DNA of 64,000 nucleotides from Clostridiales bacterium (GTDB lineage Bacteria; Bacillota; Clostridia; Christensenellales; Aristaeellaceae): positions 8,522 to 72,521 of the forward strand of contig JAFGGL010000063.1 in assembly GCA_016930575.1 (NCBI GenBank), given 5' to 3'. Of the stretch, positions 1 through 64,000 are shown in pieces; the first letter of the stretch is position 1; every line of letters begins with the position of its first letter. The notes under the pieces are model-generated. The model was given only the letters and a program-made list of their open reading frames with translations. It made no database searches and was not told where the DNA came from. The position numbers were made by a program, and so were the translations under genes.

Positions 1-133
1 GAAGCGGACACAATGGTCTCTAACTACATTTTGCTTCAATCACAGGATACGTACATCGATATTATCCTTTCCACGGCACGAAAATAGCCGCAAGAACTAC
101 GGATGCTATTGGAGTTTTTCTGCGCGAAAGGTT

Positions 134-177
134 TTGATTTTTCTTTCTAATAATGGTAAAATGATACCATTGGTATC
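134..177 (+). promoter_or_regulatory. Sigma-70-type promoter (-35 TTGATT 134-139, 17-nt spacer, TG-extended -10 TAAAAT 157-162) followed directly by a perfect 7-1-7 palindrome GATACCAtTGGTATC (163-177), a candidate operator
   Basis: Read directly from sequence. It lies 54 nt upstream of the ATG at 231. Confidence 0.45.
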
Positions 178-230
178 GAATATAAAGTATAAACCGACTG
201 ACAATTCAACAGTATGAAAGGAGACGTATA

Positions 231-890
231 ATGAAGATCTTTAAAAATGACGACCTCTCCGCTTGCGTGGCGACCGGTTGGTATATGGGTCTGCTTGCCG
301 GTATCGGTGGTTTTATCCACGGTCTTGGTGCAGCGCTTCAAGGCAGTACATCGACAAATGGATTATGGATAAAGACTTGGAGCAGCGGCCCGATCTTTGA
401 GTATTTAGATGGATCGCCCGCCCTTACTATCGTGCCGAATTTCCTGATCACAGGTATACTAGCGATGCTCGCGGCACTCTTGCTGATGTATGTTACCATC
501 GCATGCGCGAAGAAGAAATACGGCGGCCTATACATCGTATCCGCTTCCGCTATCATGCTTTTAACAGGAGGTGGAATCATTTCGCCTATTGTTGGTATTC
601 TAGCCGGATCATGTGTAATGGGTTACCAGGAAGTCACGACCGGTAAGCCGCTTGGCACCTGGGAGAAACTACTGGCCTCTCTATGGCCGTATCTGTCCGC
701 AGTCACAGTAATCATTGTAGCGTTTACAGCCGTCGTGCCCATGATTTTCGCAGGTTTTGCAGCCCCTTACTATACAAAATCATCCACCCTGACATATGCG
801 GTGCCCATATTGCTTATGATCGCGCTAAACTTTCTGAGCCGTTTTCATGACGCAAAAATCGTTATAGACAAAAATGTCGGAGACCAATAG
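231..890 (+). CDS. Hypothetical polytopic membrane protein
   Basis: 219-aa ORF with its ATG preceded by GAAAGGAG. Several hydrophobic segments. No family recognised. Confidence 0.6.
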   Translation: MKIFKNDDLSACVATGWYMGLLAGIGGFIHGLGAALQGSTSTNGLWIKTWSSGPIFEYLDGSPALTIVPNFLITGILAMLAALLLMYVTIACAKKKYGGLYIVSASAIMLLTGGGIISPIVGILAGSCVMGYQEVTTGKPLGTWEKLLASLWPYLSAVTVIIVAFTAVVPMIFAGFAAPYYTKSSTLTYAVPILLMIALNFLSRFHDAKIVIDKNVGDQ

Positions 891-1692
891 TTCCAGCGGT
901 TATTTCAACTGCGGCATGCCGTATAACAAATACGGCACCGGTCCGAAAACACTCATCATTTTCCAGGGATTGGTCTTTGAGAACAAGCCGCTTTCCAGCA
1001 TGATGAGCACACAGTTCACCAAGATGTACGGCGGCCTGGAAAACGACTACACGATCTACGTCGTCAACCGGAAACCGGGTATGGCCGAAGGCATGACGAT
1101 GACGGACATCGCAAACGAGTACGCCGATATGGTACGGGAGGAGTTCGGCGGTCCGATGGACGTGCTGGGCATCTCCACCGGCGGTTCGCTTGTACAGCAC
1201 TTCGCGGCAGACCATCCGGAGCTGGTGCGCAAACTCGTCATCCACTCCGCGGCCCATACGCTTAATGAAAAAGCGAAACAGGGACAGATGCTGGTTGCGA
1301 AGCTGGCGCGGCAAAAGAAATGGTGGAAAGCCTATGCCACGCTGATGGGCGTTTCGCTCCCAGAGCGGGGGTTAAAAAAAGCGCTGCTCAAATCGTTCTA
1401 CGGTTTCATCGCGCTGTTTGGCGGCATGATCTTCGGCAAGCCGAAGCAGCACCCCTTCGACGTCGCCGTCACGATCGAAGCCGAAGATACCCACGCCTTT
1501 AAGGGTAGGCTGCACGAGATCACAGCGCCCACGCTGCTGATCGCCGGCGCAAAAGATCCCTTCTACTCGCCGGAGCTGTTCCGCGAAACGGCGGCAGGCA
1601 TCCCCGATTGCAAACTCTTACTCTATCCGAACATGGCGCATCCGGCCATGGGCCGGGAATTCAAGGTCGAACTGGCCGCGTTTCTCAAGTAG
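874..1692 (+). CDS. Alpha/beta-fold hydrolase
   Basis: 272-aa ORF with a G-x-S-x-G nucleophile elbow (LGISTGGSL) and a C-terminal His (NMAHP). The start is uncertain: ATG 874 overlaps the upstream gene by 17 nt, and ATG 916 is an alternative. Confidence 0.7.
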   Translation: MSETNSSSGYFNCGMPYNKYGTGPKTLIIFQGLVFENKPLSSMMSTQFTKMYGGLENDYTIYVVNRKPGMAEGMTMTDIANEYADMVREEFGGPMDVLGISTGGSLVQHFAADHPELVRKLVIHSAAHTLNEKAKQGQMLVAKLARQKKWWKAYATLMGVSLPERGLKKALLKSFYGFIALFGGMIFGKPKQHPFDVAVTIEAEDTHAFKGRLHEITAPTLLIAGAKDPFYSPELFRETAAGIPDCKLLLYPNMAHPAMGREFKVELAAFLK

Positions 1693-1703
1693 CCGGATAA
1701 CAC

Positions 1704-1733
1704 AAAGCCGCCGGATATCCGGCGGCTTTTTTT
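1704..1733. terminator. Intrinsic terminator hairpin (GCCGCCGGATATCCGGCGGC followed by a T-run) between convergent genes
   Basis: Perfect GC-rich palindromic stem flanked by AAA and TTTTTTT. Confidence 0.7.
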
Positions 1734-1764
1734 GATTGCCGATACTGTATTTGCGGGAAACGGA

Positions 1765-2124
1765 TCACAGGTCATCCGCGAGCATCTTTTTATACTCTTT
1801 GTTGTGTTTGGCTGGATGATGGTTCTTCCGGTAATAATGTTTGCAGACGAAATAGATAGCCAGGTGCACCGCCGCCGGTACATACAGAAAACCGATTTTC
1901 AAAACGAGTGCAAAGAAGCCGGCGGAACCGTACTGCGTCAAAAAGGCTCCGAATGCCTCTGTCTCCGGAAACACGGTAAGCAGAAATATAAGAAACACAC
2001 TTGCCCCAACGAAGCATACCGCGGGCAAGATGAGCCCGTGCCAGATGCTTTCCCGGTACGAGAGCCAAACCTCGGCTCCCCAGCTCAGCACAACGGACGC
2101 GGCCGTTATCCAAAACCAGGTCAT
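1765..2124 (-). CDS. Small membrane protein (3-4 TM), hypothetical
   Basis: 119-aa hydrophobic ORF. Its start overlaps the stop of the upstream DUF2089-like gene (ATGA), suggesting a two-gene operon. Confidence 0.55.
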   Translation of the reverse strand: MTWFWITAASVVLSWGAEVWLSYRESIWHGLILPAVCFVGASVFLIFLLTVFPETEAFGAFLTQYGSAGFFALVLKIGFLYVPAAVHLAIYFVCKHYYRKNHHPAKHNKEYKKMLADDL

Positions 2125-2417
2125 TTTGAATCCCCCTTCGTTTCGCGGTAGGCGGTGATGATGGTCTTCGCCACGTCCAGATCGACCTTCTCGTCGACCG
2201 CCAGCCGCTTCAACAGGCCAATGAACGGATCTTCCTCCGCGTGTTCGGACATTTTGATTTTCTGGATCAGGCGGTCCAGCCGCAGCCGCACCGTGGGATA
2301 TGACACCCCGTATATCTCCGCGATTTCCTTCAGCGACCCGGACGCCAGGATGAATTTCTTGATGAAGTTAATATCCTCCGCATCCAAATCTGATAACCAA
2401 GCAGCTTCATAGGCCAT
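2121..2417 (-). CDS. DUF2089-like helix-turn-helix protein lacking the N-terminal zinc ribbon
   Basis: Internal ATG at 2417 (MAYEAAW...) preceded by GGGGGGA. The motif FIKKFILASGSLKEIAEIYGVSYPTVRLRLDRLI matches the C-terminal half of DUF2089 as I recall it. The listed ORF start at 2522 lies in AT-rich non-coding-looking sequence. Confidence 0.55.
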   Translation of the reverse strand: MAYEAAWLSDLDAEDINFIKKFILASGSLKEIAEIYGVSYPTVRLRLDRLIQKIKMSEHAEEDPFIGLLKRLAVDEKVDLDVAKTIITAYRETKGDSK

Positions 2418-2618
2418 TGATGTATCCCCCCTGCACCGTCGATTATATATATTAGTGATCCGATTGTCAACTATATTTTTAATTATTTTAATTATATCTT
2501 TAGATTTATTAATCCTTATCATAATATAGAAGAAATCGATACAATGTTGTTGCAGCGCAAAAGAGGCGTGTATCCCTGCCGGGATTCACGCCTCCTTTGC
2601 AAGTTGTTTCCTTGCCGG

Positions 2619-3338
2619 CTAATCCTGCGCGCCGACCTCCACGCAGTATCCGGTATGGCCGCATTTGGGGCACTGCAGCAGACGTGTTTTGGGCGTATGT
2701 TTGGAAAACAACAGCTTCCGCATCGTCGGTCTGAACTGCTCGCTGCAATTCGCGCAGACGTACGCAGTGTTGCGGTGGTACATCCGGGTGATGAGCAGCC
2801 CCATCAGGATTACGACCGGCATTCCGGCCGCGAACGGCCACCAGATCCCTTTGAAGATCCACAGCAGTATCCCTGCGATCTCGATGAGATCCATGAGGAT
2901 GCCGACGATCAGCATCACGGCATGCGTTTTGCGCAGTTTCTTTTGGTTGTTCATGATGTGTTCCATGCCGCTGATGGAATTGACCGGCAGTGCGTCCGAT
3001 GCGCGGATGCTGTCCTGAATAATCTTGATCAGGTCCAGCTGTTTCTGCCTGTCTTCGATATCCGCGCCGATAATCCGCGCCTGTTCGTCCAGCAGGAGCA
3101 GGAGCACCTGGGTTTTGTTTTCGCTCTCCAGTATCCCCTTGATGGACGAAAGCGCGAGCCCCAGTGATTTCAGCATGCAGATCAGGCGCAGTTTTTCCAA
3201 GCCGTCTTCCGAATACAAGCGCCTGCCGCCCTCCGTAAGTTCGGATGGCTTGAGCAGGTCTTTCGTATCGTAGAACTGCACCGTCCGCACCGAAACGTCG
3301 CACGCCTTGGCAAGGTCTCCGGTCGTGTATTGCGGCAT
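2619..3338 (-). CDS. MerR-family transcriptional regulator fused to two TM helices and a C-terminal CxxC...CxxC zinc ribbon
   Basis: The N-terminus YTTGDLAKACDVSVRTVQFYDTKDLLKPSE..GGRRLYSEDGLEKLRLI is a canonical MerR HTH. It is followed by a coiled coil, hydrophobic segments (AVMLIVGILMDLIEIAGILLWIF, WPFAAGMPVVILMGLLI), then CANC...CPKC. Confidence 0.8.
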   Translation of the reverse strand: MPQYTTGDLAKACDVSVRTVQFYDTKDLLKPSELTEGGRRLYSEDGLEKLRLICMLKSLGLALSSIKGILESENKTQVLLLLLDEQARIIGADIEDRQKQLDLIKIIQDSIRASDALPVNSISGMEHIMNNQKKLRKTHAVMLIVGILMDLIEIAGILLWIFKGIWWPFAAGMPVVILMGLLITRMYHRNTAYVCANCSEQFRPTMRKLLFSKHTPKTRLLQCPKCGHTGYCVEVGAQD

Positions 3339-3359
3339 AGAGTATCCCTCCTCGGCCCT

Positions 3360-3390
3360 ATCCTACAACGTGACGCTGCGTCACAAGCAA
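3360..3390 (-). promoter_or_regulatory. MerR-type promoter: -35 TTGCTT, 19-nt spacer containing the perfect dyad GTGACGCaGCGTCAC, -10 TAGGAT
   Basis: Read on the minus strand upstream of the MerR gene. A 19-bp spacer carrying a dyad operator is the hallmark of MerR-family promoters. Confidence 0.5.
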
Positions 3391-3434
3391 GGGGTTACGT
3401 AAGGGGATTTTTCATGTTTTTAAAGATTTTTTGC

Positions 3435-4250
3435 CTAGATTTGTATTCCGGCCGCCTCCAAGGCGCTTATCAGCGCGGTCAGCGCGTCCTGGGCGGCCGT
3501 CAGGCCGCCGCCGTTGGCGGCCATCATATAGGTATCCAGCAGCGAAAGCAGTTGCGAAACGGTGTCCGGGTTTTCAAGCGCAACGATCGCCGCCTCGACG
3601 GCGATGGTATCCAGATACAGGCCCTGCGTCGCCATGTAAAGCTGCAGCCCGGTGTACTCGTCCACCTGCAGCTGGGCGTCCGCAAGCCCGCTCATCAGCG
3701 CCTCCAGCGTTTCCGCAACGGCGGCGGCGGCGTTTGCGTCCAAAGCCTCCTCATAGGCCTCCAGCAGCGCGGTCAAACCGGCGGCCGTCTCCTCGTCCGT
3801 CACAAGGGCGATGGCATCCGCCACCTTGTCGGCGTCCAGGAAACGTCCGCACTCCCTGCCGTAGGTATAGCTGTAATTCATCGGCCCGCCGCCGGGGACC
3901 TCCACGCCCGCGGCCTGCAGGGCGTTGCGCAGCTCGTTCAATGCCGCCTGCTCCTGCGCCAGGCTTTCGCCCGACGTGCAAATCTGATATTGCTGCAACA
4001 GCCGCAGCAGCTGCGTCTTCATCTCCCTGTCCTGCACCTGGTTGATCGCGTCTTCGATCGCGTTCACATTGATGAAGATCGGATCGCCCAAGCCGTACTG
4101 CATGGGCTGCATCTCGCCTTGGTTTGGCGTTTGGCCTCCACCGGAACCCGAATTGCTTCCCTGCGGCCCACCGCCCTGCGCGAACGCAGCGGTACAGGCC
4201 AGCGCAACGGATATAAGCAATGCGATTGCAACTATGATGTTTTTCTTCAT
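3435..4250 (-). CDS. Secreted helical-repeat protein, hypothetical
   Basis: Internal ATG at 4250 gives MKKNIIVAIALLISVALACTAAFAQ, a signal peptide. The motif xLLxLLxxY/ALxAA recurs. The listed ORF start at 4412 adds a non-signal extension. Confidence 0.6.
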   Translation of the reverse strand: MKKNIIVAIALLISVALACTAAFAQGGGPQGSNSGSGGGQTPNQGEMQPMQYGLGDPIFINVNAIEDAINQVQDREMKTQLLRLLQQYQICTSGESLAQEQAALNELRNALQAAGVEVPGGGPMNYSYTYGRECGRFLDADKVADAIALVTDEETAAGLTALLEAYEEALDANAAAAVAETLEALMSGLADAQLQVDEYTGLQLYMATQGLYLDTIAVEAAIVALENPDTVSQLLSLLDTYMMAANGGGLTAAQDALTALISALEAAGIQI

Positions 4251-4495
4251 AACGACCATCCTTATCCACTTAAGTACTCGGCATCTCCGCCTGTATACTA
4301 TACGCCTGACATCCGCCAGATATTCCGCGGCTGCTGAACAGCATCGTTGAAACCCTCCGGTTTCATCACATCCTATACCCATTATACTACCTGGAAAAGC
4401 AAGACGCCACAAGAAAAACCGTCAGGATAAACGGGGCGCCGGGGGACGGTTGACGACAAATCTTTTACGCTTGATACAAAAAAGCCGGGAAAGTA

Positions 4496-4524
4496 TTGAT
4501 AACCGTCTCATTCATCGGTATACT
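4496..4524 (+). promoter_or_regulatory. Candidate sigma-70 promoter for tkt (-35 TTGATA, 17 nt, -10 TATACT)
   Basis: Read directly. It lies 33 nt upstream of AGGAGG-ATG. Confidence 0.45.
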
Positions 4525-4556
4525 CTTTTTAGGAAAACAAACAGGAGGATTTTTGA

Positions 4557-6533
4557 ATGGATATTCGGGAAAAGACCATCAACACCATCCGGACACTGTC
4601 GGCCGATATGGTGCAGAAAGCCAACAGCGGGCACCCGGGCGCGCCGATGGGTATGGCGCCGATGGCGTACGCGGTATGGGCGCAGGCCATGAACCATAAC
4701 CCCGCGAATCCGAACTGGGTCAACCGCGACCGCTTCGTGCTGTCGGCCGGGCATGCCAGCGCGCTGATCTATTCCCTTTTGCACCTGTTCGGCTACGGGC
4801 TGCCGATGGAGGAGCTCAAAGCCTTCCGCCAGTGGGGCAGCAAAACACCCGGGCATCCGGAATACGGCCACACCGTGGGCGTGGAGACCACCACCGGCCC
4901 GCTGGGCCAGGGCATCGCAAACGCCGTGGGCTTCGCCATCGCCGAAACCATGCTTGCGGGAAAATTCAACCGCGACGGTTTCCCGATGATCGACCATTAC
5001 ACCTACTGCTTCTGCGGCGACGGCTGCATGATGGAAGGGATCTCGTCCGAGGCGGCTTCCCTCGCCGGCACGCTGAAGCTCGGCAAGCTTATACTCCTGT
5101 ATGACGATAACGAGATCTCCATCGAAGGCGACACCGCCATCGCCTTCCGGGAAGACGTCGGCGCGCGGTTTGCGGCTTACGGCTGGCACGTGGTGAAACT
5201 GGCGGACGGCAACGATCCCGACGCGATCTTGAACGCCGTTGAAGCCGCCAAGGCGGACGAACGGCCTTCGCTGATCGTGGTCCCCACCACCATCGGCTTC
5301 GGCTGCAGCGCCAAAGCGGGCACGGCCGGCGCGCACGGCGAGCCGCTGGGCGACGAGAACGTGAAAGCCACCAAAGAATGCCTGGGTATGCCCGCGGAAG
5401 ATTTCTGCGTGCTGCCGGAGGTCTACGAACACCTGAAAACCGTCGCCGCCAGAGGCGCGCAGACGGAAAACGAATGGAACGCGTTATTCGCGAGATATCA
5501 AAACGCGTACGCCGATCTCGCGGCCGAGTGGGATACCTGGTTCTCCAAGGAACTGCCCGTTGACGTCGCTAAAAGCAAGGACTTCTGGGAGTTCCCCGCA
5601 AGCATGGCCACGCGCAATACCTCGTATACCATCATCAACCGCCTGGCGGCCATCGTTCCAAACCTGGTCGGCGGCTCCGCCGACCTGGCGCCCTCCACCA
5701 AAACCCTCATCAAGGACGGCGGCGATTACTCCGCCGAAAACCGCGCCGGGCGCAACCTGCACTTCGGCGTACGCGAACACGCGATGGCGGCGATCTCAAA
5801 CGGCATCGCCATCCACGGCGGCCTGCGCGTTTACTGCGCGACCTTCTTCGTGTTCTCGGATTACATGAAAAACGCCATGCGTCTGTCCGCCATGATGAAG
5901 GCGCCGGTGACCTACGTGCTCACGCACGACAGCATCGGCGTGGGCGAGGACGGCCCAACACACCAGCCCATCGAACACCTTGCGGGCCTCAGGGCTATCC
6001 CCGGCATGACGGTGTTTCGCCCCGCCGACGGCCCCGAGACCGCCGCCGGCTGGCTGACGGCGCTGACCATCGGCGGCCCGGTCTGCCTGGTGCTGACACG
6101 GCAGAACCTGAAGCTGCAAAAGGGCAGCGGCGAGATCGCTGAAAAGGGCGGGTACATCCTGTCCGACAGCAAAAAGGAAACCCCGCAGCTACTGCTCATG
6201 GGCAGCGGCAGCGAGGTGGAACCCCTGATGGAGGCGCAGGAGATGCTTTGGAGCAAGGGCGTCGACGCCCGCGTGATCTCCATGCCGAGCATGGAGCTGT
6301 TCGAGCGGCAGCCGGAAGCGTACAAAGATAGCGTGATGCCCAGGAGCGTCCGCAAACGTATCGCGATGGAAGCTGGTTCCTCCATGCCCTGGTACAGGTA
6401 CGTAGGGCTTGACGGCGCTACGGTCTGCCTCGACCGTTTCGGCGCCTCCGCCCCGGGAGGAATCCTGTTCAGGGAGTTCGGCCTGACGGCGGAGCATGCG
6501 GCGGAAACCGCGGAAAAGCTGATGAAAGCGTAA
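4557..6533 (+). CDS. tkt: Transketolase
   Basis: 658 aa. N-terminus [27 protein letters not shown], with [10 protein letters not shown] (TPP-binding) and full-length colinearity with the family. Confidence 0.97.
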
Positions 6534-6558
6534 TCATTCCTCTCGGCATACACCAAAC

Positions 6559-6596
6559 AGACGGCAGGCAATACGCAAACGTATTGCCTGCCGTCT
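6559..6596 (+). terminator. 17-bp perfect hairpin downstream of tkt (AGACGGCAGGCAATACG caaa CGTATTGCCTGCCGTCT)
   Basis: Read directly. The T-tract after the stem is weak. Confidence 0.55.
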
Positions 6597-6622
6597 TGAA
6601 CTGCGGGGATGTACCCATTATA

Positions 6623-7462
6623 ATGGGGACATCACAGGCGGAAAGGCGGCGTGAACGATTGAAGAAATCCGTACCCGACAGCAGGTCTTGCGCCCGGCAC
6701 GAACGTACCGCCTATTTCCACAAAAACATCATGAACGGAGTGGAAATCAAGCAATGCAAGGGCAATCCGCATGATTTCAAAACCCACGTGCATGCCGAGT
6801 TGTCGATAGGGTATATCCTGTTCGGATCGACGGATTTATGTATGAGCGACCGCACGATCCATTTCGGAGCGGGCGACGGCGTAATCATCCCGCCGCTGGT
6901 TTCGCACCGGTGCTCGCCACAGGATATCCGCAGGTGGGAATATATCATGATGTACATCCATCCAGATCGCTATGAGGATATCGTCTGTTTTCCGCAACCC
7001 AGAAAGATCGAAGGCCCTGCCGTGCATCGGTTGATCGGTTATGCTACGCGCCTGCTGGCGGAACAAGCCTCCGACGTTTTGGAGACCACGGTGCTTGAAC
7101 TGCTGCTGGAGCTCGGCGATTCTATCATGCCGGATTCCCCGGATATGGGGATCATCGAACAGGTTCGCGACTATATCGCCGGGCATGTTTACGACACCGT
7201 CACCCTGGAGCAGCTTGAGCGGTTGACGGGGCTGAATAAATTCACCCTGATCAGAAACTTCAAGAAAGCCTACATCACCACACCGGCCTCTTTCCATCTG
7301 CAATGTCGGGTTGCGGAAGCCAAACAACAAATGAACCGGGGCTGCGACGTGCTCACCCTCTGCGATGAGCTGCACTTTTTCGATCAGGCGCATTTCATCA
7401 GGGAATTCCGCAGGATGTACGGCATCACGCCAAGCGCATATGTAAAGCAGCTTCACGCGTAA
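6623..7462 (+). CDS. AraC-family transcriptional regulator (cupin sensor plus AraC HTH)
   Basis: C-terminal LERLTGLNKFTLIRNFKKAY...HFFDQAHFIREFRRMYGITPSAY is typical AraC. The start is uncertain: the listed start at 6584 lies inside the tkt terminator hairpin, and the in-frame candidates are ATG 6623, TTG 6659 and ATG 6731. Confidence 0.8.
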   Translation: MGTSQAERRRERLKKSVPDSRSCARHERTAYFHKNIMNGVEIKQCKGNPHDFKTHVHAELSIGYILFGSTDLCMSDRTIHFGAGDGVIIPPLVSHRCSPQDIRRWEYIMMYIHPDRYEDIVCFPQPRKIEGPAVHRLIGYATRLLAEQASDVLETTVLELLLELGDSIMPDSPDMGIIEQVRDYIAGHVYDTVTLEQLERLTGLNKFTLIRNFKKAYITTPASFHLQCRVAEAKQQMNRGCDVLTLCDELHFFDQAHFIREFRRMYGITPSAYVKQLHA

Positions 7463-7533
7463 TATCAATTCTATACAATACAACTGCATCGTCGCGGGAT
7501 ACACTGGCCTCAGCAACAAAAAGGAGGCCGGTT

Positions 7534-8433
7534 TTGAACAGATTAAAACTCATCCTCGTCATGGTGCTGTGGGGCAGCCTTGGCGTGTTTACCAAATCCG
7601 TCCCGCTGTCCGCGCTGCATTTGGCGTTTCTGCGCGCGCTGATCGCGCTGCCCGTGCTGTTCCTCGCCATGCGGCTGAAAAAAGCGTCGCAGCCGGCGCC
7701 GTGGAAACGGTATATCCCCTACATGATCTCGGGCGCGCTGCTTGGTTTCGGGTGGCTGACGTTATTCTTCGGCTACAAACTCACCAGCATCTCCTCCGCG
7801 GTGATCAGCTATAATATGTGCCCCGTGTATGTGATGGTCGCAGCACCGTTGATTCTGAAGGAAAGAATTCTAAAAAGCCAGATTGCCGTGATACTCGCTT
7901 CGTTCACCGGCTTGTTTTTGATCGTCGGGTATAATTTCCTGCAGGGATACGGCATGGCGGGCATACTGCTCAGCGCGCTTTCCGGCATGATCTACGCGGC
8001 AATCGTACTGCTCAACCGCGGCATCAAACAAAGAATTGACAGCCGCACCGCCACCTTTGTGCAAATCCTGACCGCAATGCTTGTGCTGCTGCCGTTTGTT
8101 TTGCTTAACGGCAATTTGGAGCAGATGGTTCGCATGGATTTGAAAGCCATAACCCTTACTGTATTATTGGGCGTGCTTCACACGGGCGTCGCCTATACGC
8201 TGTTTTTCTCGGTGTGTGAGCAGATGAAATCCGTAGAGATCGCGACCTACAGTTACTTCGAGCCGCTGTGCGGCATAATGTTCGGCGTCACTTTCCTCGG
8301 GGAATGCTTGTCCGCCGTGCAAATCGCCGGCGGGGTTTTGATTCTGGGATCGACCTACATCGGAGAGATGCTTAAAAACAGGCTCGCGGCCAAAGCCTGC
8401 AAAGCCGCGGAAGCGGCGGATACGGAAGCCTGA
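7534..8433 (+). CDS. EamA/DMT-family transporter
   Basis: 299 aa with 10 predicted TM segments in a two-EamA-repeat pattern. Confidence 0.8.
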   Translation: MNRLKLILVMVLWGSLGVFTKSVPLSALHLAFLRALIALPVLFLAMRLKKASQPAPWKRYIPYMISGALLGFGWLTLFFGYKLTSISSAVISYNMCPVYVMVAAPLILKERILKSQIAVILASFTGLFLIVGYNFLQGYGMAGILLSALSGMIYAAIVLLNRGIKQRIDSRTATFVQILTAMLVLLPFVLLNGNLEQMVRMDLKAITLTVLLGVLHTGVAYTLFFSVCEQMKSVEIATYSYFEPLCGIMFGVTFLGECLSAVQIAGGVLILGSTYIGEMLKNRLAAKACKAAEAADTEA

Positions 8434-8470
8434 ACATGAAGGGCATTGCTTCCCGCAGCTTCAAACAAAA

Positions 8471-8500
8471 GGCAGGTGATACAACTCCGTACCGCCTGCC
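8471..8500 (-). terminator. Hairpin (GGCAGG..CCTGCC) followed by TTTTGTTT on the minus strand, downstream of the 77-aa gene
   Basis: Read directly. It lies between convergent genes. Confidence 0.4.
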
Positions 8501-8520
8501 GTTATTCGGGTTTGATTATT

Positions 8521-8754
8521 CTACAGTGACGTCACATATTCACCGTTGTTATATTTTTCGATGGCCTGTTCTTCGGAGAGTACGGAGCTGTCGTAATACA
8601 CGCAGATCTCGCCGTCTTCGTCGATATAGGTTTCGGTGATATCCGCGCCTTCTTCCTCGCCCATCAGGTCTTCCAGCCTGTAGAACGTCCTTTCGCTTGC
8701 CGCGTCGTTCTCGTCAAACAGGAATACTCCGCCGTTTTTGAAAAACTCCAACAT
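8521..8754 (-). CDS. Small acidic hypothetical protein
   Basis: 77-aa ORF with coding-like composition. No family recognised. Confidence 0.45.
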   Translation of the reverse strand: MLEFFKNGGVFLFDENDAASERTFYRLEDLMGEEEGADITETYIDEDGEICVYYDSSVLSEEQAIEKYNNGEYVTSL

Positions 8755-8910
8755 CGTTACTGCTCCTTTTCAGTTTTTTCGGGCGCTACTACTATACATC
8801 GTAACCGTACCGACGGTCAACTGTTTGCAAACCCGCAGGCACGCATAGTACACGTCGGATAAATATGCTAAAATGACTGTATCGGAATAACAGGCATAGG
8901 AGGCGGGCCG

Positions 8911-10230
8911 ATGCCGTCCATAGCTGCGGGCGACGGAAAATCACAAGACCGTGCGATATTGCACTGCGACTGCAACGGCTTTTTCGCGTCCGTGGAATGC
9001 CTGGACCATCCGGCGTACTGGGATATCCCCATGGCGGTCGCGGGCGACCCGAAGGACCGCAGCGGGATTATCCTTGCCAAAAACGAGCTGGCGAAGGGCT
9101 ACGGCATCGTGACCGCTGAAACCGTATATTCCGCCAGGCGCAAATGCCCCGGGCTCACCCTGGTGCCGCCGCGGCACTGGCGGTATTCCGAGATCTCCAA
9201 ACGGGTGAACGCCATTTATCTGCAGTATACCGACCAGGTGGAACCGTTCAGCATTGACGAATCCTTTCTGGACGTCACCGGCTCGCTTGCCTATTTCAAC
9301 GCGACCGCGCGCGGGCTGGCCGACCGTATCCGCATGCAGGTGAAGCAAGAGATCGGCATCACCATATCCGTGGGCGTCAGCTACAACAAGACCTTCGCCA
9401 AGATCGCCTCCGATATGAAAAAACCGGACGCCACAACGGAGATCACCCGCGAAAACTACCGGGACGTGCTCTGGGCGCTTCCCATCCGCAATATGCTGTT
9501 CATCGGCAAAGCGGGCATGGAGCACCTGCAAAGCCACGCGATCCAGACCATCGGCGATCTGGCGCGTTTGCCCAGGGAAACGGCCGAAAGTCTTTTAGGC
9601 AAGAACGGCATCGGCCTGTGGAACAACTGCAACGGGCTGGACGACGCGCCCGTGAAGCATTTTGAGGAACACGAGCCCGCCAAATCCATCGGCAATGGCA
9701 TGACCTTCCGGCGGGACCTGGTGAATGTGGACGAAATCAAGCAGGGCGTGATCGCGCTGTCCGGCATCGTGGCCGCCCGCCTGCGGGAGCACGGCTTGAA
9801 AGCCTGCACCCTGCAGGTGACGATCAAGGACCCGAAGCTGAAAACCATCACCCGCCAGGCGCCGCTCGCTTCGCCCACCCACCTGCAAAGGGAGCTTGTA
9901 GACGGGGCGATGGATATCCTCCGCGCCAAATGGCGAATCATGCCGGATGGCCGCTGCGCGCCCATCCGCATGCTGACGATCACCGGGCAGAACCTTGTGC
10001 GGGACGGGGAAGCCGCCGAACAGGTAAGCCTGTTCGATCTGGCCGAAAACGGAAAACCCTTCGCCAAAAAGGAGAAGTATGAGAAGCTGGAAGCCGCCAT
10101 CACGCGGCTGCACCAAAAGCACGGCGCGGGCAGCGTGGTGATGGGCTGCGTGGAAAACGATGACCTGGGCATCCGCACCTACGGCAAGTATGAGCGTAAA
10201 CGCGAAGAAAACGATGCGGACGATACGTAA
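8911..10230 (+). CDS. dinB: DNA polymerase IV (Y-family)
   Basis: ILHCDCNGFFASVE, SIDESFLDVTG and ISVGVSYNKTFAKIASD motifs. RBS GGAGG. Confidence 0.93.
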   Translation: MPSIAAGDGKSQDRAILHCDCNGFFASVECLDHPAYWDIPMAVAGDPKDRSGIILAKNELAKGYGIVTAETVYSARRKCPGLTLVPPRHWRYSEISKRVNAIYLQYTDQVEPFSIDESFLDVTGSLAYFNATARGLADRIRMQVKQEIGITISVGVSYNKTFAKIASDMKKPDATTEITRENYRDVLWALPIRNMLFIGKAGMEHLQSHAIQTIGDLARLPRETAESLLGKNGIGLWNNCNGLDDAPVKHFEEHEPAKSIGNGMTFRRDLVNVDEIKQGVIALSGIVAARLREHGLKACTLQVTIKDPKLKTITRQAPLASPTHLQRELVDGAMDILRAKWRIMPDGRCAPIRMLTITGQNLVRDGEAAEQVSLFDLAENGKPFAKKEKYEKLEAAITRLHQKHGAGSVVMGCVENDDLGIRTYGKYERKREENDADDT

Positions 10231-10254
10231 GCACGATACTTAAAACACAACATT

Positions 10255-10278
10255 AAAAAAGGGCGACCGCCCTTTTTT
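10255..10278. terminator. Bidirectional intrinsic terminator (AAAAAAGGGC gacc GCCCTTTTTT)
   Basis: Read directly between convergent dinB and the oxidoreductase gene. Confidence 0.7.
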
Positions 10279-10294
10279 ATGTTGTTGGTATTGT

Positions 10295-11647
10295 TTACGA
10301 GTTCTTCAACGCTTTGGCAACGATCTCCGCAGCCTTGATCAGCGGGAAGCCCGCGGGCGACGCCGTAAGCATAGGCTGCGTTCCGATCTGCATCATCAGC
10401 AGGTCGTTGACCGTCATATGGCTTTGGATGGCCACGCCGATGACGTTGACAAGCTGGCCGGCGCATTTCCCGCCCATCACCTCGCCGCCGAGGATGACGC
10501 CCGACTGTTTGGACACGATCAGCTTGACCGTTTCCTTATGCGCGTCCGCCATTTTGCCCGGGTGCCTGTTGACGCCCGTAAACGAGCCGGTGACGATCTT
10601 AAACCCTTCTTTGGCGGCAGTTTGCTCAATCAGGCCGGCTACGCCGAACGCCGTATCGCCGATGCAGGTCGAGTAGATGCCGATCGTTCCGCGGAAGGTA
10701 TTCACGGTGCTGAGCTCGTACAGGTTCATGCCGGCCGTTCTCGCCTCGGTGCACGCCGTGGACGCAAGCATGATTTTGCTGGGCATCCCGGTCGCGAAAT
10801 CGATCTTCGCCGCGCAGTCGCCCGCCGCGAAAACATCGGAAATGCTGGTCCGCCGATACTGGTCCGCCTTGATGAACCCGTAATCGTTGATCTCAAGCCC
10901 CATGGACTTCGCCAGTTCCGTATTCGGCAGATAGCCCAGCGCCAGGATCACGGCGTCCGCATCCAGCGTTTCGCCGTTATTGAGAGACACCTTGCTCACC
11001 CGCCGATCCCCGATGATCTCCTTCACGCCGCAGTTCGTCTTGAGTTGCACGCCGCGCTCGGTAAGCAAGCGTTCCGCCTCGGCCGCGAATTCGTCGTCAA
11101 ACGTAGCGCCGAGCACGCGCGGCAGGATTTCCACGAGGGTAACGTTCTTCCCGGCTTTGTTGAGTTCGTCGGAGACCTCCACGCCGATGAAGCCCGCGCC
11201 GATCACAACGACTTTACCAAGTCCATCAAGCTTTTTATGCAGCTCGTCCAGGTAATCCTTATTCTTGGGAATGGTGAATACGTTCTCAAGCTCCGCGCCC
11301 TTCAGCCAGGCAGGCACGGACGGGAGCGAACCTGTGCCCATGATCAGCTTGTCGTATTGTATCGTTTCGCCGTCTTTGAGGGTACACACCTTCGCTTTTG
11401 TATCCACGCCTGTCACTTCACCTATGATGATATCAACACCGAGTTTTTGCAGGCCGCCGTCCGGCAGTATATTGTTGTCGCTGCACTCAACGGTGCTGAA
11501 GATATAGGGAATCCCGCAGGGGATCATCACTTTTTCTTCTTTTCTGACCACTGTCACGCTTTTATCGGGATAGTTGGTTTTTGCCGTCATCGCGCCCACA
11601 AGGCCCGTTGCGCTGCCGCCGATGACCAGCACGTTTGTTTTCTTCAT
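10295..11647 (-). CDS. FAD-dependent pyridine nucleotide-disulfide oxidoreductase (NADH oxidase / CoA-disulfide reductase family)
   Basis: 450 aa. Two dinucleotide-binding motifs (VLVIGGSATG, VVVIGAGFIGVE), a single redox Cys context (IPCGIPY) and GDCA. Confidence 0.85.
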   Translation of the reverse strand: MKKTNVLVIGGSATGLVGAMTAKTNYPDKSVTVVRKEEKVMIPCGIPYIFSTVECSDNNILPDGGLQKLGVDIIIGEVTGVDTKAKVCTLKDGETIQYDKLIMGTGSLPSVPAWLKGAELENVFTIPKNKDYLDELHKKLDGLGKVVVIGAGFIGVEVSDELNKAGKNVTLVEILPRVLGATFDDEFAAEAERLLTERGVQLKTNCGVKEIIGDRRVSKVSLNNGETLDADAVILALGYLPNTELAKSMGLEINDYGFIKADQYRRTSISDVFAAGDCAAKIDFATGMPSKIMLASTACTEARTAGMNLYELSTVNTFRGTIGIYSTCIGDTAFGVAGLIEQTAAKEGFKIVTGSFTGVNRHPGKMADAHKETVKLIVSKQSGVILGGEVMGGKCAGQLVNVIGVAIQSHMTVNDLLMMQIGTQPMLTASPAGFPLIKAAEIVAKALKNS

Positions 11648-11775
11648 TCGGAAAATCTCCTTTTATGGTTTTGGTACGTTCGAAGTTTAGCATCGTTTTT
11701 AGCATATGTCAATAACACGAAACCGAAGCATCGTAAACATGCTTCGGCACAGACTGCGATACATGAAGAACGGAA

Positions 11776-12693
11776 TTAAAGCAATACCGCGAACACGGCG
11801 GGGATGGTGGCGATGCAAAGGATAGTCGTAAGCGTCACGCCCCTGGACAGCATCGTATACTCGCCGCCGTACTGCTGCGCCATCATCACCGTCATGCTGG
11901 CGACGGGCGTGCTCATCATAACGATGCATACGCCCAGCAGGTCTCCCCCGCCGATGAAAGCTTTCAGCAGGAAACAAAGGGCGATGGGAATGATCAGCAG
12001 CTTGATGACCGAAAATATCAGCAGCTTGTAATCGGTAAAGAACAAGCGGAGCTTCACATGCGCCAGCGCCGCGCCGATGATGATCATGCCAAGCGGCGCG
12101 GTGAGGTCGCTGAGATATGAAAGCGGCGACGTAACGACCTCCGGCAGTTTGACGCCGAGAAGATAGAACGCCACCGCGATGACGCCTGAAATCACGCCCG
12201 GGTTGACGAGCTTGCGCAGGGAAGAGCGCTTCTGTGAAGGCTCAGCCGCTCCGCGCTGCAGAATCACCACGCCGTAGGTATAGATCAGGATATTGAAGAT
12301 GATAATGAAAATCGATACGTACAGGAGCGCCTGGCTGCCGAGGATCTCGTTGATCAGCGGGATGCCGAGAAAGCCGATGTTGGAAAACACGGCCATCATG
12401 GCGTACGCACCCGCCTGATCCCGCTTCAGCCTAAGCAGCTTCGGCAGCACGGCGGCGACCAAGATCAGCACCGCGTACATCGCCGCGGCGATTCCCACGG
12501 CCGTCAGCAGCTCCGCGCCCGGGATAACGTGCTCCGTCTGCGAGGAATTGATGATCAACGCGGGGTTGGACACGTACAGCACGACGGCGGACAGCTTCTT
12601 GCTGGTGTGCTCGTCGAGTATCCGCACCTTTGCAAGCAGCAGCCCCACCAGCATCAGGATCAGGAAAACCACCATTTTGGAGAGTATCAGCAT
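11776..12693 (-). CDS. AEC (auxin efflux carrier) family transporter
   Basis: 305-aa polytopic protein with family-typical N- and C-terminal repeats. Confidence 0.75.
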   Translation of the reverse strand: MLILSKMVVFLILMLVGLLLAKVRILDEHTSKKLSAVVLYVSNPALIINSSQTEHVIPGAELLTAVGIAAAMYAVLILVAAVLPKLLRLKRDQAGAYAMMAVFSNIGFLGIPLINEILGSQALLYVSIFIIIFNILIYTYGVVILQRGAAEPSQKRSSLRKLVNPGVISGVIAVAFYLLGVKLPEVVTSPLSYLSDLTAPLGMIIIGAALAHVKLRLFFTDYKLLIFSVIKLLIIPIALCFLLKAFIGGGDLLGVCIVMMSTPVASMTVMMAQQYGGEYTMLSRGVTLTTILCIATIPAVFAVLL

Positions 12694-12792
12694 TATATCA
12701 AAATCCTATTCGTTGTTTGGAAATGGTTTGCAATGTATAGTTTACAACAGTACAGGCGGTTTGGGAAGGGTAAACATCAGGAACCCGTCTTG

Positions 12793-12820
12793 TTGACAAC
12801 GCTACGCATTTTGTTATGAT
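12793..12820 (+). promoter_or_regulatory. Candidate promoter for nudC (-35 TTGACA, 16 nt, TG-extended -10 TATGAT)
   Basis: Read directly. Confidence 0.45.
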
Positions 12821-12852
12821 GATGATGAGTTTACACAATCGGGGTATATGAA

Positions 12853-13683
12853 ATGCTTATCAACAAACGCCATACGGAGTTTTCCTTGTTGCCGAACTCC
12901 GATCATATTCAAGCGGATAATACGATATTGCTTTTCAGGGAAAATGAAGTCCTGCTGCGTACCGTATCGAAAGAGAACCGATTGCCTCTGTGGGGAGACG
13001 TCGCCGGCGGATTTGCGGGCACTTCGCCGCGCCACGCCTTTACGCAGGGAACGCGCCGGTATTTTATCGCTTCCGTTCAGGATGACACGCCCGCGCCGCC
13101 CAGCTTTGCCTGGGAAAACATACGCGTGTTCCGTATACTGCAGCCGGAAATGGAAGGCACGCTGTTGAACGTGGCGTGGCACCTGTCGGTTTGGTATGCA
13201 AACCACCGCTTCTGCGGCGCCTGTGGCAGTCCGACGCAACCTCATCCAGTGGAGCGGGCGTTGACATGCGAACACTGCGGGCTTACCGTTTTCCCTTCTA
13301 TTCTGCCGGCGATCATCGTGGCTGTTACCAACGGCGACAGGCTTTTACTGGCACAGAACGCGCACGGCGCATTCCGCCGGTTCTCTCTCCTTGCCGGATT
13401 CGTGGAAGTAGGCGAAACGGCCGAACAGACGGTCGTACGGGAAGTGCTTGAGGAAGTCGGCCTGCGCGTGAAAAACATCCGCTATATCAAAAGCCAGCCG
13501 TGGGGGCTTTCCCAAAGCCTGATGCTGGGCTTCTCAGCAGAGTTGGATGGATCGCCGGAAATCCGCTTGCAGGCAAGCGAACTGGCGGAAGCCCGCTGGT
13601 TCAGCCGTGAGGATATCCCCGAAAACGACAGCACCGCAAGCATTTCTTTTAATCTAATGGAGCGTTTCCGACGCGGATTGTAA
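12853..13683 (+). CDS. nudC: NAD+ diphosphatase (NADH pyrophosphatase, Nudix)
   Basis: Zinc ribbon CGACGSPT...CEHCG followed by the Nudix box GFVEVGETAEQTVVREVLEEVG. Confidence 0.85.
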   Translation: MLINKRHTEFSLLPNSDHIQADNTILLFRENEVLLRTVSKENRLPLWGDVAGGFAGTSPRHAFTQGTRRYFIASVQDDTPAPPSFAWENIRVFRILQPEMEGTLLNVAWHLSVWYANHRFCGACGSPTQPHPVERALTCEHCGLTVFPSILPAIIVAVTNGDRLLLAQNAHGAFRRFSLLAGFVEVGETAEQTVVREVLEEVGLRVKNIRYIKSQPWGLSQSLMLGFSAELDGSPEIRLQASELAEARWFSREDIPENDSTASISFNLMERFRRGL

Positions 13684-13721
13684 TAACTTGAAGGATTAAT
13701 TTACAAAAGCATTTGGAACCC

Positions 13722-14024
13722 TTATTCCTCGTGATCCTTGCGTCTGCGCCTTTTGCGGGAAAACGCCAAGCCGCCAAAACCGCTGATAATCGCCATATAG
13801 TACCCGAAGTTGTACCAGAACCCTACGTTGTTCACTTCATAGATGCCGATATCTTTGTTGAATATTGAGATGATAAGCGTGACCGGCGCGATCCAGCCGT
13901 GCCATATCCCGGCGAAGAATCCCGCCGGATTTTCCGGCGTGTTCGCGCCGTCGCCTGGCGCGCAGGAAGTCATCAGCACAAGGAGAATTACCATCATAAG
14001 TCCGAATAACAGTAGCTTTTTCAA
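13722..14024 (-). CDS. Small lipoprotein / membrane protein, hypothetical
   Basis: TTG start with an upstream GAAGG. Lipobox-like LLVLMTSC. 100 aa with a basic C-terminal tail. Confidence 0.5.
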   Translation of the reverse strand: MKKLLLFGLMMVILLVLMTSCAPGDGANTPENPAGFFAGIWHGWIAPVTLIISIFNKDIGIYEVNNVGFWYNFGYYMAIISGFGGLAFSRKRRRRKDHEE

Positions 14025-14142
14025 ATCGATCCGCCTTCTTTCATATCGGTAGGTCTGTTGATATTCTAACGAGTGTTCTATGCCATGTTATCACCCATTA
14101 TACACCATTTCCAAACGAAAGAATAAATCATAAGTATGCAAT

Positions 14143-14177
14143 AAAAAGCCGCCGCGAACGATATAGTCCGCGACGAC
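14143..14177 (-). terminator. Intrinsic terminator on the minus strand (GUCGUCGCG...CGCGGCGGC then UUUUU; the stem includes two G-U pairs valid only on the minus strand)
   Basis: Read directly. It lies downstream of the 87-aa gene. Confidence 0.55.
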
Positions 14178-14222
14178 GAGGGGAGCCGACGCCTGCCTTG
14201 CAGGCTGAGGCGTGGAAAGCCT

Positions 14223-14486
14223 TCACACTGCCCGCTTGTTGTTTCCAGCAGTATTCCGAAATCTGCCTTTCAGCGCCAGATAGCGCCGTTTGATCCATGC
14301 GCGGTGGTCTGCGATAAACGCCGCGAGAAAGGCCGCCGGCAGAACGATCAAAGGCACGTACAAAAGGGAGAGTGCCAAGAACATCAAGGCGATGGCGAAT
14401 AGCCATAGAATGGAAATCAGGCGCGGCGAAATGCCGATTCTGGATGCCACGCGGGACATAAAGCTGGCGTGCTTATGGGATACCAT
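14223..14486 (-). CDS. Small two-TM membrane protein, hypothetical
   Basis: 87-aa ORF. GGGAGG lies 9 nt upstream of the ATG, and a strand-specific terminator follows downstream. Confidence 0.5.
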   Translation of the reverse strand: MVSHKHASFMSRVASRIGISPRLISILWLFAIALMFLALSLLYVPLIVLPAAFLAAFIADHRAWIKRRYLALKGRFRNTAGNNKRAV

Positions 14487-14623
14487 ACCCGTAATCCTCC
14501 CGAAAACGCAGTCCCTTTTCCTGTTCTTCTCCCGATAGCGCTATTATAGCACATTTCCATCCCGTTTTTACAAGATATCGGATTATACTCAAAGTATATT
14601 TCCCGCATGCGAATCGCACCGGT

Positions 14624-15568
14624 TCATTTCATCATCAGCCGTGCGGCGCCGAAAATTCCGGCGTCGTTGCCAAGCGCCGCCAAGCGGATAACGGTTCCTT
14701 CCGTGGCAACGGGAGCATACAGTTTGTATGCTTTTTTAACGGCGCTCAGCAGGGTATCCCCGGCTGCGGAAACGCCGCCGCCAAGCACGATGACCTCCGG
14801 GTCGCACACGCAGGAAATGATGGATAGCGCGCGCCCGAGCTCCGACGCGAATTTCTCCGTAAGCCGGCGAGCCAGGGCGTCGCCCTGTTGCGCGTGCATA
14901 AAAATATGCTTTGCCGTTACTTCCCCGTATTGGCGGAGCAGGCTCGGTTCGTCCGCGGTCTCCAGCAGCTGTTTGGCCTCACACGCAATACCTGACGCGG
15001 ACGCGTACTGCTCCAGGCGTCCGCGCTTGCCGCGGCCGAATTCGCGTTTCTCCTCCGGTTTGATGATCATATGGCCGATCTCGCCGCCGGCGCCGTGAAA
15101 CCCCTCCACGATTTGGCCGCCGATCACCAGGGCCGCGCCAAGGCCCGTTCCGATAGCGACGAAGTACATATTCCGCGCGCCTTGCGCGCTGCCTTTCCAC
15201 AGCTCGCCCAAAGCGGCCGCGTTTGCGTCGTTGACGGCCTTGACGGGTATGCCGCACATACGGGAGAACGCGCCGGCAACGTAAAACCCGCCCCAGCCGT
15301 TCAGGTTGACGCAGGGCTCGACGGTTTTATCCTGTAAAACCTCGCCGGGAACGCCCAGGCCGATCCCGATCACGTCTTGCGCGGTGAACCGCCCTGTACT
15401 CATGCGTACCCGCACCGAAGCGGCGAGATCGCGAAGTATGTTTTTGCCCTTGTCGCGTATATCCGTCGGTATCTGCCATTTCTCTAGCAAGACGCCATTC
15501 TCGCTGAAAAGCCCCAGCTTCGCCGTGGTTCCGCCGAGGTCGATCCCGAATATAACCCGTTCGCTCAT
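14624..15568 (-). CDS. glcK: ROK-family glucokinase
   Basis: Internal ATG at 15568 gives MSERVIFGIDLGGTTAKLGLF. GIGLGVPG and the ROK signature are present. The listed start at 15805 overlaps nagB. Confidence 0.85.
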   Translation of the reverse strand: MSERVIFGIDLGGTTAKLGLFSENGVLLEKWQIPTDIRDKGKNILRDLAASVRVRMSTGRFTAQDVIGIGLGVPGEVLQDKTVEPCVNLNGWGGFYVAGAFSRMCGIPVKAVNDANAAALGELWKGSAQGARNMYFVAIGTGLGAALVIGGQIVEGFHGAGGEIGHMIIKPEEKREFGRGKRGRLEQYASASGIACEAKQLLETADEPSLLRQYGEVTAKHIFMHAQQGDALARRLTEKFASELGRALSIISCVCDPEVIVLGGGVSAAGDTLLSAVKKAYKLYAPVATEGTVIRLAALGNDAGIFGAARLMMK

Positions 15569-15587
15569 ATCATCGTTCCCTGATACG

Positions 15588-16298
15588 CTACTCTTTAGAA
15601 AACAATACAGATACGTCCGGATGGAGCTGGAGTATGGACGCAGGCACTTCAGGCGTGATGGGGCCTTCCATAGCCTTATGAATAATATCTTCTTTGTCCT
15701 TGCCGTTCGCCGCCAGGATGATTTTTCTCGAGCACATAATCGACTGCATTCCCATGGTAATAGCGCTGCGCGGAATATCCGAGACCGCTTTGAAAAACCT
15801 GGCATTCGACCGGATGGTATCCTCCGACAATTTCACATAGGTCGTGTCCTTGGAAAACACGTCGGCAGGTTCGTTAAAGCCGATATGGCCGTTGTGGCCG
15901 ATGCCCAAAAGCTGGATATCGATGCCGCCGAGGCTGGCGATCAGCGCGTCATACCGCTTGCATTCCGCCTGGATATCCGCGGCAAGCCCGTTTGGCATAT
16001 GGGCGTTGGCGGCCTTGATGTTGACCTTTGAAAACAGGTGCTTTTGCATGAAATAGTGATAGCTCTGCGGATCATCCGCTGCAATGCCGCAGTATTCGTC
16101 CAGGTTGACCGTGCGCACCTTCGCAAAGTCAAGGTCCGCCTTTTCATACCAACTCACCAGTATTTTGTAAATCCCCAAAGGAGTTGATCCCGTCGCAAGC
16201 CCAAGCACGCAATCCTCCTTGAGGATGATCTGCGCCGATATCAGGTTGGCGGCCCTGCGGCACATCTGCCCGTATGTATCAAAAACCTGGTATTTCAT
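15588..16298 (-). CDS. nagB: Glucosamine-6-phosphate deaminase
   Basis: Internal ATG at 16298 gives MKYQVFDTYGQMCRRAANLISAQI...GLATGSTP...GIGHNGHIGFNEP. Confidence 0.9.
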   Translation of the reverse strand: MKYQVFDTYGQMCRRAANLISAQIILKEDCVLGLATGSTPLGIYKILVSWYEKADLDFAKVRTVNLDEYCGIAADDPQSYHYFMQKHLFSKVNIKAANAHMPNGLAADIQAECKRYDALIASLGGIDIQLLGIGHNGHIGFNEPADVFSKDTTYVKLSEDTIRSNARFFKAVSDIPRSAITMGMQSIMCSRKIILAANGKDKEDIIHKAMEGPITPEVPASILQLHPDVSVLFSKE

Positions 16299-16379
16299 AG
16301 GCGATACCCTTTCCGAAATAGATAATGTTGGGACGAGATAGAAGAGAATCCGGCAGGGGCAAAAGTTTGTTACGTCACA

Positions 16380-16550
16380 TAGTAGCGCGGGATGAGTACT
16401 GATGTCAAATATGGAAGTACTTACCGGGTACACGCTCGCTTTCGTTGCCCTCGGGTTCGACTGTCTCCTCCCAATAGGTTGCATTTCGTTGACGGGGAGT
16501 CGTCGCACGCTTCGCTGCTGAGGCGCGGGCGTAAACGTCCACACCCTGAT
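16380..16550 (+). repeat. Partial copy (R1) of the mosaic hairpin-repeat family
   Basis: Carries the roughly 35-nt module GGGTACACGCTCGCTTTCGTTGCCC.. (16426-16461), shared with 28039-28072 and the reverse complement of 22205-22239. Also carries CTCCC.ATAGGTTGCAT, shared with 18291-18306. Confidence 0.45.
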
Positions 16551-16554
16551 ACCT

Positions 16555-16581
16555 AAAAACGACCATACAAGGTCGTTTTTT
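16555..16581. terminator. Bidirectional intrinsic terminator (AAAAACGACC ataca aGGTCGTTTTTT)
   Basis: Read directly. It separates the tmRNA/HNH islet from nagB. Confidence 0.65.
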
Positions 16582-16863
16582 ACGGTATCAGCCCTCTCAG
16601 CTTCGACTCCCCTTAGCGACGCTGATCACGAAAAGCGCCTCCTATAATAGCGCTTTTCGCGATGTCTAATAACGCTTACCTCAATACGAATATACGTTTT
16701 CTATAATACGAACCCTGCAAGATTTTATGGTGCATTACTTAAGCACGAGAAATAGGAAATATCATGAATAGCCTTAATCGTTGTCGTCTATTCACCTCAG
16801 CTTGTAGAGTACGCTATGTGTCTTTATATGCCAGTTTTGCACTGTAAATATTATTCTCGATAT

Positions 16864-17586
16864 TTATTCGATTTTATCGTGCTTTTTTAAATTACATCGT
16901 GCACACAAGAGCTGAATGTTTGCAGCTGTCGTCGATGAGCCACCTTTAGAAAACGGGATTATATGATCGTAATGTAAATTAATCGTGGAGCCGCACTTAA
17001 CGCATTTCCCTTTATCTCGACGCCATACTTCAACTTTAACGCCTGTGGGTATCAGTCGATTATGTTCAAGTTCTAGGTTGGTCGTATCGTTTTCTTCTTT
17101 TGTAGCTATTTCTTCATCTAGCATTTCAAGTTTAAACTTGAAAACATTACGGTCTCCGGATTGTTCGATCCAAGCGTTTGTCAGAATGAAATAACCGTTA
17201 TATACCCAAATACCAGCTTTGATTTTTTCATATACCTTGACAATTTTAGCTGGCAAACCTTGCACATATTGTTTCGCCATCTGATAAAATCTACCATTCT
17301 CTGTAAGTCCTCCAGAGGGGGTTGTCATTGGCTGATCTATATCCTTTGGATTGCGTCCATCAACGATGTAATTTGATTGGACATCATGGCCTTCATAAAT
17401 GATTGTTGTGCCATTTTCCTCAAAACGATCTGCATAAGGAGCATTCCTTCGTACGCTCATAAGAATGATGCTATAATCCCGGCCATTAATATTAGAATTC
17501 ATGCCACGTTGAATAGAAAATCCTTCTGAAATAGTCATATCAACATATCGAATAACGTCACCTCGCTTCATTGTTTGCTCACTCAA
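16864..17586 (-). CDS. HNH endonuclease with an N-terminal SRA/YDG-like (PUA-superfamily) domain; candidate modification-dependent (Type IV) restriction enzyme
   Basis: The C-terminus CVKCGSTINLHYDHIIPFSKGGSSTTAANIQLLCARCNLKKHD is a canonical HNH/zinc-finger motif. The N-terminus SEGFSIQRGMNSNINGRDYSIILMSVRRNAPYADRFEENGTTIIYEGHD resembles the SRA core (S.sGvH...GI.G....a.SivLsGGYeDD.D.G....YtG.GG) by eye. The gene is clearly AT-richer than its flanks. Confidence 0.7.
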   Translation of the reverse strand: MSEQTMKRGDVIRYVDMTISEGFSIQRGMNSNINGRDYSIILMSVRRNAPYADRFEENGTTIIYEGHDVQSNYIVDGRNPKDIDQPMTTPSGGLTENGRFYQMAKQYVQGLPAKIVKVYEKIKAGIWVYNGYFILTNAWIEQSGDRNVFKFKLEMLDEEIATKEENDTTNLELEHNRLIPTGVKVEVWRRDKGKCVKCGSTINLHYDHIIPFSKGGSSTTAANIQLLCARCNLKKHDKIE

Positions 17587-17764
17587 AATAATCTCCCCCT
17601 CTTATATAAAAATGCAGTATTAAATTATTCTGTGGTGCTCACCAATAAAACACTATGACCAGCGACAAAGAGTAGCTGTTGTTTATAGTATAGCATCAAA
17701 CGTCTATATTGTCTTTAATGCTCTCTTTCAATACGTAAGGTCACAATGCTTTTTAAGTTCTAGT

Positions 17765-17811
17765 AAAAACACATCCCGTGTTATTGTATCATAACAGTGG
17801 GATGTGTTTTT
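17765..17811 (-). terminator. Intrinsic terminator directly after the tmRNA CCA end (ACACATCCC...GGGATGTGT then TTTTT)
   Basis: Read directly. Confidence 0.65.
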
Positions 17812-17815
17812 AGTG

Positions 17816-18162
17816 TGGTGGAGATGAGGGGAGTCGAACCCCTGTCCGGAAGTATGATTGCCAGGTTTTCTCCGAGCGCAGTCGAGCGTTTGAATTTCCC
17901 TCCGGCGAACGCCGCTTGACGGGCTTAAGCCTTCGGTAGCTTCATATTTACGGGCAAGGCCTCAAAGCTTTGGCGGTGCTCGTACCCTACGTACATGACG
18001 CCGATTGCCAAGCCCGTAGGCTGCCTGGGTCGACGCACGGCATTAAGCCGCGAAAGCTAACTGATTGTTGTCAGTTCGTTTTTGTTCCCGTTGTTGCGCG
18101 GTTCAGGGCCGCGGCTCGCTTACCTGACCTTCAACGACTTCCGTCGAAACCGGAACATCCCC
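17816..18162 (-). ncRNA. ssrA: tmRNA (SsrA), one-piece, about 347 nt
   Basis: On the minus strand, the 5' end GGGGATGTTCCGGTTTCGACGG and the 3' end GGACAGGGGTTCGACTCCCCTCATCTCCACCA form the tRNA-like domain. The internal tag frame ends ..ACT GAC AAC AAT CAG TTA GCT TTC GCG GCT TAA (..TDNNQLAFAA stop). It lies directly downstream of smpB. Confidence 0.93.
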
Positions 18163-18165
18163 ATG

Positions 18166-18388
18166 TCACCCTGCCCAAAAACACCAATCTGCGTTGTCAA
18201 CTTTTTGCGGCCTCGCACTTCTCTTCGTTTGTTCGAGGCTACGCAATTCGTTTCCTTCGGAAACTTCGGTTGCTAGTCGGGCTTTCGCCCTCCCTATTCG
18301 GTTGCATCGGCATCACGTACGTTTTTTGTACGCTCAGCCTCTGCCATTCTTGTTTCCTAGCATCTCGGCCTTTTTGAACAGGCTGAAT
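18166..18388 (+). repeat. Mosaic hairpin repeat copy R2 (about 223 nt), partner of 60626-60848
   Basis: Colinear with R6 at a constant offset of 42460 nt over the 5' half (42463 beyond a 3-nt indel). Long identical blocks are CTGCCCAAAAA, TGCGGCCTC, GAGGCTACGC, GCTAGTCGGGCT, GCCCTCCCTATTCGG and TCGGCATCAC. Confidence 0.75.
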
Positions 18389-18394
18389 GCAAAT

Positions 18395-18901
18395 CTAGTT
18401 GCTTCGTTGAGAAAAGGCTCTTTCCATTTCGTGCTGGGCGTCGCGCGCGGCTTCGCTCTCGCGCTTGTCGTGCATGTGCTTGCCCCGGCAAAGGCCAAGC
18501 TCCAGTTTGACCAGCCCGTCTTTTAGGTACACCTTCAGGGGAATCAGCGCGTAGCCCTTACGGCTCACCAGGCCGTGGAGCTTTCGTATTTCGCCTCGGT
18601 GCAGCAACAGCTTCTTGGGGCGAAGCGGGTCGGGGCTGAACATATTGCCCCTGGAATACGGGCTGATATGCATCCCCTCGGCGAAGATCTCGCCGTTTCG
18701 CACCATGCAGAAACTCTCTTTTAAACTGATCCGCCCGTCGCGTACGCTTTTCACCTCTGTACCGCGTAAACTCATCCCACATTCGTAGCGGTCTTCCACG
18801 AAGTAATCGTGGAAAGCCTTCTTGTTGTGGGCGATGGGCTTAATGCCTTTTTGCCGCGGCACGAAGCTTCCTCCCCTGTGTAAGATAGTCGCATGTTTCA
18901 T
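18395..18901 (-). CDS. smpB: SsrA-binding protein
   Basis: IAHNKKAFHDYFVEDRYECGMSLRGTEVKSVR...LLLHRGEIRKL...ALIPLKVYLKDGLVKLELGLCRGK. Confidence 0.93.
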   Translation of the reverse strand: MKHATILHRGGSFVPRQKGIKPIAHNKKAFHDYFVEDRYECGMSLRGTEVKSVRDGRISLKESFCMVRNGEIFAEGMHISPYSRGNMFSPDPLRPKKLLLHRGEIRKLHGLVSRKGYALIPLKVYLKDGLVKLELGLCRGKHMHDKRESEAARDAQHEMERAFSQRSN

Positions 18902-18943
18902 CAGATTTTAACATGCATCTCATTATAGCATAATTAACACTTG

Positions 18944-18972
18944 TTGCAAAGCTGTTAACCCTACTCTATAAT
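18944..18972 (+). promoter_or_regulatory. Near-consensus promoter for proA (-35 TTGCAA, 17 nt, -10 TATAAT)
   Basis: Read directly. Confidence 0.55.
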
Positions 18973-19001
18973 GTATACAAAGCTTTGAGGAGGAACCCTT
19001 T

Positions 19002-20294
19002 ATGTCTGCTGACGCGATCCGTACCATGTCCCGGGACGCACGGCGTGCCGGCCTTACGCTTTCCACGGTCAGCCTTGCGCAGCGCAACGCCGCGCTTTTT
19101 GCGATCGCGGAGAGCATTCGGGCGCATCTGGCCGGGATCTTCGCCGCCAACGAGCAGGACCTGAAAACCGCATTGGATGAAAAGCTGGCCGCGCCGTTAT
19201 TGGCCCGTCTGAAATTCTCGGAATCCAAAGCCAAACGCGTGATCGACGGCCTTCACGCGCTTGCGGAGCTCCCCGATCCGCTGGGACATATACAGTACGC
19301 AAACGAACTGGCCGAAGGCCTGAAGCTGTACCGCGTCTCCTGCCCCATCGGCGTCGTCGGCGTGATATTCGAAAGCCGCCCCGACGCCCTGGTGCAGATC
19401 TCCTCGCTCTGCCTGAAATCCGGCAATGCGGTGCTTTTAAAGGGTGGACGCGAGGCCGCGCTCACCAACAAAGCGCTGTACAAAGCCATCGTTGAGGGCA
19501 CGAAGAAAGCCGGCATCCCCGACGGCTGGTGCCAGCTTTTGCAGACCCGCGAGGACGTAGACGCCATGCTCAAACAGGACGACTGCATCGACCTGATCAT
19601 CCCACGCGGCTCCAAGGCGTTCGTGCGCTATATCATGGACCGTTCCAACATCCCCGTGCTCGGGCATGCAGACGGCGTGTGCCACGTGTACGTGGACGCG
19701 AAGGCCGACCTGGACATGGCGCTGAAGGTGGCGATGGATTCCAAGGCCTACCGCCTGTCCATATGCAACACCGCCGAGACCCTGCTGGTGCACAAGGACT
19801 GCGCCAAAGACTTCCTGCCCGTCGCGGCCGTGGCGCTCAAGACCAAGAACGTGGAGATCCGCGGCGACGACGCAACCTTTGACCTCATCGAGTGCAAGCA
19901 CGCCACCGAGGCGGACTGGAGCACCGAGTATCTGGACGCCATCCTCTCCGTGAAGGTCGTGAACAGCCTGGACGAAGCGATCGACCACATCAACCATTAC
20001 GGCTCCGGGCATACCGACGCGATCGTGTCAAAAGACATGAATGCGATTGAGCGCTTCATGGCGCTGGTGGACAGCGCGGACGTGTTCGCCAACTGCTCCA
20101 CGCAGATCGCGGACGGGTACATGTTCGGGCTGGGCGCGGAGGTCGGCATCGCAACCGGCAAGCTGCACGCCAGGGGGCCGATGGGGCTGGAAGGCCTGTG
20201 TACCTACAAGTACAAGCTCTACGGCAAGGGGCACACCCTCGCCGATATCAACGACGGCAAAACGCCACTGATTCACAGAAAACTGGACATATAG
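19002..20294 (+). CDS. proA: Glutamate-5-semialdehyde dehydrogenase (gamma-glutamyl phosphate reductase)
   Basis: 430 aa. PIGVVGVIFESRPDA, LLKGGREA and CNTAETLLVH motifs. No proB is adjacent. Confidence 0.92.
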   Translation: MSADAIRTMSRDARRAGLTLSTVSLAQRNAALFAIAESIRAHLAGIFAANEQDLKTALDEKLAAPLLARLKFSESKAKRVIDGLHALAELPDPLGHIQYANELAEGLKLYRVSCPIGVVGVIFESRPDALVQISSLCLKSGNAVLLKGGREAALTNKALYKAIVEGTKKAGIPDGWCQLLQTREDVDAMLKQDDCIDLIIPRGSKAFVRYIMDRSNIPVLGHADGVCHVYVDAKADLDMALKVAMDSKAYRLSICNTAETLLVHKDCAKDFLPVAAVALKTKNVEIRGDDATFDLIECKHATEADWSTEYLDAILSVKVVNSLDEAIDHINHYGSGHTDAIVSKDMNAIERFMALVDSADVFANCSTQIADGYMFGLGAEVGIATGKLHARGPMGLEGLCTYKYKLYGKGHTLADINDGKTPLIHRKLDI

Positions 20295-20308
20295 AAAGGA
20301 GCAGCGCA

Positions 20309-21223
20309 TTGGAGCATATCATCCAGGTCGACAACCTCAGCAAATCCTACGGCGACGTGCACGCCGTGAAGAGGATCAGCTTCTTTGTGGAAAAGGGAAA
20401 GCTGTTTGCCTTCCTGGGCCCCAACGGCGCGGGAAAATCCACCACGATCAACATGATCTGCACGTTCCTTAAGCCCAACGGCGGCAGCGTGACCGTGAAC
20501 GGCTACCAGCTTGGCAAGGAAGACGACGGCATCCGCAATTCCATCGGCGTCGTGTTTCAGGACGGGCTTTTGGATAGCCTGCTGACCATTGAAGAGAACT
20601 ACTATATACGCGGGGCGCTGTACGGGCTTTCGGGCAAAGCGCTCAAGGCCGCCGTCAGGCAGGCCATCCATGCCGTGAGCATCGAGCCGATCGCGAACCG
20701 GCGCTACGGCAAGCTGTCCGGCGGGCAGCGCAGGCGCGCCGACATCGGCCGCGCTCTGATAACCCAGCCGGAGATCCTGTTCCTGGACGAGCCGACCACG
20801 GGGCTGGACCCGCACACCCGGCGCGCGGTCTGGGATACGATCCTCGACCTGCAGAAGACCACGGGCATGACGGTGTTCCTGACCACGCACTACATGGAGG
20901 AGGCCGACGGCGCCGATTACGTGATCGTGATCGACGACGGCAAGATCGCCGCCAAGGGCACGCCGACCGACCTGAGCGCGAAATACGCGCATGATAAGCT
21001 GTATTTGAACTGCTCCGATATGGATAAGGTCAAGGCTTACCTGAAAGAACAGAAAATCAGCTACACGCAGGTCGCCGACAACCTGATCGTCGGCATCGGC
21101 GATACCTTCGAAGCGCTGCCCATCATCGAGGGCTGCCGCGAACATCTCAAAGGATTCGAGGTCACCGTCGGGTCGATGGACGATGCCTTTATCGGCATCA
21201 CGGGAAAGGAGCTGAGAGAATGA
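20309..21223 (+). CDS. ABC transporter ATP-binding protein (ABC-2 / DrrA-like)
   Basis: TTG start at 20309, 7 nt after AAAGGAG. Walker A GPNGAGKST, signature LSGGQRRR, Walker B ILFLDEPT. The listed start at 20198 lies inside proA. Confidence 0.88.
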   Translation: MEHIIQVDNLSKSYGDVHAVKRISFFVEKGKLFAFLGPNGAGKSTTINMICTFLKPNGGSVTVNGYQLGKEDDGIRNSIGVVFQDGLLDSLLTIEENYYIRGALYGLSGKALKAAVRQAIHAVSIEPIANRRYGKLSGGQRRRADIGRALITQPEILFLDEPTTGLDPHTRRAVWDTILDLQKTTGMTVFLTTHYMEEADGADYVIVIDDGKIAAKGTPTDLSAKYAHDKLYLNCSDMDKVKAYLKEQKISYTQVADNLIVGIGDTFEALPIIEGCREHLKGFEVTVGSMDDAFIGITGKELRE

Positions 21224-22074
21224 CCGCGCTGATCAAACGCAACCTGCTGGTCTTCTTCCGGGATAAGGCCGCCATCTTCTTCTCGCTGCTCGCCTCGCTG
21301 ATCATCATCGGCCTGTACGCGCTGTTCCTGGGCAACAACATGGCCTCCTACCTGCGTGATTTCCCCAGCGCACGTCAGCTGGTGGACCGCTGGCTTGTGG
21401 CGGGACTGGTGTCCATCACCTCCATCACAACGGCGATGGGCGCGTTCGGCGTGATGGTGATCGATAAAACCAAGCATATCATTCAGGATTTTTACACGTC
21501 GCCCGTCAGCCGCTGGAAGCTAGTCGGCGGTTATATCTTCTCGGCGTTCATCATCGGGTATCTGCTGTCCGTCGTCACGCTGCTCGTGGCGCAGGTTTAC
21601 ATGCTGACGCAGGGCGGCACGATGATGAGCTTCGCCACGTACGGTAAAACGCTGCTGGTGCTGCTGCTGGCCGGGATTACCAACACGACCATGATGTTCT
21701 TCATCACGGCTTTCTTCTCAACGGAAAACGCGTTTTCCACCGCGGCCACGGTGCTTGGCACGCTGATCGGGTTTGTCACGGGCATCTATATCCCCATCGG
21801 GGTGCTTCCGGAATCCGTGCAGTGGATCATCAAGGTGTTCCCCACGTCGCATGCCGTCATACTGCTGCGCCAGATCATGACCGGCGCGTTGTTTACGTCG
21901 TATGCCGAAGTGATGCCCGCCGAAAGCCTGGCGGAAGTCAAAGAAATGATGGGGATCGAGTTCCATTTCGGCCAGACCGTACTGCCCGTCTACATCAGTC
22001 TCCTGATCCTTGCGGGCGCGGGCGTGTTGTTCTTCCTGCTGTCGTTCATTCATATGAAGCATAAGCAGGTATAA
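21220..22074 (+). CDS. ABC-2 type transporter permease
   Basis: 284 aa with 6 TM segments. Its start overlaps the ATPase stop (ATGA). Confidence 0.8.
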   Translation: MTALIKRNLLVFFRDKAAIFFSLLASLIIIGLYALFLGNNMASYLRDFPSARQLVDRWLVAGLVSITSITTAMGAFGVMVIDKTKHIIQDFYTSPVSRWKLVGGYIFSAFIIGYLLSVVTLLVAQVYMLTQGGTMMSFATYGKTLLVLLLAGITNTTMMFFITAFFSTENAFSTAATVLGTLIGFVTGIYIPIGVLPESVQWIIKVFPTSHAVILLRQIMTGALFTSYAEVMPAESLAEVKEMMGIEFHFGQTVLPVYISLLILAGAGVLFFLLSFIHMKHKQV

Positions 22075-22091
22075 AAACGGCAACACAGGTC

Positions 22092-22120
22092 AAAAACAGG
22101 CTGCGTGAGCAGCCTGTTTT
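22092..22120. terminator. Bidirectional intrinsic terminator (AAAAACAGGCTGC gtga GCAGCCTGTTTT)
   Basis: Read directly. Confidence 0.7.
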
Positions 22121-22121
22121 G

Positions 22122-22350
22122 AAAACCATAGGGGTTTCACCCCTATAATTCCGACAAGGGCTATGCCCTTGACCCATCATTGGCCGCGCAATACGCGGCC
22201 AAAAGTGGGGTTCAGGGCATCGAAGGGAAGCGTGTACCCAGTGGATACCACGGTAAAGTCGTAAGCGACCCGCAGGTGAGAAGTTTTGCAGAGCAGGCAA
22301 GCGAGAGTGCGCCTGCGACAACAAAACTGACGGATCAGTGCCCCTGATCA
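22122..22350 (-). repeat. Mosaic hairpin repeat copy R3, inverted relative to R4 (27931-28195)
   Basis: The reverse complement aligns with R4 through AGGGGC, TCAGTTTTrTTGTCGC, AAAACTTCyCA.CT.CGG, GGGyACACGCT..CCTTCG.TGCCC..AACCCCA and ATTGATGGG/AATGATGGG. Hairpins at 22128-22146, 22155-22171, 22182-22200, 22258-22269 and 22333-22349. Confidence 0.7.
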
Positions 22351-22371
22351 GGATTGTTAAGGATGAACTCC

Positions 22372-23706
22372 TTAATTGCCTGCGATACTCAATTTCCCGA
22401 CATCCACGCTCGGGGAGCCGAACGAGCCCTGCGGGAAGGTGAGGTCGCTTCCGACGGCCTTGATATCCTTGAGCATCTGGTAGAAGTTGCCCGCCACGGT
22501 GATCTGTTCCACGGGCCTTTCGATCTTCCCGTCTTTTACCAGGAATCCCTTGGCCGAAAGTGAAAAATCGCCGCTGACGCTGTCCGCGCCGGAATGCAGC
22601 CCCTCCAGCTGTTTGATCAGCAGACCGTCGCCCATGTCCTTGAGCAATTGCTCATAGGGCGTGTCGCCCGCCCGGAGATAGAAGTTCGTCGTCGCGACGC
22701 GGATAGGCGCGGAATAGCTTGCTTTGCTTGCGTTTCCGGTCGATTTCACGCCGTCCTTCTTCGCCGTTTTCAGGTTGTGCAGGAAGGTTTTCAGCACACC
22801 GTTTTCGATCACGGCGTGCGTGCCGCCGGGCACGCCTTCGGCGTCGAACGGGCGGGAGCCGATGCCGTCTTCAAGCAGCGAATCATCCATCAGCGTCACG
22901 CTGGGCGCGGCGATGGTCTCGTTCAGCCTGCCCTTGAACACGGACAGGTCCTTTTGCACGTTCTCGGCGGAAAAGGCGGCGGAGAAAACCTCCAGCATAT
23001 CCGCAAGCGCCCGGTGATGCAGGATCGCGCGGTACTGCCCCGAGGGTACGGGCGACGCGTGCAGCATGGATACGGCGTCCTCCGCCGCGCTCTCGCCCAG
23101 CGCCTTGGCGTCAAGCCCCGTAAATCCGCGCCTCACCTGTACGTCGAGGCCCGTAACGGTGGAATCCCCGTCGGTCGCCACCGGCATGATGTAGGCGACG
23201 CCGTGGGTGGCGGTGTACTGCTTGTCCATGCCGAAAGTGTTGACGATGCGCACGGTCTGCTTCCCGGTCACGATGGTGTTATATCCCGCCTTCTTTACGC
23301 GCTTGTCGTACTCCATGGCCGTCTTTTCCACGTCCAGCACGAACTTCAGCTTTTCATCGGGTTCCCCGGTCTCGTCCTCCAGCTTGAGCTCGACGTTTTT
23401 CTCCTTGCCGTCGTAGATGAACTGCTCGGAAGTATCCTCGCAGAGCAAGGCGGAATCCTTCGCGTGCCGGATCAGCCAGCCGACGGCGTCCGTATCAAAC
23501 GCCTCGGTGGACGCATAACCGATCCTTCCGCCCGCTTTCACGCGGAAGGAAAGCCCCTTAGTGAGGTTGGAGGAATACTTCGTGATCTCCTGGTTGGTCG
23601 CCATCGCCTGAAAGCTCTCGTCCTCGATCACATAGGCTTCCGCGGCCTCCAGCCCGGCCTTGCCGGCTTCTGTAAACAGGGTATCCAAAAAGGTATTCAA
23701 ATCCAT
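22372..23706 (-). CDS. pmbA: PmbA/TldE-family metalloprotease subunit
   Basis: Internal ATG at 23706 (MDLNTFLDTLF...) preceded by AAGGAG. TldD/PmbA fold pattern without an HExxxH motif. Confidence 0.85.
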   Translation of the reverse strand: MDLNTFLDTLFTEAGKAGLEAAEAYVIEDESFQAMATNQEITKYSSNLTKGLSFRVKAGGRIGYASTEAFDTDAVGWLIRHAKDSALLCEDTSEQFIYDGKEKNVELKLEDETGEPDEKLKFVLDVEKTAMEYDKRVKKAGYNTIVTGKQTVRIVNTFGMDKQYTATHGVAYIMPVATDGDSTVTGLDVQVRRGFTGLDAKALGESAAEDAVSMLHASPVPSGQYRAILHHRALADMLEVFSAAFSAENVQKDLSVFKGRLNETIAAPSVTLMDDSLLEDGIGSRPFDAEGVPGGTHAVIENGVLKTFLHNLKTAKKDGVKSTGNASKASYSAPIRVATTNFYLRAGDTPYEQLLKDMGDGLLIKQLEGLHSGADSVSGDFSLSAKGFLVKDGKIERPVEQITVAGNFYQMLKDIKAVGSDLTFPQGSFGSPSVDVGKLSIAGN

Positions 23707-23711
23707 TTCAT

Positions 23712-25106
23712 TCACTCCTTCGCTCTGCCGCCGACGGTCATCTGCTTCACGCGTATCATCGGCTGGCCGACGTTGGTGGGCACGCTGCCCGAGCTGCTGC
23801 CGCACATGCCCTGCGACATCGTCATGGTCCTGCCGACGCGGTCGATCTTCATTAAAATGTCCGCGCCCTTGCCGATCAGGGACGCGCCGCGCACCGGCGT
23901 GGCGATCTTGCCGTCCTTCACCAGATAGCCTTCCGCCACGGCGAAATTGAACTCGCCCGTTGCCGGAACGACCGATCCGCCGCCCATCTTCTTGGCGTAC
24001 AGGCCATCGCCCATGGTTTTGATCATCTCGTCTTCATCGTCTTTCCCGGGCGCGATAAAGGTATTGCGCATGCGCGAGGTCGGCGTGAAGCTGTAGTTCT
24101 GGCGGCGTCCGCTGCCGGTGGGCGCCATACCCATACGCCTGCCGTTCAATTTATCGATCATGTAGTTTGTCAAAATCCCGTTTTCGATCAGCGTCAGGCG
24201 CGTGGTGGGCATGCCCTCGTCGTCGATACGCGTGGAGCCCCACTCGTGGGGCATGGTGCCGTCATCCACGGCGGTCACGCAGTCGGCGGCGATCTTCTGG
24301 TTGAGCTTTCCGGTGAAAACGCTCAGGTTGAACGCCACGGCGGTCGCTTCCAGGCTGTGGCCGCAGGCTTCGTGGAAGATCACGCCGCCAAAGCCGCCGT
24401 CGATCACCACGGGCATCACGCCCGCGGGGCACATGGGGGCGCTCAGCATCAGGCTTGCGGATTCGGCGGCCGTCCTACCCGTTTCTTCGGGATTGACGCG
24501 CTGCTTAAACAGCTCAAATCCCATGGATGCGCCGGGACCTTCGTGCGCCGTCTGCTTTTCCTTGCCGTTATCGGCGATGGCCGTGCAGGAGATACGGGTA
24601 CGGGTGCGCGTGTCTTCCACATACAAGCCTTCCGAATTGCAGATGATCACGTCCTGCTCGGTATCCAAAAAGAGGCAGCTGACCTGCTTGATGTCCGCGC
24701 TCACCTTGCGCGCGGCCGCGTCCGCCGCGCGGAGGATGTCCAGCTTCTTTTTGCTTTCCACCGACGACGGCGCCAGTACGATACAATCGGGCGCCGGCAG
24801 TTGCGGTGAGACGAACGGCGGCAGCGTGAGTACGGTTTTCTTTTGATCGCGAACAGCCGAAGCCACCTGCGCAGCGCAGCGCAGCAGCCCTTCCCTGTCC
24901 GTTTCGTTGGTGTAGGCGTACACGGGGTTGAGCCCGACAAACACCCGGATGCCCGCGCCGTGCAGGCGGCTGAAGTTGATGCTTTCGGCTTCCTGGCTTA
25001 GCAGCTGCATGCGCGAAGAGCGGGTATCCTCCAGGAAAATCTCCGCAAAATCGCCGCCGCTGGCAAGCGCGACCTCAAGCACCTCCTGTGCGTATGCTTT
25101 CATCAT
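23712..25106 (-). CDS. tldD: TldD-family metalloprotease
   Basis: 464 aa with the HEACGH zinc motif (GGVIFHEACGHSLE). RBS GGGAGG. Confidence 0.88.
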   Translation of the reverse strand: MMKAYAQEVLEVALASGGDFAEIFLEDTRSSRMQLLSQEAESINFSRLHGAGIRVFVGLNPVYAYTNETDREGLLRCAAQVASAVRDQKKTVLTLPPFVSPQLPAPDCIVLAPSSVESKKKLDILRAADAAARKVSADIKQVSCLFLDTEQDVIICNSEGLYVEDTRTRTRISCTAIADNGKEKQTAHEGPGASMGFELFKQRVNPEETGRTAAESASLMLSAPMCPAGVMPVVIDGGFGGVIFHEACGHSLEATAVAFNLSVFTGKLNQKIAADCVTAVDDGTMPHEWGSTRIDDEGMPTTRLTLIENGILTNYMIDKLNGRRMGMAPTGSGRRQNYSFTPTSRMRNTFIAPGKDDEDEMIKTMGDGLYAKKMGGGSVVPATGEFNFAVAEGYLVKDGKIATPVRGASLIGKGADILMKIDRVGRTMTMSQGMCGSSSGSVPTNVGQPMIRVKQMTVGGRAKE

Positions 25107-25275
25107 TGAGTTTCCTCCCAGGTTTTTCGATTTTATTCATCTTCAGTATATCACGTTTTCGCGCTGGTTGAAAATCCCAATTCGCCTGCAATGCCTCTGT
25201 GTGAATTGGTAACCAGTTGACCAGCCTATACATCGTGTACAAATGCGCAAACTAAACTTTGTCTATTTACACCAT

Positions 25276-25303
25276 TTGCAATTCTATCCTCAGAAGTTAT
25301 AAT
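25276..25303 (+). promoter_or_regulatory. Candidate promoter (-35 TTGCAA, 16 nt, -10 TATAAT) for the sugar ABC ATPase gene
   Basis: Read directly. Confidence 0.5.
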
Positions 25304-25362
25304 ATACTTACATTGTTCTCATAGAGCGATTATTCGTTCAGGAAATAAAAGGAGGCTATCTC

Positions 25363-26484
25363 ATGGCAAGCGTATCTCTGAAAAAACTGACAAAGGTATA
25401 TGCCGGCAATGTCGTCGCTGTCAGCGATTTTGATCTGGACATTGAGGATAAGGAATTTATCGTTTTGGTCGGCCCGTCCGGCTGCGGCAAATCGACCACG
25501 CTACGCATGGTTGCGGGGCTGGAGGAAATCACCGCCGGCGAGCTCTATATCGGCGACCGCCTGGTCAACGACGTCGCGCCCAAAGACCGCGATATCGCAA
25601 TGGTGTTCCAGAACTACGCCCTGTACCCGCATATGACGGTGTTTGACAACATGGCGTTCGGCCTGAAACTGCGCAAGACCCCCAAGGCCGAGATCAAGAC
25701 CCGCGTGGAAGAAACCGCGAAGATCCTGGACATTTTCCATCTGCTCAACAGAAAGCCCAAGGCGCTTTCCGGCGGCCAGCGCCAGCGCGTCGCCCTCGGC
25801 CGCGCCATCGTACGCGAGCCGAAGGTCTTCCTGATGGACGAACCGCTGTCCAACCTCGATGCCAAACTGCGCGTTGCCATGCGCACCGAGATCACCAAGC
25901 TGCACCAGCGGCTGCAGACCACCTTCATCTACGTGACGCATGACCAGACCGAAGCCATGACGATGGGTTCCCGCATCGTGGTGATGAAAGACGGCCTGGT
26001 ACAGCAGGTGGATACCCCGCAGAACTTGTACGATTTCCCGTCCAACCTCTTCGTGGCCGGCTTTATCGGCAGCCCGCAGATGAACTTCTTCGACGTGAAG
26101 CTGGAGAAGGAAGGCAAGGAAGTCGTCGCCAAGTTCGGCGAAAACAAGATCGTGATCCCGACCAGCAAGCTGTCGAAATTCGCGGATGAGAAAAACATCG
26201 GCAAAGAATTGATTATGGGTATCCGTCCGGAAAACATCCACGACGAAGACGTGTTCGTGCAGTCCGCGCCCACGGCCGTCATCAACTCCGACGTGGAGGT
26301 CACCGAGCTGATGGGCTCCGAAACCTACCTCTACCTGACCACCACCGGCAAAGAAGGCAATATCATCGCCCGCGTGAATCCGCGCACCACAAGCCGTGCA
26401 GGCCAGAGCATCCAGATTGCGTTCGACGTCAACCACCTGCATTTCTTCGACAAGGAAACCGAAGAAACATTATTGACCCGCTAA
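25363..26484 (+). CDS. Sugar ABC transporter ATP-binding protein (MsmK/MsmX/UgpC/MalK type), orphan (no adjacent permease)
   Basis: Walker A GPSGCGKST, LSGGQRQRVALGRA, FLMDEPLSNLD, and a C-terminal MalK-like regulatory domain. Confidence 0.9.
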   Translation: MASVSLKKLTKVYAGNVVAVSDFDLDIEDKEFIVLVGPSGCGKSTTLRMVAGLEEITAGELYIGDRLVNDVAPKDRDIAMVFQNYALYPHMTVFDNMAFGLKLRKTPKAEIKTRVEETAKILDIFHLLNRKPKALSGGQRQRVALGRAIVREPKVFLMDEPLSNLDAKLRVAMRTEITKLHQRLQTTFIYVTHDQTEAMTMGSRIVVMKDGLVQQVDTPQNLYDFPSNLFVAGFIGSPQMNFFDVKLEKEGKEVVAKFGENKIVIPTSKLSKFADEKNIGKELIMGIRPENIHDEDVFVQSAPTAVINSDVEVTELMGSETYLYLTTTGKEGNIIARVNPRTTSRAGQSIQIAFDVNHLHFFDKETEETLLTR

Positions 26485-26499
26485 TCCACGAAAGCATTG

Positions 26500-26530
26500 T
26501 CCCCTGCCTGTACTATGGCAGGGGATTTTT
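26500..26530 (+). terminator. Intrinsic terminator (TCCCCTGCC ... GGCAGGGGA then TTTTT)
   Basis: Read directly. Confidence 0.7.
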
Positions 26531-26568
26531 ATTGCCAATCGAATGCATCATCCGAGGGGGCATGAATT

Positions 26569-27924
26569 TTGAGCGTATCCATTTCCTATGATTCCGACCG
26601 CAGGCTGACGATATCCGGCATCCGCTGCGATTGCGGGCTTGACCACCGGCTGCCGACGCAGGACATCTACGTAGGCAGCGGGATCGTCAAGCATACGCCC
26701 GCGTATATCAGGAAACGCGGGCTTGGCACGCGCTGCGTGCTGGTGGCCGACCGGAACACCTGGCCGCTTGCGGGCAAGGCTTTGGCGGAGAACCTGGCAA
26801 GCGAGGGCTTTTCGGTCATCCGCTGCGTCATCGCCCGCGACGGCGTGATGGACCCGGACGAGCGCGCCTGCGGCGAGGTGCTGCTGTCCATACAGCCCGA
26901 GACTGAGTTCCTGGTCGCGGTCGGTTCCGGCAGCATCACAGACACCACGCGCATCAACGCCATGCGCTGCGGTCTTCCGTTCGTCAGCGTCGGCACGGCG
27001 CCGTCGATGGACGGGTACACCTCCGTGGTCGCCCCGCTTCTTTTGCGCAGCGTGAAGATCCACCGCGCGGGCGTGTGCCCGGAGATCATCGTGTGCGATA
27101 CGCAGATCCTGCGCACCGCGCCGCCGGACATGGTGTGCTCCGGCGTGGGCGACGTGCTGGGCAAGTACATCGCCAAGGCGGACTGGATGATCGGAAGCAT
27201 CATAAACGGGGAGACCTACTGCGATGTGTGCGGTGATATCGTCACCGGGGCGATCAAAAAGCTGCTCCAAAACATCGACGCCATCCGCAGCCGCAGCGAA
27301 GAAGGTATTCAAATACTGATCGAAGCGCTGCTGCTGTCGGGGATGACGATCATGATCATCGGCAATACGCGCGCGGTGGCCTCGGTGGAGCACAACATCG
27401 CGCATTACTGGGAGATGATGCAGCTTCTCCACAGCCACCACCCGCCCGCCCACGGAGCGTCCGTCGGCGTGGCGACGCTGCTGGCCTGGCCGATGTACAC
27501 GCGCTTCGCCGGGGAGGATTTGTCCAAGCTTGATTTGGATGCTATCAAAGCCAAACGCATTTCACGCGCGCAGCGCGAAGCCTGGATGCTAAAAGCCTTT
27601 GAGGAGGAAGCCGCGCAAAACATCATGCGCGACAATCCTGATGATTTTCTAATCTGGGAGGAACAGAAACGGCGCATCCGGACCGCACAGGAAAACCAGC
27701 AGAAAATCCGCGACGCCATCGCCCTGCTGCCGCCGTATGAAGATATCCTCGCCGCCATGTCAAAACTCGGCGCGCTCCTGACGCCCGCTGAGTGCGGTAT
27801 CGATACCAAACTTTTGAGCCTCTCCATGCGCTGCGCCAAGGACTACCGCTCCCGCTATACCCTCTTCAAGCTCATCGCCGAATGCGGCCTGGAGGATGAG
27901 TATTTCTGCGGGTATCCGATTTAG
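26569..27924 (+). CDS. sn-glycerol-1-phosphate dehydrogenase-like protein (AraM/EgsA, iron-dependent alcohol dehydrogenase superfamily)
   Basis: TTG start after GAGGGGG. VAVGSGSITDTTR, SVGTAPSMDGYTS and GVGDVLGKY follow the G1PDH/DHQS-like pattern as I recall it. Confidence 0.65.
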   Translation: MSVSISYDSDRRLTISGIRCDCGLDHRLPTQDIYVGSGIVKHTPAYIRKRGLGTRCVLVADRNTWPLAGKALAENLASEGFSVIRCVIARDGVMDPDERACGEVLLSIQPETEFLVAVGSGSITDTTRINAMRCGLPFVSVGTAPSMDGYTSVVAPLLLRSVKIHRAGVCPEIIVCDTQILRTAPPDMVCSGVGDVLGKYIAKADWMIGSIINGETYCDVCGDIVTGAIKKLLQNIDAIRSRSEEGIQILIEALLLSGMTIMIIGNTRAVASVEHNIAHYWEMMQLLHSHHPPAHGASVGVATLLAWPMYTRFAGEDLSKLDLDAIKAKRISRAQREAWMLKAFEEEAAQNIMRDNPDDFLIWEEQKRRIRTAQENQQKIRDAIALLPPYEDILAAMSKLGALLTPAECGIDTKLLSLSMRCAKDYRSRYTLFKLIAECGLEDEYFCGYPI

Positions 27925-27930
27925 AGGACG

Positions 27931-28195
27931 ATAGGGGCTTCCCACTCAGTTTTATTGTCGCGTGCATCGCTGCCGCTTACACGCTTTGTAAAACTTCCCA
28001 ACTCCGGTTCGCTAGCCGCTTCGCGGCTGTGCCGCACAGGGCACACGCTCTCCTTCGTTGCCCCAAACCCCAGTTAAGGACAATGTCCTTACCAATCCAT
28101 TATAATAGCCGCGCTGCGCGCGGCTATTATTGATGGGATAACTAAGGACGCTGCCCTTAGTTGCGGGGTATAGGGACGCACAGCCCCCATAATTC
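27931..28195 (+). repeat. Mosaic hairpin repeat copy R4
   Basis: Fills the entire spacer between convergent genes. Hairpins at 28014-28028, 28029-28044, 28075-28091, 28102-28130 (12-bp stem) and 28142-28160. Colinear with the reverse complement of R3. Confidence 0.7.
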
Positions 28196-28199
28196 TGCG

Positions 28200-29675
28200 C
28201 TAAAGCATTACCCCCGTCTTGAATATGGCGATGCTGCGGTAATCGTTGATCTCGTTGCGGGCGCGGCGGCCGCTTGCGATTTGGAAAACGAGTTCCGTCA
28301 GTTCGTCTGTGAGTTGGTCCATGGTATGCGTGGTCAGCAGCCGTCCGGCGTCGAAATCGATCCAGTTTTTCTTGTTTTCGGCCAGCTCCGAATTGCTGGA
28401 GATTTTCACCGTCGGCACCGGTCCGCCGAACGGCGTGCCCCTGCCCGTGGAGAACAACACGATCTGCGCGCCCGCAGCCGCCAGCGCGGTGGTGGATACC
28501 AAGTCGTTTCCAGGCGCGGTCAGCAGGATCAGCCCGGATTTGTTCACGCGTCCGCCGTAAGGCAACACGCCGCGTACGGCGGCGGAGCCGCTTTTCTGCG
28601 TGCAGCCAAGCGCCTTATCCTCCAGCGTCGTGATCCCGCCCTGTATGTTGCCGGGCGAAGGGTTTTCATAGATCGGCTGGTTATGCTCTTCGTAATAGCG
28701 CTTGAAGCCGTTGATCATCCCCACGGTATCCTGAAATATCGCTTCGGTCTCGCAGCGGTCCATCAGCAGTGTTTCCGCGCCGAACATCTCCGGCACTTCG
28801 GTGAGCACTGCCGCACCGCCCATGGCGATCAGCCTGTCCGAAAACCCACCGATCAATGGATTGGCCGTGATGCCGGACAGTCCGTCCGAACCCCCGCATT
28901 TCAACCCGACGATCAACCGGTCCGCCGGGATCTCCTCGCGCTTGTCTTTTTGCATTGCGTCGGCAAGCTCTTTAAGCAGCCGCATGCCGATCTCCAGCTC
29001 ATCGCCGGTCTCCTGCATCACCATGAACCGCACGCGCTTCTCGTCGAACGGCGGCATGCTTGCCCTGATCACGTCCACGGGGCTGTTCTCGCAGCCGAGT
29101 CCAAGCACCAGCACGCCGCCGGCGTTGGGATGCACGGCAAGGTCCGCGAGTATCGTTCGCGTATCCTTCTGGTCATCCCCCAGCTGCGAGCAGCCGAAGG
29201 GATGCTCAAACACGCTGACGCCCTCCACCGGACCGCCGACCAGCGACTGCGCGCGCTGCCGCAGGGCACGGGTCGCGTCGCCTACGCACCCGACGGTCGG
29301 GATGATCCACAGCTCGTTGCGCACGCCCGTGCGCCCGTATCTACGCTTATACCCCCGGAATGTCCGCGCGGGAACGCTTTCCAAAGCAAACGGTTTGGGC
29401 GTGTATCGATAGTCCGCCTCGCCGGAAAGCATGGTTTTCAGGTTATGTGTATGCACGAGTTCGCCCGCGGTGATATCCTTCACCGCCGCGCCGATCGGCA
29501 GCCCGTACTTGAGTACCGGCGTATCCTTTGCGATCGGGCGCAGGGCGATCTTATGCCCGGCGGGTATATCATCGCGCAGCGTCAGTCCGTTTTCCCATAT
29601 CGTATCCCCCCGGCGAAGCGGCTGCAGCGCAACCGCGACGTTGTCGTCCGGATGAATCAAAACCGTTTGTTTCAT
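28200..29675 (-). CDS. uxaA: Altronate dehydratase
   Basis: Internal ATG at 29675 gives MKQTVLIHPDDNVAVALQPL..GHKIAL (SAF domain) followed by the GD_AH_C-type C-terminal domain. Confidence 0.88.
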   Translation of the reverse strand: MKQTVLIHPDDNVAVALQPLRRGDTIWENGLTLRDDIPAGHKIALRPIAKDTPVLKYGLPIGAAVKDITAGELVHTHNLKTMLSGEADYRYTPKPFALESVPARTFRGYKRRYGRTGVRNELWIIPTVGCVGDATRALRQRAQSLVGGPVEGVSVFEHPFGCSQLGDDQKDTRTILADLAVHPNAGGVLVLGLGCENSPVDVIRASMPPFDEKRVRFMVMQETGDELEIGMRLLKELADAMQKDKREEIPADRLIVGLKCGGSDGLSGITANPLIGGFSDRLIAMGGAAVLTEVPEMFGAETLLMDRCETEAIFQDTVGMINGFKRYYEEHNQPIYENPSPGNIQGGITTLEDKALGCTQKSGSAAVRGVLPYGGRVNKSGLILLTAPGNDLVSTTALAAAGAQIVLFSTGRGTPFGGPVPTVKISSNSELAENKKNWIDFDAGRLLTTHTMDQLTDELTELVFQIASGRRARNEINDYRSIAIFKTGVML

Positions 29676-29705
29676 AGCCTTGCCCTCGCGCCCTCCTGCG
29701 GAATA

Positions 29706-29719
29706 TGTAAATGGTTTCA
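29706..29719. promoter_or_regulatory. Possible cre (CcpA) site TGTAAATGGTTTCA in the uxaA/uxaC divergent region
   Basis: One mismatch to TGWAANCGNTNWCA (T instead of C at position 7). Confidence 0.25.
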
Positions 29720-29809
29720 CTTCTCTGCATATCATACTCCGGATCGGCGTATGCGTCAATCTTTTCTCCTTTTATATGGCTTTTCACGGTTTTATTTTCT
29801 GCGGGCATC

Positions 29810-29837
29810 TTGCTTTTTTAAAAAATAACTCTATAAT
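29810..29837 (+). promoter_or_regulatory. Candidate uxaC promoter (-35 TTGCTT, 16 nt, -10 TATAAT)
   Basis: Read directly. Confidence 0.45.
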
Positions 29838-29901
29838 AAATGCAGAATATCAGGTAAGTGTTTACATTCCCGTTCCCCTCCCTGCCGTAAGGAGTGTTTC
29901 A

Positions 29902-31305
29902 ATGAAAGCGTTCATGGATCAGGATTTCCTGCTCAGTACCGAAACGGCGAAACGGCTGTACCACGAGGCCGCTGCCGGCTGCCCGATCATTGATTACCAC
30001 TGCCATATCGATCCGCGCGAGATCTACGAGGACCGGCGGTACGAAACCATCACGCAGGTATGGCTCGGTGGCGACCACTATAAGTGGCGGCTGATGCGCT
30101 ACGCGGGTGTGCCGGAGGAATATATCACGGGCGGCGCAAGCGACTACGAGAAGTTTTACAAGTATGCGGAAGTGCTGTCCAGGTGCGTCGGCAACCCGGT
30201 CTATCACTGGAGCCATATGGAACTGCAGCGCTACTTCGGCTATACCGGAACGCTGAGCGCAAAGACTGCCGACGAGGTTTGGGAGCTGGCGAACGCCAAA
30301 CTCGCAAGCGACGGCTTCACCGTGCGCGGGCTGATCAACCGAAGCAACGTGGAGCTGATCTGCACCACCGACGACCCGACGGACAGCCTGGAGTGGCACC
30401 GCAAGCTAGCCGCGGACGGCAGCTTCCGTACGGCCGTGCTGCCCGCCTGGCGGCCGGACAAGGCCATGAACATCGAAAAGCCGGATTTTTCTCAGTATCT
30501 GCAGAAACTCGAGAAAACGGCAAAGGTGGATATCACGTCCTTCGCAAGCCTCAAGGAAGCGCTGCGCGCGCGCCTTGCCTGGTTTGCCGAGAACCGCTGC
30601 TCGCTGAGCGACCATGCGCTGGATTACGCCATGTACGCGCCGGCGTCCGACGAAGAGATCGAGCACATCTTCGCCGACAAACTGGTGGGCGGGGACATCG
30701 GCGAACAGGATGTGTTCAGGTACAAGACCGCGTTCATGCTCTTCGTCGCCGGGGAATACCGGCGCATGGGCTGGGTGATGCAGCTGCATTACGGCTGCCG
30801 CCGCAACAACAACCCGGTGATGTTTGATTTACTTGGCCCCGACACGGGCTACGACGCCATCGACACCTACACCCCGTCGGCGCAACTGGCGGCGCTGCTG
30901 GGCGCGATGGAGCAAGCAGGCGGGCTCCCAAAGACCATCCTCTACAGCCTGAACCCCTATGACAACGCCGCCATCGATTCGGTCTGCGGCTGTTTCCAAA
31001 ACGGCGAAGCCGTATGCAAGGTCCAGCACGGCTCCGCCTGGTGGTTCAATGACCATCTCGCGGGCATCACCGAACAGCTGACCTCGCTTGCCAACCTGGG
31101 GTATTTGGCGGGCTTTGTCGGCATGCTGACCGACAGCCGGAGCTTTTTAAGCTATCCGCGCCACGAGTACTTCCGCCGCATCCTCTGCCGCCTGCTTGGC
31201 GAGTGGGTGGCGGACGGCCTGTACCCCGACGATTTCGAAACGCTTTCGCAGATCGTGCGCGGCGTCTGCTGCGACAACGCCCGGGCGTATTTCGCGTTTG
31301 CGTAA
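29902..31305 (+). CDS. uxaC: Glucuronate isomerase
   Basis: Internal ATG at 29902 after AAGGAG gives MKAFMDQDFLLSTETAKRLYH...PIIDYHCHIDP...GDHYKWRLMR. Confidence 0.93.
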   Translation: MKAFMDQDFLLSTETAKRLYHEAAAGCPIIDYHCHIDPREIYEDRRYETITQVWLGGDHYKWRLMRYAGVPEEYITGGASDYEKFYKYAEVLSRCVGNPVYHWSHMELQRYFGYTGTLSAKTADEVWELANAKLASDGFTVRGLINRSNVELICTTDDPTDSLEWHRKLAADGSFRTAVLPAWRPDKAMNIEKPDFSQYLQKLEKTAKVDITSFASLKEALRARLAWFAENRCSLSDHALDYAMYAPASDEEIEHIFADKLVGGDIGEQDVFRYKTAFMLFVAGEYRRMGWVMQLHYGCRRNNNPVMFDLLGPDTGYDAIDTYTPSAQLAALLGAMEQAGGLPKTILYSLNPYDNAAIDSVCGCFQNGEAVCKVQHGSAWWFNDHLAGITEQLTSLANLGYLAGFVGMLTDSRSFLSYPRHEYFRRILCRLLGEWVADGLYPDDFETLSQIVRGVCCDNARAYFAFA

Positions 31306-31323
31306 ACATGAGAATTGCAGGTT

Positions 31324-31345
31324 TGGGGGCAAATAGCCCCCTTTT
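31324..31345 (+). terminator. Intrinsic terminator (GGGGGC aaata GCCCCC then TTTTT)
   Basis: Read directly. Confidence 0.7.
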
Positions 31346-31376
31346 TATTTACAAAGTCCCGTTTATGTTATGGTTT

Positions 31377-31405
31377 CTTGACAATAAACACGTTGACGGC
31401 TATCA
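31377..31405 (+). promoter_or_regulatory. Candidate glyQS promoter (-35 TTGACA, 17 nt, -10 TATCAT)
   Basis: Read directly. The leader is only about 35 nt. Confidence 0.5.
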
Positions 31406-31440
31406 TGAAACTACTTTTAATGAATGGCTGGAGGAAGAGC

Positions 31441-32826
31441 ATGGCGGACGTGACGATGGACAAGCTGGTAGCCCTGTGCAAAAACCGCGGATTTATTTTC
31501 GCCGGCAGCGAGATCTACGGCGGCTTGGCCAACGCCTGGGACTACGGCCCGCTGGGCGTGGAGCTCAAAAACAACGTAAAAAAGGCCTGGTGGCAGAAGT
31601 TTGTGCAGGAAAACAAGTACAACGTCGGCCTGGACAGCGCCATTCTGATGAACCGCAACGTATGGGTCGCCAGCGGGCACGTGGGCACATTCAACGATCC
31701 GCTGATGGACTGCAAGGCCTGCAAGGCGCGCTTCCGCGCCGACCAGTTGATTGAAGATTTCTGCAAGGAACGCGGCGAAGAGATCGTCGCCGATGGCTGG
31801 AGCAATGAAAAATACGAGCAATATATATCCGACAATCAAATCGCCTGCCCCATCTGCGGCAAACACGATTTTACGGGCATCCGCAAGTTCAACCTAATGT
31901 TTAGAACTCATCAAGGCGTAAACCTGGATACCGCGGCGGAACTTTACCTGCGCCCGGAAACCGCGCAGGGCATCTTCGTGAACTTTAAAAACATCGTGCG
32001 CGCCACACGCCGCAAGCTGCCCATGGGCGTATGCCAGATCGGAAAAGCTTTCCGCAACGAGATCACGCCGGGCAATTTCATCTTCCGCACCCGCGAATTC
32101 GAACAGATGGAACTGGAGTTCTTCTGCAAACCCGGGGAGGACCTGGAATGGTTTGATTACTGGCGCGCGTTCTGCCGCGACTGGCTGAGGAGCCTGGGCA
32201 TGAAGGAGGAAAACCTCCGCCTGCGCGACCACAGCCCCGAGGAGCTTTCGCATTACTCCAACGCCACCACGGATTTCGAGTTCCGCTTCCCCTTCGGCTG
32301 GGGCGAGCTCTGGGGCGTGGCCGACCGCACCGATTACGATTTGAAAGCCCACCAGCGCGTGAGCGGCGAGAACATGGAATACATCGACCTCGTCACAAAC
32401 GAGCGCTTCATCCCCTATGTGATCGAGCCCTCGCTGGGCGCCGACCGCGTGCTTTTGGCCTTCCTGTGCGACGCGTACGCGGAAGAGGAATTGGTAAACG
32501 ACAGCCGCGTGGTGCTGCATTTACATCCCGCGCTGGCGCCGTTCAAGGCCGCCGTACTCCCTCTGCAGAAAAACAAGCTGGGCGAACTGGCGGTCTCGGT
32601 GTATGAGAAACTATCCGGGAAATTCATGGTGGATTACGACGAAACGGGCTCCATCGGCAAGCGCTACCGTCGGCAGGACGAGATCGGCACCCCGTTTTGC
32701 ATCACGATCGATTTCGATACGCAGGAGGACAATACCGTCACCGTGCGCGACCGCGACAACATGGAACAGATCCGCCTGCCGATCGACGAGCTAGAAAGCT
32801 ATATCGAAAGTAAGCTTATCTTCTAA
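31441..32826 (+). CDS. glyQS: Glycine--tRNA ligase (homodimeric class II type)
   Basis: Internal ATG at 31441 after GGAGGAAGAG gives [39 protein letters not shown]. Also [25 protein letters not shown]. Confidence 0.95.
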
Positions 32827-32844
32827 ATATAAAGCCCCGTATTC

Positions 32845-33013
32845 TATTAGGCAAACGATGATTGAAACCTCGTGCGATGCCGAGTTGGATTTTCATCGGC
32901 TTGCGTTTGCAGGGCCCGAAGTAGTAGCAGCGCTACGTCGAGGGTTCTGCAGGCGCAAGCTGGTGGAAATACGACCGGCAGCGTGCGGGGGCTTCAGTCA
33001 GCGTTTGCCTAAT
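32845..33013 (+). ncRNA. 169-nt structured element bounded by 12-bp perfect inverted termini (ATTAGGCAAACG / CGTTTGCCTAAT); candidate 3'-UTR RNA or MITE-like repeat
   Basis: An internal 18-bp helix pairs 32899-32916 with 32941-32958 and contains four G-U pairs that would be A-C mismatches on the other strand. A nested hairpin is GTAGC agc GCTAC. Confidence 0.4.
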
Positions 33014-34562
33014 CTATAACAACGCCTAAGTTTTCCAGGAACCAGCCCTTCCAAGAGATCTCCTCCGTAAAGCCGTCTGTTTGACTGCCGCCGACAAAGA
33101 AGGCGACGCGCCTGGCGTTGGCAGCATGCAGCAGGGTATTGGTAAGCGAATAGGCAAGCAGCCGGTCCTCGTCTGCGCTCAATCCCTGCCCGGCCGCAAG
33201 AAACGAATTGCTAAAGTTCACAAGCAGCGTATCCCCGTCCAGAGAGATTCCGATGATATCGGGATCTTTCATCGCTCCGGCGGGAAGCAGCGCCTGCGCG
33301 TCCTTTACGCTGTCCTCCGCCGACGGGCCTCTGAACAGTTCCGTCAGCAGCGCGCGCGGATTGGAGGTCCTGTAAAACGCAATCGGGCGGCTGACCGTAA
33401 TCAGCTTCTGCCGCGCACTGTCGGCGAAATACAGGGTCGCGTTGTCCATCAACAGCGCCGCGAAGTCCGCGCGCCTCTGGATGCCGTTGTCAAACAGGAT
33501 GCCGCTGGTGCTGCCAAGCATCACATGCTCCACGAGCTCACTGTCGATATACACCTCGATGCCCGCGACGTTTGGCAGGAAGGTGGTCAGCGTATAGCAC
33601 AGCGCCGCCATGCAGCTGGCGCGCGGTATGCCTGCCGCCCGCAGCATCTCGTCCAGCAGGTAGCTGAATTCAAGCGTGATCAGGTTGCCGCCGATACTTG
33701 AAGGCTGTGAGATCTGCGGTGTGTCCAGCAGGTATTCCGTCAGCAGCGACATCGCCGGGGAGCCCCGCACCACGGCCGCGCCGACGGAGATCTCCCGCAT
33801 CAGTGTAACAGCCATATCATCCGGCTTCATGCTGTCGAATGTGATATTACGCGCCTCGGCCATCACGCCGTTGATGTGGGCCAGCGGGAAGTATAGCGTC
33901 GCCGTCGCGGTCAGGCGCTTTTCTCCGGCGTTCTCGCCGGACGTCACGCGGCGGGATAATTGCTGTTCGTACAGCGCGTCGATGTCCTCCCCCATGCTGC
34001 GGGTCAGCGCGCCGGCAGGCAGCGTGGAGGCCAGGTCCAGCGGGATCGCCTTATCCGCGACCAGGGTATTGACATACTGGATGTTTTCCATTTCCGTCAG
34101 TGTGTTGGTGATAGCGTGGCTGACGAGGCAAAGGGTCTTGCGGTCCAGCTGCAGCGCGGACGCCGCCAGGTTGACCGTCGCCACATCGCCGCTGACTTCC
34201 ACGGGGTTTGCGCCGTACAGCGACAGCTTCACATCCCCGCCCAGCGGCGAAGCGATAGAACTTCCCGGCTGCTCAAGGAGCAGCCGCACGATGCTTTCCG
34301 CCGTCAGCCGCCCTTCGGACAGCGGTATGGTATCCGTTACGCTGATCAGGCGGGCTCCGTCGTGGCGGGGCAGGTAGAACACGGCCGGCTGCGTATACTC
34401 AAGCATCGCGTCACCGATCGGCGCGACGAAAGCGGTCTGCACCTCAGGCAAAGCGTAGGCTTTGCCGTCGGATACGGGAATGCCCGCGTTAATGCAGGAA
34501 GAAAGGCACAGCGCGGCGCAAAGCACTGCCGTCAACGCCAAGTATTTTTTCCGTCCTCTCAT
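33009..34562 (-). CDS. GerMN-domain lipoprotein
   Basis: Lipobox ALCLSSC. Repeated GerMN-like segments (..FYLPRHDGARLISV.., ..ATLYFPL..). Confidence 0.7.
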   Translation of the reverse strand: MRGRKKYLALTAVLCAALCLSSCINAGIPVSDGKAYALPEVQTAFVAPIGDAMLEYTQPAVFYLPRHDGARLISVTDTIPLSEGRLTAESIVRLLLEQPGSSIASPLGGDVKLSLYGANPVEVSGDVATVNLAASALQLDRKTLCLVSHAITNTLTEMENIQYVNTLVADKAIPLDLASTLPAGALTRSMGEDIDALYEQQLSRRVTSGENAGEKRLTATATLYFPLAHINGVMAEARNITFDSMKPDDMAVTLMREISVGAAVVRGSPAMSLLTEYLLDTPQISQPSSIGGNLITLEFSYLLDEMLRAAGIPRASCMAALCYTLTTFLPNVAGIEVYIDSELVEHVMLGSTSGILFDNGIQRRADFAALLMDNATLYFADSARQKLITVSRPIAFYRTSNPRALLTELFRGPSAEDSVKDAQALLPAGAMKDPDIIGISLDGDTLLVNFSNSFLAAGQGLSADEDRLLAYSLTNTLLHAANARRVAFFVGGSQTDGFTEEISWKGWFLENLGVVID

Positions 34563-34578
34563 GTCCGCACGCTCCGCA

Positions 34579-35559
34579 TCATGTTTCCGGTACCAGCGCC
34601 GTCAGGCGCGTATACTCCATCTTCCATACGCCGTTTTCGCGTATCAGCTGCAAAGGATAGTTTAATAGCTTCTCCTCACCGCCCTGCGCGATCATACGCA
34701 GGAAGACCGTGACCACGGCTGCCTGTCCGTCAAGGTACACGCTGCCTCCGTTTACTGAAAGCACCTCGACCGCCGGCGCTGAATCCAGCGCTTCCACGAA
34801 GGCTGAATAGGCCGGCTTGCCCGCATACGCCAGATACTTGTACATGCGCTCAAAATCCTTCTGCGACCAGGCGTTCAGTATCGTTTTCACGGTGTTCTGC
34901 GGCGTCAGCAGCAGCGCTTCGTCGCGGATGACCGGCTCGCTCGGGCCCGCGGAGCCGTCCAGAAAGTACGAGTTATCAAGCCGCAGGCTTAACTGCATCT
35001 CGTTTTCGCGGTGCACCAGAAACTGCACGCCCGTATATGGATAGCTTTCCGTAACCGACGCCGCGATGCTCTGCGTGACCAGTTCCCTTAGCAGCGGCGC
35101 CTCCGTTGTCCAGGCATCGTTGTTGGCCCAATCCCCGGGGATATCGTCGTTAAGAAACGCCTCGTTGAATGTGATAAACAGCACCTGCCCGTTGTTGGAA
35201 ACGCCTTCGATCTGCGCGTCCGCGGGGATCAGCCGCCGCAAATCCGCGTTGCCCGCGCTGGGGCCCGAAAGCAGCGCCTCGATAATCGCCTGTTCGGGCC
35301 GCTGGTCGCGCCGCAAGGTGATGACGCGGCTTTCCCCCGCCAGCATCGGTTCGTCCAGATAGCGGAAGTAGAGCGTCGCCTTGATTTGGCTGACGTTGCT
35401 GTCCCCGGCCGACGCCGCGTACAGTTCCTCCGAAAGCCCGGGGGCAGCCGTCGCCTCGTTTTTCGCCAGGGGATTGAGCTGTTCAAAGCAGCCGGAAAGC
35501 AGCAGCGGCAGCACGAGAACGAGGACCAGCAACGCAAGGCGCGGTTTTTGCTTCATCAT
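34579..35559 (-). CDS. GerMN-domain lipoprotein
   Basis: Lipobox LLLSGC. ATLYFRYLDEPMLAGESRVITL...IIEALLSGP is the GerMN pattern. Its start overlaps the kinase stop (ATGATGA). Confidence 0.72.
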   Translation of the reverse strand: MMKQKPRLALLVLVLVLPLLLSGCFEQLNPLAKNEATAAPGLSEELYAASAGDSNVSQIKATLYFRYLDEPMLAGESRVITLRRDQRPEQAIIEALLSGPSAGNADLRRLIPADAQIEGVSNNGQVLFITFNEAFLNDDIPGDWANNDAWTTEAPLLRELVTQSIAASVTESYPYTGVQFLVHRENEMQLSLRLDNSYFLDGSAGPSEPVIRDEALLLTPQNTVKTILNAWSQKDFERMYKYLAYAGKPAYSAFVEALDSAPAVEVLSVNGGSVYLDGQAAVVTVFLRMIAQGGEEKLLNYPLQLIRENGVWKMEYTRLTALVPET

Positions 35560-37061
35560 GCTTCCTCCCCCAATCCTGCCAGGTGGCCGCCCATCGGCAG
35601 CTCGACAGTGAAGGTGGTACCGCCGCCTTCCGTAGAATCGACCGATACGTTGCCGCCGTGCATCAATACGAACTGGCGGACGATCGAAAGCCCGAGGCCC
35701 GTGCCGCCCGTATCGCGGCTGCGCGCCTTGTCCACGCGGTAAAAGCGGTCGAAGATATGCGCCTGATCCTCTTTGGGGATGCCCGGGCCGTTGTCGGCGA
35801 CGGTCAGCACGGCGTTTCGCCCCGAGCGCACCAGGCGCATGCGGATGATCCCGCCCGGCGGCGTATACTTGATGGCGTTGTCCAGGATGTTATAGATCAC
35901 CTGCGTGAGTTTGGCATGGTCGGCGTGCATCTCGCAGCCGTCCGCCAGGCTGACCTTGATCTCCTGATGCTTCTGCTGGGCGACCACGGACAGGCGCTGC
36001 ACGACCTCGGTCACCACGTCGGCGATCCTGAAAGTCTCAAGCCGCAGGCGCATGGCGTTGGTATCCATGCTGACCATCGTCAGCAGATCCGAAATGATCA
36101 GGTTCAGCCTGTCGATCTCGGAGTTGACGTCGGTCAAAAACTCCGTGCGCAGGTTGGCCTGCATATCCGGCTGGTAGATGATGTTCTCCAAAAGGATCTT
36201 CATGGTCGACAGCGGCGTTTTCAACTCGTGGCTAGCGTTGGATACGAACTGGTTGCGGCTTTTGTCCAGCCTTTCCAGCTTTTCGGACATCGTGTTGAAG
36301 GTCTCGGCGAGCTTGCGAAGCTCCCCGCCGCCCTTCACCGGCACGCGCACCGACAGATCGCCGCGCCCCATGCGCTGGATGCCGCGGGTAAGCCTGTCGA
36401 TCGGCTTGGTGATGAGCCGCGACAGAAACAGCGCGATGACGGCCGCCACGACGGCGGCGGCGATGAAATAGATGAGCATGTTTTTCTGCAGCGCGACGAG
36501 GCTTTCCATCAAATCGCCCACCGAGGATGAGTATAAAAGCACGCCTACGGTTTTCCCGCCGCCTACGATAGCCGCGGAGCAGTAGGCGACCCAGTCGTCC
36601 TCCAGGCCCTCCAGCGAGCCGAAGTACGAGAATATCGAAAGCTTCCTGTCCGGATCGAAGCCGTGCACGCCGTAATCGACGGTCTTTTCATTAAGCAGCA
36701 CCGTCGCCACTTCGGGAATCTCCAGGCGTTTCCCATTGAGCTCGGAAAAGCTGTCGGCCTGCACCTTGCCGCTTTGATCCAGCACCATCAGGCGGCCGCC
36801 CATCTCCCCGCTGGTGAGCTCCAAAAGCTGTTGCAACGCTTCAATATCCGCATTTAAAAAAAGCGGCGCGACAACGACGGCCAGCTTTTCGGCGGCCGCC
36901 TGGTCCTGTGTGCGCCGGTCGTCAAACAAATAATCGCCCACCAGCCCGATCACCGACGCAGCCACCGCAAAGTAACTAACAACGACGATCAGCAGGAAGG
37001 CGAGCAGGTATTTCCACCTGATTGACGAAAACGGATTTTTAATCCTTATCCGTAAAATAAT
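35556..37061 (-). CDS. Sensor histidine kinase (two TM segments, HAMP, HisKA, HATPase_c)
   Basis: H-box FVSNASHELKTPLS. N, G1 and G2 boxes (NAIKYTPPGG, DNGPGIP, GGTGLGLSIV). The start is unresolved (see findings); the coordinate given assumes ATT at 37061, 6 nt after GGGGAG. Confidence 0.85.
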   Translation of the reverse strand: MILRIRIKNPFSSIRWKYLLAFLLIVVVSYFAVAASVIGLVGDYLFDDRRTQDQAAAEKLAVVVAPLFLNADIEALQQLLELTSGEMGGRLMVLDQSGKVQADSFSELNGKRLEIPEVATVLLNEKTVDYGVHGFDPDRKLSIFSYFGSLEGLEDDWVAYCSAAIVGGGKTVGVLLYSSSVGDLMESLVALQKNMLIYFIAAAVVAAVIALFLSRLITKPIDRLTRGIQRMGRGDLSVRVPVKGGGELRKLAETFNTMSEKLERLDKSRNQFVSNASHELKTPLSTMKILLENIIYQPDMQANLRTEFLTDVNSEIDRLNLIISDLLTMVSMDTNAMRLRLETFRIADVVTEVVQRLSVVAQQKHQEIKVSLADGCEMHADHAKLTQVIYNILDNAIKYTPPGGIIRMRLVRSGRNAVLTVADNGPGIPKEDQAHIFDRFYRVDKARSRDTGGTGLGLSIVRQFVLMHGGNVSVDSTEGGGTTFTVELPMGGHLAGLGEEA

Positions 37062-37731
37062 AGCCCACTCCCCACTTGGTGAAGATGAACTCGGGCTGCG
37101 CGGGATTGCGTTCGATCTTTTCCCGCAGCCTGCGGATGTGTACGTCCACGGTGCGCGCGTCGCCTGGATAATCGTACTTCCATACGATCTCAAGCATCGC
37201 CTCGCGGCTGAACACCTTGCCGCGGTTGGTTACAAACAGCTGCAGCAGGTCGAACTCCTTGGCGGTCAGGCGGACTTCCTTGCCGCCCAGGGTCACCGCG
37301 CGGTTGACGGCGTTGATCTCCATATCGTGCACGCGGATGGTTTTCTTGGCGTCCGACTGCTGGGTGGCGTTGGTGCGCCGCATGATGGTTTTGATGCGCG
37401 CCTTGACCTCCAAAATGTTGAACGGCTTGGTCATATAATCGTCCGCGCCGTATTCAAGTCCCAGAATCTTATCGATATGCTCGCCCTTGGCCGTCAGCAT
37501 AATAATCGGCACGTTTGAGTGCTCGCGGATGCGCTGGCAAACCGTAATGCCGTCGAGTTTCGGCAGCATCACGTCCAGCAGGATGAAATCATATTTCCCG
37601 GCAAAAAACTTCGCCAGCGCCTCTTCTCCGTCCGACGCCGAATCGGTCTCAAACCCTTCTTGCTCAAGGGAGTATTGCAATCCCTTAACAATCAAAGGCT
37701 CATCGTCAACGAGCAATATTTTTTTTGCCAT
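37039..37731 (-). CDS. OmpR/PhoB-family response regulator (WalR-like)
   Basis: MAKKILLVDDE..DFILLDVMLPKLDG..TAKGE..DDYMTKPF, plus a winged-helix C-terminus. Confidence 0.92.
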   Translation of the reverse strand: MAKKILLVDDEPLIVKGLQYSLEQEGFETDSASDGEEALAKFFAGKYDFILLDVMLPKLDGITVCQRIREHSNVPIIMLTAKGEHIDKILGLEYGADDYMTKPFNILEVKARIKTIMRRTNATQQSDAKKTIRVHDMEINAVNRAVTLGGKEVRLTAKEFDLLQLFVTNRGKVFSREAMLEIVWKYDYPGDARTVDVHIRRLREKIERNPAQPEFIFTKWGVGYYFTDKD

Positions 37732-38037
37732 TGATAACATCCTTTCACTTATATACGATCATGGAATCATAAGTAACATTATTGTAAAACGGAACACTAA
37801 AAAAATCAAGCGGAATGTAACATTGTTTTTGTATTTATTTTACATCATACTATATATCTTATTATTTTGTCTCATATCCACAATATAATGTTCATTTGCT
37901 TTTGATCTTCCGGAAATGCCACAAGGGGATGCGCTTGCGGCGCCGTGAAACAGCCAATATCGTATGCAGCATTTGCATACTCGCGCCCGTTGGTGTACCC
38001 TGAACGTATGGGTACAGGACAGAAAGTGGGGCTTGCT

Positions 38038-39111
38038 ATGAAGATTACGATTGTCGGCACAGGCAACGGCGGAACGACGATCGGGGCGGACCTGGCGCTC
38101 AAGGGGCATCAGGTCACGCTGCTGAAAACATCCGACAAACTGCATAACGAGAATTTCAAACTTCTGCAAAAAACGAAGGAAGTGGAATTCGAGGATACCG
38201 TCAAGACCAAAACAGCGCGTTTTACGAACGTAACAACTGATTTTTCGAAGGCCATTATAGAAGCCGAACTGGTGATCCTTTATATCTGGACGAATTTCCA
38301 CAAAGCGGTCATCGACAGGATGACGCCCTATATCCGGGACGGCCAGTGTTTCCTGCTGGAGCCGGGATACCTGTCCACCTGCTATTTCATGCGAGCGACC
38401 GGCAAGGATATCACGGTGATCGAGGCGGAGAGCTCCCCCATCGACTGCCGCATCGTGAAGCCCGGGAAGGTGCGCGCGCTGTTTCGAAACGTGATGAACC
38501 CGTTCGGCGTGTATCCCAAGGCGAAACGGCCCGAAGCGGTCAAGGTGCTGGAAGCGCTCCAGTATCCTTTCACCCTCACGGAGAACGTGATCGAAGCTGC
38601 GCTGCATAATCCCAACCTCATCGTTCACACCATCGGGGCGATCTTCTCCATCCCGCGCATCGAGTACACCTACGGTCAATACTGGATGTACAAGGAAGTG
38701 TTCACCCCGCATATCTGGAATATCGTCAAAAGCCTGGACAAGGAGAAAATGGACGTTCTGGAACGCCTCGGCTGCAAGCGCCTGCCCTACGTGGAGGCAT
38801 GCAAGCTGCGTAATTCCGAGGACAAAAAGGTGAACGCGAAGGCCGCGTTTTTCCACTACGCCAAACACTCCTCCCCCAAGGGGCCGCACCAGCCGGATTC
38901 ACGCTATATCACCGAGGACGTGCCCGAAGGGCTTGTGATGCTCGAATCGCTGGGGCGGCTTCTGAAGATTCACACGCCGACCTGCACGGGACTGATCGAC
39001 GTCGCCTCCGCGGCGCTGGAAACGGACTTCCGCAAGGACGGCCGCACGGTGGAACGCCTGGGGCTTGAGAACATCGGAAAGATACTAAACGACGGGACAA
39101 CGGAATCGTAA
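38038..39111 (+). CDS. NAD(P)-dependent opine (octopine/nopaline) dehydrogenase-family protein
   Basis: Internal ATG at 38038 gives MKITIVGTGNGGTTIGADLALKGH (Rossmann). The C-terminal ..HNPNLIVHT..IP..Y and ..YITEDVPEGLV pattern is typical of the family. Confidence 0.7.
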   Translation: MKITIVGTGNGGTTIGADLALKGHQVTLLKTSDKLHNENFKLLQKTKEVEFEDTVKTKTARFTNVTTDFSKAIIEAELVILYIWTNFHKAVIDRMTPYIRDGQCFLLEPGYLSTCYFMRATGKDITVIEAESSPIDCRIVKPGKVRALFRNVMNPFGVYPKAKRPEAVKVLEALQYPFTLTENVIEAALHNPNLIVHTIGAIFSIPRIEYTYGQYWMYKEVFTPHIWNIVKSLDKEKMDVLERLGCKRLPYVEACKLRNSEDKKVNAKAAFFHYAKHSSPKGPHQPDSRYITEDVPEGLVMLESLGRLLKIHTPTCTGLIDVASAALETDFRKDGRTVERLGLENIGKILNDGTTES

Positions 39112-39136
39112 CAAGAACACAAAAGCGGCAGATACA

Positions 39137-39166
39137 CCGAACCCTCCCGTATCCGGGAGGGTTCGG
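39137..39166. terminator. 12-bp perfect hairpin (CCGAACCCTCCC gtatcc GGGAGGGTTCGG) between convergent genes
   Basis: Read directly. Confidence 0.65.
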
Positions 39167-39177
39167 TTTATATTCAA

Positions 39178-40725
39178 CTATTGCAGGAGCGATTCCCCCG
39201 TCATCTCTTTCGGTATCTCAATCCCCATGCTATCCAATAGCGTCGGCGCGATATCGCAGAGCCTTCCGCCTTCGCGCAATTTCCTTCCGATCATATCCTT
39301 GCCCACGGCGATGAAGGGCACGGGGTTGGTGGTGTGCGCGGTGAACGGTTCGCCGGTTTCGGGATCGACCATCATATCGGCGTTGCCGTGGTCGGCGGTG
39401 ACGAACACGCGCCCGCCGTTATTCAGTATCGCACGGGTCACGCCCCATACGCAGTCGTCCACGGCCTTCACGGCCTTGACGGCCACGTCCATGATGCCGG
39501 TGTGCCCCACCATGTCGCAGTTGGCGAAGTTTAATATCATCACGTCGTATTTCTGCATGTTGATCTCGTGGATGGCCTTGCCGGCGACCTCGTATGCGCT
39601 CATTTCGGGGTCCATATCGAAGGTCGCGACCTTCGACGACGGCACGAGGATGCGGTCCTCGCCCGGATTGGGCTCTTCCACACCGCCGTTGAAGAAGAAG
39701 GTCACGTGCGCGTATTTCTGGGTCTCCGCGATACGAAGCTGCGTCAGCCCCAGGGAAGACAAGTATTCGCCCAGCGTGTTTTTCAGTTCCTCGGGCGGGT
39801 TGACAATCGAAAGTCCCGTAAACGTCGCGTCGTACTGCGTCATCGAGACGAAGCGCACGGGGAAGTATCCGTTTTTACGCTCAAAACCTTTGAAATCCTT
39901 CTGGATGAACGCGCGGGTCAGCTGGCGCGCGCGGTCCGGGCGGAAGTTGAAAAAGATCACGCCGTCCTCCGGCCCGACGACCGCCGTCGGCTTGCCTTCA
40001 TGCAGCACCACGGTGGGCAGCACGAACTCGTCGTTGCCCTTCTCGCCCAGCGCGTAGCTCTGTTCCACGGCTCCCTCCGCGCTGCCGGCGGTCTCGCCCA
40101 TGCCAAGCACGATCGCGTCGTAGGCCTTCTCAACGCGGTCCCACAGGTTGTCGCGGTCCATGGCCCAGTAGCGGCCCGTCACCGTGGCGATCCTGCCCAC
40201 GCCGATCTCTTGTATTTTCGCTTCGAGTTCTTTCACATACTCAAGCCCGCTGGTCGGGGGCACGTCGCGCCCGTCCAGAAAGCTGTGCACGTACACCTTG
40301 GTTAGCCCGTACTGCTTGCACATTGCAAGCAGCGCGTACAGGTGCGTGTTGTGGCTGTGCACGCCGCCGTCGGACACCAGGCCCATCAGATGGATGGCAT
40401 TTCCGCTTTGTTTTACGTGCTCCATCACGCCGACCAGCGCTTGCTTCTTGAAGAAAACGCCGTCGTTGATGTCCTTGGTGATCCGCGTGAACTCCTGGTA
40501 CACCACGCGCCCCGCGCCGATATTGAGATGCCCGACCTCGCTGTTGCCCATCTGTCCGTCGGGAAGCCCCACGTCCATGCCGCTGGCGCCGATGAGCGTG
40601 TGCGGGTATTTCTTCCTGAGCATGTCAAGCCGCGGCGTGCCCGCCTTACAGATGGCGTTGCCCTCGCACTGCGGGTTGACGCCGAAACCGTCCATGATGA
40701 TGACTGCCGTCATTTTTTTGTCCAT
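39178..40725 (-). CDS. gpmI: 2,3-bisphosphoglycerate-independent phosphoglycerate mutase
   Basis: 515 aa. IIMDGFG, NSEVGHLNIGAGR, SDGGVHS and ADHGNAD motifs. Confidence 0.95.
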   Translation of the reverse strand: MDKKMTAVIIMDGFGVNPQCEGNAICKAGTPRLDMLRKKYPHTLIGASGMDVGLPDGQMGNSEVGHLNIGAGRVVYQEFTRITKDINDGVFFKKQALVGVMEHVKQSGNAIHLMGLVSDGGVHSHNTHLYALLAMCKQYGLTKVYVHSFLDGRDVPPTSGLEYVKELEAKIQEIGVGRIATVTGRYWAMDRDNLWDRVEKAYDAIVLGMGETAGSAEGAVEQSYALGEKGNDEFVLPTVVLHEGKPTAVVGPEDGVIFFNFRPDRARQLTRAFIQKDFKGFERKNGYFPVRFVSMTQYDATFTGLSIVNPPEELKNTLGEYLSSLGLTQLRIAETQKYAHVTFFFNGGVEEPNPGEDRILVPSSKVATFDMDPEMSAYEVAGKAIHEINMQKYDVMILNFANCDMVGHTGIMDVAVKAVKAVDDCVWGVTRAILNNGGRVFVTADHGNADMMVDPETGEPFTAHTTNPVPFIAVGKDMIGRKLREGGRLCDIAPTLLDSMGIEIPKEMTGESLLQ

Positions 40726-40734
40726 GTATACTCC

Positions 40735-41487
40735 CTATCTGTCAAACAAAACGACCTGCGTAAAGTCCGGCGCTTTCAGCGACGCGCCGCCGATCAACCC
40801 GCCGTCGATCTCGGGCTGCGCCATCAGGCCCTTGACGTTGCCGGGATTCATGCTGCCGCCGTACTGGATGCGAACTGCCGCCGCCGTGTCCTCCCCGTAC
40901 AGCCGCGCGACGGCCCTGCGGATGACGCCGATGGTCTCGTTGGCCTGCCCGTCGGTGGCGGTCAGCCCGGTGCCGATCGCCCATACGGGTTCGTAGGCGA
41001 TGACGATATTTTTGACTTCGTCAGCCGAAAGCCCGGTCAGCGCCATGCGCGTCTGGTACTCCACGATCGCGTCGGTATAACCGGCCTCGCGCTCATCCTT
41101 CTTCTCGCCGACGCACACGATGGGCGTCAGCCCGCCGCGTACCGCCGCGCGCACGCGCTTGTTAACGGTGATATCGGTCTCGCCGAAGTACTGCCGCCGT
41201 TCGCTGTGGCCGATGATGACGTACTCGACGCCGACGGCCCTGAGCATCTCCGCGCTCAGCTCGCCCGTATACGCGCCCTTCTCGGCGAAATGCACGTTCT
41301 GCGCGCCCAGATGGATATTCGTGCCCCGAACGGCCTCCTTCACCGCCTGAAAGCACACGGCGGGCACGCAGACCACCATGTCGCAGGCGGCGTCCTTCAC
41401 CCAGGGTATCAAATCCGTTACGAGCGCCTTGGCTTCGTCCGGCGTCTTGTTCATTTTCCAGTTTCCGGCAATGATCGCTTTGCGCAT
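40735..41487 (-). CDS. tpiA: Triose-phosphate isomerase
   Basis: AGNWKMNK, IIGHSERR and AYEPVWAIGTG. Confidence 0.96.
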   Translation of the reverse strand: MRKAIIAGNWKMNKTPDEAKALVTDLIPWVKDAACDMVVCVPAVCFQAVKEAVRGTNIHLGAQNVHFAEKGAYTGELSAEMLRAVGVEYVIIGHSERRQYFGETDITVNKRVRAAVRGGLTPIVCVGEKKDEREAGYTDAIVEYQTRMALTGLSADEVKNIVIAYEPVWAIGTGLTATDGQANETIGVIRRAVARLYGEDTAAAVRIQYGGSMNPGNVKGLMAQPEIDGGLIGGASLKAPDFTQVVLFDR

Positions 41488-41570
41488 CGATCTCGCTCCT
41501 TTATATATCGTTCGTCAGTATTGTACCACATTCCGATTGTGTTCTAAACAGGCTGTGCCGTTTATCATGC

Positions 41571-41598
41571 AAAAATGCAAGCGTTTGACTGCTTGCAT
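41571..41598 (-). terminator. Hairpin plus T-run on the minus strand between pgk and tpiA (ATGCAAGC...GCTTGCAT then TTTT); possible internal attenuator
   Basis: Read directly. Confidence 0.45.
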
Positions 41599-41624
41599 TG
41601 AATGGTATTCTCAACGGGTTGTTC

Positions 41625-42815
<1,191 letters not shown>

Positions 42816-42908
42816 GTTTCAACCTCTCCTTGCCATTTGTTCAACGATATATTGTAGCACATGCCGTCAACCCGGCGCGGCCGCGCCGGCGGCATGCAGG
42901 TACCCGGT

Positions 42909-43928
42909 TTACAACTCCAATATTGCTTTGGCCGCGCCCTCGTCTGTCACCAGCATGCTCTGCGGGCGGGAGTACATCACGGCGCGGATAGCCTCGGCCT
43001 TACGTGCGCCCGCCGCAACGGCGATCATCGCGCAGTCCGGCTTGAGCTTGCCCAGATCGCGGGAAACGGAGGACGCGGAGTATACCACGTCGCCATCGGC
43101 ATTGAAATAGCAGCCGTACGCCTCGGCCTTCGCCCCGCGCTGCAGTACGCCTGCCAGCAATTCCGATGGCAGCTGGCGCTTTTGCCCCATGTCGTCCGCC
43201 CGGCCGATGCCGTAGAGCACCACGTCCGCCCGCTGCAGAAGTTCCAGCGTCTCCGTGATGTCTGACAGCTTCCTCAGTTCGGCCATCGTCGCGTCGTCCA
43301 CGTCGTCAGGCAGGTGCATCAGCCGGTGATGCCCGCCCAGCCGACCGGCGATCTGCGAGGCCACGGTGTTAGCCTGCGTTTCCAGCGCGCGCCCGATACC
43401 GCCGCGCGCGGGCACGACCATCACGTTCATCGGCGTGCCGCCAGGCAGCGCGTGCGCGAGTTCTAGCATCGTCCGCCCGCCGGTCACCGCCAGCGTCGAG
43501 CCGCTTTTGAGAAAGGAACGCAGCTTGCTCGCGGCCAGCCTGCCAACCTCGTGCAGCACATGGGGATCCCGGTCGGCGTCGCCCGCGGCCACATAGACGC
43601 GCGGCACGTGCAAAAGCTTCGACAAAGCCGTTTCCATCTTCGTCAGCCCCCGCAGCTCGCGGCTGAAACGCCGCGCCGCCGGGAGGACGGTTTCGGCCTC
43701 GGAGGTTAGCGTCATGCCCGCCGCGGTGAGCTCGATCAGCCCGTTGTCCTTGAGCGTCGCGGCGATGGAGCGCACCTCGCGTTCGGGCAGGTTCAGCCGC
43801 CCAGCCAAAAGCCGCCGGCCCACCGGCTGCAAAGCGTCTATCCTCTCCAGCACCAGCGCGCGGCGCTCGATCTGCTCGGCCAGGTCCGGGGCGATGGTTT
43901 TCATCAGGGTAAACAACTCTTCCGGCAT
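42909..43928 (-). CDS. cggR: Central glycolytic genes regulator (SorC/DeoR-type sugar-binding repressor)
   Basis: 339 aa with an N-terminal wHTH (..RRLLAGRLNLPEREVR..) plus a SorC sugar-binding domain. Positioned at the head of the glycolytic genes. Confidence 0.8.
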   Translation of the reverse strand: MPEELFTLMKTIAPDLAEQIERRALVLERIDALQPVGRRLLAGRLNLPEREVRSIAATLKDNGLIELTAAGMTLTSEAETVLPAARRFSRELRGLTKMETALSKLLHVPRVYVAAGDADRDPHVLHEVGRLAASKLRSFLKSGSTLAVTGGRTMLELAHALPGGTPMNVMVVPARGGIGRALETQANTVASQIAGRLGGHHRLMHLPDDVDDATMAELRKLSDITETLELLQRADVVLYGIGRADDMGQKRQLPSELLAGVLQRGAKAEAYGCYFNADGDVVYSASSVSRDLGKLKPDCAMIAVAAGARKAEAIRAVMYSRPQSMLVTDEGAAKAILEL

Positions 43929-43943
43929 ACGCGCCTCCTACGG

Positions 43944-44014
43944 GACGGTATTTGGCCCGCCTGGACAGTATTCATCCCACTCGAGAGTATACAACACTTC
44001 CCGCCTTTGCGCAA
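43944..44014 (-). promoter_or_regulatory. cggR promoter (-35 TTGCGC 44009-44014, 17 nt, -10 TATACT 43986-43991) with a tandem CggR-type operator (43944-43979)
   Basis: The minus strand reads GGGAT-gaatac-TGTC-cagg-CGGGCC-aaatac-CGTC. This fits the B. subtilis CggR operator scheme CGGGAC-N6-TGTC-N4-CGGGAC-N6-TGTC. Confidence 0.55.
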
Positions 44015-44036
44015 GGCGGTTATGATGCATTCTATG

Positions 44037-45182
44037 CTAAACGCGAATAATTTCCGTGTGAAGCAGCGCGTCCCCGATCAGCGTATCGCCGTCCAGCTTC
44101 GCTTCCCCGTCCTCAATGATTGCAAGCTTCGGCCGGGTTGCCGGATGGCGCGGGGTGAACACCGTGCAGCAATCCTCGTACGGCAGGGACGAGGTCTCGT
44201 AAGTGCCGATTTTTTTGGCGAGATCGACGATCTCCTGCTTGTCAAACCCGATCAGCGGGCGGAACACCGGCAACATAGCGACGCTGTCGGTACACTGGAG
44301 GGCTTGCATGGTCTGGCTGGCGACCTGGCCGATGCTCTCCCCCGTTACCAGCGCCTGCGCATGCTCCCGTTTGGCGATTTGATTTGCGATGCGCATCATA
44401 TAACGGCGCATGATCACGGTGGTGTAATCCGGATGGCAGCGCTCGTGAATCTGCATCTGGATATCCGTAAACGGCACAAGGTGCACGTTCCATCCGCACA
44501 GGCTTTCGGACAGAATTTTCGCAAGCGAAAGCACCTTGTCCTTCGCGCGCTCGCTGGTATACGGCGGGGAGAGGAAATGCACCGCGTTCATCGTCACCCC
44601 GCGCTTGGCGATCATCCACGCCGCCACCGGGCTGTCGATTCCCCCGGACAACAGCACCGTCGCCCGTCCGCCCGTGCCAATCGGCATGCCGCCCGCGGCT
44701 TCCAGCGGTTCGGAATACAGATACGCGTGGTCGCGGATCTCAATATACAGCTTCATCTGCGGCTTTTGCACGTCCACGGAAAGTTGCGGCAGTTTTTCTA
44801 GGATATAGTGCCCGACCTCGCGGTTGATCTCCATGGAATCCATCGGATAACGCTTGTCGCTGCGGCGGGCTTCCACCTTGAAGGTGCCCTGCTTGCCTTG
44901 AAGCAGCTTCACGGCCTGCTCGCAAATCGCACAAAAATCTTGTTTATCCATCTCCACGGCGCGGCACACGCTGTGCACGCCGAACACCTTGCGTGTGCGG
45001 CGCAGGGCCTCGTCCATATCGTCGGCATCGGACACGTACACGCGGCTGTCCGACAGCCACACATGCCCGCGCACGTTTTGCACGGCTTCCTTGACACGCT
45101 CCACCAGCATGCGCATGAAATACGGGCGGTTGAGTCCTTTTAAATGGATCTCGGAAAAGCGCATCATCAGCACTTCACGCAA
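44037..45182 (-). CDS. thiI: tRNA 4-thiouridine(8) synthase (no rhodanese domain)
   Basis: RFSEIHLKGLNRPYF (ferredoxin-like/THUMP) and the PP-loop SGGIDSPVA. Confidence 0.9.
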   Translation of the reverse strand: MREVLMMRFSEIHLKGLNRPYFMRMLVERVKEAVQNVRGHVWLSDSRVYVSDADDMDEALRRTRKVFGVHSVCRAVEMDKQDFCAICEQAVKLLQGKQGTFKVEARRSDKRYPMDSMEINREVGHYILEKLPQLSVDVQKPQMKLYIEIRDHAYLYSEPLEAAGGMPIGTGGRATVLLSGGIDSPVAAWMIAKRGVTMNAVHFLSPPYTSERAKDKVLSLAKILSESLCGWNVHLVPFTDIQMQIHERCHPDYTTVIMRRYMMRIANQIAKREHAQALVTGESIGQVASQTMQALQCTDSVAMLPVFRPLIGFDKQEIVDLAKKIGTYETSSLPYEDCCTVFTPRHPATRPKLAIIEDGEAKLDGDTLIGDALLHTEIIRV

Positions 45183-45201
45183 GGGGGAATCGTCTCCTTT
45201 G

Positions 45202-46356
45202 CTATCTGCGGGTGAACTTGGACAGCAGTCGATATTGTTTGCGGATGGCTTCGACCGCCGTTTTTACTTCTTCCTGGGTGTTTTGCACGGAAAAGCTTAG
45301 GCGGACGGCACTGTCCATTAGCTTTTCCGATACGCCCATGGATGACAGCGCAACGGAGTATTTGCGCGACCGGCTGGAACAGGCCGAGCCTGTACCGACG
45401 ATCACACCCTCCTGCTCCAGCGCGTGCACCATCGTCTCCGCCTTGACGGGCGGCAGCGAAACGCAGAGGATATGCGGCGCGCTGTCTGTGTCCTCCGGTT
45501 TCGGGCCGATAATCCTCGCCTGGGGAACGGCGGCCAGGATCTCTTTCGCTATTTCGGCTTTCAACGCGTACAGCGATTGAACGGCGTCTACCGGGTACGC
45601 CTTCACGGCGGCGGCAAAGCCCGCCGCGCCCACGGTGTTGTCCGTGCCCGCGCGAAGCCCGCGCTGATGCCCGCCACCGAAAATCAGCGGGCCGATCTTA
45701 TGCTTATCGTTCATGATCAGCGCGCCGACGCCCTTGGGCCCGTGCACCTTGTGCGCGCTGACGGCGTAGGACTGGATGTTCAGCCGTTTCATATCGACAG
45801 GCAGGCGCAGGTATCCCTGCACGCCGTCCACGTGGACGGCCGCCTGCGGCGCCAGCCTGTCGCGTAGGGACACGAGCCGCTCAATCGGCATGATGATCCC
45901 CGTTTCGTTGCAGACCTGCATGACAGCAATCAGCCTGACGTTTTTATCGAGCATCCCTGAAAGCTTTCCCAGATCCAGCGATCCGCGCGAATCCAGCGGG
46001 ATGCGCTTCACGGTGAAGCCCAGGTCCGCGGCTTCCAGGCTTGCGTTGCGCACGGCGGCGTGCTCGGCGGCCGAATACAGCACCGTGCCGCCGCCCTTGC
46101 GCTGCTTCAGATACCCGAGTATGCCTAAATTATTGCTCTCGGTGCCGCCCGAGGTGAATACGACGTTTTCCTGCCTCATGCCAAGCGGCGCAGCGACCGC
46201 CGTGCGCGCGGCTGTAAGCGCCTGCTCCGCCTCCACGGCGCCCTTGTACAGCGCGGACGGGTTGTAATACCCTATACGCATGGACGAGGTCATCGCATCG
46301 ATGACCTCGGCGCAGGGTTTGGTGGTGGCTGCGTTATCCAGATAGATTTCCGTCAT
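45202..46356 (-). CDS. Cysteine desulfurase (NifS/IscS class)
   Basis: YLDNAATT, SAHKVHGPKGVGAL (PLP Lys) and GSACSS (active Cys). Paired with thiI. Confidence 0.9.
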   Translation of the reverse strand: MTEIYLDNAATTKPCAEVIDAMTSSMRIGYYNPSALYKGAVEAEQALTAARTAVAAPLGMRQENVVFTSGGTESNNLGILGYLKQRKGGGTVLYSAAEHAAVRNASLEAADLGFTVKRIPLDSRGSLDLGKLSGMLDKNVRLIAVMQVCNETGIIMPIERLVSLRDRLAPQAAVHVDGVQGYLRLPVDMKRLNIQSYAVSAHKVHGPKGVGALIMNDKHKIGPLIFGGGHQRGLRAGTDNTVGAAGFAAAVKAYPVDAVQSLYALKAEIAKEILAAVPQARIIGPKPEDTDSAPHILCVSLPPVKAETMVHALEQEGVIVGTGSACSSRSRKYSVALSSMGVSEKLMDSAVRLSFSVQNTQEEVKTAVEAIRKQYRLLSKFTRR

Positions 46357-46883
46357 GCGCTAAACACCCCGTGCGGCAGATACTTCCTGATGAACTCCAC
46401 CAGGTCCTCGCTGGGTTCAAACACGATGATATTCTTGATGGAATCCTTGACATAGTAAAAATAATGCAGCTTCGCGTCGCGGTTCAAAAACCAGTTTTTA
46501 GCCTTGATGCCCGGCGTGCTGATGACCCTGCGGAAATGATCGCTTTCCACGGGGCCGAAGGAATCCACGTTCTTCACGCGCATGGTGCCGAGGCTTTTGC
46601 GCTTTTTATTGTTGTACACCTGCGCGAAATCCAGCTCGCCGTTGGTGAAGGTGTACTCGTACTCCGTGCGTAACCGGTCCTTGTACAAAAATAACAGCAC
46701 CGCCAGGCCGATCAGCAGCACCATATTGATCAGCAGCGTAATGTTAAATCCCGTGAAGATCCATTGCAGCATCATGAAGCCCAGTATCGCCGATACAACC
46801 ATCACGATATTGGCAGCATAGTACATGAGTTCCTGTACGACGCGGTTTTTCTTCACGACGACTTCTTCCATAAAATGATCCAT
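46353..46883 (-). CDS. Hypothetical two-TM membrane protein
   Basis: 176-aa ORF whose stop overlaps the start of the desulfurase gene. I do not confidently recognise a family. Confidence 0.6.
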   Translation of the reverse strand: MDHFMEEVVVKKNRVVQELMYYAANIVMVVSAILGFMMLQWIFTGFNITLLINMVLLIGLAVLLFLYKDRLRTEYEYTFTNGELDFAQVYNNKKRKSLGTMRVKNVDSFGPVESDHFRRVISTPGIKAKNWFLNRDAKLHYFYYVKDSIKNIIVFEPSEDLVEFIRKYLPHGVFSA

Positions 46884-46914
46884 TGCCTATCCCCCTCAGA
46901 CGGTATTTCTATCG

Positions 46915-47373
46915 CTATAGAATAACAAACAAATAAATCACGGTTGTGATGCTGCCGACCAGCACGCCGCCGATGACTTCAAACGGCGTATGCCCGATGA
47001 GTTCCTTGAGATCGTCGTCGGAGATCCGGCGGCCGTTGATGAGCACGTCCTTTAAAATGCGGTTGATGACGGTCGCCTGCGTTCCCGTTTCCCGGCGGAC
47101 GCCGATGGCGTCATACATCACGATCAGGCTCAGCACCATGCAGACGCCGAACACCGCCGTATCAAACCCCTTCGTAAAGCCGACGGAGAGCATCAGCGCG
47201 ATCACCATCGCCGTATGGGACGAGGGCATGCCGCCCGCGCCGATGAGCCGCTTCCAATTCAGCTTATGCTCCACGCGGTAATACAGCGGAACCTTCAGCA
47301 CCTGCGCCGTAATCCATGCAAAGAGCGAACACAGCACGACAGGATTGGAAAACACATCCAGTATATTGTGCAT
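46915..47373 (-). CDS. Divergent PAP2 (DUF212/YuiD-like) membrane protein
   Basis: GGMPSSHTA and YDAIGVRRETG motifs. Confidence 0.8.
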   Translation of the reverse strand: MHNILDVFSNPVVLCSLFAWITAQVLKVPLYYRVEHKLNWKRLIGAGGMPSSHTAMVIALMLSVGFTKGFDTAVFGVCMVLSLIVMYDAIGVRRETGTQATVINRILKDVLINGRRISDDDLKELIGHTPFEVIGGVLVGSITTVIYLFVIL

Positions 47374-47390
47374 CCGTGCTGTCTCCCCCC

Positions 47391-48320
47391 TTAGCTTACC
47401 CTGGTCAGCGTCTGTTGCGCAAGTTCCCTGAGAAACGCCGCGCGCCGTCCGAACGGATTGAGCGCTTCCTTCGCTTCCCGGATCAGCTTTCCGGCTTCTT
47501 TCCGTGAGGCGGCTTCGCCGTACACGGCGGGCCAGGTCATCTTGCCGCGCGCTGCGTCCACGCCGGTCTGCTTTCCGAGTATTGTAGCATCTCCCCGCAG
47601 ATCCAGCAAGTCGTCCACGATTTGAAACGCGCGCCCCAGCTTTTCGCCGTAGGTTTCACCGGCCGGAAGCTGCGTTTCGTCCGCGCCGGCAAGCATCAGC
47701 CCGGCGGTCACGGGCGCGGTCAGCAGGTCGCCGGTTTTGTGGCGCTGTATATAGTGTACCATATCCTCCCGGGGCTGTGTACCCTCCAATTTCACGTCCA
47801 GCGTCTGCCCCGCGATCATCCCACGCACGCCCGCGCGCCGCGCGATCTCATAGGCGGCGGAAAGCGCGCGGGGATTGCCCGACGCGAGCGCCGCCGTAAG
47901 CATGGTTTCAAACGCCAGGGAATACAGCCCGTCGCCCGCCAGAACGGCGACGTTCTCCCCGAACACCAGGTGGTTGGTCGGCTGTCCGCGCCGGAGCGTA
48001 TCATCGTCCATCGCTGGCAGGTCGTCGTGGATCAGGGAATAGGCGTGGATCATCTCCAGCGCGATCGCGTAGGGCATCGCCGTTTCCCAGTCGTCGGCAA
48101 TCAAACGATACGCCGCCAGCAGCAGCACCGGGCGCAGCCGCTTTCCGGGCAGCAGCAGGCTGTAGCGCATGGCGGAGCGCAGCGGCTCGGGAACGGTCCC
48201 GTCCGCGGGCGCATCCGGCAACACGTCCGTGTACTGCGTATCGCTGGCAAGCAGCGGGTGCTCGGCGAGTGCAGAATTCACCGCATCAAGATAGCGGCCG
48301 TAGGTTTGCTGATAATCCAA
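47391..48320 (-). CDS. ispA: Polyprenyl (farnesyl/geranylgeranyl) diphosphate synthase
   Basis: First DDxxD motif HDDLPAMDDDTLRRG and second motif FQIVDDLLD. Confidence 0.9.
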   Translation of the reverse strand: MDYQQTYGRYLDAVNSALAEHPLLASDTQYTDVLPDAPADGTVPEPLRSAMRYSLLLPGKRLRPVLLLAAYRLIADDWETAMPYAIALEMIHAYSLIHDDLPAMDDDTLRRGQPTNHLVFGENVAVLAGDGLYSLAFETMLTAALASGNPRALSAAYEIARRAGVRGMIAGQTLDVKLEGTQPREDMVHYIQRHKTGDLLTAPVTAGLMLAGADETQLPAGETYGEKLGRAFQIVDDLLDLRGDATILGKQTGVDAARGKMTWPAVYGEAASRKEAGKLIREAKEALNPFGRRAAFLRELAQQTLTRVS

Positions 48321-48321
48321 A

Positions 48322-48585
48322 CTATTCCTCCGCGCCGTCCAGCAGGCTTTCCTGCTTGGCGACGTCGCTCTCCTCCACGGACAGCGTGCCGTCCTTCGCC
48401 TGGCTCACCTCGTGCAGCCGCGCGGCCGCCGTCTTCAGGCGCGTTTCCAGGCTCTTGGCCAGTTTCGCGCCCTTCTCATAGGCGTCCATCAGCTGTTCCA
48501 GCGGAAGCTCGCCCTGTTCCATCTGATCGGCCAGCGCTTCCAGCCTGACCAAATCTTCTTCGAAACTCGGTTTTTTATCTGCCAC
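48322..48585 (-). CDS. xseB: Exodeoxyribonuclease VII small subunit
   Basis: 87 aa. SFEEDLVRLEALADQME.GELPLEQLMDAYEKG. Confidence 0.88.
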   Translation of the reverse strand: MADKKPSFEEDLVRLEALADQMEQGELPLEQLMDAYEKGAKLAKSLETRLKTAAARLHEVSQAKDGTLSVEESDVAKQESLLDGAEE

Positions 48586-49797
48586 TTAAGATTCCTCCTT
48601 ATGTACACGAATAGTCTTCGCCTCCGCGCTGCCGTCCGCGAGCGTCACGGTGAACAGGTCGCCGGGCTTAAGTAAGGTTACGCTCTGTACGGTGCTCCCT
48701 CCGCGCCGCACGATGGCGTATCCGCGGGCAAGGGTCGCGCCGGGGCTGGCGGCCTTGATGCGCAGCGCGAGTTCCGACAGCGCCCGCGCCTTTTGCTCCA
48801 ACGCCTGTTTATACAGCAGGGCGATGCGCTTAATAATCCCCTGCACGCGCTCCGTGATGACGCCGAGTTGCTTCTCCGGCGTCTGACGGGCGATCCTCGC
48901 GGTCAGGTCCGACAGCGCGGCGGCGCGGTCCGTAAGCGTCATCTCGCAGGCGCGCCGCATGCGGGTTTGCAGCTTGTCGACGGTCTGCAAAAGCTGGTCG
49001 CGCTGCGGCACCACGAGTTCGGCGGCCGCCGACGGCGTGGGTGCGCGCAGATCCGCCACAAAATCGGAGATCGAAAAGTCCGTCTCGTGTCCGACGGCGC
49101 TAACCACGGGTTTTTGGCAGTTGAAGATCGCGCGCGCGAGCACTTCCTCGTTGAACTCCCAGAGGTCTTCCAAACTCCCGCCGCCGCGCGCGACGATGAT
49201 GACGTCCACCTGGTCCAGCCTGTCCAGCGCTTCCACGGCGGCGGCGATCTCTTTCGCCGCGCCCGCGCCCTGCACCGAAACCGGATAGAGGTAAAACGGC
49301 ACACCCGGATGCCGCCTCCAGCCTACGCGGGTCATATCGTGGATGACCGCGCCGGTTTTGCTGGTGGCGATGCCGACGCCTCTGGGCAAAAGCGGCAGCG
49401 GCTTTTTCAGCGACACGTCGAACAGCCCTTCGGCCTGCAGCTTCTTTTTAAGCGCTTCCATCCGCAGATGGATCTCGCCAAGCCCTTCCTCCTCCATGCC
49501 CTCGGCATAGAACTGGTAGCTTCCGGCCTTCACGTACAGGCCGACGCTGCCGCGCAGGATGACCTTCATGCCGTCCGCCGGCTTGAAAGTAAGCCCCATC
49601 GCCGCCGTGCGGAACATCGCGCACTGGATGGCGCTTTTCTCGTCCTTCAGGGTGAAATACAGATGTCCCGACACATGCCGTTTGAAATTGGAGATCTCAC
49701 CGCGCAGAAACAGATTGCGCAGCATCGGGTCGCCCGCAAGGGATTTGCGGACGTACTCGTTGAGCTCCTCAACGGTCAGCGTCAGCCTGGTATTCAT
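48586..49797 (-). CDS. xseA: Exodeoxyribonuclease VII large subunit
   Basis: 403 aa. LTVEELNEYVRKSL, GEISNFKRHVSGHLYFTLKD and RGGGSLEDLW. Confidence 0.92.
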   Translation of the reverse strand: MNTRLTLTVEELNEYVRKSLAGDPMLRNLFLRGEISNFKRHVSGHLYFTLKDEKSAIQCAMFRTAAMGLTFKPADGMKVILRGSVGLYVKAGSYQFYAEGMEEEGLGEIHLRMEALKKKLQAEGLFDVSLKKPLPLLPRGVGIATSKTGAVIHDMTRVGWRRHPGVPFYLYPVSVQGAGAAKEIAAAVEALDRLDQVDVIIVARGGGSLEDLWEFNEEVLARAIFNCQKPVVSAVGHETDFSISDFVADLRAPTPSAAAELVVPQRDQLLQTVDKLQTRMRRACEMTLTDRAAALSDLTARIARQTPEKQLGVITERVQGIIKRIALLYKQALEQKARALSELALRIKAASPGATLARGYAIVRRGGSTVQSVTLLKPGDLFTVTLADGSAEAKTIRVHKEES

Positions 49798-50636
49798 CCA
49801 AACGCTTTCTCCGCGGCGTTCACGGTGTTGGTCATCAGCATGGCGATGGTCATCCTGCCGACGCCGCCGGGCACGGGCGAGATCCAGTTCGCCTTCTCCT
49901 TCACGTGTTCGAAATCCACGTCGCCGCAGAACTTGCCGTCCACGCGGTTCATGCCAACGTCGACGATCACCGCGCCCTTTTTCACCATATCGGCGGTGAT
50001 GAACTTCGGCTTGCCGATGGCTGCGACCAGGATATCCGCGCGGCGGGTATGCGCCGCCAGATTGCGGGTTTTGGAGTGGCAGATGGTCACCGTTGCGTTT
50101 TGATGCATCAGCAGCACCGCCATGGGCTTGCCCACGATATTGGAGCGTCCGACGACCACCGCGTCCATGCCGGTCACGTCGATGCCCGAGGCTTTGAGCA
50201 TGTACATCACGCCCTGCGGCGTGCAGGCGACGGGGCCCGGCTCGCCGCGCAGAAGCTTGCCGAAGTTCACGTTGTGGAAGCCGTCGGCGTCCTTATCGGG
50301 CAGGATCAGTTCAATCGCGCGGTTCGCGTCCAGATGGCCGGGCAGCGGCATCTGCACGAGGACGCCGTGGACGGCCGGGTTTTCGTTAGCCTCCCTGATG
50401 GCTTCTTCCAGCTTTTCCTGCGTTGTATTTTCAGGCAGGCGCACGGTTTTGGAGAATAATCCGAGCCGCGCGCAGGCCTTTTCCTTATTGCCGACGTACA
50501 GCTGACTGGCGGGGTCCTCCCCGACCAGGATGACTTCCAACCCGGGCACCTGCCCCTTCGCAAGCATTTTGTCCACACGTTGTTTTATTTCCGCTTCCAC
50601 CTGCGCGGACAGTACCTTCCCGTCTAGAATATGCAT
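49794..50636 (-). CDS. folD: Bifunctional methylenetetrahydrofolate dehydrogenase / methenyl-THF cyclohydrolase
   Basis: ILVGEDPASQLYV, DGFH, VVGRSNIVGKPM and PVPGGVGRMTIAML. Confidence 0.95.
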   Translation of the reverse strand: MHILDGKVLSAQVEAEIKQRVDKMLAKGQVPGLEVILVGEDPASQLYVGNKEKACARLGLFSKTVRLPENTTQEKLEEAIREANENPAVHGVLVQMPLPGHLDANRAIELILPDKDADGFHNVNFGKLLRGEPGPVACTPQGVMYMLKASGIDVTGMDAVVVGRSNIVGKPMAVLLMHQNATVTICHSKTRNLAAHTRRADILVAAIGKPKFITADMVKKGAVIVDVGMNRVDGKFCGDVDFEHVKEKANWISPVPGGVGRMTIAMLMTNTVNAAEKAFG

Positions 50637-51679
50637 GGCAATCCCTCCGTTTCCAGTAATTTACGCATTCCGAAGCGGGCGACGCCCGCCGCGTTGTCCG
50701 ACGCGTATTCGCGTTGGCCGAACACCGCTTCGGCTTGACATCCGAGTTTAGCAAGCCTCAAAGGTATCTGCTCCCTGAGCAGCGACGACGAAGCCACGCC
50801 GCCGACGATCAGCGCCTGTCCGGCGTCCGTTTCCCGGCACGCGGCGGAAAGCATCCGCGCCGCGGTGCGCGAAATCAGATCGAACAACTCGGCGGCGACG
50901 GTCTCACGGGGGTACTCCCCCGTCGTAAGCCACCTCCTGCACTGCGTTTCCGCGCCCGACAGGTGGCAGTCCAGATCGCCCCGCGCCATGCTGGCGGGCA
51001 GGCGCGCCTCCGCCCTGCCCAGCATCGCCAGCCGTTCCAGCGCCGCGCCGGCGGGAAAATCAAAGCCCAGCAATACGCCGATGCGGTCCGCCAGCTGCCC
51101 CGCATGGATATCCAGCGACCGCCCGAGCGCCGTGACCGTCTCCCCGCCGCACAGCAGGCTTTCCGTAGTGCCGCCAGAAAGATGCAGGGCCACGAACGGC
51201 TCCCGCAGCGGCGGGTTGCCGATCCTCCCCGCCAGGATGTGCCCCGCCTGGTGCGAGGTTTGAAAGAATGGGACGTTCAGCGTACTCGCGATCGTTTGAC
51301 CGATATTCTTCCCGACGGTGAACACGGGCATGTAGCTGCCCTCCGCGTCCCGGGGCTTACTTGACGCGGCGATGGCTGAAATTGCTACATCCCCGACCTC
51401 CGCCATCAGCGCGTCCATCAGCTCCGGCAATTGCTTCAAGTGTGCAAAAACGGCCTCGCTCTGCCTTAGTCCTAACTCGTGATGGGGTACAGGTAGGAGT
51501 TTTCGTTGTGCTGCAACGATTCCCCCATATTCATCACATGCGGCAACCGACGTTGTATAGCAGCTTGTGTCCAGCCCAATCGTCGCCTTCAATACATACC
51601 CATCCCGTTCAACAATGCGCACGCAACTGCCTGCCGTATGCCATTGGGCATTGTCCGACGCCTCATCATACATGTGCAA
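50624..51679 (-). CDS. Peptidase M22 / TsaD-Kae1 (glycoprotease) family protein
   Basis: IGLDTSCYTTS, SHQAGHI and VGGVASS. The start is uncertain: TTG at 51592 would give MKATIGLDTS, the usual family N-terminus. Confidence 0.7.
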   Translation of the reverse strand: MHMYDEASDNAQWHTAGSCVRIVERDGYVLKATIGLDTSCYTTSVAACDEYGGIVAAQRKLLPVPHHELGLRQSEAVFAHLKQLPELMDALMAEVGDVAISAIAASSKPRDAEGSYMPVFTVGKNIGQTIASTLNVPFFQTSHQAGHILAGRIGNPPLREPFVALHLSGGTTESLLCGGETVTALGRSLDIHAGQLADRIGVLLGFDFPAGAALERLAMLGRAEARLPASMARGDLDCHLSGAETQCRRWLTTGEYPRETVAAELFDLISRTAARMLSAACRETDAGQALIVGGVASSSLLREQIPLRLAKLGCQAEAVFGQREYASDNAAGVARFGMRKLLETEGLPCIF

Positions 51680-51776
51680 TCAACAGTCGACAAGCCAACG
51701 TCATATATTATAACCTTAATCAACAAGCATCGCAATCATTCGGGCAGCCTTCACGCAAACAATTCATGAAGGATTT

Positions 51777-51805
51777 TTGACATAATTGTTCCTGTATACT
51801 ATAAT
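51777..51805 (+). promoter_or_regulatory. Perfect-consensus sigma-70 promoter (-35 TTGACA, 17 nt, -10 TATAAT) for the proteasome-like gene
   Basis: Read directly. It lies 68 nt upstream of the ATG at 51873 (RBS AAAGGA). Confidence 0.6.
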
Positions 51806-51872
51806 CTCCCCAGATTGTATTCCGGTATCTCCATCCCCGAACAGCAGACTATCACTGTGAGTCGAAAGGAAA

Positions 51873-52682
51873 ATGAACATGTCTTTAGGTATCGTTATCA
51901 AGTCTCCCGAAGGATTAGTATTAGCTGCCGAAAGCAGGATTACTATGGGAGTAACCATGAATAAAAACACCTCTCCCGTAAATACGCATTGCTATTTTGA
52001 TAACGCCACAAAACTTATGAGTTTCTCTGCACCCAATCAATGCGTCGGCGTCGTTACGTATGGTCAGGCTGTCTTTGGCGGAGCAAATCCGAGGACGGCA
52101 GCCAGTTATATACCCGAATTTGAGAGTACCCTGCCGGAAGAAAGGCTTACTGTAGAAGATTTCGCGAAAGAAGTGAGCCGGTTTTATTTAAAACAATGGA
52201 ATGAAGTACGACCCCCGATGCCGGCGAATACGCCAAGCATGTCTTTTGTTATCGCGGGATTCAATGAAAATGATGTTCTAGGCAGGATTTATGTTGTCGA
52301 GATACCAAGAAAACCGGAACCGGAAGAAAGATCTATCGACAATAAGTTCGGCATAACGTTTGGCGGTCAGCAGGATACAATATCACGATTGGCATTGGGA
52401 TATGACGTGCGCCTGCCTGCCGAAGTTAAAAAAGAGCTTCAGCTTTCACAAGCTCAAAGCGTTAAACTAGACAGTCTGCTCAAAAAATACAACACCTTCG
52501 TACCGTTTCAGGTACTTGCGCTTCAAGATTGCATCGAACTGGCAAATTTCTATATTCAGACAACAATCGAAGCGCAAAGACTATCCGTCGGGATCAGAGG
52601 CGTTGGAGGAGAAGTGGATGTTGCCATCATTAAGAGAAACCAACCGCTATCGTTTGTAAAAAGAAAAACGGAACATCTCTGA
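51873..52682 (+). CDS. Orphan proteasome-beta/HslV-like Ntn-hydrolase-fold protein
   Basis: 269 aa. MNM-SLGIVIKSPEGLVLAAESRITM parallels the mature 20S beta N-terminus TTTVGI....VIMATERRVTM. The C-terminal ..GVGGEVDVAIIKRNQ parallels ..ASGGMIDVAVITRKDG. AT-richer than its flanks, opposite in orientation to both neighbours. Confidence 0.6.
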   Translation: MNMSLGIVIKSPEGLVLAAESRITMGVTMNKNTSPVNTHCYFDNATKLMSFSAPNQCVGVVTYGQAVFGGANPRTAASYIPEFESTLPEERLTVEDFAKEVSRFYLKQWNEVRPPMPANTPSMSFVIAGFNENDVLGRIYVVEIPRKPEPEERSIDNKFGITFGGQQDTISRLALGYDVRLPAEVKKELQLSQAQSVKLDSLLKKYNTFVPFQVLALQDCIELANFYIQTTIEAQRLSVGIRGVGGEVDVAIIKRNQPLSFVKRKTEHL

Positions 52683-52723
52683 CATATCCGGGAATTCCAG
52701 GTTCCCGTCCGCGGCGGGCGATA

Positions 52724-53173
52724 TCAAACCGTATCGCCGTCCGTATACGCGACGCCCTTTCGCTTGCCGCGCTCTATCGCGCCCAGCACGCCGTTGATGT
52801 AACGGCCGCTTTTGGGCTCGGAGTAACGGCCCGCCATCTCCATCGCCTCGCTGATGGATACGTTGTCGGGCACATCGTCCCGGTAGAACAGCTCGTACAC
52901 CGCCACCCGGAGGATGCACAGGTCCACTTTCGACACACGGTCCAGCGTCCATTCGCCGCTGGATTTTTCCGCGATCAGCCGGTCAAGTTCCTTCTGATGC
53001 TCCTGTACGCCCGAAAGGATATCCCCGATAAAAGCCAGGTCCTCTTTGGAGGGTTTACCGCCGTCCCTTAGGTGTTCGTACACCAGCGCGACCGCATCGT
53101 CGCTGAGCTCCCCGCCGCATGACCGCTGATACACAAGCTGCATCGCCGCCTGCCTGGCTATCGACCGCGCCAT
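52724..53173 (-). CDS. nusB: Transcription antitermination factor NusB
   Basis: 149 aa. ARQAAMQLVYQ and ILRVAVYELFY. Confidence 0.9.
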   Translation of the reverse strand: MARSIARQAAMQLVYQRSCGGELSDDAVALVYEHLRDGGKPSKEDLAFIGDILSGVQEHQKELDRLIAEKSSGEWTLDRVSKVDLCILRVAVYELFYRDDVPDNVSISEAMEMAGRYSEPKSGRYINGVLGAIERGKRKGVAYTDGDTV

Positions 53174-53195
53174 GCGTTACTCCCCGTTTCCTTCG

Positions 53196-53426
53196 TCATT
53201 CGCCTTTGGGCGGGAAGATCTTATTGATAAAGTTTTTTATGCCCATGATCTTCTGGTTATTGGAGCCGAACAGGTACCCCACCGCAAAGAAAACGGAAAT
53301 CATCAGCGTTCTCCAGAAACCCAGGAAGAGCAGCATCAGCGCAAGCGCCGCGCCGCAAAGCCCGATCAGCCATCCGCAGTGCTTCGTGCCGATCTTCAGC
53401 CATTTGGATTGATCCTCGTTCGCCAT
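53196..53426 (-). CDS. DUF2273-type small membrane protein
   Basis: 76 aa with two TM segments, in the usual position after amaP in asp23 operons. Confidence 0.65.
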   Translation of the reverse strand: MANEDQSKWLKIGTKHCGWLIGLCGAALALMLLFLGFWRTLMISVFFAVGYLFGSNNQKIMGIKNFINKIFPPKGE

Positions 53427-54305
53427 TTACGCGTCCTCCCTGTCATGCGGGTCGCCGGCGGGTTTCGCCGCGGCCTTTTTCTTCGTCGTTTTCGGCGCTT
53501 TTTCTTCCTTCGCCTCGTCCGCAGTCTCTTCTGTATTCTCTACCGCCTTTTCTTCGGTATGCTCCTGTTCTTTCTTGCGGAAGATACGCTGGTGCAAAGG
53601 TTCCTTGGCGTCCTCGGGCTGCCGCTCCCGCTTGGGCGCGGCGTCGGACTGGATGGCCTTCTGCACGGCGTCGTTCAGGCGATCCACCATACGGCCGGCC
53701 TTTCCCACGGCTTCTGCATCGGCGGCGACCCCGCTGGGGTTATCGCCTTTCTGCCCGGAGCTCACATGCGCGGAGGTGTCCACATACACGCGCACTTCCT
53801 TCACGTCCACCCCCGAGCAGGAGGTGATGTACTGCCGGGTCTGCTTCTGCAGGGCGCTGACGACCATGGGGATGTTCACGCCGTTTTCCAGCAGAATACG
53901 TACGGCGACGATCACGCCGTCCTTCGTATGCGAGATCTTCGTATGGTTAACCTTCAGTTCGTCGTTCATATCGACGACCTTTTTCACCATGTTCTCCATA
54001 GCGTTCATGGAGATGTTCAGATCGCCGTATTCCGTGCGCTGCAGGATAAAACCCTTTTCCTTGTTCGAGCGGAAGACGGCCAGCACGCCGCGCACGCCAA
54101 GCAGCAGAAGAACCAGGGCGACCGCCACCATCAGCATATGCTGCCAGAAGGTAAATGGGCCTTCCAAAAACGCCATGTCCAGCTGGAAGGGAAAGATTCC
54201 CACACCGTATACGAACAAACCAAGTCCCAATACGGCCAGTATCAACCCCGCGAGCCCGGTCAGCACGCGGTCTACCAATGATTGTTTCATCGTTCTTTCC
54301 TCCAT
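53427..54305 (-). CDS. amaP: Alkaline-shock-response membrane anchor protein (AmaP-like) with a long K/E/A-rich C-terminal tail
   Basis: N-terminal TM pair followed by an Asp23-like fold segment, downstream of asp23. Confidence 0.6.
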   Translation of the reverse strand: MEERTMKQSLVDRVLTGLAGLILAVLGLGLFVYGVGIFPFQLDMAFLEGPFTFWQHMLMVAVALVLLLLGVRGVLAVFRSNKEKGFILQRTEYGDLNISMNAMENMVKKVVDMNDELKVNHTKISHTKDGVIVAVRILLENGVNIPMVVSALQKQTRQYITSCSGVDVKEVRVYVDTSAHVSSGQKGDNPSGVAADAEAVGKAGRMVDRLNDAVQKAIQSDAAPKRERQPEDAKEPLHQRIFRKKEQEHTEEKAVENTEETADEAKEEKAPKTTKKKAAAKPAGDPHDREDA

Positions 54306-54372
54306 GCCCGTATACGGGCGAAAGCAGCGAACCCCAAAAGAGCGTACAGGTCTTTCGGGGCCCGGTCTGCGC

Positions 54373-54948
54373 TTATGTGTCCTGCCCGGTCTCCTCTATA
54401 GGTTGGGCAGGCTTCTTATTCTGTGTCGTTTTTGCGGCCGGTTTCGCTTTTTTCGTCTTGGGCTCTGCCGCCGGTTCAGCCGCTTCCTCGTTTTCTTCAA
54501 GGGCCGGGACCTGGGCGTCGGCAAGCATTGCGTTTTCCAGGCTGGTTTCCTCTTCCAGCTTTTCCTTTTCAAAACTCACGCCGTTGACGTGAACATCTAT
54601 CCGAACGACATGAAGCCCCGTCATGGTCTCGATCGCCTTGCGCACGCTGTCCTGTACGTCCTGCGCGGCGATCTGTATCGGCGTGCCGTATTCCACGATC
54701 ACATACAGGTCGACAGAGGCTTCTTCAGCGCCGATTTCGACCTTCACGCCTTTTTTGATGTTCCGTCTGCGAACGAAAACGTCGGAGAATCCTCCGCCGG
54801 AACACATGCCCGCAATGCCCTCTACCTCATTGGCTGCGACGCCTGCAATGATGGCGATGACTTCGTTAGCATAGGTAATGGTTCCCGTGGAATCGTGCTC
54901 CGCAGCCAGGCTGACAGGCAAAACGTCCTTTTTCGGGGCCATGCCCAC
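54373..54948 (-). CDS. Asp23/Gls24-family envelope stress protein with a K/E/A-rich tail
   Basis: GTITYANEVIAIIAGVAANEVEGIAGM...VDLYVIVEYGTPI. Confidence 0.88.
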   Translation of the reverse strand: MGMAPKKDVLPVSLAAEHDSTGTITYANEVIAIIAGVAANEVEGIAGMCSGGGFSDVFVRRRNIKKGVKVEIGAEEASVDLYVIVEYGTPIQIAAQDVQDSVRKAIETMTGLHVVRIDVHVNGVSFEKEKLEEETSLENAMLADAQVPALEENEEAAEPAAEPKTKKAKPAAKTTQNKKPAQPIEETGQDT

Positions 54949-54977
54949 ACCTCCTCAGATACCTAAGTTCGACCGTA

Positions 54978-55006
54978 ATTATAGCAGAATGTACGCTGTT
55001 TGACAA
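54978..55006 (-). promoter_or_regulatory. Candidate asp23-operon promoter (-35 TTGTCA, 17 nt, -10 TATAAT)
   Basis: Read on the minus strand. Confidence 0.5.
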
Positions 55007-55038
55007 TTCTTTCGCCTTTTTGGGCGCTTTACGCCGCG

Positions 55039-55067
55039 TTGACAGGCCCGCCGGCTTTCAGTATAAT
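55039..55067 (+). promoter_or_regulatory. Perfect-consensus promoter (-35 TTGACA, 17 nt, -10 TATAAT), 134 nt upstream of the SH3 protein gene
   Basis: Read directly. Confidence 0.5.
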
Positions 55068-55200
55068 GCAGTCACAGATGACGGTCGCCGCTTTCGCGCC
55101 TGCCGCAACGCATGAAAGATATTGCTTTTCTTGCAGAATAACGCTATGATAAAACCAAGGAATCGTTTATACAAGGCCGCATAAGGAGGCAAGTGTTCAT

Positions 55201-55785
55201 ATGAAGAGAAAGCTCGCATTCATCCTCGCCGTATTGATCGTCGTATGCATCGCGACAGCCGCGACGGCCTATACGACGATGTACGTTTTTACCTCCAACG
55301 GAAATCCGCTGAACATGCGCGATGCGCCAAGCATGCTGGGCAATATCATGACCCAGATCCCCAACGGCGCCGCCGTGCTGGTGAACGACACCTACGACGA
55401 GACCTGGTACTCCGTTACCTACAACGGCTACACCGGCTATTCCATGGCGCGGTACCTGGTCAGCGGCGCGCCGACGCCTGCGCCGACCTGGTGCCCCGTG
55501 CCCACCGCTACGCCTTCACCCTACGTTACGTTTCCCAATGAGATCTTCTTCGACTTTCAGCCAACCTATTACACGGCGCTGGTGCGGCCCAGCAATCCCG
55601 CAGGCTACGTGAATCTGCGCTGGGCGCCGTCGCTGCAGGCGGAGATCCACTCCCACTACTACGCCAACGCCGTCCTGACCGTGATGAGCCAGAATTCCCT
55701 GTGGTGTCAGGTGCTGGATGAAACCGGTCGTATCATGGGCTTTATGATGCGCCAGTTCCTCTACCCGTATTACGGCGACAGCTAG
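55201..55785 (+). CDS. Secreted protein with two bacterial SH3-like domains
   Basis: Signal peptide. Two copies of ..LNMRDAPS....G..IP.GA.V.V......W..V.YNG.TGY...YL, with a P/T-rich linker. Confidence 0.65.
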   Translation: MKRKLAFILAVLIVVCIATAATAYTTMYVFTSNGNPLNMRDAPSMLGNIMTQIPNGAAVLVNDTYDETWYSVTYNGYTGYSMARYLVSGAPTPAPTWCPVPTATPSPYVTFPNEIFFDFQPTYYTALVRPSNPAGYVNLRWAPSLQAEIHSHYYANAVLTVMSQNSLWCQVLDETGRIMGFMMRQFLYPYYGDS

Positions 55786-55829
55786 AAAGCGTATTGAGAA
55801 GCGTTTTGGTTCGGAAAGGAAGGAAGCGC

Positions 55830-56372
55830 ATGAGAAAAATCACAACAACAGTGCTGATCCTCGCGTTGATCTGTGCGTTTGTCCCGGCCGCGGCGGCGCA
55901 GGAGATCGAAATACACCCGGAGAACGCCCAGTTTTATATCGTCGCCACCCTGCCGGGCGGTTCCCGGGTGGAAAACAGCATGACCGACGGGTATTTCTCC
56001 CTGACGGAGATCGAGTATATCACTGTCGGCAGGCCTTCCGTCGTCATCACCACGGCGGCGGACGAGCTCTACATCGGGCGGAGTCTGTCGGATTTATCCA
56101 AAGAGGACGTGAACCTGATCATCGCTACGATTACCGTGGAAATGAGCGAACCCGTCGTGGAAGTCGGCGCCACCCCGGACGGCTACGAGTACATCGTCGT
56201 CAACGAATCCACGGCTACCAACGACACCTGCGATACCGTGATGCTCATCAACGGGTACTTCATCATGGTGCACGTATTCTACGCGGATTTCAGCGAGCTG
56301 ACCGAAGCGGATATGGAAATCGGCCCGGCTATCGTCGAAACCTTCCGCTTCGTAAGCAATATAAACTCCTGA
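55830..56372 (+). CDS. Secreted hypothetical protein
   Basis: Internal ATG at 55830 after GGAAGGAAG gives MRKITTTVLILALICAFVPAAAAQ, a signal peptide. Confidence 0.55.
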   Translation: MRKITTTVLILALICAFVPAAAAQEIEIHPENAQFYIVATLPGGSRVENSMTDGYFSLTEIEYITVGRPSVVITTAADELYIGRSLSDLSKEDVNLIIATITVEMSEPVVEVGATPDGYEYIVVNESTATNDTCDTVMLINGYFIMVHVFYADFSELTEADMEIGPAIVETFRFVSNINS

Positions 56373-56404
56373 GTCCGGGAAAACAAGGTTTTCATATATT
56401 CTGC

Positions 56405-56434
56405 TTGCATCGCGGGGCGGCTGTATGGTACAAT
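56405..56434 (+). promoter_or_regulatory. Candidate rplS promoter (-35 TTGCAT, 18 nt, TG-extended -10 TACAAT)
   Basis: Read directly. Confidence 0.45.
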
Positions 56435-56518
56435 GCCCTTTGTGATATTAACGGGCGGTCCTCTGCACGGGCTACGGCGCCGGGGTACGAACGTCTATGA
56501 GGAAAAGGAGGCACACGC

Positions 56519-56869
56519 ATGAGCGACGTTATTCGTTCCATCGAAAAAGCGCAGCTTCGCAGTGATCGTCCCGCATTCAACATCGGCGACACCGTACGCG
56601 TTTGGGTGAAGGTCGTCGAAGGCGAACGTGAACGCCTGCAGGCGTTTGAAGGCACCGTGATCGCCAAACGCAACGGCAGCATCCGCGAAACATTTACCGT
56701 GCGCCGCTTGAGCTACGGCATCGGCGTAGAGCGCACGTTCCCGCTGCATTCTCCGCGCGTAGACCGCATCGAGGTCATCCGCCGCGGCAAGGCGCGCAGG
56801 GCCAAGCTCTATTATCTGCGCGGCTTGCAGGGCAAGGCTGCCAAGATTAAAGAAGCAAGCCGTTCCTGA
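56519..56869 (+). CDS. rplS: 50S ribosomal protein L19
   Basis: [44 protein letters not shown]...[10 protein letters not shown]. Confidence 0.97.
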
Positions 56870-56879
56870 CGGGAACATA

Positions 56880-56905
56880 AGAACGCTCAAACGGGCGTTC
56901 TTTTT
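56880..56905 (+). terminator. Intrinsic terminator (AGAACGC ... GCGTTCT then TTTT)
   Basis: Read directly. Confidence 0.65.
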
Positions 56906-56937
56906 GAAAGAGCATAACAAGGCAAACGAGGCGCGAT

Positions 56938-57852
56938 ATGATCCGAAAATGGTTCCTGTTCATCCTGATCCTGCTGGTTCCGGCCTTCGCGTCCGCAGAT
57001 CCCGTGATCTTCCACACGCTGGACGGCGGCAGCGCGCCGTACGAAACGGTATCCGAGGCGGCAGGCGGTCTGTTTGCGGACGGCGCGGAACTATTGACCG
57101 TTGATTTCATCGACCGCGGCGCGTCCGACTGCATAATGCTTCGCTGCGGCGGGGAAACCATGCTGGTGGACGGCGCGATCTTCAATCAATTCGCACACAT
57201 CGAGAGCGTGTTCAGGACGCTTGACGTTACGCATTTTACCTATCTACTCAATACCCACGCCCACGACGACCACATCGAAGGGCTGCTGGCCATTCTCAGG
57301 CGCGATTATACGGTGGACGAGTATATGTCCTGCTATCCGGACGGCTACAACGGCAGCGAATACCAGACGAAAGCGCGCGAACTGCTGGCCGCCAAAAACA
57401 TCCCCTACCGGCAGATCGGCGACGGGGATCGTTTCACGCTTGGCGGCGCCGAGGTGACGGTATTTCGGGACGAGACCCCCGGGATCGACAAAAACCGCCA
57501 CAGCATCATCCTGAAGGTGGTATTCGGTGAGCGCAGCGTGCTTTTGATGGCCGACGCCGTCGGGCAGACGCAGGAATACCTGCTGGGGCAATACGATCCA
57601 AGTGTATTCAAAGCCGACGTGCTGAAATACCCGCACCACGGGTATGTGAATATGACGAGTGCGTTTTTGCAGGCAGTCTCCCCCGAGCTGTGCGTGATCA
57701 CCAACACCCGCGCGTCGGCGGCGCTGGCGGAAAGACAGCTGGCCGCGCTCCACATCCCGCGGTACTACACCAACGCGGGCGTCGTACGCATGCAGACCGA
57801 CGGAAAAATATGGCGTGCAGAACAAATGCCGTTCGGATGGCCGTCGGAATAA
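56938..57852 (+). CDS. Secreted MBL-fold metallo-hydrolase (ComEC-type beta-lactamase domain)
   Basis: Signal peptide. HAHDDHIEGL metal motif and a later ..YPHHG. Confidence 0.8.
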   Translation: MIRKWFLFILILLVPAFASADPVIFHTLDGGSAPYETVSEAAGGLFADGAELLTVDFIDRGASDCIMLRCGGETMLVDGAIFNQFAHIESVFRTLDVTHFTYLLNTHAHDDHIEGLLAILRRDYTVDEYMSCYPDGYNGSEYQTKARELLAAKNIPYRQIGDGDRFTLGGAEVTVFRDETPGIDKNRHSIILKVVFGERSVLLMADAVGQTQEYLLGQYDPSVFKADVLKYPHHGYVNMTSAFLQAVSPELCVITNTRASAALAERQLAALHIPRYYTNAGVVRMQTDGKIWRAEQMPFGWPSE

Positions 57853-57869
57853 AACGCAAATACCGGGTT

Positions 57870-57897
57870 TTGAATCTGAATCGATTTGTGGTATAAT
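57870..57897 (+). promoter_or_regulatory. Candidate promoter for yerC-pcrA (-35 TTGAAT, 16 nt, TG-extended -10 TATAAT)
   Basis: Read directly. Confidence 0.5.
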
Positions 57898-58012
57898 TAA
57901 ATATACGAAACGCTGTGCCGATCCCCGTACCGGCGCCCGCAAAACGCGGCGGCGCGGCGGCGGGATCCATCTATGCGCGCTGCCCTTAGGGTGAAGAGAA
58001 TCCGGAGGTTTT

Positions 58013-58312
58013 ATGAAGTTCACGCCGCAGTTGAAAGGCGAGCAAATTGATCTGCTCATGAAGGCGCTTCTCACCCTGACGACAACGGATGAAGCGCATC
58101 GTTTTTGCGAGGACGTGATGACCATCAAGGAACTGGAGAGCATCGCGCAGCGTTTGGAAGTCGCCGTAATGCTCAACCGCAGGGCGACCTACCAGGAAAT
58201 CGCGCAGAAAACGGGCGCAAGCACCGCCACCATCAGCCGCGTGAACCGCGCGCTGCATTACGGGGCCGATGGGTATGCTTTTGTGCTTTCGCAGCTGGAC
58301 AAAGAAGTTTAG
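58013..58312 (+). CDS. yerC: YerC/YecD-family TrpR-like protein
   Basis: 99 aa. FCEDVMTIKELESIAQRLEVAVML..ATYQEIAQKTGASTATISRVNRAL. Confidence 0.85.
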   Translation: MKFTPQLKGEQIDLLMKALLTLTTTDEAHRFCEDVMTIKELESIAQRLEVAVMLNRRATYQEIAQKTGASTATISRVNRALHYGADGYAFVLSQLDKEV

Positions 58313-58321
58313 AGGTTTACG

Positions 58322-60625
58322 ATGAAGTTGGATATGCTCAATCCACAACAGCGCAAGGCCGCTGAGACACTGAACGGTCCTGTGCTTATTTTGGCGGGCG
58401 CGGGCAGCGGCAAAACGCGCGCGCTTACCTACCGCGTCGCCAATCTGATCAGTACGGGCGTGGAACCGTGGCGTATCCTTGCCATCACCTTTACCAACAA
58501 AGCCGCCAAAGAGATGCAGGCGCGCATCGTGGAGCTCGTGGGCGACAAAGCCGAAGACGTATGGGTGAGTACCTTTCACGCGATGTGCGCCAGGATCCTG
58601 CGCCGCGATATCGAAAAACTCGGCTACAAGCGTTCCTTTTCCATCTACGACGAGGACGATCAGAAAAGCATGTTGAAAAACACGCTGAAGTCGCTGGACA
58701 TTGACGATAAATCCTTCACCATCCGCGAATTGAAAGTCAGGATTTCGGACGCGAAAAACCGCCTGCTCACGCCGGACGAATGGTTCCGCGAATCGGCCAA
58801 AGATTTCCGCTGCCAGCAGATACACGATATTTTCACCGAATACGAAAAACGGCTGCGTTCGGCAAACGCCCTGGATTTTGACGATCTGCTGATGCGCACG
58901 CTGGAGCTGTTTGCCGATCATCCCCCGGTTCTAAAAAGCTACCAACAGCGCTTTTCCCACGTGCTGGTGGACGAGTACCAGGATACGAACTACGCCCAGT
59001 ATAAACTGGTGAACCTGCTGACGCAGGAAAGCCGCAACCTCTGCGTGGTCGGCGACGACGACCAGTCCATCTATTCCTGGCGCGGCGCGGACATGCGCAA
59101 CATCCTGGAGTTTGAAAAGGACTATCCCGAGGCCACGGTCATCAAGCTGGAGCAGAACTACCGCAGTACCTCAAACATCCTGGACGCCGCCAACCAGGTG
59201 ATACAAAACAATCAGGAGAGAAAAGCAAAAAAGCTGTGGACCGACGCGCCAGAGGGCGAGCTGATCAGCCTGTTCTGCGCGGGCGACGAACGCGAAGAAG
59301 CCGCCTGGATCTGCGACCGCATCCAGCAGTTGCAGCTGTCCGGCGAGAAATACTCCGATATCGCCGTGCTCTACCGCACCAACGCGCAAAGCCGCGTACT
59401 TGAAGAAATGCTGATGCGCGCGGGCATCCCCTACCGGGTGTTCGGCGGCGTGCGCTTCTACGACCGCAAGGAGATCAAGGACATCATCGCCTACCTGCGC
59501 TGCATCGTCAATCCCAGCGACGACATCAGCCTGCGCCGTATCATCAACCAGCCCAAGCGCTCCATCGGCGAAAGCACAATACGCGAACTGCTGCTGTTTG
59601 CCGAAAAGGACTCGGTGCCTCTTTACTCTGCGCTGATGGACGTGCCCGACACCCTGTCGGCGCGGCCGCGCAAGTGCGTGCGCGAGTTCGGCGAACTGAT
59701 GGGCGAACTCGTCGCCCTGCACGAGACCGTCAGCCTGAGCGAATTTGTGGATGTCCTGATCGAGAGAACGGGGCTGCGCGCGCAGTATGAGAAGGACCTA
59801 TCCGACGAGGCGAAAACCAGGCTTGAAAACATGGACGAGTTCCTGGGCGCGGTACGTGAGTTTGAGCAAGCGGCGGACGAGCCGACGCTTGAGAATTATC
59901 TGGAAAACGTCGCGCTGATCACGGACCTGGACCAGGCGGAAATCGGCACGAAGCATATCACGTTGATGACCGTACACTCGGCAAAGGGGCTTGAGTTCCA
60001 CACGGTGTTCATCGCGGGGCTCGAAGAGGGCGTGTTCCCAAGCGGCCGGAGCATACTGGAGGACAACCGGCTGGAGGAGGAGCGCAGGCTTTGCTACGTC
60101 GCCATCACGCGCGCCAAGGAGAACCTTTACATCAGCTACGCCATGCAGCGGATGCTGTACAACCAGCTCAACATGAACGCGCTGAGCCGTTTTGTGGATG
60201 AGATTCCCAAGGGCCTCATCGACGACGCGTGGATCTCCAAGCGCGAGCAAAACTTCCCGGAAGAGGAAGCCAAGCCGCAGCCCGCGCACAAGCAGTCCGA
60301 GAAGAAGCAATCGCATAAACCGCTGACCTTCGGCGTACCGCAGATCGTCACGCGCGGCGCGGGCATCGGCGCCAGAAGTTCGGCGCTTGGCATCAAGGGC
60401 GTGAAGAAGGGCTTCACCCCGTCGGCCGCCGCGGGCGTGCCCGCCAGCGCGCTGGCTTCGCTGTTCAAGGTGGGCGACCGGGTGATGCATAAAAAGTTCG
60501 GCGAGGGCAACGTGATGGATATCCACGGCAAGGGCAGCGACAGCCGCATCGTCATCTCGTTCGCGGCTTACGGCATCAAGGAATTCGCGTTATGTATCGC
60601 GCCCATCGTTAAAGTAAACGACTAA
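58322..60625 (+). CDS. pcrA: ATP-dependent DNA helicase PcrA (UvrD family)
   Basis: Motifs AGAGSGKT, TFTNKAA, VDEYQDTN, YRS, HSAKGLEF and VAITRA, plus a C-terminal Tudor-like tail. Confidence 0.95.
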   Translation: MKLDMLNPQQRKAAETLNGPVLILAGAGSGKTRALTYRVANLISTGVEPWRILAITFTNKAAKEMQARIVELVGDKAEDVWVSTFHAMCARILRRDIEKLGYKRSFSIYDEDDQKSMLKNTLKSLDIDDKSFTIRELKVRISDAKNRLLTPDEWFRESAKDFRCQQIHDIFTEYEKRLRSANALDFDDLLMRTLELFADHPPVLKSYQQRFSHVLVDEYQDTNYAQYKLVNLLTQESRNLCVVGDDDQSIYSWRGADMRNILEFEKDYPEATVIKLEQNYRSTSNILDAANQVIQNNQERKAKKLWTDAPEGELISLFCAGDEREEAAWICDRIQQLQLSGEKYSDIAVLYRTNAQSRVLEEMLMRAGIPYRVFGGVRFYDRKEIKDIIAYLRCIVNPSDDISLRRIINQPKRSIGESTIRELLLFAEKDSVPLYSALMDVPDTLSARPRKCVREFGELMGELVALHETVSLSEFVDVLIERTGLRAQYEKDLSDEAKTRLENMDEFLGAVREFEQAADEPTLENYLENVALITDLDQAEIGTKHITLMTVHSAKGLEFHTVFIAGLEEGVFPSGRSILEDNRLEEERRLCYVAITRAKENLYISYAMQRMLYNQLNMNALSRFVDEIPKGLIDDAWISKREQNFPEEEAKPQPAHKQSEKKQSHKPLTFGVPQIVTRGAGIGARSSALGIKGVKKGFTPSAAAGVPASALASLFKVGDRVMHKKFGEGNVMDIHGKGSDSRIVISFAAYGIKEFALCIAPIVKVND

Positions 60626-60848
60626 TCAGCCTGCCCAAAAAACCCGATCTGCGGTGTCAGCAGATTGCGGCCTCACCCAGCGCAATGCTTGCGCGAGGCT
60701 ACGCGCTTCATTCGCTCCGCGAATATCAGGCGCTAGTCGGGCTAACGCCCTCCCTATTCGGGATGTCGGTCGGCATCACTTACGCTGCGAGTAAGCTCAA
60801 CCTCCCGCCACCCTTGCTTCCTACCATCTCAGGCTTTTAAACAGGCCG
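60626..60848 (+). repeat. Mosaic hairpin repeat copy R6, partner of 18166-18388
   Basis: See R2. It occupies most of the pcrA-ligA spacer. Confidence 0.75.
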
Positions 60849-60912
60849 ATAGACAGCCATTATAAACATAATAAGGATGCTTAAATGCGTCCTGTTTTAA
60901 GGTGGAGGGTCC

Positions 60913-62886
60913 ATGGATACGGAAAACCGCATGGATGAACTCATTCAAAAGCTCAACGCCGCAAGCGCCGCGTATTACACAAGCGAATCCACCATGAGCG
61001 ACGCCGAGTGGGATAAGCTGTACGACGAACTTGTGGGCCTGGAGAAAGAAACCGGCATACAGCGCGAAAACAGCCCCACCCGCCGCGTCGGCGCGGAACC
61101 GCTTAAGGCGTTTCAGCCGCATCGCCACCTAAACCGCCTGTGGAGCATGGATAAGGTACAGAGCAAGGAGGAACTTCGCACGTGGCTTTCGCGCTGCGAA
61201 AAGCTGTGGGAGCAGCAAAGCGAGTTCATGCCGCCGCTTTCCTTCGGCGTGGAGTACAAGCTGGACGGGCTGACCATCAACCTGATGTATGAGGGCGGCA
61301 GGCTGACACAGGCCGCCACACGCGGCAACGGCGAGGTCGGCGAGGGCGTGCTGCCGCAGGTGCGCACCATCCGCGCCGTGCCGCTGAGCATCCCGTACCG
61401 GGGCCTGCTTGAGGTGCAGGGCGAGTGCATCATGCGGCTGAGCACCCTGGAGGCCTACAACAAGACCGCCGACGAGCCCCTGAAAAACGCGCGCAACGCC
61501 GCCGCGGGCGCGATACGCAACCTGGACCCGCGCGTCACCGCCGCGCGGAAACTGGACGCGTTCTTCTATCAGATCGGCACCATTGAAAACCCCCCGTATT
61601 CCGACCACAGCGGCATGATTGAATTCCTGCGGAAGAACGGCTTCCCCACCGTGCCGCTTAGGACCCTGTCCGGCGCGGACGAACTGGAACAGGCCGTGGA
61701 CGCCGTTGAATTAAAGCGCGAGACGCTGGATTTTTTGATCGACGGCGCGGTGATCAAGGTGCAGGATCTGCGCACACGCGAGCTGATGGGCAACACCGAC
61801 AAATTCCCCCGCTGGGCGGTCGCGTACAAGTTCGCCGCCGAGGAGGATATCGCGACGCTGCTTTCCGTCGACTGGCAGCTGGGCCGCACCGGAAAGCTGA
61901 CCCCGCTGGCGCGGCTGACACCCACGGATATCGGCGGCGTGACCGTGCAAAACGCGACGCTCAACAACTACGGCGATATCCTGCGCAAGAAGCTCGCCGT
62001 GGGCTGCAAGGTGTGGATACGGCGAAGTAACGACGTGATTCCCGAAATCATGGGCCGTGTAGGCAAGGCGGAGGCCGGCGAGCAGGAGATCGTTCCGCCC
62101 GCGCGCTGCCCCGCCTGCGGCACGGCGCTTACAGAGCGCGGCGCGCACCTGTTTTGCATGAACCGCAAGAGCTGCAAGCCGCAGGCCGTAGCCCGGATAG
62201 CGCATTTCGCGGGGCGCGACGCCATGGACATCGAAGGCTTTTCCGAGAAGACCGCCGATCTGCTCTACGACAAAATGAAGGTACGGGATCTGGCCGATCT
62301 CTACGGCATGACCGCGGATATGCTGCTGGAATTGGAAGGATTCCAGCAAAAACGCGCTGAAAATCTCATTCAGGCGCTGAAAGACAGCAAACGCTGCTCG
62401 CTGGATGCGTTCCTGTTCGGGCTCGGCATCCCGAATATCGGGCGTAAAACCGCGCGCGACCTGGCCGATACCTTCGGCTCGCTTCAGAAGCTGACGGAAG
62501 CGACCGAGGAACAGCTCCTTGCCATCCCCGAAGTCGGCGCCGTCGTCGCCGCAAGCATCACGGAGTTCTTCTCCTTCGAAGAGAACCGCCGGATGATCGA
62601 CCGCCTGCTTCTCGCAGGAGTGACGCCGGAATACGAACGCAGCATAAAATCCGACGCGCTGATGCACCAAACCGTCGTCATCACCGGCACGCTTCAAACG
62701 TTGAGCCGCCAGGAGGCCGAGGCTTTGGTCGCCGCGCACGGCGGGCAAGCCGCGTCAAGCGTCAGCAAGAAGACCGCCTTCGTGGTCGCGGGCGAAAAGG
62801 CCGGCGGCAAACTGGAAAAGGCGCGGCAGCTTGGCGTTCCCGTGCTGACGGAAGAAGAATTTCTGCGAAGACTTGAAGCCGATTAA
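60913..62886 (+). CDS. ligA: NAD-dependent DNA ligase
   Basis: KLDG adenylation Lys (EYKLDGLT), zinc finger CPACG...C, HhH repeats and a C-terminal BRCT domain. Confidence 0.96.
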   Translation: MDTENRMDELIQKLNAASAAYYTSESTMSDAEWDKLYDELVGLEKETGIQRENSPTRRVGAEPLKAFQPHRHLNRLWSMDKVQSKEELRTWLSRCEKLWEQQSEFMPPLSFGVEYKLDGLTINLMYEGGRLTQAATRGNGEVGEGVLPQVRTIRAVPLSIPYRGLLEVQGECIMRLSTLEAYNKTADEPLKNARNAAAGAIRNLDPRVTAARKLDAFFYQIGTIENPPYSDHSGMIEFLRKNGFPTVPLRTLSGADELEQAVDAVELKRETLDFLIDGAVIKVQDLRTRELMGNTDKFPRWAVAYKFAAEEDIATLLSVDWQLGRTGKLTPLARLTPTDIGGVTVQNATLNNYGDILRKKLAVGCKVWIRRSNDVIPEIMGRVGKAEAGEQEIVPPARCPACGTALTERGAHLFCMNRKSCKPQAVARIAHFAGRDAMDIEGFSEKTADLLYDKMKVRDLADLYGMTADMLLELEGFQQKRAENLIQALKDSKRCSLDAFLFGLGIPNIGRKTARDLADTFGSLQKLTEATEEQLLAIPEVGAVVAASITEFFSFEENRRMIDRLLLAGVTPEYERSIKSDALMHQTVVITGTLQTLSRQEAEALVAAHGGQAASSVSKKTAFVVAGEKAGGKLEKARQLGVPVLTEEEFLRRLEAD

Positions 62887-62955
62887 CGCGCGATAAAAGA
62901 CAACCGTTTTCACATGACCAGGCGTACCGGAAACCCGCGATAGGGAGGATACGAT

Positions 62956-63741
62956 ATGGGATCGATGGCGAAAAGTCTCGTGCGAAAACTTGCGGTTCTG
63001 CTCGGCTTCGCCGGCATGGTCGCCGTCAACTGGCTGGGAACGACCGGGCAGATCAACAACGTAACAACCACCGATATATCGGACGCCTATACTTCCCTGT
63101 TCACGCCCGCGGGATATGCCTTCTCCATCTGGGGCCTTATCTATCTGCTTCTGCTTATTTACGTGCTGTTCCAATTGTTTTCCGCCAGCCTCGGAAAGGA
63201 CGGAAAGCTGTCCGGGATCGCGTTGTGGTTCGCGGCGTCCTGTATACTGAACATCGGCTGGATTTTCGCCTGGCATTACAGGCAGATTATCGTATCGGCC
63301 GCCGTTATAATCCTGCTTCTGATCTGCCTGATGCGGATTCTCACGATGCTTCTGGATACGCCGCGGACATTTGGCAACCTGTTCAGCCTGGAGATTCCCT
63401 TCGGGCTTTATGCGGGCTGGATCACCGTAGCGACTATCTCCAATATCGCGGCGCTGCTTGTCAGCCTGGTATGGGACCATTTCCTGATTCCAGACTTCGC
63501 CTGGCTGATCATCGTGCTGCTGGGGACCACGATCATTACCATCGTGGCCGGCGGCAGTTCGCACAATATAGCGTATCCGGCGGGGGTCATCTGGGGCCTC
63601 GTCGGCATTTTGGTCCGCTACCTGCCGGATTTTAAGTTCGACGTACAGGTAAACGCCATGTGGATCGTTTTTATACTGGGAATCAGCCTGCTGGTCATCA
63701 CCGTCCGCTGGATTGATATCATCGTCCGCAGGCTGAAATAA
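62956..63741 (+). CDS. TspO/MBR-related tryptophan-rich membrane protein (tentative)
   Basis: 261 aa with 7-8 TM segments. The ..LFTPAGYAFSIWGLIYLLL.. pattern is recalled from proteins annotated as tryptophan-rich sensory proteins. Confidence 0.5.
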   Translation: MGSMAKSLVRKLAVLLGFAGMVAVNWLGTTGQINNVTTTDISDAYTSLFTPAGYAFSIWGLIYLLLLIYVLFQLFSASLGKDGKLSGIALWFAASCILNIGWIFAWHYRQIIVSAAVIILLLICLMRILTMLLDTPRTFGNLFSLEIPFGLYAGWITVATISNIAALLVSLVWDHFLIPDFAWLIIVLLGTTIITIVAGGSSHNIAYPAGVIWGLVGILVRYLPDFKFDVQVNAMWIVFILGISLLVITVRWIDIIVRRLK

Positions 63742-63753
63742 ACGCATGCAGAA

Positions 63754-63784
63754 GCTCCGCGCCTGAACCGGCGCGGGGCTTTTA
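63754..63784. terminator. 10-bp GC-rich hairpin plus a T-run between convergent genes
   Basis: GCTCCGCGCC tgaacc GGCGCGGGGC then TTTT. Confidence 0.6.
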
Positions 63785-63797
63785 CTATCGCCTGTTC

Positions 63798-64000
63798 TCA
63801 GTTGATATACAGGCCGTAGTCGCCGTCCAGCCCCATCAGGTCGACGGTCAGGGTATCGTCCACGATGTAGGTCAGTTTCACGACGGCTGCGGGCTTCTCG
63901 TCCGGTTCAAAGGAGCGCGCGTAGTTGAAGGTAAGCAATACGGTGCCCGCCGCCTCTCCCTTGAAGATCCAGGTATGCACGCCGCCCGCGCCGGCAATAT
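63798..64000 (-). CDS. C-terminal part of a chagasin/I42-like peptidase-inhibitor-domain protein; the gene runs off the window
   Basis: The frame is open to position 64000, and the listed M at 63980 is an internal GTG. GVHTWIFKGEAAGTVLLTFNYARSFE resembles the chagasin-family W.F.....G...l.f.Y.RpwE motif. Confidence 0.4.
   Translation of the reverse strand, partial: IAGAGGVHTWIFKGEAAGTVLLTFNYARSFEPDEKPAAVVKLTYIVDDTLTVDLMGLDGDYGLYIN

Follow-up and report, generated by a model that had tools for sequence, protein, structure and literature searches.

Twenty-two families of proteasome homologues without AAA+ partners were catalogued in 2021 (Fuchs, Alva & Lupas, Bioinformatics; PMC8665760), and no function is known for any of the new families. 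Several of the 22 occur in Firmicutes, carry Ser1 or Thr1 and have no propeptide; no co-occurring AAA+ protein and no informative genomic context were reported (PMC8665760). The same survey describes the PMI proteins ('Proteasome homolog with Multiple Insertions', PMI-1 to PMI-6; PMC8665760), for which our literature searches returned no functional follow-up. Connectase, a homologue found in methanogens only, lacks helices H1 and H2 and has a two-helix lid between strands S3 and S4 (PMC8665760); the M. jannaschii enzyme (MJ0548) has a Ser1 that is exposed by methionine aminopeptidase (PMC7980362).

Here we describe a proteasome-like gene in a stretch of 64,000 nucleotides of a Clostridiales genome (the window). 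The gene is quite probably a solitary, horizontally acquired member of a large family of proteasome-β-like Ntn hydrolases, for which PMI is the best match among described systems.

A foreign gene in a housekeeping operon

The coding sequence (51879..52682, plus strand; 267 amino acids and a stop codon) is assigned from homologues, Shine–Dalgarno spacing, fold and profile alignments. It lies between two minus-strand genes, nusB (52724..53173) and a TsaD/M22-like gene (50624..51679). Pfam gives the minus-strand order as Asp23, Asp23-like, DUF2273 and NusB, then the insert, then TsaD/M22-like, FolD and XseA, which agrees with the housekeeping surroundings named in the original prediction; the same neighbours are found in relatives without the insert. 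The gene is AT-richer than its flanks, as had been seen by eye (GC of 0.443 versus 0.595). Along its length the GC content stays between 0.43 and 0.46, compared with 0.57–0.70 in the flanks, and GC3 is 0.418, compared with 0.65–0.81 in five neighbouring genes.

A close relative (L093) has the same seven-gene order, with nusB abutting the M22-like gene. Because this junction is uninterrupted, we conclude that approximately 1.1 kb was inserted in the window genome; the inserted segment was found neither in L093 nor in five more distant relatives. From composition and the empty junction in relatives, we place this AT-rich foreign segment, with promoter and gene, at 51596..52723 (no strand assigned). 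The right border is exact and falls on the first base beyond the nusB stop codon, precisely where nucleotide homology to the uninterrupted relative stops; 41 bp separate the stop codon of the proteasome-like gene from that of nusB. The left border is approximate. The original prediction was right to set an AT-rich gene between nusB and M22, but the start of the segment is probably close to 51596 and not at 51680, because the M22-like protein is homologous to its relatives only after the first 28 or so codons of the listed open reading frame (ORF). These first ~28 codons (51596–51679) would thus be new sequence contributed by the insert. The ancestral M22-like start overlapped the end of nusB (L093: MSGMRTAIGFDTS...).

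The insert contains the promoter and the proteasome-like gene and no other gene. Its borders show no target-site duplication, terminal inverted repeats, insertion-sequence remnant or shared non-coding DNA. The gene was acquired horizontally, as had been proposed, because its composition is foreign, the nusB–M22 junction is uninterrupted in a relative and the family gene occupies a different site in every genome examined. It is therefore not universally syntenic.

A perfect sigma-70-type promoter, TTGACA-N17-TATAAT (12 of 12 positions; 51777..51805, plus strand), lies 74 nt upstream of the start codon, exactly where it had been reported. Another promoter-like site inside the insert, TTGCGA-N17-TATAAT (10 of 12 positions; 51707..51735, minus strand), is predicted to face the M22-like, folD and xseA genes, which the insertion severed from nusB. 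Both sites are consensus matches only.

The ORF originally listed at 51873–52682 (plus strand; 269 amino acids) is present, with an in-frame ATG at 51873 that would add Met-Asn. The most likely start of translation is the second ATG, at 51879, which gives 267 amino acids, because more than 100 homologues begin exactly M-S-L-G, NCBI's own gene call (P0001) has this length and the spacing of the Shine–Dalgarno sequence fits. This sequence, AAGGA (51866..51870, plus strand), as read from the DNA, ends 8 nt before the ATG at 51879 and 2 nt before that at 51873.

A remote homologue with a proteasome-type fold

Single-sequence searches with the window protein (Pfam, PADLOC and phmmer against the PDB) returned nothing significant. 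Pfam gave no match at E ≤ 10, below the gathering threshold of the proteasome family PF00227, and the sole NCBIfam match was a sub-threshold archaeal β subunit (E = 0.059). Weak PF00227 matches occur in 29 of 85 family members (best E = 6.5e-5), with no other Pfam family recurring. Detection of remote homology needed a more diverse family alignment (A2) than our shallow first profile (A1; Neff 2.4), which reached E ~ 0.8 against the PDB and an HHalign probability of 45%. With A2, HMMER matched the Thermoplasma β subunit at E = 1.7e-4, all PDB matches below 1e-3 were proteasome subunits and HHalign aligned the family with Thermoplasma β at 93.3% probability (E = 2.8e-7). By these alignments, the window protein is a remote homologue of the PF00227 superfamily and not a Pfam-defined member.

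An AlphaFold2 (AF2) model of the protein (pLDDT 84.2, pTM 0.82) shows a proteasome-type Ntn fold, an alpha-beta-beta-alpha sandwich. Foldseek matched this model to 413 PDB entries at E ≤ 1e-3. The best were 20S β and α subunits and Anbu, at probability 1.0, led by the 20S β subunits 6e5b_X (4.5e-7) and 1ryp_K and by Anbu 5loy_A (8.3e-7), with target-normalized TM scores of 0.5–0.7. The best viral match was a phage proteasome-β homologue (3.8e-10). Foldseek, HMMER and HHalign thus all lead to the proteasome fold or family, as the original prediction would have it.

The modelled helices are H1 (residues 74–83), H2 (92–110), H3 (165–173) and H4 (215–236). Between H3 and H4 the model has extra helices at 179–186 and 191–202, a helical insertion of ~40 residues, and an 11-residue hairpin insertion precedes the catalytic-type Lys. 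At S3/S4 the model has only a short, poorly ordered hairpin, and the chain stops six residues past the last strand (258–261).

These features bear on the possibility that the protein is a Connectase-like, sequence-specific transpeptidase or ligase, acting as a monomer through an amide intermediate on its N-terminal residue. Like Connectase (MJ0548 and the M. mazei enzyme), it is a distant proteasome homologue with a Ser/Thr nucleophile that would be exposed by methionine aminopeptidase, with no propeptide, as in the M. jannaschii protein, and no partner unfoldase. Stacking of rings may be disfavoured by the H3/H4 insertion, and the small partner protein encoded next to its relatives (below) could be a specific substrate; a specific protein partner would be a further likeness, hypothetical for this family. 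Unlike Connectase, however, the window protein keeps H1 and H2 and has neither the two-helix S3/S4 lid, having only the short hairpin there, nor the C-terminal β-barrel that is frequent in Connectase. All of the top 50 structural matches in the PDB were 20S subunits or Anbu, with no Connectase entry among them, and the family extends over more than 12 phyla, whereas Connectase is confined to methanogens. We consider a Connectase-like ligase unlikely.

Catalytic-type residues

The key residues, in the numbering of the 267-residue protein, are Ser2, Glu18, Arg20, Thr22, Asp41, Lys45, Gly62, GGQ (162–164) and R240-G-x-G-G244. HHalign pairs E18, R20, T22 and K45 with Glu17, Arg19, Thr21 and Lys33 of Thermoplasma β, in agreement with the Glu, Arg and Lys equivalences proposed by eye; the motifs quoted in that proposal are all in the sequence. 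HMMER places Ser2 opposite the α-subunit residue that corresponds to Thr1, whereas a 2-residue gap in the first hairpin of the HHalign alignment would set it opposite Thr3. The gapless register, which preserves the 1-17-19-21 spacing, rests on the HMMER alignment and on chemistry.

About 115 of 120 close homologues start with M-S. Because family members begin M-S or M-T, removal of the initiator Met would suffice to expose Ser1 of the mature chain, and no propeptide would be necessary. The assignment of a Ser to the Thr1 position therefore stands, and the three-residue propeptide that accompanied it does not: with the start at 51879, the initiator Met alone precedes the Ser. Such a protein is also less unusual than was first thought. 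It is indeed a Ser1 homologue without AAA+ partners, but 22 families of this kind have been catalogued (PMC8665760) and Connectase has Ser1 (PMC7980362).

Compared with Thermoplasma acidophilum PsmB (20S β; MEROPS T1, PF00227), the window protein has the same Ntn fold and aligns at the N-terminal nucleophile, at Glu17, Arg19, Thr21 and Lys33, and along the C-terminal strand 'GG-x-ID-VA-x-I-x-R'. It differs from PsmB in having Ser in place of Thr, no propeptide and no α subunit, and in its two insertions, the 11-residue hairpin before the Lys and the ~40 helical residues between H3 and H4. PsmB residues Ser129, Asp166 and Ser169 are not conserved, with G163, I239 and V242 at these positions in a profile alignment of modest reliability. 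Loss of Asp166 and Ser169 had been predicted correctly, but FGGQ had been put in their place; it aligns instead with the Gly128-Ser129-Gly130 loop, and the 166/169 region reads IRGVGG.

The three missing residues, the Ala or Pro found at position 2 in a few members and the roughly equal fit of the A2 profile to α and β subunits would all be expected of a catalytically inert structural protein with a proteasome fold, similar to an α or inactive β subunit. Such a protein is quite unlikely here. Among 82 diverse representatives (62 S, 16 T, 3 A and 1 P), 78 carry a Ser or Thr at position 2, and D/E18, R20 and K45 are invariant in 84 of 84 loci examined, in which Ser2, GGQ and RGxGG are likewise intact. 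Moreover, the homologues begin exactly at the nucleophile, without the N-terminal extension of α subunits.

A widespread family that resembles PMI

The gene belongs to a large, phylogenetically patchy family of ~2,750 clusters that spans more than 12 phyla and is annotated only as hypothetical. Members occur in Proteobacteria, Firmicutes, Actinobacteria, Bacteroidetes, PVC and other bacteria as well as in Euryarchaeota, with hosts that range from Clostridia to Methanobacterium, and identity across phyla can be 62–65%. The gene is usually AT-richer than the host genome, and its neighbourhoods are rich in genes for restriction–modification, TIR-ATPase, AbiEi, IS1595 and recombinases.

Among described proteins, the window protein most likely fits the PMI type best, either PMI-2 or PMI-4, as judged by description and taxon pattern. 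In PMI proteins, too, a proteasome-like core carries Ser1/Thr1, Asp17 and Lys33, and there is neither a propeptide nor an AAA+ partner; their insertion between H3 and H4 is also present in the model of the window protein. The spread is broad, patchy and shaped by horizontal transfer in both, and the taxon pattern of the family is that of the PMI-2 row of Table 1 (PMC8665760). PMI proteins are also known from sequence alone, with no assigned function. None of the accessions of ten family clusters is a published PMI representative (for example, WP_137109689.1 and HDY66466.1). Unlike the PMI proteins, for which no informative context was described, the relatives studied here have a conserved small downstream partner and PemK or Doc toxins.

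Because the window covers no more than 64 kb of the genome, the protein could in principle be a subunit of a canonical system (20S, HslVU or Anbu) with its partners encoded elsewhere. We regard this as very improbable: no α subunit, AAA+ ATPase, ATP-grasp or transglutaminase gene is recurrent near 83 family loci, and the 2021 survey likewise reported no AAA+ partner. HslV, Anbu and BPH resemble the window protein as single-gene bacterial β-subunit homologues, and Anbu is among the top structural matches. However, HslV is compact (~175 amino acids) and works with HslU, whereas the window protein has 267 amino acids and two insertions. Anbu carries a long coiled-coil helix at its C terminus (H5) and lies in an operon with ATP-grasp, alpha-E and transglutaminase genes, neither of which is seen here, and BPH is marked by a long acidic pore loop. 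Thr1 is the nucleophile in all three, and each is without an H3/H4 insertion or a small partner.

A partner gene and toxins in relatives

In most relatives, a small conserved partner gene lies directly 3' of the hydrolase gene. The original description of the gene as an orphan is accurate for the window copy, with its insert of ~1.1 kb and nothing else, but not for the family. Most of the immediately downstream ORFs are homologous to one another: phmmer links 46 of 81 at E < 1e-3, and about 56 are linked after HMM iteration. Their common part is the N-terminal ~60 amino acids, which is found alike in toxin-less, PemK-linked and Doc-linked loci, and the tail motifs track the type of toxin. At 25 of 83 loci, a partner with an antitoxin-like tail is followed on the same strand, at a fixed +212 to +374 bp, by a PemK/MazF or Doc toxin gene. 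Pfam confirms the toxins (PemK, E = 1.6e-27 and 2e-12; Fic/Doc, 2.8e-13). At 80 of 83 loci a same-strand ORF starts beside the stop codon, but we discarded this observation because it also holds for 85% of 372 control genes; accordingly, only homology among downstream ORFs and the fixed-position toxins count as evidence.

The predicted partner structure is of low confidence (pLDDT 57, pTM 0.26). A word-indexed search with the partner profile returned 12 proteins, all annotated 'hypothetical'. One protein (P0185) looks by eye like a fusion of protease and partner; the HMM did not detect this fusion, which may be an artefact of assembly.

One explanation for this association is that a mobile module for conflict or addiction has the hydrolase as its protease, or as a protease-like adaptor, to control the stability of the small protein. 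The window copy would then be a stripped-down remnant, retained or tolerated once transferred, that perhaps has little function of its own. The homology among partners, the tail motifs and the Pfam-confirmed toxins at a fixed position all point this way, as do the defence- and mobility-rich neighbourhoods and the systematic AT-richness of the gene relative to its hosts. Against it, 58 of 83 loci have no toxin, the PADLOC search for defence systems gave no match and the window has no partner, PemK or Doc homologue within 64 kb. Four copies in Clostridia that lack the canonical partner keep all conserved residues, which argues for a partner-independent role. We hold the module explanation to be possible rather than likely.

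The gene order in the 25 loci is analogous to that of tripartite toxin–antitoxin systems (TAC, HigBA-SecB-like), in that one operon would encode a third protein besides an antitoxin-like protein and a type II toxin, with the antitoxin bearing an additional segment associated with this third component. In contrast to TAC, the third component in relatives is an enzyme with a protease fold, not a chaperone, and its gene comes first; the three-gene arrangement is absent from the window. Our literature searches found no paper that ties proteasome homologues to toxin–antitoxin or defence systems.

A model for a solitary hydrolase

For the solitary PMI-like hydrolase that we favour, we propose that a strong predicted promoter, carried in with the insert, drives expression of the gene. 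The protein would be translated from the ATG at 51879 and lose Met1 to methionine aminopeptidase. The α-amino and hydroxyl groups of Ser1, helped by the equivalents of Glu17 and Lys33 (Lys44 in the mature chain), could then carry out the kind of nucleophilic attack on a peptide or amide bond that is made by the proteasome, HslV and Connectase. Neither propeptide autolysis nor an α subunit or AAA+ unfoldase would be needed. H3 and H4 form the ring–ring contact in 20S β subunits (PMC8665760), and the modelled two-helix insertion between them therefore suggests that no canonical double ring forms and that the enzyme acts on specific substrates and is not a chamber for bulk degradation.

In most relatives, the small protein encoded downstream would be the likely substrate or regulator, and its tail may be able to neutralize a toxin of the PemK/MazF or Doc type. 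This partner appears to have been lost in the Clostridia subclade that includes the window copy. Because the conserved residues of these copies are all kept, the hydrolase probably has a partner-independent activity as well. The window copy is intact and has strong expression signals; it might still be a functionless remnant, because the usual partner of the family is missing.

A more specific proposal, which we offer tentatively, is that the family is the dedicated protease of an undescribed mobile module. The N-terminal ~60 residues of the partner would bind the hydrolase, and a MazE-like or Phd-like tail would neutralize PemK/MazF or Doc in ~30% of loci. Cleavage of the partner would set the lifetime of the antitoxin without host Lon or Clp, and the window gene would descend from this system as a solo form retained for another substrate.

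Significance

The kind of family was already known in 2021, as PMI-like; what is new is the small partner and, with toxin genes in relatives, its antitoxin-like tail. The window locus is a clean, datable case of a 1.1-kb cassette of promoter and gene that moved into a core operon. The conserved small partner, as a putative antitoxin of MazF or Doc in many genomes, provides a testable lead for the whole family. If the partner is not cleaved, the hydrolase would be a well-documented but ordinary member of an uncharacterized family. If the hydrolase does cleave its partner, no earlier toxin–antitoxin system would have had a protease of its own, and a PMI-type proteasome homologue would have its first function. 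Should the dedicated-protease proposal be true, the module would be a 'bring-your-own-protease' addiction or abortive-infection system that can operate in hosts from Clostridia to Methanobacterium.

A foreign gene at the nusB–M22 junction

The gene for the proteasome-beta-like Ntn hydrolase lies on the plus strand within a minus-strand operon that, from Pfam matches, reads Asp23, Asp23-like, DUF2273, NusB, the insert, TsaD/M22-like, FolD and XseA, as had been described by eye. The open reading frame reported at 51873–52682 (+) is present, and a perfect consensus match to a promoter (TTGACA-N17-TATAAT, 51777–51805) precedes it. The AT-richness seen earlier corresponds to a GC trough of 0.43–0.46 against 0.57–0.70 on either side; GC is 0.443 in the gene and 0.595 in its flanks, and GC3 is 0.418 compared with 0.65–0.81 in five neighbouring genes. 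A second GC dip occurs within the same minus-strand gene run (46400–47200; 0.485–0.53 versus about 0.60–0.66 around it).

The same seven genes, with 71–87% amino-acid identity to the window, occur in unchanged order on a metagenome contig (L093). On that contig, nusB and the M22-like gene overlap at their stop and start, respectively (MSGMRTAIGFDTS...), with nothing between them, and nusB and M22 are likewise adjacent in five more distant relatives. At the nucleotide level, the homology of the window to L093 reaches exactly as far as the nusB stop codon (52724) and starts again within the M22-like gene; about 1.1 kb (approximately 51596–52723) has therefore been inserted. The ancestral M22-like start was displaced by the insertion, so the gene now opens with about 28 new codons. 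Inside the insert, just upstream of this new start, a minus-strand promoter-like site (TTGCGA-17-TATAAT, 51735–51707; 10/12 consensus match) faces the M22-like gene, and M22-folD-xseA may now be driven by foreign DNA. Foreign composition and a junction that is uninterrupted in L093 and the five relatives establish the horizontal acquisition put forward in the original prediction. At the borders of the insert, we found no target duplication, inverted repeats, insertion sequence remnants or shared non-coding DNA. In the 41 bp that separate the convergent stops of the inserted gene and nusB lies a GC-rich hairpin (CCCGTC-CGC-GGCGGG, 52704–52718), which a consensus scan did not call as a terminator because no T-run follows it.

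In NCBI, an identical protein (P0001, ‘MAG: Clostridiales bacterium’, hypothetical protein) is given 267 amino acids, counted from the second ATG; of the 120 closest homologues, about 115 begin precisely with M-S-L-G-I-V; and a Shine–Dalgarno sequence (AAGGA, 51866–51870, +) lies 8 nt from the ATG at 51879 and only 2 nt from that at 51873. On these grounds we place the start at 51879, which makes the propeptide of three residues proposed earlier unnecessary, as loss of the initiator methionine suffices to expose the serine. Over its initial 65 nt (51879–51943), which encode MSLGIVIK.PEGLVLAAESR.T, the gene has 75–81% nucleotide identity to homologues of other phyla and Methanobacterium, far above the rest of its length.

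Fold and catalytic-type residues

Searches with the window protein as a single sequence were silent or sub-threshold. An AlphaFold2 model made from a 61-sequence alignment (mean pLDDT 84.2, pTM 0.82) gave 413 Foldseek matches in the PDB at E ≤ 1e-3, the best 50 of which comprise only Anbu and 20S proteasome subunits, beta or alpha (probability 1.0). With a second, more diverse profile of 85 family sequences, HMMER reached the Thermoplasma beta subunit at E = 1.7e-4, and proteasome subunits were every PDB match below 1e-3. HHalign aligned the family with Thermoplasma beta at a probability of 93.3% (E = 2.8e-7), using a Thermoplasma sequence of which fragments agree with the PDB alignments. PF00227 is touched individually by 29 of the 85 members, and every other Pfam family was matched at most once. 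The model, Foldseek, HMMER and HHalign thus bear out the predicted proteasome-type fold. In a viral library, the top match is to a ‘proteasome beta’ protein of a siphovirus (E = 3.8e-10). Residues 213–266, the C-terminal quarter, match positions 360–413 of 427 in PHROG 5990 (function unknown; E = 7.5e-7), which suggests that some phage proteins contain a related C-terminal segment inside a longer protein.

HHalign pairs Glu18, Arg20, Thr22 and Lys45 (numbered in the 267-residue protein) with Thermoplasma Glu17, Arg19, Thr21 and Lys33, recovering the counterparts of Glu17, Arg19 and, more tentatively, Lys33 that had been picked out by eye. The placement of serine at the Thr1 position holds in the gapless HMMER register against an alpha subunit, which keeps the 1/17/19/21 spacing, whereas the HHalign register would offset Ser2 from Thr1 through a gap of two residues that it opens in the first hairpin. 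Of 82 diverse representatives, 62 have Ser at position 2, 16 have Thr, 3 have Ala and 1 has Pro; alternation between Ser and Thr is what an N-terminal nucleophile would show. The auxiliary site (Ser129, Asp166 and Ser169) is not conserved, as originally noted for the region around Asp166 and Ser169. We propose that Ser1, exposed by methionine removal, would cleave peptide or amide bonds together with Glu17 and Lys44 (mature numbering). That the protein is instead an inert scaffold is very unlikely; the catalytic-type residues are intact whether a locus is toxin-linked, has the partner only or is solo.

Two elements are added to the core in the model: ahead of the lysine, a hairpin of about 11 residues that is poorly ordered, and, between H3 and H4, two extra helices (179–186 and 191–202). 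The H3/H4 insertion would preclude the canonical double ring. We give almost no credence to a subunit of a canonical system.

A large, scattered family

This is a large family, with 421 word-indexed matches and 2,754 clusters (50% identity, E ≤ 1e-3), of which 248 reach E ≤ 1e-30; with one genome per species, only 309 loci were confirmed among approximately 185,000 species. Hosts are scattered across Clostridia, Desulfobacterota, Bacteroidota, Chloroflexota, Acidobacteriota, Actinomycetota, Armatimonadota, Verrucomicrobiota, Gemmatimonadota, Deinococcota and Methanobacterium, with 58–65% identity between phyla. The site of the gene differs in every genome examined, and the gene lies a median of 5.8 GC points below its flanks (below −3 in 57 of 88 loci, above +3 in 5). 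The window protein belongs to a Clostridia subclade (60–73% identity) with a deltaproteobacterial sister group. Database names are all ‘hypothetical protein’, except for a few JGI ‘20S proteasome alpha/beta subunit’ labels.

L093 and a ‘Candidatus Limiplasma’ contig (L007) come from the same JGI metagenome (3300009779, Ga0116152); the latter carries a 62%-identical homologue at another site, between DHDPS and sugar-binding protein genes. Should the two contigs stem from one population, the relative with the empty junction would have gained the gene in a separate event at another site. A 64%-identical second member from another Clostridia genome (P0003) derives from the same sequencing sample as the window contig (loci L004 and L001; SRR13394437), so donors and recipients of the gene co-exist in that community.

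Partner and toxin genes in relatives

For 82 non-redundant family loci, we clustered the open reading frames lying up to 5 kb away. In at least 46 loci (phmmer E < 1e-3), or about 56 after HMM iteration, the same-strand frame immediately downstream is a member of a single divergent family, with the core motif FG...IP.LS...LTA.Y.A..W..LS..W.I.MY.T.P...EPVE.PSVTL. The case for a partner rests on homology among these frames, not on their presence, which we rejected as evidence: 85% of control genes pass the same mechanical rule. No annotation was found for the partner family, and its predicted structure is unreliable.

A type II toxin is the next gene in 25 of 83 loci (same strand, +212 to +374 bp): PemK/MazF in 17 (Pfam E = 1.6e-27 and 2e-12) and Fic/Doc in 8 (2.8e-13). 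The resulting operons run hydrolase, partner, toxin (loci L019, L029, L036, L038, L041, L043, L044, L046, L047, L050, L054, L055, L063, L066, L067, L069, L070, L074–L076, L084, L086, L087, L090 and L091). The C-terminal tail of the partner co-varies with toxin type, being ‘W-x-x-P-E-E-D-x-A-W’ or ‘WD.LSDEAL’ with PemK and ‘Y.DIW..LA’ with Doc; the first resembles the MazF-binding C terminus of Escherichia coli MazE. The N-terminal ~60 residues are common to toxin-linked and toxin-less partners (E down to 1e-22). In the literature, we found no description of such three-gene operons and no paper tying proteasome homologues to toxin–antitoxin systems.

In these relatives, the small partner would be the substrate or regulator of the hydrolase. 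The canonical partner is absent from the window and from the other three Clostridia copies, and such solo copies would act on something else. Given the toxin synteny, the window gene could be the remnant of a conflict module, a possibility that we consider real but doubtful; obvious defence islands surround two family loci.

Other recurrent neighbours in the 82 loci are an IS1595 transposase (8 loci), an Eco57I-type methylase (4) and AbiEi (3). The transposase (for example, L043, 7760–8656; PF12762 E = 6e-40, plus a zinc ribbon) lies about 750 bp downstream on the opposite strand and is a possible vehicle for module mobility; none occurs in the window. One homologue (P0185, 356 amino acids) has a C-terminal extension (residues ~275–356) with a ‘GTQDWL’ motif, like the partners at L052, L058, L083 and L085, and may be a natural protease–partner fusion or reflect a lost stop codon.

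Relation to known proteasome homologues

Fuchs, Alva and Lupas (2021) described 22 new families of proteasome homologues, including the PMI group ‘with multiple insertions’; all have Ser1/Thr1, Asp17 and Lys33, propeptides are absent, gene context was uninformative and there was no AAA+ partner (PMC8665760). The architecture of our family fits PMI, and the taxa in which it occurs are those of the PMI-2 row in their Table 1 (PMC8665760), the assignment being by architecture and taxon pattern. The Ser1 nucleophile has a precedent in Methanocaldococcus jannaschii Connectase, in which methionine aminopeptidase is presumed to expose it (PMC7980362); that the window protein is likewise a ligase seems unlikely, and we favour hydrolysis. 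The gene is therefore best assigned to a catalogued, functionally uncharacterized kind. The original finding is real and was, in outline, read correctly, but is less exceptional than supposed. Its main value is as a comparative lead, which could make the function of such proteasome homologues experimentally testable.
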